Assembly (NCBI GenBank): GCA_033442325.1
Contig: JAWQFM010000029.1
Span: 455,942 to 512,553, forward strand
Length of the DNA stretch: 56,612 nucleotides
Direction of reading: 5' to 3'
Source of the DNA: Salpingoeca rosetta
Taxonomy: Eukaryota; Protista; Choanoflagellata
The notes under the pieces: generated by a model
Told to the model about the DNA's origin: nothing
The model's input: only the letters and a program-made list of their open reading frames with translations
The model's database searches: none
Position numbers and translations under genes: made by a program
Shown: piece by piece, positions 1-56,612 of the stretch
How the letters are laid out: every line of letters begins with the position of its first letter
Numbering within the stretch: the stretch's first letter is position 1

Positions 1-2443
1 TGTGTGTATGTGTGTCATGGAGTGCGGAGGGGGAAAGCAGAGGAGGGGGCAGGAAAGGTGAACACGCCTGCTGTGCTCACATGCCATGCCTGTGCCTTGC
101 GTTTGATGATATCGTTGTGTCTTGTCGTTGTATGTGTTGGTTACATGGGCACCAGGGCCACATCAGAGGAGGGGAAAGCAGCCGCCATGAACGACCCATC
201 ATCATCATCATCATCAACCTTCCCCATTTCTCTCCCCTTTCTTTCTCTTCCACCTCAGCTCCGCTGTCACCATCATCACCATCATCGCCATCGACCGCAC
301 AGCCGCCATCACACTCCGGCCGACGCCAGCCCCAATCTGGCGTGATGCAGACATTGCACATGTCATTCGTTCTGACGAAGAGGTTAGCAATGTGTATGTG
401 CTTGGTGGTGGTGAGTGGGGACAACATGTGTGCGTGTGAATGTGTATCAGTGCGGGTGGTTGGATGGGGCTGGCGTGCGCTTGATGATGTTTCGCTGTCA
501 AGCTCATCCCCTGCATTCTCTCCCATTTTGTGTCTGTGCACACACGTTTAACAGCGTTGAGGAGGGGCGTGTCTGTGTGTGTGTGTATGTGTGTGTTTGT
601 GTGTGCATGGTTCATGCCAACGCCACCTGCACCATGGCGTCTTCCTGGCCCACCGTGCTCCAGATGGTGTGCGGCACACTGCTGTTTGCTCAAGGCGCCC
701 CCTCGACATGTGCAAGACTTATCGCATCAGCTCAGGCACGCAGCTGGTGTTCAGCAAAGAGGGCGGGCGGGGTCTGCCTCGACTACTCCCGGACCCAAGC
801 ATGCAGGCCAAGACATTGCCGTGCCGGACCCCCGGCAGCCTTCATCCAGACCGCACGAAGCACGGCAGCCCAGAACAGACACCATTGTGCTCGAAAACGC
901 CACCACAACCACAAACGTGCACGACCTCACCACATTCACGTGCAGGGACGTCAACGCGACCCTTTTGTTGGCCTCCGTGACCCGTTGCTGTTGTTCTTCT
1001 CCTTGTTGGTGGCCTGCTTCTTTTCCTCCAGCTTATCCACATTCGCCCCGTGTCGGTGCGCGGGGTCCGGCCTTGCTCCTTCCACCAGCACCACCCCTGC
1101 CCTTCTCCTCCTCCTCCTGCTCCACCAGCACCTTCTTCTTCTCCACCTCCTTCTTCTTCTCCTCCTCCTCCTTCTTCACCTTCTCCCCCATTGTCATTCC
1201 TTTCACCTCTGCCCTACTCTTCTCGTCTATTGCATCTGCCTTGCCCCTGGGGCGCCCTTTCCTTCTGCTTCTTCCTCCTTGGCCTGTTCCTCCTCCCCTA
1301 TTGGTTCTCCCTGCCGCGCCCTCAGCAGAGCCATGGGCGCTTGGTCAATAAACGGGAACGTCCTGAGAAACACCTCCCATGTGCACGGCGGCAGTGGCCA
1401 TCTCCCACCCCCACCATAGCTGGTTGCTTGGCGACCCATCGACTTTGTATGTGCACGCCGCCGATGCCCTGCCAACGTGCGGCGGGTATGCCACGGCTCG
1501 GGCTGTGCCAGCAGTCTGCTGGTTTGTTTGTTGTTTTGTTTGTTGTGTGAGGTGTTTGGTGGTCATTTTCCTCGAACCACCTCGACCACAACAAGCAAGA
1601 AGCAAGCAAGAAGCACAAGCGAACCAAGCCAAGACTGGTTGGGCAGATACCACGCACATCCACCGACTTTTGTTGTCCTTTGATTGTCAGGACAGCGCTG
1701 CCTCTCCCTCTGGCTCAAGTCCTCAGCTCTCCTCTCAGTCCACACCACCCTTGTGTGTGACCACAGGACCACGGTGTGCGTAAGCGTACTCGCCGCCTCA
1801 GGCTGACGGTTTCTTTGCTTCTTCTGCCAACTGCCTTGAGTTGCTGTGCATGTGTGTGTGAGCGGTTGGTCCAAAACGCACAAGACACCTTCTTGGGCCC
1901 GGAAGCGCGTTCGTTGTTGCTACCACCAGCTTCTCGCACTCACTCTCAGCTGCTCTTTTGTGGTTTGCGAAGAGCTGAGCGACCAGCCTTGCGTGCTCCC
2001 CCAGCATCCCCCCCCCAACAAAAAAAAAAAAAAAAAAGCTGGGCACCCGTCTCTCCTCTGTCTGTCTGTGTGTTTCGTCTCCTTTGTTGTTCCCCACCCC
2101 CCACCCAAACAAAAAAAAAAAAAAAGGCGAAAGCCACGCCCCCTCCTCCAGTTCTTCTTTTCCTTCTCTCTCCCTCTCTTGTGCGCACTGCAACCACAAC
2201 AACCAACCAACCGGTCCTTGCCACTCTTCTCTTTCTCCCCTTCCCCTCCAACCAAAGTAAACCAAAGTAAACCAACACAACCCCACTCCCCTCTTCCTCT
2301 CCCTGTTTGTCTCTCCCACGTCGACCATCTCCTCGATCGTCTCCTCTTCCTGGCACCTCGCCCCGCGCCACCAAGCCCTCAAGCCCGCCGTCCGCACCAC
2401 ACGGATTGCCCACTGAGCGATTGACCTCCAACCCCCCACACTC

Positions 2444-2508
<65 letters not shown>

Positions 2509-2511
<3 letters not shown>

Positions 2512-5500
2512 GCTGACCAGCGACTGACGCACGGCGTGTCCGTGGCAGCTGTGCGGCGGTTTCTGGGTGATCTGAAGCGCGAGTTCCCCGACACGTACAC
2601 TGAGATGACCACGGAGGATGCCTGCAAGCAACTGGTTGTGCCACGCACACGCCAGGACAACTGCGCCTACGTCGAGCAGCTGCGCAAGCAGTCGCCAGAA
2701 CACGTGAACAAGGCCACCGTCTTTGTGTCACACGCATGGCGGTACAAGATCGCAGACGTGCTCAACGTCTTGCTGGAGTTTGCGCAGCAGCAAGCAAGGA
2801 AGGACGACGGCCAGCCCGTGTTCTTCTGGTTTGACCTCTTTATGAACAACCAAAACGCCAACGTCACGGCCAACCTCCCACAAGAATGGTGCGTTTTGTG
2901 TGTGTCTGTGTGTGTGTCTGTGTCTGTGTCTGTGTGGTGTCTGTGTGTGTGCGTGTGCGTGTGTGTGTGTGCATATGTGTGTGTGTGTGTAACTCTTGTG
3001 CCCTTCAACAACCACTGCCACACGCACACGTACACAGACACACGCACACTGTTCCCTCACAAGAACTGCAACCCCTTTCCCTTTCCTCCGCCTTCCTTTG
3101 CCCTCCACCCTTCCCTCTCCCCCTTCCCCCTTTCTCAACACCCAGGTGGAGCACCACATTCAAGCAGTCGATTGCCAACATTGGCCATGTGCTGCTGGTG
3201 CTCATGCCGTGGCGAGACCCTGTTCCCTTGACCCGTGCCTGGTGCCTGTGGGAGATCTTCTGTGGCATCAGCAACGAAGGCACAGAGGTCACCATCCAAC
3301 TACCCAACAGCGAAGAACAGGCGCTCGAAAACGCCATTCGCAGCAGCTACAAAGCCGTCACAGACACGCTGGTGCGCGTGCAGGCACAAAGGGCCGACGC
3401 CTTTAACCCGCACGACAAACACATGATCTTCACAGCGATCGAGTCGTGGGCGGGCGGCTTCAGCGCAGTCAACCAAGCCGTGAAGGACCAGCTGCGCGCG
3501 TGGTGCCTGCAAAAGGCCGTAGCCGCCGTCGAAGCCATGCGAGCGCGTGGCGAGGACAGCACTGACGCCTTCGCGGGGCTGTGCCTCAACGTTGGGGCGG
3601 TGCTGAGCGACTTTGGCGAGCACGACAGGGCAATCGCCTACTTTGAGACAGCCCTGCCGATTTACCTCCGCACTGAAGGGGAGAAGGGCGAGGGCGTGGC
3701 GGCGCTGTACAACAACCTCGGCCTCGCCTACGACAACAAGGGCAAGTACGACAAGGCGATTGAGTTTTATGAGAAGGCCCTCGCCATCACGGTGGAGGCC
3801 TTGGGCGAGAAGCACCCGAGCACAGCCACGTCGTACAACAACCTCGGCAACGCCTACGCCGACAAGGGCGAGTACGACAGAGCAATTGCGTACGTTGAGA
3901 AGGCCCTCGCCATCACGGTGGAGACAGTGGGGGAGAAGCACCCGAGCACAGCGAGCACGTACGGCAACCTCGGCAACGCCTACGACAGCAAGGGCGATCA
4001 CGACAAGGCCGTCCACTTCTACGAGAAGGCGCTCGCCATCAAGGTGGAGACGCTGGGCGAGAAGCACCCGAGCACGGCCGACACATACAACAATCTCGGC
4101 GGCGCCTACGACAGCAAGGGCGACTACAAGAAGGCCATCCAGTTGTACGAGAAGGCCCTCGCCATCCAGGTGGAGACGTTGGGCGAGAAGCACCCGAGCA
4201 CAGCGAGCACCTACAACAACCTCGGCAACGCCTACGCCAGCAAGGGCGAGTACGACAGAGCCGTCCAGCAGTACGAGAAGGCGCTCGCCATCTACGCGGA
4301 GGCGTTGGGTGAGAAGCATCCCAGCACAGCGAGTACATACGGCAACCTCGGCGTTGCCTACCAGAACAAGGGCCACTACGACAAGGCGATTGAGCTGTAT
4401 GAGAAGGCCCTCGCCATCAGGGTGGAAGCGTTGGGTGAGAAGCACCCGAGCACAGCCACGTCGTACGGCAACCTCGGCGTTGCCTATCAGAACAAAGGCG
4501 AGTACGACAAGGCCATTGAGTTTTACGAGAAGGACCTTGCCATCACGGTGGAGACGTTGGGCGAGAGGCACCCGAGCACGGCCGACACGTACAACAACCT
4601 CGGCGAAGCATACCGCCACAAGGGCAAGTACGACAAGGCCATTGAGTTTTATGAGCAGGGGCTCGCCATCAAGGTGGAGACGCTGGGCGAGAAACACCCG
4701 AGCACAGCACAGACGTACAACAACCTCGGTATCGCCTACGACCACAAGGGCGACTTGGACAAGGCGGTTGAGTTTTATGAGCAGGGGCTCGCCATCAAGG
4801 TGGAGACGTTGGGCGAGAAGCACCCGAGCACAGCGAGCACATACAACAACCTCGGCCTTGCCTTCAAGAACAAGGGCCACTACGACAAGGCGGTTGAGTT
4901 TTATGAGCAGGCGAGGGCGGTGTACGTGGAGGCGTTGGGCGAGAAGCACCCGTACACAGCGATGACGCTTGCGAACATTGGCCTGCTGCACGACAAGCGC
5001 GGCGAAAAGGAGCAGGCTTGCGCCTACACGCAGCAGGCGCTCGACGCTTTCACAACCACGCTTGGGCCAGACCACCCAAACACCCGCAAGGCGAAGGGTT
5101 ATCTGCTGCGCATTTGCGGCAACGACGAGCGCGATGATGGCGGTGCACGCACGGCCGCGCGGGGCGAGGACGACGACGAGCAGCAACAAGGCGGCAGTGA
5201 GCAAGTGCAAGCTGTGGCTGGCCAACAAGACGCAGCAGACGAAGATGAGCTGCAGGAGCGTTCTCCACAACAGCCTCTGGCCGGCTGGCTGCAGAAGCGA
5301 GGGCAGTGGAACATCGCCTTTCGCACTCGCTGGTGTACCCTCGGCGACGACCACCTGACGTACAGCAAGGGTCCTTCCCTTGCAGAACGTGGGCGCATCC
5401 CCCTTTCCAGCGTGCTGTCAGCTGAGCTCGCCCATGGTGGCGAGGAGTTACACGTTGCTGTTCCTGGCCGCACCTTCGTCTTCCGCCTGGACGCGCGCTC

Positions 5501-5561
5501 TGACACCTCGCTCGCTGACTGGTGCACCGCCATCAACAGCCGCATCAACGTTACCACTTGA
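2509..5561 (+). CDS. HET/TIR-like N-terminal domain + ~12 TPR (42-aa, kinesin-light-chain type) repeats + C-terminal PH domain; 2 exons (2509-2888, 3146-5561)
   Basis: The GT..AG intron 2889-3145 joins QEW/WSTTF in frame. Motifs VFVSHAW, FWFDLFMNNQ and LTRAWCLWEI are HET/TIR-like. Tandem repeats have the form YNNLGxAYxxKGxYDKAIEFYEKALAIxVETLGEKHPST. PH motifs are LAGWLQKRG..RTRWC..GRIPL..GRTFVF..DWCTAI. Confidence 0.9.
3699..4958 (+). repeat. Coding tandem array of ten 126-bp (42-aa) TPR units, with degenerate capping units on each side (~3573 and ~4959-5084)
   Basis: GGCGAGAAGCACCCGAGCACAGC...ACAACCTCGGC recurs with a 126-nt period. Confidence 0.92.
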
Positions 5562-5574
5562 CTGTGCGCTGTGC

Positions 5575-5605
<31 letters not shown>

Positions 5606-7127
5606 GTGTGTGTGTGTGTGCTTGCTGGTTTGCTGGTTTCTCTCTTTGCTCCTTTGGTCTTGTCTTTCCTTTACATGCTTGCCACTTGCCTTGCCTTGCT
5701 TGACGTTGCTTTGTTTGTGTGACACTGTAGTAAACTCTTTACGCAATTCAACCGGCTGACAAGCAACGAGCAAACAACCTACCACACCACACGTCAACCA
5801 ACCAGGTCCTCTTTCACTCCCACGTCCACGCTCACAACGCCCGCCTTGCGCAGCAGCTCCAGGATGCGGCTGGTGGAAAGTAGTTCCATCAGCACGTTCG
5901 AGTGCGGCGGCATCGGCAACAGGTCGGCTACTCAGCGTGCACGGCGCCCAGCAGCCTTGTCGGAGGGCTGGGTCGTCAACCTGTACTCGTTGTCCGTCCA
6001 CGACCGTGCGGAACAGCACGTCGTCGCTGCAGGCCCACGCCAATCGAGAACGCCGGCTTGAGCGCGTGGGTGCGCCCCACTCTCGTGCTGCACCTCCTCC
6101 ACCGTCTCCTCCTCGGGGTTCAGGTTGCCCGTCACCAGCGACAGGACCCACCATGCCAAAGGGCTGCAGCGACATCAGGAACGTGAAAGGTCCGCGTTCC
6201 GGCAGCGCGTTTTCGCTATCTTGTCTCCACGTCGGTCTTGCTGCGCATCATGCCCGCGAACACGGCGGCAATCCCCGACAGCAGCTTCAGCTTCGTCTCG
6301 AACGGGGGCCTGCAGCGTCTTCTCGTTGACGACCACGTGTGTCCTTGCCCACCTCGCGCGCGCGCGTACTCGGGTGAGAAGTTAGAGCACATCTCCCGCG
6401 TTTGGGGCACACCCGTTCGTCTGCGCAAACCACAATCGTGTTGACGGGGTTGTTGTGCTGGAGCGTGCGCTTGGGGGTCTCGGCGGCCTCCACACGTGCC
6501 TGCCGGGGTTGGCGAGCGACCTGAACCCAAACGGCCGTCGGCGGCGGTGGGTCGATGGTGAGTCCGCCATCCCCGTTCACGCATCCCGACAGATGTGCTT
6601 GCTCTTGATGGTTGTTGGTGCTGGGGAGTGGGGGAGGAAACGACGCCACGGTAGACGACGGGCAAATGGCTGGGCGTGGATGTGGAGGCGTAGTGGCAAC
6701 GGAGCATGTCAGCTGTCCGCACTTGTCGACATAGATGAGAGGAGAGATGGTAGCCTGTTGGACATGCGAGAAGACGGGTGAGTGGTGGATGAGGAGCACG
6801 ACAAGTCCACACGGGGAACTCAGGTGAACCGCAAACAAGGGTGCAAACAAGGGCGCAAACGCACGCAAACGCGCACACATGTGAGCACACACACACACAC
6901 ATGAACGCACGGCCGATGGAGGTGTTTGTGTCGTTGGCTCGCCCAAGCACCGCCCCAACAGGATCAACGCGAAGGTCGTATGTGTGTGCGTGTGTGTGTG
7001 CGTGCAAAGATGCATTTGTGCATGTGTTTTCTGATGAACACAGTCCATGTTGTGTCTTGGCACGTGCTTGTTTGCATATTTTCTTACTCCTTATACCCGC
7101 TCCCCGTCTGTCACCTTCACTGAGCAG

Positions 7128-8719
<1,592 letters not shown>

Positions 8720-9543
8720 TGTAACGTCACAGCAGAACGTGCACATGCCATCAGTGTCAACGTTTACTTCTGTATCGTCCGCTCCACATTGACGTTGTTC
8801 ATGCAATGGTTCTCGCTGCCTCCTCCCTTTCCCTGAGAGGGTTGCGCAGCTCCCCGCACGCCCCTGTTGTATCTGCCCACCTTCGTGCTTGTTTTCATCG
8901 TGTGACTCGAAAAGAGTGATCTACTTGCTGCGAGAGCACGCCACAGCGCACGCATCGCAGGTCACGTCTTAATCATAAACAACAAACAGCGATGCTGCTG
9001 GTGTTGTTGATGTCGTGTTTGACGCGAGTGTCAAGAGGAGAAAGCAGACCCAACACAAACAGCGAAAACAGGACGCACACAGACATGTTGTGGATTGAAA
9101 GAAGGTGGTGGGACAGAGACTGTTTGAGGAGAGTGTGACGAGAAGCAAGCAGGGGGTTAGGGGAGGGGGGAACTGCACGCGGGAGGAAAGAACAGCAGAC
9201 ACTGAATAACAGCCGCTCCAAGCATTCCACAGACACAGTGTGTGTGTGTGTGTGCGTGTGTGTGTGTGGGTGTAGTTGTGAGCGAATGAAGGCGGGTGGC
9301 GGCTTTTGATGGCGCACACGCATGCAGCTTCATGGCACACAATAGCTGGGAGCGCATCTTGTGAACGGGGACAAGAAGAACTAACAGAGGAACAGTGAAA
9401 CAGAAGTGGTGGGTGGGGAGGCGGAGAATAGCTTGAAGAGAGAAGGAAAGCTCATGCAGCTAGCTGATATGAGACGAGGAAAAAACAGCAAAGACAAATG
9501 GGAAGCTTCGCGTCAAACGTATCGGTGTCGCGTCCAGGACACC

Positions 9544-9652
9544 TTATTGGCTGCTCATGAGGGCCTTAACCTTCTCACGCAACAGGTGGCGCAGGCACTC
9601 GTGCAGGAACACGTATTGCTCCTGCACGTGTGTGAATGCGTGTCGTACATGT

Positions 9653-9718
<66 letters not shown>

Positions 9719-10109
9719 GTGAGAACAGTAGGGTGTTCGAAGAAGCAGCAATCACCTCGCACGAGCAACGCGAGCATGCAATCATACAGCGTACAAGCAC
9801 ACCGAAAGTAAAATGAGCGCGGCGACCGTAAGCAGGAAACGTGGGCAACAAACCGCGCTCTGGACGAGGATGAGGCGGTGCTCGCGCATGCTGGAGATGA
9901 GGTCAAACAGCTCCGTGGCCGTGGCGTGATCATCTGCATCGAGTGCTGCCATCATTGTGTCGAGCGCAATCAGCGTTCCCGTGCGGCCGACACCGGCAGA
10001 GCAGTGCACAACCACGGGGCGCTCAAGCCCAATCTCCTCCATCTCCTGACGCATCAGGTTCCTGTACAGGACCAGGCGCAAGCGGCAAGCAGCAAGAAAA
10101 TCGACACGT

Positions 10110-10204
<95 letters not shown>

Positions 10205-13200
10205 GGAAGAGGAGGGGGGGGGGTGCAACGAGGGAAAGTAGGTACAAAGGCAGGAAGTGAGTGAGAAACGCGCGTCAGTGAGACAGTAACATATGTGACT
10301 GCACAGGACACATGTTGCAACAGCGCAGAGCATTCTTTGATGCGACGCCCATCATCTGCAACTCATGATACGCAGAACACAAGTCAGCCACATTTCATGT
10401 CCTTTGCGACTCATGCCATGCACCAAAACCGTACCTGAAGTTGATCATCGACTCCACGGTGTCCGGGCGGCCGTGATCAGGCCAATCGACAAACTGCATG
10501 TGCGAGATTGTGCGCTGAAACAGCCACAAACGACGGATGAAAAACAAAACAGATAGGGAGGGGCACAGTAACGGTGGTGAGAAGCGTGCACAAGTCGACA
10601 AAGAGCAGGGCGACATCCAGTTACACGGAAAAGAATCCAGCTGCAGGGTGCCTGTGTTCTGCCTGTGTTCACAGCGTAACCACAGCAGCAGCAGCAGCAA
10701 GTGCAAGCACTGCCCCAGACAACAGCTGGTTTCCACAAACGAACGAGACCCTTCGAAACTCACAGTCTCGCCCTCGTGGGTCAGTTCAAGGCTGCGCATG
10801 ACGAACGCCTCGTTGTCCGTTTCCTCCACAAGGCGCACGCGGTAAGGGCCAAAGTTCTGCACACGGTCGAGGGTAAAGGCAGCGTGGGTGGATGTGAGAA
10901 CGTGCTGTGGCATATGGGATGCAACAACTGGTGTGAAAAGAGACAGACAAGCCCTGCTGCAAGAGGGGAAAGAGGCGCAAAGTGTGGACCCACACACACA
11001 ACATGCCGCAAAATGACAGTCAATCCGTGGTGTGTATGCACGCACCTCCACGCTCTCTTCCTCCTCGTCGCTCTCGTCTGGGTCGCGCATGCGCGGGTGC
11101 ATGAGCGTGGGCAGATACACGTCGCACTTGCGGCGGCCGCGCTCAGCAAACTTGGTCACCATCACCACCAGGTTGGCATTCTGCTCCCACACCATCTGCC
11201 AGAAGCTGCAATCACGCGCGGCAACACAGGAAGATGCACGGTGAGAAATGTGTGAATGAGACGGCAGCAGTTGCAAGCTGGCGGATTGAGAGGGAGGAGG
11301 GGCAGAAGCCGCAACACACACACGCGCGCACACACACACAATAAATACAAACACGAAACACAAACAGTCAACGCAAACACGAAAGCAAGCGTACACACGC
11401 GCTGGTGAACACAACAAACCCGCCGCAACTCACTGGTGAGCAGTGTGCTGGAGAGGTCCCTGGGCGCAGATGTACTTGAGGTTGTTGTAGCCGGGAACGT
11501 GGTTGGCGTTGATGTAGTCGAGGTGGTCGTTGTGCTGGAATCGCAACGGAACAAGACGAGGAGGAGCAGGAAGAAAAGAGGGGTGAGAAAAGAAAGACGG
11601 GGAAGGAGAGGGAAACCACACACAAACACACACAATGCAAATGTGCAAGGAGTTGTGAGGTTAAGTGCACCGCTGACGAGGAAAAGTCACGTAACACCAA
11701 GCTAAACAAACAGGGAGGCATTGTCGCATTCTCTTCACCCACCGGTGCCGGGGTCAGCTTCACCCGAGTCTCAGGATAGGGCGCGATATCACTGTGCCAT
11801 GAAATGACATGGGTGATGGTGGGGTGGGGGGGGGGGGAATGTGCGCGCGCACGTGTGGGTGTGTGAGTGTACGTGATTGGCGCAGAGAACAGGGAGGAAG
11901 AGGAAGAAGAGAATGTGCCATTCTACTGAGATCGCACAGACGGCAACGACGTCACGTGTACCAACAATGCCAAGACTTCCACACAAACGCACAACACTAT
12001 TTCACAGGCTCACCTGTAACGGTTGCGTCTCTTGAAGGCTGGGTTCATCACGATTTCGCGCAGGCGTTCATTGTCTGCAGACGTGAACGAGCAATGAGCA
12101 GGCAACATAAAGGGGGGGGGAGATATAATTCCAACGTAATGGTGAGCGGGAGAAAATCCAACATCTGTGAAGACTGCCGGTGCTGTACAAGCAGATGCGA
12201 CATGGTTTGCGCTGCACTTGGGAACGAACCTGGACGTGGCAACCTGCGGTGCTGCATGGCCAGGCCGCTCGGGTTCTTCAGGTCCTCCTCCACTTCCTTG
12301 ATGCTCCTCAGCACGGACATCAGGTCAATGGGCTTTCGGGCTACCTCGGCCTCAGCCTTGTCTGCTTCTTCCTTTGCCTTGCGCTCTGCCTCAGCCTTCT
12401 CAGCCTCCTCCTTTGCCTTGCGCTCTGCCTCGGCCTTCTCTGCCTCCTCCTTTGCCTTGCGCTCTGCCTCAGCCTTCTCAGCCTCCTCCTTTGCCTTGCG
12501 CTCTGCCTCAGCCTTCTCTGCCTCCTCCTTTGCCTTGCGCTCAGCCTCAGCCGCCTTCTCTGCTTCTTCCTTTGCCTTGCGCTCTGCCTCGGCCTTCTCT
12601 GCCTCCTCCTTTGCCTTGCGCTCTGCCTCGGCCTTCTCAGCCTCCTCCTTTGCCTTGCGCTCAGCCTCAGCCGCCTTCTCTGCTTCTTCCTTTGCCTTGC
12701 GCTCTGCCTCAGCCTTCTCAGCCTCCTCCTTTGCCTTGCGCTCAGCCTCAGCCGCCTTCTCTGCTTCTTCCTTTGCCTTGCGCTCTGCCTCGGCCTTCTC
12801 AGCCTCCTCCTTTGCCTTGCGCTCTGCCTCAGCCTTCTCAGCCTCCTCCTTTGCCTTCTTCTCGGCCTCAGCCTTCTCTGCCTCTTCCTTTGCCTTGCGC
12901 TCTGCCTCAGCCTTCTCTGCCTCCTCCTTTGCCTTGCGCTCAGCCTCGGCCTTCTCTGCCTTCTTCTCGGCCTCAGCCTTCTCTGCCTCTTCCTTTGCCT
13001 TGCGCTCTGCCTCAGCCTTCTCTGCCTCCTCCTTTGCCTTGCGCTCAGCCTCGGCCTTCTCTGCCTCCTCCTTTGCCTTGCGCTCTGCCTCAGCCTTCTC
13101 AGCTTCCTCCTTTGCCTTGCGCTCAGCCTCAGCCTTCTCAGCCTCCTCCTTCGCCTTGCGTTCTGCTTCCTCCTTCGCCTTCTTTTCGGCTGCCTCCTTT

Positions 13201-14203
13201 GCCTTGCGTTGCTTCTCTTCCTTCTTCTTCTTCTCCGCGGCCTGCTTTTCCTTCTTCTCTGCGCGCTTCTTCTCCTCTTCCTCGCGCATGCGCTGCTTCT
13301 CCTCCTCAGCCTTCTTCTCCATCTCGCGGAACCGCCTCTCCATCTCCTCGCGGCGCTTGCGCGCCTGCTCCTCCTGCTTCTGGCGCTCCATCTCTTCGCG
13401 GCGCTTGCGCTCCTCCTTCAGCCGCTCCGCGCGCTCCTTGGCCGCCTTCATCCTCTCAATCTCCTTCGCCACCAGCTCGCGCTCCATCTGCTCGCGCTTT
13501 GCCTCCTTCTCCTTGCGCTGTTGAGGGTACAAGAAGGCACACAGGCACAACAAGCAGCGGGGGATGGGTGAGGGAGTATCGGTGATTGGGTGAGTGGGCG
13601 CGTGACTGGGTGCTGCAGCCGTGGGAGAAATGCGAGTGGCTTGCATCAACGGTGCACCACGACGCGTGAACACGAGGACACGTGAACACGAGGAAACGTT
13701 CGCGGGGGGGTGTCCACAACCGACGCCATCGACAAACCTCCCCCCTCTCACACACACACACACACACACACTATTGCAGCACAGTACACAACTGCGGGCG
13801 CACCTTCTCCTCTGCCGCGCGTTGCTGCTGCTCAAGCTCACGCTGCGCCTTCTCGCGGCGCTCCTGCAGATGCAACGAAAAACGCAAGCAACAAGGCGGA
13901 GAGGGCAAGTACGAAAATGAGCGGCAGCGAAGACACCTCAAACAAAGAATCCCGTGCACCACACACACACACACACACACACGTGCAAACAGCCGCGACC
14001 ACGGAATGACATTGGCACAAGCACACGAAATCAAAGAGCAAACCACGCATGCAACAGGCAGACACAAGCATGACGAACACAAACGCAGACACAAGCGAAC
14101 CTTTGCCAGCTGCTCCTCCTTCAGAGCTTCCTTGTGGCGTTGCTCGCGCTGCTTGCGAAGGGCTTCCTGCTGCCGACGCTCAGCCTGGGCAGGTGATATG
14201 CGA

Positions 14204-14235
<32 letters not shown>

Positions 14236-14240
14236 TGTTT

Positions 14241-14276
<36 letters not shown>

Positions 14277-15052
14277 CGGCAAGTAAAGGCGCACATGGGG
14301 GAACAAGGATAAGGCACGAGAAGATGAGGAGGTGATGGGGGCGTTAAGACGGCGCTGCTGGGAAAGGCGATATTGTTGGCACGGTATTGGGGCGCAGCTG
14401 ATCGCACACGCGGGGGCATGCGTGCATGCTACAAAAGTTGACAGCTTGCAAGAGCAACACAGGGATGCCCATCACCGCTTCCACAGCCGCTCAAAGCAGG
14501 GTAGCATGTACGACAACCACAGCCGACAGCACACGATACGAACGGCGCACGTCACCTCAGCACCATACCGACCTTGATTTTCTCCTCGCGCTTCTTCTTC
14601 TCGGCTGCCTGCTTTTCGGCCATCTGCTTTGCGTGCTTCTTCTGCTGTGCGGCGAGCTGGGCAGCTTGGCGCTCGCGCTCCTGTTGTGCAGCGAGGGCAG
14701 CGCGTCGCTGCTTCTCCTCGAATGCCTTTTCTTGCTGGCGGAGCAGGCGCTCGCGCTCTTCACGGCGGCGCTGGCGCTCTTCCTCGCTCAGCTTGGGCTT
14801 CTTGCTGGTGCTGGAAGAGGAAGAGGGCGACGACTTGGTCTTCTGCTGCTGCTGCTGTTGCTGTTGCTGTGCGCGCGCCTGGGCTTCCTGCTGGAGAAGG
14901 GCGGCGCGGCGGGCCTTCTTCTTGTTGTTGGCGCCCTTGCGCTTGCCCTTGCCGGCATTGGCGTCATCATCCGCTTGCAGGTTGCGCGCGTACTTGACGA
15001 GCATGACAGTCGCCGCGACCATCAGCACGCCCACGATGAGCAAGAGCTCCAT
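9544..15052 (-). CDS. Protein tyrosine phosphatase (classical PTP domain) with an N-terminal signal anchor and a long charged helical spacer; multi-exon
   Basis: The N-terminus is [24 protein letters not shown] motifs fall in successive minus-strand exons: [81 protein letters not shown]. The stop TAA is at 9546-9544. Confidence 0.93.
12340..13200 (-). repeat. Coding tandem repeat with a 39/42-bp unit ([13 protein letters not shown] / [14 protein letters not shown]), about 20 copies
   Basis: The repeat is directly visible in ORF 12048..13841 (-). Confidence 0.93.
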
Positions 15053-17247
15053 GCTTGCGATTCAAGGTGATCGGGAGGGATGGACGAGAAGAGATGGAGA
15101 GAGAAAGCCGTTGACTGTTGTTGCGAATCTGCGGTTGGGAGCTGCGCGAGAGAAGAGGGGGCGGGAGGAGGGGGGGGGGGGATGGATGTGCGTGAGGTGA
15201 GGTAATGGCGCGGACATTGTGGCGCGAGCATCATTGACAAGGGGATACACAGAGAGAGAGAGACAGAGACACACACACACACAGAGACAGACACACAGAG
15301 ACAGAGAGACAAAGAGAGAAACATACACACACTCACATACACACACACACACACACACACAGACACACACACACACACACTCACACTCACTTCTGGTGGT
15401 GGCCACGTCAGTCGGTCAGTGCGTCGTCAGTGGTCGAGCGTCGAGTGGGTGGGTGTGGGAAAGGGAAAAAGGCAAAGCTCAAGGGCAAAACCGTCACGTC
15501 AGTCGTCCGGGAAGGGCGAAACAATAAAACGAGTTAATTTTTTTTATTGTGTGTCTGTGACACGAAATGTGCACAAAACAGGTGGATTGTATCGGTGGGG
15601 AGCTGATTTTGGGCGTGGAGCAATTTCAAGCAGTGCTATGTACAACGGGCCCAAGCATGTCCGCTGCGGCGAGGTCCTTCCAACCAAATCCAAACAAGCA
15701 GCAAAAAAGAGGAGGGTGTGTGAGGTGAGCTTGCGCTGTCTGTGGCCTGACACGATTGCTCAAAGCAAGAAGGCAGCGGCCTTTGTGCATCACGAATCAA
15801 CGCCTCAACGCGTGAAGCGCTGAAGCGTGTGACGGGGAAAAGGACGAGGAGCTGAGGCAGTGAAGTGAGGGGACAAAACCTGGCTTCTTGCAGGCGCAAG
15901 CGACAGAGAGAGAGAGAGAGAGGACGATGTTCAAGAGAAGAGAGGGAAGAAGATCGCACAGAACATGTGCAGCCAGTGCAAACCGTGCTCACGTTGACGC
16001 AGAGATCACGCAGCAGGACGATAGTTGCCGTGTAGCTGCTGTGGGCTGGGACGTCAGAAGGTGTTTTGTTGTGGTATGGGCGCAGCAGCAGCAGCAGCAG
16101 CAGCAGCAGCGTCGCGTACAGGTGCTCTCAACTTCAGAACTTCCCTGCTTCCTGTGCGTCGTCAATGCATCCATCGCTCCTCCATCGGGTTGTCGCAGTA
16201 TTGCTCTCTGTCAGGCCTTCCTTTCTTCTCTCTCTTTTCACCCTGTTGGCTCTGTCGCTTGATGTGAGTTCTTGACAAGCAACAAGAGTGTTAGAGTGTT
16301 GCCGTGCAAGCAGCAAGAACAGCAGGGTGCAGCAGTGCCTGATGTGTCATCACTGTGGAAAATTGGGTGTATTTTGCAATATGTTTCTGTCTACAAAGAA
16401 CAAAAGAACACGCCATCAACACCCAGCCAGCCAAGAAAAACCGACAACAGACAACACAAACAAGAGGAGGAGAGTGTGGACACTCATTTGAGAAGAAGAA
16501 CAAGACTGAACCCAAGCAAGCAAGCAAGCGAGGCACGCATCGCAGGCTGTCTTCTCGACACTCTCGGTTTGACGGAAAGCTCATCGCGAAGCACACAGTC
16601 CCGCCACCGGCCCACCCATCGCTGCGCTTGCTCAGCAGCGACACAGAGCCATCGGAACGTGCGTGAGTGATTCCCAAGACACACAGTGTCGCCACCCAAA
16701 CCAAAACAAGACGACACAAAGGTGATTGTGACTGTGACTCAGGGACAAAGCTGCAGTTGTTTCTGTTGATGCCCACCGACCAACCTGCTTGCTTCTTCCT
16801 GTGTCGTGCGTTCTCAGCCACGCGCATGTGTTAACGGCGTTGTGCGTGCAACCCACACACATCCTCTAACGCGAATTGCAGTTAACAACCTTGCGTGCAT
16901 CCACTTCTGCCGACCTCAGTCACACGCACCAACAGACACAACTACCTTGCCTGTCGACACCGCCAACCACACACACGCACACACGCACACGCACACACAC
17001 ACACACGCACACACACTTTGTGACGTGTCTTCATGTTCCACGTCGCCGATGCTCACCCGTGGTTTCGTTCACATCCATGCTGCTCGTTGACAGGACAAGC
17101 AAAGGGCGTGCAGCTGTGTGCTCTGTCCGTAAACAGCAAGCCAAAGTTTTACGTTAGCGCCTGAAGAGGCGGCGGGCTGGTCCTGCTCCACATACGTGTT
17201 GCCCTGGCCGCGTTTCTGAATCGACACGCCTTGCGGCCACCGCAACC

Positions 17248-17603
17248 ATGACAGATTCCACGGTTGGTGCTGTGCATGGCGATCCAGTGAAAGTTCATGT
17301 GTGTTAGCTGTGTCGTCTTGAAGCTGTCACTGCCAACCCCAACACGGGACGCTGACACACACACACCCTTACATACATCTGTTCGCTCACGCATGACCGT
17401 GTCTGTAATTGTCTTGTGCGCACGCACCTGTATCATGTATCCGAGCAGCAGGAAGAGAAGGTGCAGGAGTTGGCGATGATGGGGTTTGACGCCGGGCTCG
17501 CCCGCGCGGCGCTGGTGAAAGCGCACAACCGAATGGAGGCCGCAGTTGGCTTTCTCGTGGACGGCAGCTCCTTAACACCCATCCACGAGCCTCTCCCAGA
17601 CAC

Positions 17604-17685
<82 letters not shown>

Positions 17686-20349
17686 GGGGGGGGAGGGTAC
17701 TGACGCATGGTGCTGGGTGTTGTTGAACAATGTCGTTGGGGATGCCTGTACAACAGCACGCATGCCTCACATGCAGTACACTTCACATGCATGTGTGCCA
17801 TTTCTTCGCTCTTCAGGGCGGTCACACGTCGCCACCAATGACAGTGTCTCGCTCCAGCTCGCCCGAAACTGCTCACAAGGTGCGCGCACGATCAGGTGTT
17901 GCCACTGGTGGAGGCCATCTTTGAGGAAGGTTTGCTTCTGCGCACAGAACTGAAGGAGGAAACACGTCTCGACTGTTGTTGGCTTGCTGCCGCTGTGACA
18001 CAAAACAACGGTGGGTGAGTGAACGGAGCAATGTGTGCATGTCTGGAAGGCGGTTGTCTTTGTGATACGAGGTCTCATTATCCGGAGTACCCCACCCTCC
18101 TTCTCTTTGAGGCCTTTTGCGTTGCTTGAACGGCGGCGAAGCTACACCTGGTGTATTGCAGTCAATAACGTCGCTCGGCTGCTGCCCACACAACTTACAC
18201 ATTTGTACTCCTTCTGTGCTCCATTGTCCTGTGCAGTCAACGTGCAGACTCAGTTAAGCAAACACATTGTGGAGCAGACGCTCGCCTTCCTCGAGCTCTT
18301 GTGCGTTTTCACATCAACGCAGGAACTTGTTTGGGTCAACTGGCGAGCGTGTGCCGGTGCTTGTGTGTGTGTGTGTGTGTGCGCGTGTGTACGTGTGTGT
18401 GTGCTTGTGCATGTGTGTATGTGTATGTGTGTGTGTGTGTGCAGTCACATCCCCTTGGGCTGCATATTCATGTCACCGTATTTCATATCATGCAAGAGTC
18501 TTTGGGGCCAGGCGTACGCCGCCCAGCAACCCTAGCGCAGCGCATGCTTGTTCTTGTTTTCATCTGCTCGCCTGCTTTCACACGGCCCAACGGCCCGTGC
18601 ATGCATGCCACTGGCAGGTTGAAGCGGCACTCAAACCTGGCAGCGAGCGCGACAGCTGCGCCGTTGCAGTTCCTCGCCGGTCTGTCATTACACAAGCGTA
18701 AGTGCCCTCCGGCCGTTGAGCACAGAGTACACACTTCGAGAGCACACACACCACGTGTACAGAGCACGAGTGTGCGTAGTCTCACATGCAGCACCTATCT
18801 TCTTGTGTGTGGGGAACTGCAGACGATGTGGCAGTGGCACTGGGGAAGCAACGCTTGTTTGTGCAGCTGATGGACATTGTGGCCTCAAGCTCAGATGCAG
18901 CACAGTTGATTGTGAGTCCCTGCTATGTCGCAGCATATACCAGCATGATTGAGTGTGCGACAACGTTCTTGACGAACAAGCAGCCACCTTGCTGGCTGAT
19001 GTTGTTGTGCACACCAGAAACTCATGCTTGCATGGATCGCTGCTGTGTTGTACACAAACGTGTGTGTATGTGTGTGTGTGTGCCACAACACAGGAAGCGG
19101 CACTGCAAGCATGGTCACCCAAGACGGAGGCAGAGTGCAAGATTGTGATGCAGGCAGTTCGGTCGGCAAGCGGCAGTGACAACGCTGTGCCAGGAGGTGT
19201 GGCCGACGGGCATCAGAGCTGGGTCGTCATCGTGAGGGCCAAGAGCAAAGAAGTCCGCGAGGCCGCAACTCGCGCTCAGCGGCACCCTTTGCCCATGTTC
19301 TTCCCCACGAGCCGAACCTTTCGCCAGCACCCTCCTCAGCGCGTCCTGGCACCGGCAGCTTCCAGAACAATGCACGCCGCCCAGTCCCCTTTTCACATCA
19401 ACCCTCAACGTCAACAGCAGCAAGAACGCTCGCACCCACTGCACCGGCCGCACAGCCGGGTTGGTCAACACGCACAGCTACATCGGCTGCTCTGGCTCTC
19501 TCCACACAGCCGCCAGCCAGAACCGCAGCTTCGGCAACAACATCACGCGCGCCATCAGCCCTGTGCATCGCCCCGCCTTCGTCCTCGCCTTCCACTGCAC
19601 GATTCGTCCGAAACTGAGGAGGAGGCGGCAGAGGAGGAAGACGATAGCGACAGCAGCCACGGAAGCAGCAATGCACGTGCGAAGCACGTGCGACAGGTGC
19701 AGCCCGCAACCGCCGCGGTCACTCGGGGGAGCAGCGTCTTAACGACCACCGTCAAACCTGCATTGATCAGCGCAAATATCACCAACGTCAACACAAGCGT
19801 CGCCACTGCAGCCCAGCATCCTGGCTCGCCGGCACCAGCGCCACCGCAGGAACACGTGCGCAGCCCCAGCAGTACCAGCGGCGGCACCAACAGCAGTGAT
19901 GTTTGCGGCGGGGCCAGCGGAGACGAGTCAGCGGCGCCAGCAACGCCGCCGACAACACCGTCACCAGCAGCGCCACAATGTGTATCTTCACCGCAGGCGC
20001 CATGTCCAGGTGTTGTCGCTCATGCTGCTGACGCGCCACAATCACCAACGCTGCCGCTGCTATCGTCGTCTCCACCAGCCCACCACAGCGGACGAAGGGT
20101 GCCCTCGCAGTACAGCGTCATCAAAATGCCGATGCAGGTTCCACGGCTATTCCTCAGCACGCAGCAGCGCCACAAAAGCATGTACAGAAGCAACACTGGC
20201 TCGCGTGGCCTCGGTGGCACGACGGGACGCCGGCGTCAACACCAGCAGCAGCAACGAGAGGACCGAGGTCGTGGACGCCGTCAGCTACGCCGCCGACGCG
20301 TTGCGTTCACGCCACAAGAGGATGAGTATATCCGCCTTGGCGTCAAGCG
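17248..20349 (+). CDS. UBA-domain protein with a helical middle region, a low-complexity linker and the start of a TRF/telobox-like Myb domain; 3' end missing
   Basis: Phase-consistent exon chain: 17248-17262 (MTDST), 17449-17604 (VQELAMMGFDAGLARAALVKAHNRMEAAVGFL, a UBA signature), ~17896-18010, ~18162-18300, ~18444-18513, ~18618-18697, ~18822-18911, ~19094-20349. The last exon ends RRRVAFTPQEDEYIRLGVKR, which matches Myb helix 1. Confidence 0.72.
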
Positions 20350-20469
20350 GTGTGTGTTGACGAGTTGCCTGGCATGTTGATGTGTTGGCACGTGCAGCGC
20401 GTACTCTATGTGTGCTGTCGTGCTGTGTACACGGTTGTGCAGACGTGCACGCTGGGGTGTTCAGCTATT

Positions 20470-21128
<659 letters not shown>

Positions 21129-21223
21129 ACCCCACCCCAACCCCCCTTCCACGGCCTGTCATTTGCCGCTGCCACACCGAATTCACCCCTTCCATCGCCA
21201 TTGCCACCCTTGTTTTTGAGCAG

Positions 21224-24200
21224 GCTGGGCAGCGGTGGCTGAACACGAGCACCTTCAGCCACCTGTGGAAGTTTCTCATTGCCGAGCCGTCGTGCAGCGC
21301 TGACTTGCACATCTACGGCGCCTGGCTCAAGGAAAACGTCGAGACAGAGGTCAGACACAAGCGTACTTTTGTGTGTGTGTGTGTGTGTGTGTGTATGCGT
21401 GTATGTGCGTGTATGTGCGTGTGTGTGTGTGTGTGTGTAGCCTTGTTCTTTGGACTTGTGCACTTGTGTCTGTGCATTTGTGCCGCACTGCACAGGAGCG
21501 TGCATCAGACGCTTCCCACAACACACGCACCCCTCCTTCCTTCCTTCCATCCACAGGTGCAGCCACGTGCGCAGCAGAGCGTGTTCCTGAACCAGGCGCT
21601 GCAGTTGCCTGTCGAGCGCTTCACGCCAGACATCTTCGATGCGCTCGTCTCCCTCTTCCTCTGCACCAACGGCGAACACAACCGCATCTACGGATCGGTC
21701 AGCCCCATTGTCTTGTCTTATCTTGTCTTGTCTTGTGCTCTTGTGCTCTTGTGCTCTTGTGCGTGTTCATACTTGTGTTCGTATGCGCGGTCATACGATA
21801 TGTCGAATTGCCGCACTTGTTCTCATGTATCCTGTTTACATTGCTTTCTCCCAACTCAACCCATGAGTCCACTCATCTCGCATGTATGTGTGTGTCCGTG
21901 TGTGCAGAAGCTTGAGTCGATGCGCGTTGAGCAGAGCAACCTCCTCGGCCTCAGCCGCATCTGGACAATCGGTGAGATCACATCCAACCACATGCAACAC
22001 GCATGCTCGCTTGCGCATTCATTTCCCTTTCTTCATTTCCCTTTCCTTGAGTCCCCGTCTTGTCACACACACTCTCTCACGCACTTACTCACTCACACAC
22101 ACTCACATACACACGTTTCCCTCCCCCTCCCCGCGTTAATTAGCGCTTGAGACGCGCGATGCTGGTGTCGCAGAGAAGGCGCTGGGTGTTCTCGAGCGCG
22201 TGTACAACGACGCCATCTTCTCCAACATGCCGGACAGCGGGCCGCACCTGCTGTTTGTGATTGTGCGGCAGCGCATTGCGTCGCTCGCTCGCCGCCTGGA
22301 CGCCTTTACAGAGGGCACGCGCATCGAGGACATGGTGCCCGCGTTCGGTGCGTTGCGGCGATGTATTTGGGTGTGGGCTGTGTTCGGGCGGTGTGTGGGC
22401 TGTGAGGAAAGGAATGAGGCGAGGGAGGGAGGGCGGGGCAGGGAAAGGAATTTGATGCAGGTGTGGCTTTGCTGGTGCTGTCGACGGTGTCCACGCACTG
22501 TCTTGCTTTGCCATGACGCGTGCGCTGCCCTAATACGCATTCGCTTGTTCCTGCTCACACTGCTTCGCTCGTTTGACGGCCTTCACTGCAGCTGCGCCTG
22601 CTGAGGAAGACGCCCGCCACTCGTCGTCCCCAGCGGCGCTGCAACGCGACCAGCACAGCCTTGAACAGCACGCCGCTGCTGATACAAGTGGTGTTGATAT
22701 CGATGGCGCCCGCTCTGGAAACACCGTCAGCTCTGCCACGACGGCAAACAACGGCAACAACGGCGATGGCGGAGGCAACGAGCCGCGACTGGCGCGCGTG
22801 TCTGTGACGGTCGAGGACCTGGACGTTGGCCACGTTGCTGTCGTTGTTGAAGCGCCACAACAACAACAACAGCAACCACAGCATCACCAGCAGCAGCAAC
22901 AGCGGCGAGAGCGTGCGGCGACCAGTGACAAGATGACGGCTGACTGTGCACGCGGGCAGGCGAGCGTGGCGATGGATGATGGTGCGGACGCCGACGATGA
23001 GGACGAAGACGACGACGAGCTCGTCGTGGAGACTTCGGGGGTGTCGAGTGCAGCAAACACGGGGGCGGCAACAACAACAGCAACTGCAGCAACACCCTCC
23101 AGTGCAGCTGCAAGCAGTCATGGTGGTGGTGACAGCGGTGCGTGGTACACCCGTCCGCACCCCAAGAAACACGCCAAGTCTTCGCACACCTTGCATGACG
23201 ACGATGATGATGACGATAATGATGATGATGGGCACGTGATTGATGACGACGACGAATATGTTGGTGGTGACGGTGATGTGGACCTTGAGGCCGGCCTGTC
23301 TCGTCGCCAGCATCAGCGCAAGCGTCGTGGGGGCATTTCGCCCGTGGATGCACACGGTGACCTGGCAGGACTGTCGCGAGGCACGTTTGCGCCTATCCGG
23401 CAACCGGCGCCCACGCATGTCGTTGATGACGATGAGGTGGAGCCGTTTCTGCAAGACTGGCCCACGGAGCACGACGACGATAGCGGCAACGGCAACGGAG
23501 GAGGTGCTGGTGATCATGGCCACCATCGCAATCGCATGGATAGCGCCTCAAGCGCGGATGGCGGTGCGACCACTGCAGGTGCGGCCGGCACGACGATGGC
23601 CACCAACACCGGCACAATTGGCGCTGCCTCCGCGTCTGCCTCCACGGCAGCAACTGCGACGGGTGTGTCCGGCAACAAGCGGAACAGCGCTGCTGCTGCT
23701 GCGGCTGCGTCGACAGCCGATGATTTGGCGGAGCAGATTTCTGAGGAAGTGTCTGTTGCGGACATGTCATTGCCAATGGTTTTGCAGCAGCTGGAGCGCC
23801 TCACGTTCCTCTTCAGGAAGTTCCTCCAAGTGTGTGCATAGTTTTGTTTGTTTGTTTGTTTGTTTGTTTGTGTGCATAGTATGTTTGTTTGTTTGTTTGT
23901 TTGTTTGTTTGTTTGTTTGTTTGTTTGTTTGTTTGTTTGTTTGTTTGTTTGTTTGTTTGTTTGTTTGTTTGTTTGTGTCTTGCGTGTGTGTGTGTGTGCT
24001 TGCTTGCTTGCTTGCTTGCTTGCTCGTACGTGGTTATCAGTCCGCTCCCCCCCCCCCCCACAACCTGATCGTGCACGTGGTCACGAGTCATCTCATGCGA
24101 TGCCCCTGCTCCGTATCCACGATGACAGAATGATGATCATTCGCAGATTCGCAGCATCCGTCTCGTCCGCCCGCACCGCGTGGCTGCGCGTGGCGACGAG

Positions 24201-26004
24201 GTGAGACCAGCACATGTGGCATCTTGCGTGACATCTTGCGTGTTGCCTGTGGTGGCAGGGATGGCGGCAGGGATTGTGGCACCTTGTCGCCGTGCTGTGT
24301 CGCGTGCCTTCCGCTTATGTTGGCCATGGTGGTCGTCACCGTCTCACCGTTTGTACCGTTGCAATCCTCGCTGCCTCAGATTGTGTTCCACATCAAGCAC
24401 GGCGGCACCACCGCTTCTCTGCGCACACACACCACCGCGCCAGTCTGCATCCTCCGCAGACAGGTGCGGCTGTGTGTATACATACGTGTTTGTGTATTTG
24501 TATTTGTATTTGTACTTGTATGAGTGTGTGTGTGCATGAGTGTGTATGTGTGTATATGTGCTGCTCGCCATCCTGTCGTCTGGCGTTGCCCCGTGCCATT
24601 GCCAAGAACGCTGCTGCACAATCTCACATTCTCGACCTCACTCGCACCAACCGCGACCTTATTCACCCTGACCCTACCGACCATAGGTGAGTCATTGGCT
24701 CAACTGGCCGTACACGTCTGTCCGCCTCACCATCAACGACAGAATCGTCAACCTCGCAAAGGTGCGGATCGGTGCTCTGAATGTGCATGTGTGTGCATGT
24801 GTGTGTGCGTTTGTTTTTGTTGTTGTTCTTGTGTTTGTGTGTGTGTGTGTTTTTTTTGTATGTTCCTTGTTCTGTCACAGGGGTTTCGCTTGCTTCCATG
24901 CAGCTGTGTTTCCACATGCAAACACACATGCGCACGCACTCATTCATGCGCACACGCACACACACGCTCCACATTCTTGGCCTGCAGGACTCGAAGTTGT
25001 GGTGCGACATTGGCGTGACGGGCGGATCGCGGCAGGTCCGCGTGACAAAGGTGAGGTGGTGTGCAGGCTGAACGAGTGCACGAACAAACAACACAACTCA
25101 AGCTGATACAAGCACGACAGCACACAATTAGCATTCATTGCATTCCCTTTGCTTGCACACATGGTCGCCTTGCTCTTGCACACACTTTTCGCCCGCACAC
25201 TCTCTCACTCTCTCGCGTGTGTGCCCTGTCCTCCTTTTTTTTCCCATTCCCGCCCGACCTCCAACCCGTTAGATCAACCCCAATTCGCAGTCGAACGTTT
25301 CGCAGCTGCCGGGCAACGACTGCCAGGGGTTCACGCGCCCGCTGTCCAACAACGTCTCCATTGAGGATGAGCTGAAGCTCGTCAGCGTGTACGCCTCCCG
25401 TGACCGCGACTTTATGGACGTCCTCATGTACCTCCTCGTCGCCCTGCCAAAGGTGCGCGGCACGTGCGTGTGTGTATGTGTGTAAGTGTGTCTGTGTGTG
25501 CGTGCGTGTGTGTGTGTCTGTGTGTCTGTACATGTGTGTGTTTGTACGTGTGTGTGCGTCTGTGTGTCTGTATATGTGTGTGTTTGTATGTGTATGTGTG
25601 TGTTTTGATGTCTACCTGTTTCTTTGTCAGTGTGCTCGTGTGTGGCACGCATGCACTTGATCATCCCCAGCGAGACGCTGTCGTCAACCCCGCATCCTAA
25701 AACACTGTCACAAATGCTGCTTGTCCCCTCCTTTGGTTTTGTTCCTTCAACAGCACGCGCAGTGGGTCGTGCAGGGTGATTTTGACGAGGCCGTGTACTC
25801 TGCAGCGACGAAGGCACAGGAGACGCTCGATGGCCTGCTGCAAGTGCTTCCGACCAACGCTTTCTTCTTGCAGAGCCTTGCACAGGTGCGACACACAACA
25901 ACAACAACAACGAACATTATGCTCACGCTGCTCACGATTCCAGCGTCCGACCCACAGTTCAACCCCACATTTGCTTCCTACTTGCCTCGCGTGGCCACTT
26001 ACCC

Positions 26005-26103
<99 letters not shown>

Positions 26104-26106
26104 GCA

Positions 26107-26138
<32 letters not shown>

Positions 26139-29100
26139 CACGCACACACACGCACACACACGCACACACGCACACATGCACACTCGCGCGCGCACACACA
26201 CAACCCTCCCCCCCCCCCCTTTTCCCAACCTCGTAGGCGGTCGCTGATGACTGCGAGGACGACAGCAACAGCAAGCTGCCGATGCTGTTCCTGCACGCCC
26301 ACCGTGACCAGCACCTGCTTGCCTACCGCGTTGCTGCGCTGCGGGCCGCCATCACCCCGGGCATTGTCGGCACAGAGGGCGCCATGCTCTCCACGCAGGC
26401 CCTGCGCAACCGCTTCCTGGAGGTGGGCGGGTTTGACGTGATTTGCCACCTGCTCGCCCTGGCCTGGCAGCCGGCGCCGCTGTCGCCGCCGGCAGAGCAG
26501 CTGTGCACGGAGCTGTTGCTGCTCATCCTGCACACACTCGCCTGCGCGTTTGACTGCACGCTGCCCGAGCTTGAAGACCTGCTTCGGGAGAAGACGATGC
26601 TGGTGGAGGACTCGCTCGACGAGGCCGTCTTCACCAACGGGTACACGCGGTCGCCAACGGAGCGCGCGTACAACGCCGTCAAGCACTCCAACGAGCTGCA
26701 GCTGCTGGTGCAGCAGTGCGGCCAGTTTGTATCGCGCATGCACTTCTCGGCAGAGAGTGCTGGCAGCTTGGTGCCCTTGGCATACCGCACCGTTGCGCTC
26801 GTGCTGTGCGTGCGGCCGTCGCTGCTCTACTCCTTGGGCACGCCTCGCGACGTGGACAGGTTCTTCGTGCAGGGGACCCTCTATGACCCATCGCCGCTGT
26901 GCCGCCTGGCTGCCGCCCGCACCGTGTGCCAAATTGCGCAGGTGACTGTCGAGTACACGACGCTGGCTGTCCTTCGCGTGCAAACGCAGGAGATGCAGGA
27001 CGACGAAGAGGAGCAGGAGCAGGAGCAGGCCAACAAGGCAGCAGCCGACACTCCCAACCAGCAGCGTCTGCAGCAGCGGCAGCAGCAGCGGCGTCGCAAG
27101 CGCGCGTCATTGGCGCACGTGCCGACCAGCACTGTCCGGGACCACAACATCCGCCCGGACGCCGGCACGTCGCTGCTGGTCATCTTCGTGCGCATGTTCC
27201 TGGACCGCTCCCTGCCGCTGTGGAGCCCAGAGTGCGTAAAGTTGCCAAAGCCGCCGCAGCGCGTGTTCTTCCTGGACCAGGTGTTTGATGTGCTGGCGTT
27301 TCTGCTCAACACGCTGGCGAGCGTGGACAGCATGCTCACGCTGCAGGACAAGGAGGTGCTCGCCTCCATGCCGGACGCCCCCGCGCTGACTACAATGGAG
27401 ATGGCGTTGTTTAGGAAGGTGGCGCTGGCACACTACGAAACTGAGATGCATCGCCCGTCACGCCGCGTCTCGCAGCGGTCGTCCTCATCGTCGTCGCTGT
27501 CGTCGTCATCTTCTTCGTCTTCGCCTTGCTCGCCAGAGAAGCACGACGCTGGCATGGCAAACAACACCAACACTGACAACACTGGCAACGATAGCGGTGG
27601 TGATGGTGACGGAAGGAACAACCCGTTCAGTGACGATGACACTGCCGAGGCGGCGAAGCAAGCACACCTGCTGGACGCCATGTCCACGGCTGTGCGTCAG
27701 GGGAGTGCAACGCTGAACCCCAATCCAAACACGAGCGATGGCACGCATGCCGCTGGCGGGACAAGTTCCACTGAACACGAGGAGGGTGACAACGGTGACG
27801 TGGACAGGGCAGGGGATACCGCAGCACGCCAGTTTGCCGAGGAGAAGCGGGCAAGCGTGTACTCGTGGCAGCAGCAGCAGGAAGAGGCGGCTGAGGAGGA
27901 CTTGAAGCGCAGCATGCGACACCGCCGCCGCCGCCATCGTCGTCGTCAGCAACGTCGTCGTGACAAGGGGGAGGCCGCGTGCACCATGATGAGCACCACC
28001 TCGACAGGGCGGCCGTCCCGCCACAGTGGTGGTCGTAGGCCACGGCGTCTCCGCCTCGCGTCGCACCGGTACTCGCACGCGGGTTTGTATGAGGAGAATG
28101 CAGCGAGCCAGCACGAGCAGCGCGCCATTCACGGCCACCTGAAGGTGATGCACGAGCTGATGGCATTTAGAAACGTGGATCTGCTGTCCTTCCTGCGCCC
28201 ACAGCAACAGCAGCAGCAGCAGCAGCTGAATGGGCAAGACCAGTACGTGCACCAGGACGATGACGATGCCTTTGCACCCCATCCACAAGAACTGCAGCAG
28301 TCACTGCAGCAGAAGGGAGAGAAGGAAGGCGTTCTGCCTGGCACATCGTCCACCGCTTCCAGTGCAGCCACGCCTGCAGGAAGGAGCAGCAGCAGCGGCG
28401 GCGATGCCGCTGTGTCGCGCGTTGCATCTGAGGAGGCGGTTGCTGGCGCCATCAACACGTTTGGGCACGGCCTCTCCCGCCAGGGATCTGCCGCGAGCGA
28501 CGGCGCTCTGCCATCGTCCGCACACACACCCAAGGCCAACGGCACAGCTCACATGGCAGCAGCACCGACACCAGCAGCGCGCGGCGCCGGCAGTGCACAA
28601 CAGCACAAGACAGCGCTCCTGTCACCGAGCACAGCTGCAGCAGCGACAGTAGGAGGCGCCGGAAGCAACGACAGCAGTAGCTGTGCTGGTGCAAGCGGTG
28701 CGAGCCAGGTGGCCCGCATGCACCTGGAGAGCATCAACACGGGCTCTTTCCTCGTCATTCTGCTTGAATTCTACCTGTTCCCTGCCGCGGTTGCGCAGGC
28801 CATGGCGGAGGTGACGGGCAGCAGCGAAGCGCTGCAGCAGCCGCTGTGCCAGCTTGACTTCACCCGCAACCTGTGCGCCTCGTTTGTGACGCGCCTGTGC
28901 TCGCGCAGTGGCGCGTGTCAGGAGGTGGTGGTGGAGTGGCTGGACCGCTTTGTGCTCTCTGGCGTGAAGATTGGCGCGACGGAGTGGAAGGTGGAGCCGA
29001 ACATTGAGCCGCGCACGTGCGGTGTTGGCCTGGCAAACGCATCGGCCACGTGCTACATGAACAGCACCTTCCAGTCGCTGTTCATGCAGCCGATTGTGCG

Positions 29101-32100
29101 GGAGTTTGTGCTGAGCATCGACGACGCGCTGGAAACCAAATACCGCCAGGAGCGCCTGAAGGAGGCCATGGAGGAATACACGCAGGAATTGAAGAAGAAG
29201 AAGCAGCAGCAGGAACAGCAGCAGCATGAGACGGTCAGCGGTGATGCGGGCGCACAGCAAGAGCAGCAGCAGCAGCAGCAGCAGCTTCCAGGCACGCGGG
29301 CAGCCGCACTCCTCTCTGACACGACGGCAACAGCGACTGCAGCAGACACAGTTGTGGCAGCAACAACGACACCCGCACCAGAATCTGGCAACCATGGCGA
29401 GAAACGCCAGGAAGAAAAGGATGCGGGAGACAAAGTGGAAGAAGAGGACGGGGCACCCAAGCCCCCAACCCTGGACACGGTTGGGCACAGCTTCTTCCAC
29501 GAGTTTCAGCGCATCTTTGCGCACTTGGCAGGCTCGCAGGAGCGCTCCTACCGGCCCGAGTCGTTCTGGAACACGTTTCTGTTCTACGGCGAGCCCGTGA
29601 ACCCGCGCGAACAGATGGACGTGGCGGAGTTTATTCAGAACTTTGCCGACCAGGTTGACTCGCACCTGCGCGCACACGACCTCCCGCCCATCTTCGAGTG
29701 GACAATTGGGGGCGTGTTCAGCGACCAGAAGCGCGTGAAGGAGTGTGGGTGCATGTACGTGCGCGAGCAGCCGTTTGTGCTGCTGCCGGTCGCTGTGAAG
29801 AACAACGTGACGCTTGAGGAGGCGCTTGCAGAGACGATTCGTGGCGAGACGATTGAGGACTACAGGTGCGAGCGCTGTGACATCCGCGGGACCGCCATCA
29901 AGCGCATGTGCGTGCAGCAGCTGCCGCGCACGCTGATTGTGCACCTGAAGCGGTTTGACTTTGACTGGTCTGCGCAGGAGACGGTCAAGTTCAACGACAA
30001 GTTTGTCTTCCCAGACGAGCTTGACTTGTACCCGTACACGACGGGCGGTGTTGCGGCGCGCGATGCGCAGGAGCAAGCGATGGCCAAGCAGCAGGAACGG
30101 GAGGAGCGGCGGCGACAGCGGCGCGCTGAACGCCGGCAGGCACGCAGGGAGGAGAAGCGAAGACAGAGGGAGGAGAGGGAGAGGCTGCGCAAGAACAAGG
30201 CAGCAGAGGAAAAGAAGGCAGCGGAGGACAAGGTGGAAGAGATGCAGGACGCAAGGAACCAGGTCAAGGCGGATGGACAAGAGGGTGCGGACACGCAACA
30301 AAACGTGGAGGATGGTGCGCATGAGAACAATGGTGCGACTGCTGTGAATGCTGGCGATGAACAACACAACCAGCAACAGCAGCAGCAGCAGCAGCAGCAG
30401 TCTGCGAGTGACGCTGCCATGCGCGAAGACACCAGTGCCTCTGCCACCGAGATGGAGGATGATGACGATGACGATGACGATGATGATGATGTGTCGGACA
30501 GTGAAACTGATGGTGATGGTTCATCCTCGCGTGCCTCTGCCGCGTCCAGCGCGCCACTGGCGTCACCGCCCCTCTCCTCATCCTCTCCCTCATCGTCGTC
30601 GGCCTCGTCACCGCACAGCGGCAACTGTTTGTATGAGTTGCACGGCGTTGTTGTGCACATGGGCAATGCGCGTGCCGGCCACTACTACGCGTACGCGCGT
30701 GTGCGCGAGACGGTGGACACGCTGGAGCAGGGCACCGCTGGCAAGTGGATCAAGTTCAACGACAGCGCCGTGTCGTATGTGGAAGTGACGCCCGAGCTGA
30801 AGGAGGACCAGTTCTTTGGCGGCGACGACTTTGTGGTGACGGCGTACGGGCATTCGCAGAAGAACTACAGCGCCTACCTGCTCATTTATGAGCGAAAGGA
30901 CGTGCTGGCACAGCTGACGGAGGAGGAGTCTGTGCTGCTGCTGGTGCAGAAGGCGCTCAGGGAGACACGCCGCAAACGGCAGCAGGAGAAACGGCAGCAG
31001 CAGCAGCAGCAGCAACCAGACTCGCAGGAGCGGCAGCAGGAAGCCGACGATGGTGGTGGTGATGGTGTTGATGGTGGCATGGCTGTCTCGCCCGAGTGCG
31101 GGGATGAATCCGTGTCGTCGTCGATGCGAACGACACCAACGACAACGACAGCAGCGACTGGTGCCACCATGGACACAACGAGCACCACCTCTGTCGCCAC
31201 CACCGCCATCACAGCAACAGCGACAACCACGAATGACACACGTGGCAGCGGTGCTGATGGCGGTGATGAGGAGGATGCGAGGTTGGCGCGGATGGAGCGG
31301 CAATTGCGCTCGCTGATCAAGCAGCGGCACTTCAGCGAGGAAGTGTGCGAATCGCGGGACATTGTGTCCCAGCTGCGCGCAGACAACCTCAAGTTCAACT
31401 TCCAGCGTGCGGCCTTCTCAAAGGAGCTGTTCTCGCTAGTGCGCAGCCTGGTGGATGCTGGTGGCAGCGTTGACAGCAGTGGCACGAGCGCACGCACGCT
31501 GCGGCTGGTGCTGCACTTCTTCTTCGACATCTATCTGCACCTGCACGCGTCGACGCGCAAGATTGAGGCCAACCTGACGCACTCGCTGACGTTCCTAATG
31601 CGGGTGCGGCCGGAGGTGCAGGACATGGTGCTGGCGTATCTGGTTGAGCGCGAAGACATCCTGCCCATGTTTGTGATTGGCTGCGAGGAGCAGGAGGTGC
31701 GCGAGCTCGTGTTTGATGTCGTGCGTGCGGCGCTTGGCAGCAACACGGCGCCGCCGTCGTCGTCGTCATCATCGACGTCGATCACACCGTCGCCAGCGCA
31801 GGCGTTCCAGCGGCTGCCGCACCTGTCGTCGTTCCTGCTGCAGCTGACCTCGCTCGTCCGCGACAAGGCCGTGCACTTCCCCAGCAACATGTCCCCGGTC
31901 CTGTCGCTGCTCGCCGACTTTGTGGACGTGAGCCCCGCGCACGTTGCCCTGTGCGCGTCTGTGCAGCTGGATGTCGCGCTGGTGCACACGCTGTGGGCGA
32001 CGGCGGGCGCGACGAGCAGCAGTGGCGGTGCAGACCGCAAGCTGACGGTGACACAGCGCATGGACCTTCTTCGCGCCTACGACATCCTCACCGCCGTCTT

Positions 32101-33261
32101 CTTGAAGTCCGACCTCTCCTCTTACGCAACATTGCCGGCCGGCGTGTCCTTCAAGCCAGGTTGGGGAGGGGTGTGTGTGGGTGTGGGTGTGTGTGCGTGT
32201 GCGTGGGTGGGTGTGCGTGTGCGTGTGCGTGTGCGTGTGTGTGGGTGTGTGGGTGTGTGGGTGTGTGGGTGTGACAAAGGGTGGAGGGAGGGGGATTCAA
32301 GATGAGGTGCACCTTGGGTGCGGATGCTTCATGTTGTCATACCCTCTTGCTCGCTGGGATTGTTGCAACTTTCAATAGCCTCTGTTCTTACTCTCTTACA
32401 TCAACGTCATCACATGTGTGTGTGTGTGTGCAGAGTTCAACATTGTGAATGCGCCGCCGCTTCGCCTCTCTCGTCCGCTCTTTGACGTCACCATTGCGTC
32501 AGACTTTCTCTTTGCGGACATCATTACCATGGAGACAAGTGCGTGCCGCTGTTACATGTTTCTGTCTGTGTGTTGTGTGTGTGTAGTGTGTGTGTGTGTG
32601 TGTAGTGTTGTGTTGTGTTGTGTTGTGTTTGTACGTCTGTATCTGTATTGTGTGTGTGTGTGTGTGTTGTGTTGTGTCTGTACTTCTGTATCTGTATGCC
32701 CATTGCTGTTGCCATACCACATCTCACTCACTGCTGTGTTCAAACACGTTGTGTTGTGTTTGCATTCAGTCCAACAAGACCACCTGTCAAGAGTGCTTGT
32801 CCACGCCTGTCGCCGTAACGCATGTAAGTCTTGCCATGTGCCTGCCTTTGTGTGCGTGTGGGGTTGTGTATGTGCTGCGCGGGCGGCTCGGGTCATCGTG
32901 CTCCCCTGCACACTGCTCTCACGTGCATGACGTCAACCCCATCTTCAACAAACAACAACAACAACAACACGTACAGTGCTGTCGACGCGTGTGATTACGC
33001 GGCTGCATGAGGCAATCATCTCGTGCAGTCTCGACGGGCGCCGCTACTGTTCCCTCCTTGCAGACGTCCTCTCCATCCGTGACGAAGTCTCCCTCCACCG
33101 CGCACGTAAGGCGCTGTTCTTGCTTTTGCCCTTGTGCTCTCGTTCTTGTTCTTTTTTTTTTTCTTGTTATTCTTATTCCTGTGCTTGCCATCAACACTTT
33201 TGCATGTCACTTGCGCTTTGGTCCAAACAGCAGCTGACCTCAAACACACACATCACCACAT

Positions 33262-33338
<77 letters not shown>

Positions 33339-34729
33339 GATTCCCCCCCCCCCCATCTTTCCCTTTTCTCGACGCTCTCCAACCTTCCAACCTTCTTCAA
33401 CCTTTGCAATTGCCAGACTTTTCGCTGCACGGCACTGCGGTAGAGGTGCCGTTCACGTACCCCGCCGCCGCCGGCGAGCAGCAGCCGACGACGATGCTGA
33501 AGCAGTTTGGGCTCGAGTCCATGCCCCTGCTGGAGTTTATGCGCATGCTGGAAGGCAACCACGCTGCCAAACTGTACAACCTGGTGTGCGTGGTGGTGAA
33601 GCTCGCCGTGTGCGGGCCCATGGACGTGCAGCGCTACATCCGCACGACGCAGCAGCAGGAGCTGGAGTTTATGCACCGGTGGCTGAACAAGGAGCTGCTG
33701 GCAGCGGCCCGCGAGACGTCGTTTGGAACACAGACCATTGGCACGTCGTCATCGTCGTCGTCGTCGGCACTCACAGCAGGCGGTGTTGGTGCTGGCGCGC
33801 GCACCAGTTTTGGCAGCAGCACCAGTGGAAGCACAGTGCGCGGTGGGCAGAGCACGAGCGAGCGGCTGCACGGATCGCAGGAGCAGTACTCCACGCTGAC
33901 GGCGCTCAAGGACCTGCTCAGGGACACGCAGCAACAGCACCAGCAACAGCACCAGCAGCAGCACCAGCAGCAGCACCAGCAGCAGCACCAGCAGGAAAGC
34001 AGTGCACCGCCGAGTGAGCCCATTGTGAACGCAGTGGCGAGGACACACGGGGCCACAGCGCCGCCTCAGTCATCGGCAGCGCAAACGTCGACGTCGACAG
34101 CATCGACAACTGCGACAGCCACCAGTGGTGTTGGCGGCGGTGTGAGGAAGGAGACGTCGTTCCCTGGGAGTGTTGCGAGCGCACCGCCCACTGATCCCCG
34201 ACTGCAACGGAAGAAGCCGCAGAAGAAGGAGGAGGAGGAAGAGGGCACGAGTCACCACACTGATCATGGTGCTGTTGGTGTTGATGTCGCTGTTGGTGGT
34301 GGTGAACAACAGCAGCCGCAGCAGCAGAGTATGGAAAGCAGCGCGACTGACAAGAATTCGTTTGGTCCCCATGATGATGGTGATGGGGAGGGTGGTGTTG
34401 AGATGCAGGACCTGACCATCACGGGACACGCGCTCACGAGCGAACAGCCGCACAAACGCCACCACGGCAACGACCACCTAGTTGCAGCACAAGAACAACG
34501 ACAACAGCAGCAGTCGGCGATGGCGTCGGTGTCAGCAGCGACGGATGGCGGCGAAGGCGGTGGCGAAGAGAAGACCGCTGGAGGTGAGGATGGTGATGGT
34601 GATGGTGATGGTGCTGACACAATCATCGTGGTTGATGATGATGGTGGTGATGATGATGATGATGATGATGATGATGACAAGGACAAGCGGATGGACACGG
34701 ACGAAGACGCAGAGAACGCGATGCTGTAA
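21224..34729 (+). CDS. Ubiquitin carboxyl-terminal hydrolase, USP9X/USP24/USP34 (fat facets-like) family; 5' portion missing; includes a ~5.9-kb exon (26237-32159)
   Basis: Cys box [19 protein letters not shown] (Cys ~29051); [13 protein letters not shown]; [33 protein letters not shown]; His box [21 protein letters not shown] (His ~30680); WIKFND; SAYLLIYER. The upstream exons (HLWKFL..., LQLPVERFT.., [22 protein letters not shown]) resemble the USP9-family helical region. Confidence 0.9.
23843..23975. repeat. (TTTG)n intronic microsatellite
   Basis: Directly visible. Confidence 0.9.
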
Positions 34730-35041
34730 TGTGTTCGTACATGTGATGGTGTGTGTGTGTGTGTGTATGTGTGTGTGTGTGTGTGTGATTGACTGTCTGT
34801 CTGGCTGTTTTGTCTTGCGTGACGTGAGCTTCCCAAACACGGCAATTAATACATGAACAATCACAACCATCGTGCAACTGAAGACGGGAGAAGCGTCCTG
34901 TGTTCAAACGTGTTTATGGAGCCGCAACAAACTGGATGGACATGGCCGACGTGCAACAGACACATGTGCACATGTGCTCGAGTAACGACAAATGATAGAG
35001 CGAGAAGGCAAGGGAGTGGCGCGTTGTTGTTGTACAAGACG

Positions 35042-35114
35042 CTACGCTCGTCGTACGTCCAGGTTGAATTTACCTGAGGAACAACCGGAATTTGGGAGGG
35101 CGATGTGATGAGCA

Positions 35115-35199
<85 letters not shown>

Positions 35200-36553
35200 G
35201 TGTGTGTGTGTGTGTGCACGCACAAACGAGGCAACGCATGTGCACACAGGAAGTACAAAGAGAGTATACACGCACACGCACACGCACGCACACGCACGCA
35301 CACACACACACACACACACATTGCGCACGCCTCACATGCTGGGAGGGCGGTGATTTCGGCGGATACGGAGGCGGTGATGCCGAGCGCAGCCAGTCCGCCT
35401 TTGATCACACCGCACGGATACGCAAGCAGCTGCACCACAGGTTGCATGCGAACGAGCGAGTGAGGGTGAGGGAGCGCGAAAAGGGGGGTCGAGGGAGTGA
35501 GGTGGGCACACAGAGTCGCAACGAGTGTGCGTGAGTGAGCGTGCTGCGCAAGACCCCATGCCCACCGGTACCCTTTTTGTGTTGCTTCGCGACTTTCAGT
35601 TTTAACCCACCAACTGCACGTTCTCGTCAATGGGGATGGTCCGGGGAAGATGTGTCAGCATCGGGTGTTGGTTGTCATGCAACACATACACGCCCTGCAT
35701 TGCATGTTGGGAATTTGGGGGGGGGGGATTGTATATAGAAAGTCTTCGGAGTGCACACAGGCACGCACGCAAACACACACACACACATACACACACACGC
35801 GCGCGCGCACACACACACACACACAGGCACGCAAACACGCACAGGCACACACACACTCACACTCACACTCACACACACACTCACACACACACACACGCAC
35901 ACACAGAGGCGCGCGCACATACCTTGTGATTTGTTCGGAGGTTGTCGATTTGCTTCTGGAATATTACTTGCCACATATCCTTGCACAGGTATTTGATCAC
36001 GTCCAACTCCCCTTGAAACCGCATGTTTTTCTTTGCTTCGCTGATACACGCGGAATGGCTATCAACCCAGCAACACGAGCGATGAGTACAACAAGGTGAA
36101 AGCGACAACAAGGTGATGTCGGCCAGAAACACAAGCACATTGGCAAGTGTGACAACACACACCTTCACACATCACAAACACACATTCAGACACACACACA
36201 CACACGCAGCACACACAGCAAGGTGCAGGCTGCTGCTGTACCTCTCGAAGAGCGCCAGGCCAGTTCTGTAGCCGATTGCCTCGACGTGTTTGTATCTCGC
36301 ATCCTATCCAAACAAGCACATTCAAAGATGTGACAACGGGAAAACAAGCAACTGTCCTTTCACCTTCAAAGCATGCACACACACTCTCTCTCAGGTTCAC
36401 ATACATACATACGCACACATGCATTCACACGCACTTGCTACGCACACACCAACGCACGTGTGTTGTGGCAATGTCCTTGCTACCGCGGCAGATCTCTGCC
36501 ACCAGGAACTCCACCGCCGACAGCGATGTTGTCTTCAGCGCCGTCGTCGCCAT
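35042..36553 (-). CDS. TRAPPC6: Trafficking protein particle complex subunit 6 (Trs33 homologue); multi-exon
   Basis: Exon peptides [62 protein letters not shown] and [31 protein letters not shown] are characteristic of TRAPPC6. Confidence 0.92.
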
Positions 36554-36786
36554 ATCCACGTCTGAATTCAGTTTGGTGTCTGGTGGAAAAATGCTCCCTG
36601 ATTTCAGGCTATTGAACTGAATTCAGTCATACAATCGACAGAAGGGAGGCGTTGGCGAAAACAAACAGCAAACAGCAAAGACCCGTGCGACAGCGACAGC
36701 GACACACCTCTTGCTCCCCTCGTCCGCTTCCGCCCTCTCATCCAAGCAGCACTCAATCACAACAACAACAGGCACACACGTGCAGG
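36554..36786. promoter_or_regulatory. Probable bidirectional promoter between TRAPPC6 and the WD40 gene
   Basis: The two divergent start codons are only ~233 bp apart. Confidence 0.5.
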
Positions 36787-37562
36787 ATGCCTCGTGAGCT
36801 GGAGCATGTGTGCCGGTTGACAGGGCACAACTGGCAATGCACAAGCGTGGACTTTCATCCAGCAGCAAACATGCTTGTGAGCGGCGGGTTTGATCGCACC
36901 ATCCGCATCTGGGACGTTGACGAGAAGGCTGCGCTGCGTGTCATTGACCGGTCTGCACACGCAGGACCCGTCACCTGCGTCAAGTGGCATCCCAACGGCG
37001 CCCTCATCGCCTCCACATCATCAGGTGGGAAGGGGGGATTAGGGAGAGGGGGAACGACAGGGGGGCTTGTGTGGTGTGGTGTGTGTGTGTGTGTGTGTTG
37101 TGCGTTCACTGTGTGGTGCGTTCACGTGCAATCTAACACGTATCATTAATCTCTTCTTTCTCTTTGTCAATGCAGACAACACAACCTGCTTGTGGGACGC
37201 GAGCACGGGCGAGCGCATGCGCATCCTGCGAGAGCATTTCGGCTGGGTAAACATCCATCGTTCACAAGCTGGGAGGGACTATGCAAGGGGAGGGAGGGTC
37301 TGGTATGAAGAGCTAAGTAGTGCTTACATTTCTCTGTGGTGGTTCGTTGATTTGGGTTTTGCAGGTGTTGCAGTGCAGCTTTGCCCCAGACAGAACAAAG
37401 CTGGCAACTGCATCCTGGGACAAGACAGTTCGTCTCTGGGACCCAAACACAGGCAGGCGAAATGAGCAGATTATGCTGCTACTTTGTCTCGTGTGCATAT
37501 GCGTGTGTGTCTGTTTGTGTGTGCGTGCATGTGTGTGCATATGTGTGTATCTGTGTTTCTGT

Positions 37563-37598
<36 letters not shown>

Positions 37599-37988
37599 CT
37601 GTGTGTGTGTGTGTGTGTTTCCGTGTCTGTCTGCCAGTGGCTGTGCAGCGCTTTGCACGCGTATGCCGAATCAATTCAGATGTTTGTCAACTTGTGCCTC
37701 TTATTGGTCGACGACTGCGCTGCATGTCACATGTCCGCTGCTCACCGATAACACCAATCTCCCTGATGCGCAACAGGCGAGCTCATCAGTACGCTGCGCG
37801 GGCACACCAAAGGCGTGTGGGCGTGCGAGTTTTATCCTGTCGGGCACACATCTGCGCTGCTGGCATCTGGTGGCGAGGACGCAACAGCGCGGCTCTGGGA
37901 CACACGAACGAGGTCTGTGTGTGGGCGTGTGGGGTTGTGTAGGTGGGTGTGGGTGTGTATCTGTGTCTGTGTGTGTGTGTGTGTGCGC

Positions 37989-38019
<31 letters not shown>

Positions 38020-38456
38020 TCTGTCTGTCTGTGTCTGTCTGTCTGTGTGTCTTTGGCGTTTTGTGGTACACGATATGTGAAATATGCAACGGCTCAACTC
38101 AACCAACACACACACACGCACACGCACACATGCGCGCGCGCATGCGCACACGCACACTACACGCTGCGTTGCCCTGACAGGAAAGTTGCGCTGACACTGA
38201 GCGGCGGTCACGCGGATGCGGTGTACAGCGTGGCGTGGTCCAACGACGGCAGTCTCGTCGCAACAGGATCAGCAGACAGAACAGTGTGTTTGAGAGCGGG
38301 AGGCAGTGTGAGGCAGCTGGAGTAGCTGGTGGTTTGGGTCTGTTGGGGCATGGGTTAGTGTGGGGTGTTTGGTTTGCTGGGTGCTGCAGTTGCCGCTGTT
38401 GGGTACAGTAGTGGTTGGATGGCTTGAATTGGGCTTTTGAGTGCACGCTCACCCTG

Positions 38457-38502
<46 letters not shown>

Positions 38503-38734
38503 ATACTTTCCGTTCACACACACACACACACACGAACACACACACGTACACACACACACCACGTATCACCACCGCCCCTTCCTTCTTGTTGTTCACAGGT
38601 GACCATCTGGGACCCCAAGGCCGGAAAAATCCTCCGGTTGCTCAAAGCGCACGAGGACACCGTGAAGAGCGCCGTGTTCTGCCCGCTCAACCAGCACAAC
38701 TCAAACAACATCCTCGCAACAGGTGGGCTCGCTG

Positions 38735-38810
<76 letters not shown>

Positions 38811-39030
38811 ATGCATACGATCACCTGCTTGTCGCAAACCCCACAACCTCCCTGCCCTCATCCCGATTGCCCATCACGACTCATGGTGACCCATTGCGTT
38901 CCGGCAGCGGGCGGGTTCTCCGCGATTCTCTGGAACCCATCGCTCCCAAACAACAATCTCCTCAGCGAGGCCCGCATGGTACTGCTGGAACAAAAACAAT
39001 AGTTGTCCGTGGTAGCGTGTGTCTCTCTGT

Positions 39031-39062
<32 letters not shown>

Positions 39063-40267
39063 TTACCTGTCTGAGTTGACGCCTGACTTGCCACCCGCTT
39101 TTCACCAACCTTCACGCCCCCCCCCCCCTTTCTTGCGATACCAACCCCAAGCCCATCACCATGATCATCACCATACCGCCACAAATCCACACCACCACCA
39201 CCACCACCAGCACGAGCCTGGGAAGGAGGTTGAGGCTGTGAGTGTGTCCTCAAGTGGAAAGTTTCTTGCGACGGGCGGGCGTGACGGCTCTGTGTGCGTT
39301 GCGCGCATCCCCGCATACAGAAACGACCCCTTTGAAGGCATTGACCCGGTGCGTTGGACATTACCAATGTGGCGGCGGCCACTGTTGCTGTTCTTGTTAT
39401 TGTTGTTCTTGTTGTTCTTGTTGTTCTTGTTGTTCTTGTCGTTCTTGTTGTTCTTGAAACGGATGTGATTGAGATCCCGTGGTGGTTTTGCACACTGCGT
39501 TGTCTCCTCGTGAACGCATCACGATCGTCTCATCACACGACACAACACAACAAATCCCAACCACCATCATCAATGCTTACCCACCACCACCATGATCACC
39601 ATGATCACCACGATCACCATCATCAATGCTTACCCACCACCACCATGATCACCATGATCACCACGACCACCACGACCCACAGAGCACGCGGCGGCAGACA
39701 AAGGCGGCAGAGTCGTGGTTGCGTCAGGGCAAGGCCGGGAGCATGCAGCGCAACGTGACGATTCCCGACCTCAAACCGCTGACGATCAAGGAGCAGATGG
39801 AGCAGGAATCCGTCCGCCGCGCAATGCAGGACGAGCGCAGCGTCTGGCTCAACAGGAACAAGGTGGGTTGGGAGACTTGTGAGAGGATGCGTTGGAGACG
39901 TGTAAATGAGAGAGAGAAAAAGAGTGTGTGTGTGTGTGTGCGTGTGTGTGTGTGTGTGTGTGTTGCCTTTGTTGCTATGTGGCTCGCTCCCTTCCAAAAC
40001 GCCACCATTTTCCTCACCAACTCAATCATCCTTGTGCAACACATCACCACCATCATTGTCATCATTGTCATCATTGCCATCGTCAGCGGGGCGATGGCGA
40101 CACCGATGACAAGGACGCGTCAGACGCCCCGCGCCGCAGAGTGGTGCGAAGGAATCAGAGCGTGCCTCTGTATTGATTGCTCTTGGTCACACTATGTGCT
40201 TGAACGAATGTTCCTCTGCAGTCATTCACATACGTGCCTTCCTCACCACCACCAACTCAAACAACCC

Positions 40268-40318
<51 letters not shown>

Positions 40319-40551
40319 CTCAAATAACCCAAACAACAGAACCCGTCCAAACTGCTGCAGTCCCGCGGGTTTGACCGCGATGGCTTCACGCGTCCCGCAC
40401 ACGACGAAGACGACGATGAAGATGATGGCGATGGTGCCAGTGAGGCAACAGCGCGGGATGAGACTTTGGGCGATGAGGCAGCAGCTGAGGTGGCGAGCGA
40501 AGGCATTCCCGAGGAGGAAGCAGTCACAAAGCCCAGTGAGTTTTGTGTCTG

Positions 40552-40582
<31 letters not shown>

Positions 40583-41337
40583 GTCTGTGTCTGTGAACAT
40601 TGCATCTCCACTGGCGCTAAACCTACACATCCTTCTTATCTGACTCCTTCCTCTCCATCTATCCCAACAACCAACCCAACAAACCCACCAACTGCGTGCC
40701 CAGCGCTCGTGCCGCTGAAGAAGACTGCAATGCTTGACGACCACGGGAAAGTTCATCCCATGGTCGCCGCCGCACGCAAACACGCACCAAAGGAGGTGCG
40801 CCGCCTCTGTTTTGTTGCTTGTGTCTGTCTGTCTGTGTCTGTCTGTGTGTGTGTGTGTGTCTGTCTGTGTGTCTGTCTGTGTGTGTCTGTGTTTGATTGC
40901 TTGTGTCTGTGTGTGTTTGGTTGCTTGTAGTTGCTTGTTGGGGTTGACGTCGTGTGCGGCTTGTCTGCATGTATGCGTTTGCCCCTGCACTCTCGCCACC
41001 AACGTGCGCTCCCTCTTCCCACACTCACTCGAAATGCACATTCACACATATTCACAGGCGCCGCAGCCCACGAACAAGGCGGAGAATGTGGATGACCTCA
41101 TGACGATGCTGCAGCAGACAACAGACGTCGGTAGTGACGGTCAGGACCAGCAACAGCAAGTGCTGCGCCGTCTGGATAAGCGACGCGCGTCCTCGCGTCC
41201 GGCGTCGTCCGTGGAGGAACTGCTCGACTACTCGAAACCGCTCCTGGAGCGCCGGCCCAGGGTGAGGCACCGCTGCAGCGAGGCGGGTGGATGCGCGGTG
41301 GGGGTTGGGGGGGGGGTGTCTGTGTGTGTGTGTGTAT

Positions 41338-41414
<77 letters not shown>

Positions 41415-41864
41415 GTGTGTNNNNNNNNNNNNNNNNNNNNNNNNNNNNNNNNNNNNNNNNNNNNNNNNNNNNNNNNNNNNNNNNNNNNNNNNNNNNNNNN
41501 NNNNNNNNNNNNNNNNNNNNCACACACACACACACACACACACACATCCCCACCACACACACACACACATCCCCACACATACACACACACACCTCGTCTA
41601 TGTCCCCATTTTGCACCCTCTCGTTCACACACACACACACACACACACACTTTGCTGTTCTTGATTATATTCGTGCGACATGTCCACTACTGGTTTGTCG
41701 CAGACACGCACAACACACAGAACGCGCACGTGCTCGTGCAGAGAGAGGCTGTTGCTTCCACTGGAGAGCAACAAGAAGAGGAAGAAAAAAGGGGGGGGGG
41801 AGAAGAAGAAGGGGCAGCAAGGCAAGGCAAGGCAACAAGGTGTGCCTGTGAAAACAACGCGTAG
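36787..41864 (+). CDS. WD40-repeat protein (~7 repeats) with a low-complexity C-terminal extension; 3' end uncertain because the model crosses a gap
   Basis: WD repeats: LTGHNWQCTSVDFHP..VSGGFDRTIRIWD; HAGPVTCVKWHP; LATASWDKTVRLWD; LRGHTKGVWAC..ASGGEDATARLWD; GHADAVYSVAWS..ATGSADRTVTIWD; AHEDTVKSAVF; LATGGRDGSV. Confidence 0.85.
41421..41520. other. Assembly gap (100 N) between a (TG)n tract and a (CA)n tract
   Basis: Run of N. Confidence 1.
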
Positions 41865-42582
41865 CAAACAAGCATGACAACAAGCCAGCCAACCCCTGCA
41901 ACCGTGGCAACCGGCCAGGTTAGGCACAGCCACGCTTGCTTGCACGCAAGAAACGAGGGGAGAAAGAGAAAGAGAAGAAGGTGGAGGAGAAGGAGAAGGA
42001 ATCCAGTGAAGAAAGGATCCGCAAGTCCCTTAAACCGGAGAAAAAGAAAACAGAGGCGTGCAAATGCACAAACGCACACGTGTCCACACGTGCACAAGAA
42101 GAGAGGAAAGGAGGGGGAAAGGGTTCACGCAAGACAAATAAAACGTACCGCCGTGCTTGCATGCAAACACGAGCTGGTGCGACAATTAATGGTCCCAGGA
42201 CCAAAACGCAAAACGGAAGCAAAGGAAGCAAAGCATTCACATCACTCACAGCCACCACCATTCACATACAAGACAGAAGGGGGGAAGAGGCAAGAGGGGA
42301 GAAGGAAAAGAAAGACGAGGGTGGAAGCAATGCGTGCATGAGACTCAGCTCACATCACTTCGCGGCCACCACCATGGACGAAGAGGCGTTCACCGCGACA
42401 ACGCACAACGTGCCCTGTTGAAGCACCAACCAACCAACAAACAAACAAACACAACAAAACGAAGGAACCAAGCACGAAGCATGCACCAACGCTTGCAGCG
42501 CGGGCATGGCACCTCATGCAATCAGAACACCACCAAAACAGCACTTCAATGGCATCCAGCCATGACACAAACGAACACACGC

Positions 42583-42625
<43 letters not shown>

Positions 42626-42727
42626 TGAACGAGAAACGTCACGGCAAATGAACAGGGCTGATGGAGCGAACAACAGCATCAGCCAACGATGGCGGCGCCT
42701 GTGGTGCTGTTGCCGATGGGCCGTTAA

Positions 42728-42979
42728 TCACGCCTTCTTGGTGATGCGGGCGTGGCGGGCGTGCGTGACAAAGCCGAGGATGGTGTCAAGCTCGTGGATG
42801 GGCTGGCGCGTGAAGTGCACGGCAAGCAGCTGCGGTGATGGGCCAGGGAGGAGGGGGATGTGAGCATGTGAGGAGGGAAGTCGGTGTGGTGGTGCAGGCA
42901 GGCAGGTGGGCAAACGTACGTGTATTTGCGGATACACGGGTACACAGGTACAAACAGGGAAACACACAGGGAAACACAC

Positions 42980-43075
<96 letters not shown>

Positions 43076-43773
43076 ACACACACATACACACACACACACG
43101 CACACACACGCACATACAAGACGGCGGCGCACCTTGGGCACGTTGCCGAGGGCGGAATTTGCAGCTGCGCTGCTGCCAAGGGGCTTGCCCACCGTCTCTA
43201 CCAAGCTGTGGTGGTGCTCGCACGCAAAGTACGTGGCACGGGATTTCCGCTGCGCACGCCCATACACGATGAGCATGGATGGGGGGGGGGGGGAGGGATC
43301 ATCAACGTGAGAGAGAGGAGACGAAACGAACAGCAGGCATGAGAACCGCATCGGCGCCATACAAAATCAAATGCGATTGATGTGCCAGGCATTGCCATGG
43401 CATGACACATGATGGGTGGTGCAGGCTTGCTTGTTCCTCAGCACAACCGACCACAAATCCAAAAGTCATACACACACACATACACACACACACACACATA
43501 TGCGCGAATGATCGACAAGCACACAAGCACACACAAGCACGCACGCAAAAGCAAGGCATGGGAGACCAAACGCACCTTCAGCTTGAATCCGCTCTGGGAG
43601 AAGCGCTGGCGCTGTACAGAGGTGAGCATGGGCCCAAACGCGGGCTGTCCACAAGCCTTGCCACCCTCCATCACGCTGCAGGTTTTCCTGCCCTGTTTCT
43701 TCTCATGATGACCCGAGCTGCTGCTTGTGTTGTTGTTGCTCGCCGTGCTGTTGGCTGTTGCAGGCTGCGTCAT
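42728..43773 (-). CDS. SAP30: SAP30-like Sin3/HDAC complex subunit (exons ~43773-43576, 43249-43133, 42829-42728)
   Basis: The N-terminal zinc-finger pattern TCSVMEGGKACGQPA...YFACEHHHSLVETV resembles SAP30 (CCLREDGERCGRAA...YICDYHKNLIQSV). The C-terminus LAVHFTRQPIHELDTILGFV resembles the end of the SAP30 Sin3-binding domain (HFRSIPVNEKDTLTYFI). Confidence 0.72.
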
Positions 43774-44326
43774 GGCTTGGCACGAGGGGGGGGGCTGGGA
43801 GGAAGGAACGTGGGGGGAAACAGCAGCAGCAGGAAGGAAGGGAAGGGGAACGGAAGGGGGGAAGGGAAGGGAAGGGTCGACGAACAACAACCAAACCAAA
43901 CGACAGGTGAGGGGAAGGAAGGAGGAGAAAGACACGGCGCACACACACACACACACACAAACGATGCGGCAAGAAGGACAAGCAAAGAAACGAGAAGCCA
44001 AGCGAAAGCGGAAAAAGGAAGGAAAGCGCAAACGCTTCTTGCTTTGCTTGTGCGTGGTTTTGGTTGTTGGTTTTGTCGGGACAAGGGGAAGGAAGAAACA
44101 CGCAAGCAAGCAAGCAACCAAGCCAAAGAAGAAGCAAGGGCGACAAAAGGGAGAAGTCAGCGTTTTCAATGGGAATCCAAACACTTCGCGGCACGGAAAG
44201 CGCTGAGTCAGCGCAAAAAACAAGGACACAAAACGCAACCAACACGGACAATCGTGGTGTCGCACTTCCATGGGTTTCTTTGGATGTCGTGTCGCATGAG
44301 ACGGCACTCACAAAAAAAGTAAGCTG

Positions 44327-44398
44327 GGGCCTCGCCGGGATTTGAACCCGGGACCTCTCGCACCCAAAGCGAGAATCATACCCCTAGACCACGAGGCC
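44327..44398 (-). tRNA. tRNA-Pro(TGG)
   Basis: The reverse complement reads GGCCTCGTGGTCTAGGGGTATGATTCTCGCTTTGGGTGCGAGAGGTCCCGGGTTCAAATCCCGGCGAGGCCC. It folds as a cloverleaf with anticodon TGG and has an oligo-T terminator downstream. Confidence 0.97.
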
Positions 44399-46593
44399 AG
44401 CATTCGATGGGTGAGGAGGGAAAAATAATATACATTAAGTCTACCCCAGCCCTCATGTGTGTGTGCGTGTGTCGGTGTGTGTGAACCTGTGAACCCTCTC
44501 TCTGCTCTCTGACTCCTCCAAAGGAACTTCTCTCGCTAGCTCGCTCGCTCTGCTTGCTCTAGCTCTCTAGCTCCCTGCATCCCCCTCTCTTGTTTCATCT
44601 TTGGAACCACGCAGGACCGCAGGCTCTGCTCGTTTGATCGGCTGACCCTCTTATCATACTCTTGCAGTTGTCTCTTAGTCTCGTGGGTCTCTTCTTTGGC
44701 TCCTTCCTCTTTTTCGTCTCACTCCTCCGCGCCCAACCCCCAACCCCCCTCCCCCCCCCCTTGCCACCTCATGACGTCATTTTGCGTTGCCCATGCCCGA
44801 GTGTACATTCCCATTCAGGCCAGGGTGCTAATAAAAGTTGGGTTGAAGAGTGGCGCGCTGAATGTGTCGGTGCTGGCGTGCTGGATGACGGGTGTTTCGT
44901 GCACCCCGATTTTGTTTTGATAGTAGTTAGGCCCACTGCTGCAGAATTCTGGTGCGAACATTCATAGGCACCCTGGCACCCAGTCTGACTGAAAAGAATA
45001 ACCCAATCAAACACACGAACGCTTGAGCGAACCTGTGACAGCCGTGAATGGCATGGTCAGGTAATTTGGAGCAGTGGCAGTAGTACATCAAAACCTGCCT
45101 ATTCAACACATGCATAGTACACGCTTCGACGATTGGTGGATCAAGCCCTTCCCCAAGTCAAAAAAAAAAAAAACGAGGAAATTACCGAAGCATACACCGT
45201 AACATGTATGCGTTTCACATTCAAACATCATTGAACAAGCGCTAATAAATGCCCCGTTTCCCTCGGCTGCCAGCACGCCCAATCAAGGAAATGACGTCAT
45301 GGCACATCGTGTCCGCATTCCTTCTTGGCACACATGGAGGCCACTGTGCTTGCTCTAGGGGCATCGATGAAGTGCGAAAGACCTTTTCATGTAAAGCAAA
45401 GGCGGCAGGAGAGTGTGCAGTGAGTTGGCACAACCTATAACGCTCGAAAGTGCTCTGCTGCTCTGAATCATCGTTTATAGTGTTAGTTGAGTTGAGCACG
45501 AAGAGAAGCGAGAATAGGCAAGCCCATCTGAGCAGTATGCAAACCAACAAAACAACGTCCATGTGTATACTTCTACTTGAGACCTTGCTGCGTGCCTGTT
45601 GCTTGCAGGCAAACAATGTGCTCTGCTAAACGCCTGCATCCTGCAAGGATGATGAGGGCTCACGTTACATCACACAAGAACACAAGAAAGCAAACAACAA
45701 CCATTGAACCATGGCTGTGGACACGCACAAGCGTGAGATGAACCAAAAAAAAAAAGGCGAATACTTCCAATTCTTCTTGATGATTGCAGACATAAGGATG
45801 TAGGACAATCGCTCTTATCCCAACAATCTTTTTGAAAGCAGGCGCTCCTTCCGAAGTCTCTCAACCACCCAACCGATTTGTGACGTCAGAAGCTCAAAGT
45901 TGAGAACAGAGGACTAGAGGAACGGAACACAACGTCTGAGCTTCGTGATATACGTAGAGGCGAGAGATTTCTCGTGTGACTGGTTTGTGTGAGGGTGTGT
46001 GTCACATCATGTAGGATCAGAGACTCCACGCTACGCACTGCCCAATCCCTCTTTCCCTTGTGTTAGTGGCCTCGACATTGTTGGCAGTTTGGTCCTTCGT
46101 AAAGAGTTCCGCCTACCCCAACGGCCACAAATGGGAAGTTGAAGCGTTGAAACTGCGAAGCTGCTCATATTCGAGTGTGGCCGGATGTGGCACCACAATA
46201 ACCGCAGAGCTTCAGGTTTGGGCATAAGCCATTCGGGTGGCATGCTGAGGTCGGGATGACCACGCATACACACGCGCACGCACACACACGCACACACACG
46301 CACACACACGCACTCGTACAACAGCAACAGCAACAACACACGCACACAAAGGCGCGCGTGTGCCAGTGCTGTTACCATGGGTGGTTGATGTTGGGTCAAT
46401 GTTTGTGTACTAGTGTAGGTAACGGATATTGCTGGTGATTGGCAACAAAGGTCAGAAGAATAGACCATACCACGTAGGTGTTGACACCAGCATAGAGCAG
46501 AATAACAGGGAGCAAGATCGAAGGAAGGACTGTGCATCACAGGACATACACACACATACACACACATGCACATGTACACACACACATGCGCAA

Positions 46594-47462
46594 CTAAGCA
46601 AGATGGTGGTCTTTGAGTTCTCCGAACGATGGTCGCTCACGAGGGCTCTGCGCCATACACTTGAACGTCAGTGACTGGAACCACTCGGGGATGGCTATTG
46701 GAAAGTGGGTGCGAGAGAGTGAGTGAGTGAGATTATATGAATGATTGTGATTGTGTGTATGTGTGTGTGAGTGAGGAGAGAAGGACACGCAAGTAAACAA
46801 TCAAAGCACACACACACACACACACACACACATCACACACGGTTCGCAGCTCACCATCTTCTTCGCGATCATCAAATCGCAACCGCTTCCCATCCTCCAA
46901 AAGATTGCTGATGGTGGCGAGGATCGGCCCACGATACCCGCCCCCCTTCTCCTGCTCAATGAGGTCTGGCACACGCTGTGTCGCCACCTCCCACATGAGC
47001 ACGCCAAAGCTGAAGATGTCGGCTTCAAAGCTGTACTTGTCACCCGTCAATGCCTCTGGTGCCATGTACAGCGGCGTCCCCACACCAGCCGTTAGCGTCA
47101 TGCTCGTCATTGTCTGCAGTCCAGCCTGCTGGCTGTATTGGGGATCATCAACATCATGGGTGGATGACAGGCGGGTATGGCTGCTGCCGTGGGCTCTGCC
47201 ACCTCCACCACGTGTAAAGCACTGGCGAATGGACCCGAAATCCGTAATCTTGGCGCGAAGCGACGATGACACCAGCACGTTTCCGCTCTTCAGGTCTCTG
47301 TTTGGGTGGTGTTGGTGTAGTTGGGGATGAGGGTAGGATGGTGCGGTGAGCAGTGAATAAGAAGCACGTACCTGCACACAAGCACCCACACACACACACT
47401 CACGCGCACTTGCACACACACACTCACACGCACTTGCACACACACACACACAAGCACAGTCA

Positions 47463-47514
<52 letters not shown>

Positions 47515-50500
47515 CACCGGTGCATCTGGTCCAGACTGTGGATAAAAGCCATGCCACTCGCAACATCACGCAGCAAGCGCAGCTTCAAGTCCCACACACT
47601 GTTCACATCATCGCTAACACCACCACTGCTGCTTTCCTCGATCTTCTTATTCCTCACCTCCATCAACACCCCCTCCATATCTTTCCCCAGCAGGTCCTTG
47701 AGGGACCCCATCGTCACAAATTCCAGCACCAGGAACGGGCTGCCATTGGGATCGGTGCCCGCCCCAAAGAACCGCACCACGTGTGGATGCCGTGTACGCT
47801 GCAAGAACTCAACCTCCTTCTCAAACTCAAGCACCGTGCTCTCGTCAAACGCCATGACGGCTTGTTGCAGCACTTTGACTGCCACCATCACTGTGTCCCA
47901 CTCTGCCTTGAACACCACGCCAAACGCACCCGCAGCCACACGCTTAATCATCCTCAGCTCATCGTACTCAATCTCCCACGCCTTCTTTAGCGCCATTACT
48001 TCTTCATCCATCTCCACCAACAGCTGCTCCTGCAGGCCGATGCGTTTCGTCATGCCACGGTAGCGGCGTGACAACCACGCCACAAACAGGCCAAAGAACA
48101 GGCCGCCAATGACCGAGCCAGCAGCAATGCCGGCAATATCTGGGGTGTCCACCACACACCGCCCACCTGACGCCAGCTTGAAACCACGAGCGCATGTGCA
48201 GTGGAAGGAGAACACAACCTGGGGCGCGATCAGGTTTGAGCTGCCCAGCGGGCGCACGTCCATGTTTGACAGCTGAAGCGCACATTCAATGGGCGCATCA
48301 GTCAGCTGAAGGATGGGAGGAATGGGGCGGTTTGAAATGGCAGTGGTGTCAGCAGTCACGAAGGCGTCATCCGACAAGACAATTGTTCTGGCAGTGATGC
48401 GATTGACCTCTGCCAGGTGGCTCAGCCACGCGTTCCCCGCAAAGTCCAGCACGTCTGCTCGCTCGAGGCAGTTGCGTAGCGTTGCAGCTGCCTGGCGCAC
48501 TTCAATGGCCCCGACCAAGTTGCGGGCGAAGAGAATGCGTGTGCCCCATCGCGTGCACAGCGCCCCCGATGGTGGGACGTTGGTGTTGCTGATGTCAAGG
48601 ATGTCGATTGGTGGCGCGTTAATGGACGTGAGTTGGGTGCACCCGGAGACGTTCAACTCACGCAGTGGATTGTGGACGGTGATGGATCGCAGGTGCTTGT
48701 TGTCGCTTAGGAGCAGTGAGCCGAATGTCTTGTCAGGACATACTTGGATGGCTCTGTAGTCCGTGTTGGCGATACGAAGCTCACGCACGTCAGTTGCGAG
48801 CAGTTTACACAATGCGCTCATCGGCACCGTGTTGCTGCTGGCGCCTGGCCAGCCCAGGTGAAGCGTGTCGAGACTCAACGGTGGAAGGTCGTCAATTGAT
48901 GGAACCACGGCGCTGATGTCCACATTCTCCAAACTGAGCGTTGATAGGCGTGAGATGCTGGTGATGTTGGTGATGTCTGACACCACTGCTCTGGATTCTG
49001 CTTGCCGGGAAGCGTCAAGTTCAAGGACGTTGAGATTGGCCAGACGAAGGAGTGGCGCCAGGTCTATGTGTTCGATTACGTGGTCTTGCAGACGGAGGGT
49101 GCGCAGAGCAGGTGTGAGGGCTGCATCTGGCAGCTCCCGCAAGGGGTTGTGGCTCAGGTCGAGTCGGCGAAGGCGATGGAATGTTCTGGGGAGGTGCAGT
49201 TGAGTCAAGTCGTTGCCGTCAAGGTTCAGGAAGCTCAGGAAAGCCGGCCGTGATGCTTGTAGGACGTTATCGATCGAGCGAAGGCGATTGTTGGCAAAGG
49301 ACACTTGCAACAGTGCCAAGTTTCGTGTAAAGAGGGTGCGTGGAAGGGAGATGATTTTGGTGTCAGTGCAGGAGAACTGGGTGAGACGTCGGTTGAACCG
49401 AAGGAGGTCCGCAGGCAAGGCTGTCAGGTCATTGGCCCCGATGTTCAGCTGCCTCAGTGCTGACAGGCCTTTGAACACGCCTGGAGACAGTGACGTCAAC
49501 GCATTGTCAAAGATCTGGAGATGCTGCAAGGATGAGAGACTGGCAAAAATGTTCTCGGGGAGGGACGTGATGAAGTTGTTTGCCAGTCCAAGCACCGTGA
49601 GACGGGTGGTGTTTCGAAACAGCGTTGGTGGCAAGCTGGTGAGGAGCATGCTCTCGAGGGTGAGGTGATCCAGCCTGCTCAGTGAAATGAAGGTGTCCGC
49701 ATCAAGCTTTGCGATTGGGTTCTGGTGCATCTCCAAGCGCGTCAGGTTGGCGAGTGGATGGAACAGGCCAGAAGGAATGGCGCTGATGTCGTTTGAGAAC
49801 AGGATCAGCCACTGCAACTGGGCAAGGTTATCGAGTCCTCCTGGCTCAAGCTCAGAAACGAGGTTGTGACTTAAGCCCAGTTGTTGCAGCATGGTCATCC
49901 CATTGAAATTGTCCTTGGCAATGCGACGAATACGGTTTTGGCGCAAGTTTAGCACTCTCAGCGAAGTCAAGCCTGAAAGATCCGGGATGGTCGCCAGCGA
50001 GCAGCCGGTGACGTGAAATTGCGAAACACCACGTGCGTTTTGGAAGCCGCTTGTGTCCACCTCGCGCAGCAGCGCGCTGTTGCGTATCCAGATGGTGTTG
50101 ATGCCGGTCATTGGGTTGAGCACGCTCAATCGAAACGTGGCAAACTGTACGCCATCCAAGAGGACCTTGTTGCTGTCCGCGGTCCAATTGCCACGGTTGA
50201 ACATCCATTGCAAAGTCGCTTCGGCAAGGTGCCCGTTCACATTCAACTGGATCACGGAGCCCGAAATAGCTTGTAGCCCGCTTGCATCAGTGCCGTCATC
50301 CACATGATCGTCGACACTCAAGGTGATGGTAAGCTGTCCGTTGGTGGCTGCACCAGGACATGTTCCGTTGACCACACTTGTCAGCGTGCACTGTCCAGCC
50401 TGCACAACTGGAGCAGACACCTTCCGCCGCACGCGCCTGTGGTGCTGCCGTGCGTGTTGCAAGGAGGGTTGCGTGGCCGTTGCGTGTGTGGAAGACGACA

Positions 50501-51386
50501 GCGAGGATGGAGTGGGCGGTGCGTTGGAACGGTGCGTTACATGCTCGTGAGTTAGGTCGTGAGTTGTGTCGTGAGCGCGCTCCTTGTCCTTCCTGTCGTG
50601 ATCATCGTCCTCACACCCAAACGCAGTCATCATGCGATGAATCGGTGACAGGTCCAAAAATGGGAAGGGCAACGCGCCTGGCTCCTCGTGTGCCGTTTCA
50701 TTTTGAGGTGTTCCCGTATTGCTACGGCCTACATTGTGTATGCGCTTGAAGAGCGGCGAGTCCTTGCCATGAGCCTTCAGTACGTTCAGCACCCGCGCCA
50801 TGCTGTCTAGTGTCCCGTGCACATCCGAACACAGCTACAGAGGGGGTTTGGGTGCACGTGACAAGAGGCAAGAAACGATGGGTGCGTGCGTGCATGTTGG
50901 TGAGAAGGGACGGCAACACAGCACAGTATGTATATTTGTATGTGTACGTATACTCGAGCTGGAGGAAACCCAAACAAAGCAGTCACCCAACACAACACAA
51001 CAAGAACAACAAGAACAACAAGAACAACAAGAACAACAAGAACAGCAAGAACAGCAAGAACAGCAAGAACAGCAAGAACAGCAAGAACAACAAGAACAGC
51101 AAGAACAACAAGAACAACAAGAACAACAAGAACAGAGGGCACCAAGGGCAAGAACGAGAGTACCCGCACTTCTCAGCTTCTCATAACACATGCAGGCCAG
51201 CACGCGGGCACTCGAGCACGCTGAAACGGGCAGTGGCAGACGTACCTGATAGTCTTGTGATGTCAGCGGTGGCACAGGACTTGTCGCTGCTGCTGGTTTC
51301 ATGCTGTGCACGGTCATTGTCATGGCAGCCATCATCACCACGACCCTCACCACCACCAGTAACTTCACCACGGCTGCCACAGCCAT
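46594..51386 (-). CDS. Leucine-rich-repeat receptor kinase (signal peptide, pro-region, LRRs, EGF-like Cys motif, TM helix, TKL-type kinase); exons ~51386-51246, 50834-47519, ~47298-46845, ~46690-46594
   Basis: Hydrophobic N-terminus MAVAAVVKLLVVVRVVV; many LxxLxLxxN repeats; CTCARGFKLASGGRC; TM IAGIAAGSVIGGLFFGLFVAWL. Kinase motifs are AGAFGVV, VAVK, HRDLKSGN, DFG, GTPLYMAPE, DIFSFGVLMWE and RPSF. Confidence 0.93.
51001..51134. repeat. 9-bp intronic minisatellite (CAAGAACAA/CAAGAACAG)n
   Basis: It lies in intron 1 of the LRR kinase. The same unit (GTTCTTGTT on the sense strand) occurs at ~39385-39455. Confidence 0.9.
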
Positions 51387-51686
51387 GGCAGGAGAAGCCT
51401 GCACAACCAAGGAGGGCTGGGCAGCGGCAAGAGAAGGCTCAAAGGGAAGAGGGCAGCGGGGGGTTTGAGTGGTGAGGACTTGAGTATAGTCGCTGAGTCT
51501 CTCTGGTAGTGAGTGAAGTAGTGAGAGGAAGAGGAAGGAGAGAAGAGACAAGTGTTGAGGAGTTGTTGGAGTGCTTGCTGCCTTACTTTGCCTGCGGAAA
51601 AACCCTCAACAACGTTCTCAATCGTCGACGCAGCGAGGTGGATTACGTTCATGAAAATAATTTTCACACTGCTAGCAGCATCTGTT

Positions 51687-51758
51687 GGCCTCGTGGTCTA
51701 GGGGTATGATTCTCGCTTTGGGTGCGAGAGGTCCCGGGTTCAAATCCCGGCGAGGCCC
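51687..51758 (+). tRNA. tRNA-Pro(TGG), identical to the copy at 44327-44398
   Basis: Same 72-nt sequence, followed by CAGCTTTGTTTTTTT (Pol III terminator). Confidence 0.97.
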
Positions 51759-51879
51759 CAGCTTTGTTTTTTTGGGCTCGCACTCGCAGGTGACTCACTC
51801 ACGACCCGAAGCAACACCGCACACCTGACACCTCACCCACACCACCCACAGACACACGACACACACCACAAGCGCGACG

Positions 51880-53554
51880 ATGGCAGCTCGCTGGTTCTTT
51901 GTGCTGCCGGAGGCAGGCAGCAAGGCATGGCACCTTGATGCGGGGAGCAGCGACAAGCAGCAAGACACGCAGACGACAACAACGACGACAAAGAAGACGA
52001 AGAAGGGCGAGGATGCTTCTGTGAGCAAGAGCAAGAAGAAGAAGGCCAAGGGCCAGAGGAAGGACTTGTTGAGCGAGAAGGACCAGATTGACAATGCGCG
52101 GCCGCTGTGCCAGCATGACAGCCAAGCTCTGGAGAAGGCCTGGCAGCAAATGAAGCACCGCCTCACGCACGTCGCTCGCAAGTACACAGCCGGCACCGCA
52201 GCGGAGGACTCGGGCCATGTCTATGATGGGAGTGGCAGTGACGGAGGCGGCGACAGTGACCTGGGAGACGCTGCGGCGGACACTGCTGACGCCGTTTCTG
52301 TGGACAAGGGCGCAGAGGAGATGAAGCGAGACCGTGACCTGGACGCGACCATGCTCATGGCGGAGCGCATGCGCAACGCCACCAGCACGGTTCCTGCACC
52401 AGTTGCTGGCCGTGCCGGTGAAGAGGACACAACAGACGAGCAAGGAGAGCATGTGGAACAAGCGCCGGACGAAACAGAGGAGCCCGAGGGCGAGCACAAG
52501 TCCCCGCGCTACGTGTTCATCTTTGGTGGTGCTTACCGCGTTGACGTTCTACAACTCAAGGCCGTGTAAGAATACGGGTTTAAGGATTGGTTTGCTGTGT
52601 GCGTGCGTTCGTGTGTGTGTGTGTGTGTGCGTGTGTGTGTGCATGCGTGTGTGTGCATGCGTGTGTGTGCATGCGTGCGTGCCTACTGCCTTGTCTGCTG
52701 TGTGTGTGTGTGTTCGTGCGTAGGAGGTTGTTGTTGCGCGTCTATGGAGGCATTCAACACATTGTCTTCTGGTCAATTGTTCTTCCCTCTTCACGCCTAT
52801 TCATCTCGTCTGCGCGTTGTGGTTGCACAGCCCATATCTGTGGAAGGGGCGGCCGCTGCAAGTGTTTCGAGCAACGTGGTTCAAGCAGTCCGGGCGGCAC
52901 ATGTTGCCCATCGGCGACAAGCTTGCACGCTACCTTGAACTGCACCACCACATTGCCCGGCGTCGCATGCAGTCCGCAAAGTATGTGAGCGATTGTCTGC
53001 ATGTGTGTATGTTTGTTGTGTGTGTGTTGTTTGTGTGCATGTGTGTGCGACTGTGCATGTGTGTGCGACTGTGTTTGTGTGTGTATGTGTCGTCTCTGTA
53101 GCGCTTTTTGCACGCACATCAACCCTCACACATGGTTCACGTCGTCATCGCCTCTATCTTTGATCTGCCAAGGCCGAATGTCGAGCACGCAGGTTTGCAT
53201 GTGTGCGCGTGTGCTTGTGTGTGTGTACGTTTGTGTGCATGTGTGAATATGTGCATGTGCATGTGTGAATATGTGCTTGCGGGTGTGCGCGTACGTGTGC
53301 ACACGAGTGAGCACAAGTGTCACCATGTGTGTGGACCGGCCAACTCACCGTGCGTTTGGTGCCCGTGTTTCGCTTCCTGACACTGGTCCTCGTTTTTCGG
53401 TGCCCTCTCTCTTCGTTCGGCAGCCAAGGTGCGGCATGCACAACGTTCAAGCTGCTCGCTTGTACACACAGACACACAGACACAGACACACACAGACATA
53501 GACACAGACACAGACATCGACACAGACACACACACACACACACACAGACACACA

Positions 53555-53597
<43 letters not shown>

Positions 53598-53621
53598 GCA
53601 GACACCCACAGACACACACAC

Positions 53622-53660
<39 letters not shown>

Positions 53661-54238
53661 ATACGCTCCCTCCCTCTCGCTCTCTAACCCACATAAGCTC
53701 TGTCGCTGCATTTCTCATCGCCGCATCAGCGCGTGGAGATTTATCGCGTCACACAGGAATCAACAGCGTACACGTGGTGAGATGCACTGCAGCGGTGGTT
53801 GGAAGTGACTGTACGGGACACTGTGGTTCGGGTGTGTGTGTGTGCATAGACGTGCACTGTGGTACGTGTGTGTCGCCCAGCACCTGCTGTCGCTACAGCC
53901 CGCTTTCGCATGTTTGCATGATCCTGGATGCCACAAATCGTTGATGTGTTGTCTTCCTGCCTGCAGGCATAGCGATGGCACCATCTTCTCCACGCCGAGC
54001 TTCGTTTCCTTCCTTAAATCACAGCAGCTCTTCCACGGTTATGACACGGTGGGCACGGTGCCTTTGCTCGCGCGTGAGATCTGCTGCGTTGACAGGTCTG
54101 CTCCAGGGCTTGTGTTGTTGCATCTCCATCTCAATCGTTCTATATCCTACGCCTCACAAACACACACACACACACACACACACAACACACGCAAACACAC
54201 AACACACGCACACACACACGCACACACACAACACACAC

Positions 54239-54317
<79 letters not shown>

Positions 54318-55108
54318 CACAGCATCGCCAGGGCGAGGAGAGCAGCGTGGATGAAGTGGTGGAGCCAAATTGCCACTGTGGCGAGACGACCCATCTCGTC
54401 TTTGTTGTCCACGGAATCGGTGCGTGTGAATGTGAATCCTGTGTGTTGTACGCGCGTGTTGGAGTTGTTTTGCAGGCGTGTGTGCCGTCTTGTCTTGTGT
54501 GGCAGTCCTTGTGTCGTGTTCAACTGCATGCATTCGGTGTTACAACTCCTCCTTGAACGTCTTGCGCTAACCCAACAACACATGCCACTTGACACACTCC
54601 ACACACCTCACATCCCACGCAACAAACCTGTGACCTTGGTGTACATACATGCACGTGTGCAGGCCAGAATTTTGACGAGAGCATTGAAAAGCACGCGCTG
54701 TCCTTTGATCGGCAGATGCGAAAGATTGCGCGCAAGGGCGTCTTTGGGCGCTCTTACAGGTCCGGGGTGGTTGGTGGTGATAATGGTTGTTGTTGTTGTT
54801 TTTGTTGGTGGTGGCAGTTATGGTTGTTGGTGGTAGTTGGTGGTGGTTGTTGGTTGTGGTTGCTGTTGGTGGTGGTGGTGAGGGTGGTTGTTGGTGACAC
54901 GTCGTGGGTGCACACCCTCACGCGTTTCCCGCTACTGGCTCTTACCTCCTCCGCAGGATTGGGGCCAAACGCGTACAGTTTATTCCGATTCAATGGCGAA
55001 ATACGCTCGCCCTCAACACGGACACCATCCGCGCCATCACGCCCGAGGTGAGCAATTATTTGTGTGCGTGCGTGTGCGTGTGTGTGTGTGCGTGTGTGTG
55101 TGTGTGCG

Positions 55109-55163
<55 letters not shown>

Positions 55164-56612
55164 NNNNNNNNNNNNNNNNNNNNNNNNNNNNNNNNNNNNN
55201 NNNNNNNNNNNNNNNNNNNNNNNNNNNNNNNNNNNNNNNNNNNNNNNNNNNNNNNNNNNNNNNNNNNNNNNNNNNNNNNNNNNNNNNNNNNNNNNNNNNN
55301 NNNNNNNNNNNNNNNNNNNNNNNNNNNNNNNNNNNNNNNNNNNNNNNNNNNNNNNNNNNNNNNNNNNNNNNNNNNNNNNNNNNNNNNNNNNNNNNNNNNN
55401 NNNNNNNNNNNNNNNNNNNNNNNNNNNNNNNNNNNNNNNNNNNNNNNNNNNNNNNNNNNNNNNNNNNNNNNNNNNNNNNNNNNNNNNNNNNNNNNNNNNN
55501 NNNNNNNNNNNNNNNNNNNNNNNNNNNNNNNNNNNNNNNNNNNNNNNNNNNNNNNNNNNNNNNNNNNNNNNNNNNNNNNNNNNNNNNNNNNNNNNNNNNN
55601 NNNNNNNNNNNNNNNNNNNNNNNNNNNNNNNNNNNNNNNNNNNNNNNNNNNNNNNNNNNNNNNNNNNNNNNNNNNNNNNNNNNNNNNNNNNNNNNNNNNN
55701 NNNNNNNNNNNNNNNNNNNNNNNNNNNNNNNNNNNNNNNNNNNNNNNNNNNNNNNNNNNNNNNNNNNNNNNNNNNNNNNNNNNNNNNNNNNNNNNNNNNN
55801 NNNNNNNNNNNNNNNNNNNNNNNNNNNNNNNNNNNNNNNNNNNNGAAAAAAAAAACAAAAATACTTTTAGTCAGGATACTGAGGTCGCAGGCCGTCGACT
55901 AGTGACAAATACTCAATACGAAGAGATTTTGTCTCAGTATTAGTGACGAACAATTCCTCACTTCTGCACACCGCATAACACATATTATATTTGGTTGTGC
56001 ATTCGCCTCGCACGTGTGTCCCTGGAGTGGCACGCTTTTGTAACTCGCCCCCTCCCTCTACCCGCTCCAATTTTTTACGTCCCTCTGTCTCTCCCTTGCC
56101 TCATACCAGGCGTTCTTGAAGTTGCGGTTTTCGGTGTCGAATCTGTTCCTGCTCGGCTCTCCCGTCGCCATCTTCCTCGCTATGCGCGGGGCACAGGCTG
56201 CAGGCAACACGTGCGTTGCGCTGATGGTTGAATGCGGTCGAACGTGACCCCCGGGATTGCGTGTGTGCGCGTGTGCGCACGCGTGTGTATGTTGCGTGTA
56301 CGTGTACGTGCGCGTATGTATGTTGCGTTCGCGCGTGCGTGCGTGTGTATGTTGCGTGTACGTGTACGTGCACGTGAGACGTTTCCCACCCCATTACTGG
56401 TATTCCCTTCTCATTTTCTTTCCACGTATCCGCACACCCTTCCGCACCCTCACACGCCCCGCGCCTCCATGCCTGTCTCCATAGGCTGCATGGGGCAGAC
56501 GTGGTCCTCCCTGCGCACGTGCGCGTGTTCAACATCTACAACAGCATGGATCCTCTTGCCGGCACGCATCGAACCCCTGCTGGAAACAGACGTCAAGCCA
56601 GGTCTGTGTGTG
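51880..56612 (+). CDS. DDHD-family intracellular phospholipase A1 (PA-PLA1/DDHD1-2/SEC23IP-like); partial, interrupted by a gap and running off the window
   Basis: MAARWFF..DSQALEKAW; GGAYRVDV; LWKG..VFRATWF; THLVFVVHGIG; RVQFIPIQWR; NLFLLGSPVAIFLAMRG; VFNIYNSMDPLA..RIEPLL. The catalytic GxSxG motif probably lies in the gap. Confidence 0.88.
55164..55844. other. Assembly gap
   Basis: Run of N following a (TG)n tract. Confidence 1.

What the first reader, a model, noticed from the sequence alone, without database searches (positions are those of the whole stretch)
2509..5561. Candidate NTPase-less immune receptor: TIR/HET-like effector fused directly to a TPR sensor and a PH domain
Seen: the N-terminal ~200 aa carry VFVSHAW, FWFDLF..NQ and TRAWCLWEI, followed by the TPR array and a PH domain. 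No P-loop (NACHT/NB-ARC) motif is visible. Known: fungal HET domains are TIR-related cell-death effectors, and the WCxxE glutamate is the catalytic residue of TIR NADases. Fungal and bacterial NLR-like proteins use TPR arrays as sensors. Inference: this is a ligand-gated NAD+-cleaving or signalling defence protein in a unicellular holozoan, with the PH domain recruiting it to membranes such as phagosomes.
Basis: partly seen in the sequence, partly recalled or inferred. Interest (0 to 1): 0.8.

Follow-up and report, generated by a model that had tools for sequence, protein, structure and literature searches.

The report
Unannotated TIR-like domain fused to TPRs
This choanoflagellate gene joins a divergent TIR-type (NAD-cleaving immune enzyme type) domain, with its catalytic glutamate intact, directly to a TPR repeat array and a PH membrane-binding domain. 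It belongs to a very large protist gene family that domain databases do not yet recognise, but its function has not been tested.

Summary
In Salpingoeca rosetta, window 2509-5561 (+) is a two-exon gene of 931 aa (intron 2889-3145). It has the three quoted motifs, 12 kinesin-light-chain-type TPR units, a C-terminal PH domain and no P-loop.

The N-terminal 262 aa match no Pfam model, neither TIR nor HET. Several independent lines still point to a TIR fold:
- Pfam TIR_2 hits 22 of 136 homologues below threshold.
- The only PDB sequence hit is the bacterial TIR PdTIR.
- Profile-profile alignment puts W159 and E163 on the TIR WxxxE catalytic motif.

W77, R157, C160 and E163 are invariant in 136 diverse homologues. 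The family has 11,807 cluster representatives, at least 40 S. rosetta paralogues (18 with PH), mostly TPR partners and no NACHT or NB-ARC. The RAWCLWE motif scan found no prokaryotic relative.

So "TIR-like, NTPase-less, TPR-fused" is supported. Pfam HET membership is not. NADase activity, an immune role and phagosome targeting remain inference. I rate it a new variant of a known kind. The TPR array was noted before on the same DNA (s1-436205).

The parts
2509..2888 (+). Exon 1 (aa 1-126 plus two bases of codon 127)
   Evidence: ORF from ATG 2509 with donor GTGCGT at 2889. Identical to the N-terminus of annotated P0001.
2889..3145 (+). Intron, 257 nt, GT...AG, with a (GT)n run after the donor and a CA-rich run before the acceptor
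   Evidence: Sequence. Splicing restores the frame. No RNA reads fall in bins 2917-3120, but the tool skipped repeats there.
3146..5561 (+). Exon 2 (aa 127-931 plus the stop codon)
   Evidence: Residues 128-438 are identical to P0001.
2509..3551 (+). N-terminal conserved domain, aa 1-262 (intron excluded). It has no Pfam model. The TIR-like core is aa 67-250 (nt 2707-3515), flanked by an N-terminal helical lead and a C-terminal helical extension.
   Evidence: Alignments A1 and A2. AF2 pLDDT 88.9, pTM 0.88. Fold matches span model residues 67-256.
2719..2739 (+). VFVSHAW, the betaA strand motif (aa 71-77)
   Evidence: Strand E71-74 in the model. Aligns with FISHAW of PdTIR 3h16 and of bacterial TIR_2 domains.
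2824..2853 (+). FWFDLFMNNQ, betaB and the start of the BB-loop region (aa 106-115)
   Evidence: Strand E105-107. W107, D109 and Q115 are at least 90% conserved. Aligns with VWYD of TIR_2.
3231..3257 (+). TRAWCLWEI, start of helix alphaC with the WxxxE motif (aa 156-164). The candidate catalytic Glu E163 is at 3252-3254 and the invariant Cys C160 at 3243-3245.
   Evidence: Helix 158-169 follows strand 141-145. R157, C160 and E163 are invariant in A2. W159 and E163 align with W and E of the TIR WxxxE motif.
3573..5117 (+). TPR array: one degenerate unit plus eleven 42-aa kinesin-light-chain-type units (aa ~270-784)
   Evidence: TPR_12, TPR_10 and TPR_NPHP3 hits. Units lie at exact 42-aa spacing. 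Hypervariable positions are 1, 2, 20, 33, 36 and 40.
5118..5270 (+). Acidic, Gln-rich low-complexity linker (aa 785-835)
   Evidence: Read from the translation. No Pfam hit covers these residues in the C-terminal scan.
5271..5558 (+). PH domain (aa 836-931) with a basic beta1-beta2 stretch, KRGQWNIAFRTR
   Evidence: PF00169 E=1.8e-8. The same domain occurs in 18 of 38 S. rosetta paralogues.

Best explanation
The gene encodes one member of a large, eukaryote-wide family that Pfam does not annotate. In this family a divergent TIR-superfamily domain is fused, with no intervening NTPase, to a kinesin-light-chain-type TPR array. In about half of the S. rosetta paralogues, including this one, a C-terminal PH domain follows.

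Shown here:
- the gene model;
- the TIR-type fold;
- invariant W77, R157, C160 and E163, with W159-x3-E163 aligned to the TIR WxxxE catalytic motif;
- no P-loop;
- paralogue expansion;
- a conserved TPR scaffold with a few hypervariable positions.

Inferred mechanism: the TPR array binds a ligand or partner, or drives self-association. This clusters the TIR-like domains so that a composite active site forms around E163, as in known TIR enzymes. The domain then cleaves NAD+ or a related nucleotide, either depleting it or producing a signal. This would serve a conflict, cell-death or self/non-self pathway. The basic PH loop would place the protein on phosphoinositide membranes. My rough confidence by step is about 0.85 for TIR-fold homology, 0.45 for Glu-dependent nucleotide or NAD+ chemistry, and 0.35-0.4 for a defence or recognition role.
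For: Gene model.
Sequence: Pfam TIR_2 is hit below threshold by 22 of 136 homologues, against 5 for the next family. PADLOC PDC-S66, a PdTIR-type TIR model, is hit by 10 of 136. The only PDB chain at E<=10 is PdTIR 3h16. hhalign against Pfam-verified bacterial TIR_2 domains gives probability 93%, P=3e-7. Against 93 TIRs without SHAW it gives P=1.2e-4 in the same register, W159 on W and E163 on E.
Conservation.
Architecture: 147 of 187 relatives carry TPR, there is no NACHT or NB-ARC, and PH occurs in 19. There are at least 40 S. rosetta paralogues.
Hypervariable TPR positions. This parallels fungal NLR TPRs (PMC4986451).
Literature: the TIR catalytic Glu and the neighbouring Cys are functionally important (PMC9153377). 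Many eukaryotic TIRs with this Glu, including one from S. rosetta, make cADPR (bioRxiv 10.64898/2026.04.20.719644).
Confidence: 0.5

Rival explanations
1. It is a non-enzymatic scaffold or adaptor. The TIR-like domain only mediates homotypic assembly, as in MyD88 or MAL. The KLC-type TPR array binds cargo or cytoskeletal partners, and the PH domain anchors the complex to membranes, giving a trafficking or signalling adaptor family.
Against: E163, C160, R157 and W159 are kept in about 98% of 285 domain instances spanning choanoflagellates, chytrids, oomycetes, haptophytes and green algae. That pattern is typical of a catalytic centre rather than an interface. The 2026 survey reports that most animal TLR and interleukin-receptor (scaffolding) TIRs lack the catalytic site.
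Confidence: 0.22
2. It is an enzyme of the same fold but with different chemistry. It could be a nucleoside or nucleotide N-glycosidase or transferase (NDT or MilB-like), or a 2',3'-cNMP synthetase acting on nucleic acids, rather than an NADase.
Against: All sequence-level signals point to TIR_2 or PdTIR models and none to NDT families.
Confidence: 0.13
3. The TIR resemblance is only a generic three-layer alpha/beta arrangement, and the domain does something unrelated.
Confidence: 0.1

Closest known systems
Bacterial TIR_2 (PF13676) domains of the PdTIR / AbTir / ThsB type
   Same: Same strand and helix order from betaA to alphaC. Shared FISHA(W/S) betaA motif, a W-x-D betaB, and WxxxE in alphaC aligned with W159 and E163. 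These give the best recurrent Pfam and PADLOC signal.
   Different: No member reaches the TIR_2 gathering score. The domain is about 250 aa, with a conserved 60-aa N-terminal lead, a longer betaC-alphaC loop (PWxDPxPLTR) and a helical C-terminal extension. A scan of 185,579 bacterial and archaeal species genomes for the P-x-[TK]-R-x-W-C-x-x-E motif found no relative.
Plant TIR domains of TNL receptors (RPP1, RUN1, SNC1, RPS4)
   Different: Plant TNLs and TNPs place an NB-ARC NTPase between the TIR and the repeats. Here the TPRs follow directly and there is no P-loop. Sequence identity is only 9-16%.
Fungal HET domain (PF06985)
   Same: From memory, HET has a three-block pattern (hydrophobic-S-x-x-W; W-x-D-x-x-x-x-N-Q; R-x-W-x-x-x-E) and an N-terminal position ahead of TPR or WD repeats. 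HET is a published remote TIR relative whose best HHpred hit was also PdTIR. HET-like sequences were reported in choanoflagellates, haptophytes, stramenopiles and green algae, the same taxa as here (PMC4986451).
   Different: The Pfam HET model hits none of the 9 domains tested at E<=10, is absent from the 25 families shown for the 136 domains at E<=1, and is absent from the precomputed Pfam lists of all relatives. Fungal HET NLRs carry a NACHT or NB-ARC.
Eukaryotic TPR-TIR proteins in the 2026 TIR survey (e.g. S. rosetta F2TVE2 and F2TXA0)
   Same: Same organism, with TIR and TPR in one chain and no other domain listed in those rows (supplement of 10.64898/2026.04.20.719644).
   Different: Those have a canonical, database-detectable TIR at the C-terminus after the TPRs. 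This family has a divergent TIR-like domain at the N-terminus before the TPRs, and does not appear in the stored part of that table.

Membership tests
TIR superfamily (fold level) | Flavodoxin-like three-layer alpha/beta fold with strand-helix order betaA-alphaA-betaB-alphaB-betaC-alphaC-betaD-alphaD-(betaE)-alphaE | tested here: met
TIR superfamily (catalytic type) | Conserved glutamate in alphaC, within the WxxxE motif of bacterial and plant TIR NADases | tested here: met
   W159-C-L-W-E163 lies at the start of helix 158-169. It is invariant in 136 homologues and aligns with W/E of Pfam-verified TIR_2 domains. The side-chain orientation could not be checked.
Pfam TIR / TIR_2 (PF01582 / PF13676) | Score above the curated gathering threshold | tested here: not met
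   P0001:1-262 has no hit at E<=10. 22 of 136 homologues hit TIR_2 only below threshold, with a best E of 0.0026.
TIR NADases | Glu-dependent NAD+ cleavage or cADPR-isomer production after oligomerisation | not testable with these tools
   This needs biochemistry. See the next steps.
HET domain (PF06985) | Match to the Pfam HET model | tested here: not met
   No HET hit for 9 domains at E<=10. HET is not among the 25 families shown for 136 domains at E<=1 and is not in any precomputed Pfam list. No profile-profile test against HET was possible because no HET sequences were obtainable here.
NLR / STAND receptors | Central P-loop NTPase (NACHT or NB-ARC) between the effector and the repeats | tested here: not met
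   No Walker A in the 931 aa. No NACHT, NB-ARC or AAA among the 25 families shown (of 30 hit) across the 140 non-TIR, non-TPR segments of 187 relatives.
Kinesin-light-chain-type TPR (TPR_12 / TPR_10) | Tandem 42-aa TPR units matching PF13424 / PF13374 | tested here: met
   TPR_12 E=6.6e-182 and TPR_10 E=2.4e-147. Eleven units lie at exact 42-aa spacing.
PH domain (PF00169) | Score above the gathering threshold | tested here: met
   35.3 bits against a cut-off of 25.1, E=1.8e-8. Lipid binding was not tested.

The most novel reading that the evidence does not exclude
The family is a previously unrecognised, eukaryote-wide class of NTPase-less TIR/HET-type receptors. Diversifying KLC-type TPR arrays would directly gate a Glu-dependent NAD+ or nucleotide-cleaving domain. 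[quoted passage not shown] It would also be a sequence bridge between bacterial TIRs, fungal HET and plant TIRs.
Probability: 0.3. Interest if true: 0.8.

Novelty: new variant of a known kind. Interest (0 to 1): 0.6.

Why it matters
TIR enzymes are a shared immune currency of bacteria, plants and animals, and surveys of eukaryotic TIRs start from Pfam or InterPro annotations and Foldseek searches. This family has 11,807 clusters at 50% identity, at least 40 copies in S. rosetta alone, and an invariant WxxxE glutamate. Pfam and the source annotations do not flag it, and it is not seen in the stored part of a 2026 TIR survey table. If it is active, it would add a large branch to the TIR/HET superfamily in protists and in animals' sister group. 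It would show that repeat arrays can be coupled to TIR effectors without a STAND NTPase. It would also offer a tractable model, since S. rosetta is genetically manipulable, for the still unknown biochemistry of HET-like domains.

Tried and rejected
- Pfam on the split halves and on the whole N-domain gave nothing.
- PDB sequence search with profile A1 gave only noise: ResE and ATP synthase delta.
- ESM Atlas searches by features returned only unnamed clusters with no TIR, HET or other Pfam name.
- tblastn of a family member against plasmids gave only a chance VCBS hit.
- The search for bacterial or archaeal relatives through the RAWCLWE motif found 9 pattern matches, none confirmed.
- A word-based search with profile A2 at E<=0.1 returned only strong family members (E<=1e-25) and no bridging HET- or TIR-annotated proteins.
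- The hhalign result against motif-selected TIRs is inflated by that selection. The trimmed control fell to P=0.024, so I added a less biased TIR set.
- RNA read laying did not give a countable splice joint. Depth was 0-15, the tool skipped the repeat-rich intron, and several read groups carry fixed differences or leave the window at 5545, so they come from paralogues.
- No second copy of the domain lies in the window.
- I could not obtain model coordinates for a residue-level superposition, nor HET sequences for a profile-profile test.

Full report
**Observation.** The window comes from Salpingoeca rosetta, according to the names its sources give the matching proteins. An ATG at 2509 opens a 380-nt exon. 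A GTGCGT donor at 2889 and a CAG acceptor ending at 3145 remove a 257-nt intron rich in (GT)n and CA repeats. Exon 2 then runs to the TGA at 5559-5561, giving a 931-aa protein. The junction (...NLPQEW|WSTTFKQ...) is the one used in the annotated protein P0001, and it lies in a stretch conserved across distant homologues (W127 and W128 in at least 90% of sequences). All three quoted motifs are present: VFVSHAW at aa 71-77, FWFDLFMNNQ at aa 106-115 and TRAWCLWEI at aa 156-164. Pfam finds 12 stretches of kinesin-light-chain-type TPR (TPR_12 E=6.6e-182) and a C-terminal PH domain (E=1.8e-8, above threshold). Eleven TPR units lie at exact 42-aa spacing, and there is no Walker A motif.

**Family to which the N-terminal domain belongs.** Residues 1-262 match no Pfam model, neither TIR nor HET, even at E<=10. 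They do define a very large family. A word-based search found 38 S. rosetta paralogues of 553-1121 aa, plus relatives at 28-42% identity. An exhaustive profile search of 1.84 billion cluster representatives found 11,807 proteins at E<=1e-3 and 2,784 at E<=1e-30. Named members come from chytrid fungi (Phlyctochytrium, Chytriomyces, Rhizoclosmatium) and the oomycete Aphanomyces. The taxon labels of matching ESM Atlas clusters are oomycetes, haptophytes and green algae.

In an alignment of 136 diverse domains, W77, R157, C160 and E163 are invariant. F72, S74, H75, A76, W107, D109, Q115, P148, W149, P152, W159, D217, I221 and N236 are at least 90% conserved. Over 296 domain instances, E163 is Glu in 278 of 283 non-gap cases. 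A motif scan of one genome for each of 185,579 bacterial and archaeal species found no relative.

**Fold.** AlphaFold2 run on alignment A1 gave a confident model (mean pLDDT 88.9, pTM 0.88). It has an alternating strand-helix core: strands 71-74, 105-107, 141-145 and 174-178, with helix 158-169 carrying WCLWE. An N-terminal helical lead and a long C-terminal helical extension flank the core.
- Foldseek against the PDB gave no hit at E<=1e-3. Its top 12 were all plant TIR domains (RPP1, RPPT, SNC1, RUN1), with E from 6e-3 and probability up to 0.96.

**Sequence-level tests.**
- Scanning the 136 domains one by one against Pfam at E<=1 gave TIR_2 in 22 members (best E 0.0026). The next family was hit by 5, and HET was not among those listed.
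- The same scan against PADLOC gave PDC-S66 in 10 members. I showed that PDC-S66 is a PdTIR-type TIR model (15 of 15 bacterial TIRs hit it, down to 2.8e-74).
- A profile search of all PDB sequences gave a single hit at E<=10: the Paracoccus TIR protein 3h16 (E=0.25). FISHAW...WFD of the family aligns there with FISHAW...WYD.
- For a profile-profile test I fetched bacterial loci encoding FISHAWED and confirmed them as TIR_2 (E 1e-17 to 1e-27). hhalign gave probability 93% and P=3e-7 over 78-80 columns from betaA to alphaC, with R157/K, W159/W, E163/E and I164/L aligned.
- Because I had selected those TIRs by the betaA motif, I trimmed that motif from both sides. The score fell to P=0.024, in the same register, against a best of P=0.06 among 20 column shuffles.
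- A less biased set of 93 Pfam-annotated TIRs lacking SHAW, gathered by homology, still gave P=1.2e-4, probability 55%, in the same register.

Taken together, I put the probability that this is a true, divergent TIR-superfamily domain with the catalytic-type Glu in the canonical place at about 0.85.

**HET.** From memory, HET has an S-x-x-W block, W-x-D-x-x-x-x-N-Q and R-x-W-x-x-x-E. Dyrka et al. 2014 reported that HET is remotely related to TIR, with PdTIR as the best HHpred hit. They also reported HET-like sequences in choanoflagellates (including an S. rosetta protein), haptophytes, stramenopiles and green algae (PMC4986451). However, the Pfam HET model does not match this family, and I could not obtain HET sequences for a profile-profile test. 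I therefore do not file the domain as HET. It may lie between HET and TIR_2.

**Architecture and family behaviour.** Of the 187 proteins examined, 147 carry KLC-type TPR units. The remaining non-TIR, non-TPR segments contain more TPRs, PH (19 segments) and rare C1, cNMP-binding, EF-hand and RanBP zinc-finger domains. There is no NACHT, NB-ARC or AAA. Aphanomyces versions carry ankyrin repeats. Atlas relatives carry DUF285, methyltransferase or HNOB domains. Some proteins hold two or three copies of the domain. Thus "NTPase-less" holds for the relatives examined.

In S. rosetta, 18 of 38 paralogues end in the PH domain, usually with a very basic beta1-beta2 stretch (WLRKRGRRRAAFR; here WLQKRGQWNIAFRTR). 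From general knowledge, that stretch fits the K-Xn-(K/R)-X-R phosphoinositide-binding signature, but lipid binding is untested.

Across 176 TPR units of the S. rosetta paralogues the scaffold is nearly fixed. Positions 1, 2, 20, 33, 36 and 40 exceed 3 bits of entropy. Units within this gene are 70% identical on average in protein and 77% in DNA. This agrees with an earlier first-stage note on the same stretch (s1-436205). It also parallels the internally conserved, hypervariable KLC-type TPRs of fungal NLRs (PMC4986451). It suggests a recognition surface but does not prove one.

**Expression.** Three 2026 stranded RNA-seq runs place reads only in the orientation expected for a + strand RNA, at low depth (0-15). 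The 18 reads covering 2562 at the 5' end show no difference from the window there, and 19 reads of that run extend past the ends of the stretch. No reads fall in the intron bins, but the tool skipped repeats there and no splice joint reached the reporting threshold. Several read groups carry fixed differences (2841, 3278, 5505) or leave the window after 5545 with a sequence that is absent from it. These reads belong to close paralogues. Transcription of this exact copy is therefore plausible but not cleanly shown.

The annotated 721-aa 'variant' omits exactly five TPR units (aa 439-648). Its boundaries lie on the repeat lattice with no GT..AG. I take it to be an alignment or annotation artefact, or repeat slippage.

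**Mechanism.** The best-supported reading is an effector-sensor fusion. A TIR-type domain has its catalytic constellation (W159, C160, E163, plus R157) under strong purifying selection. It is attached directly to a diversifying TPR array and, in this copy, to a membrane-targeting PH domain. By analogy with known TIR enzymes, activity would require clustering. Here the TPR array, rather than a STAND NTPase, would supply ligand- or partner-dependent assembly. The literature supports the general plausibility. The catalytic Glu and the adjacent Cys matter in plant TIRs (PMC9153377). A 2026 preprint found Glu-dependent cADPR production by many eukaryotic TIRs, including a canonical S. rosetta TIR, and lists S. 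rosetta TPR-then-TIR proteins with no other domain listed in those rows. Everything beyond fold, motif and architecture remains inference.

The rivals are:
- a non-catalytic assembly adaptor;
- the same fold with other nucleotide chemistry (NDT or MilB-like, or 2',3'-cNMP synthetase);
- a coincidental generic alpha/beta fold.

**Novelty.** TIR domains, HET-TIR kinship, TIR plus TPR fusions and HET-like sequences in choanoflagellates are all published. What appears new is this specific family. It is very large, eukaryote-wide, unrecognised by Pfam and by the annotations its sources give, and apparently absent from the stored part of a 2026 TIR survey table. The TIR-like domain is N-terminal and joined straight to the TPRs. 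I rate it a new variant of a known kind, with interest 0.6.

**Surroundings.** The other large ORFs of the window with a Pfam match encode a USP-type deubiquitinase (26282-32305, +) and an LRR plus tyrosine-kinase protein (47460-50822, -). There is no second copy of the domain. An assembly gap lies at about 55.1-55.9 kb.

Noticed in passing
window 2889-3145: The intron starts with an imperfect (GT)n run (about 2893-2990) and carries a CA-rich run (about 3020-3050) before the acceptor.
   Followed up: partly
window 4080-4709: The annotated 721-aa 'variant' (P0001) omits exactly five 42-aa TPR units. The boundaries are repeat-lattice identical and lack GT..AG, so this is probably an annotation artefact or repeat slippage rather than an intron.
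   Followed up: partly
window 5496-5545: 33 RNA reads from three runs carry 5505 A>G and then diverge after 5545 into GAGTGAGGGCGCGAGG..., which is not in the window. They are transcripts of a near-identical paralogue with a different C-terminal end.
   Followed up: partly
window 26282-32305 (+): A 2007-aa ORF with a USP-type ubiquitin carboxyl-terminal hydrolase domain (UCH, E=6.7e-41).
   Followed up: no
window 47460-50822 (-): A 1120-aa ORF with LRR_8 repeats followed by a tyrosine/serine-threonine kinase domain, i.e. an LRR receptor-kinase-like gene.
   Followed up: no
window about 55100-55900: GC content drops to 0.000 at 55300-55599 and stays low on either side. I take this to be a run of N, i.e. 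an assembly gap; the bases were not read.
   Followed up: no
P0052, P0107 (three copies); P0053-P0062 and others (two copies): Some metagenomic and chytrid relatives carry two or three tandem copies of the TIR-like domain in one protein.
   Followed up: no
L001-L089 (bacterial loci): The FISHAWED pattern retrieved 89 bacterial stretches. Nearly all encode PdTIR-like TIR_2 proteins, some with two adjacent copies (L072). PADLOC model PDC-S66 is this TIR type.
   Followed up: partly
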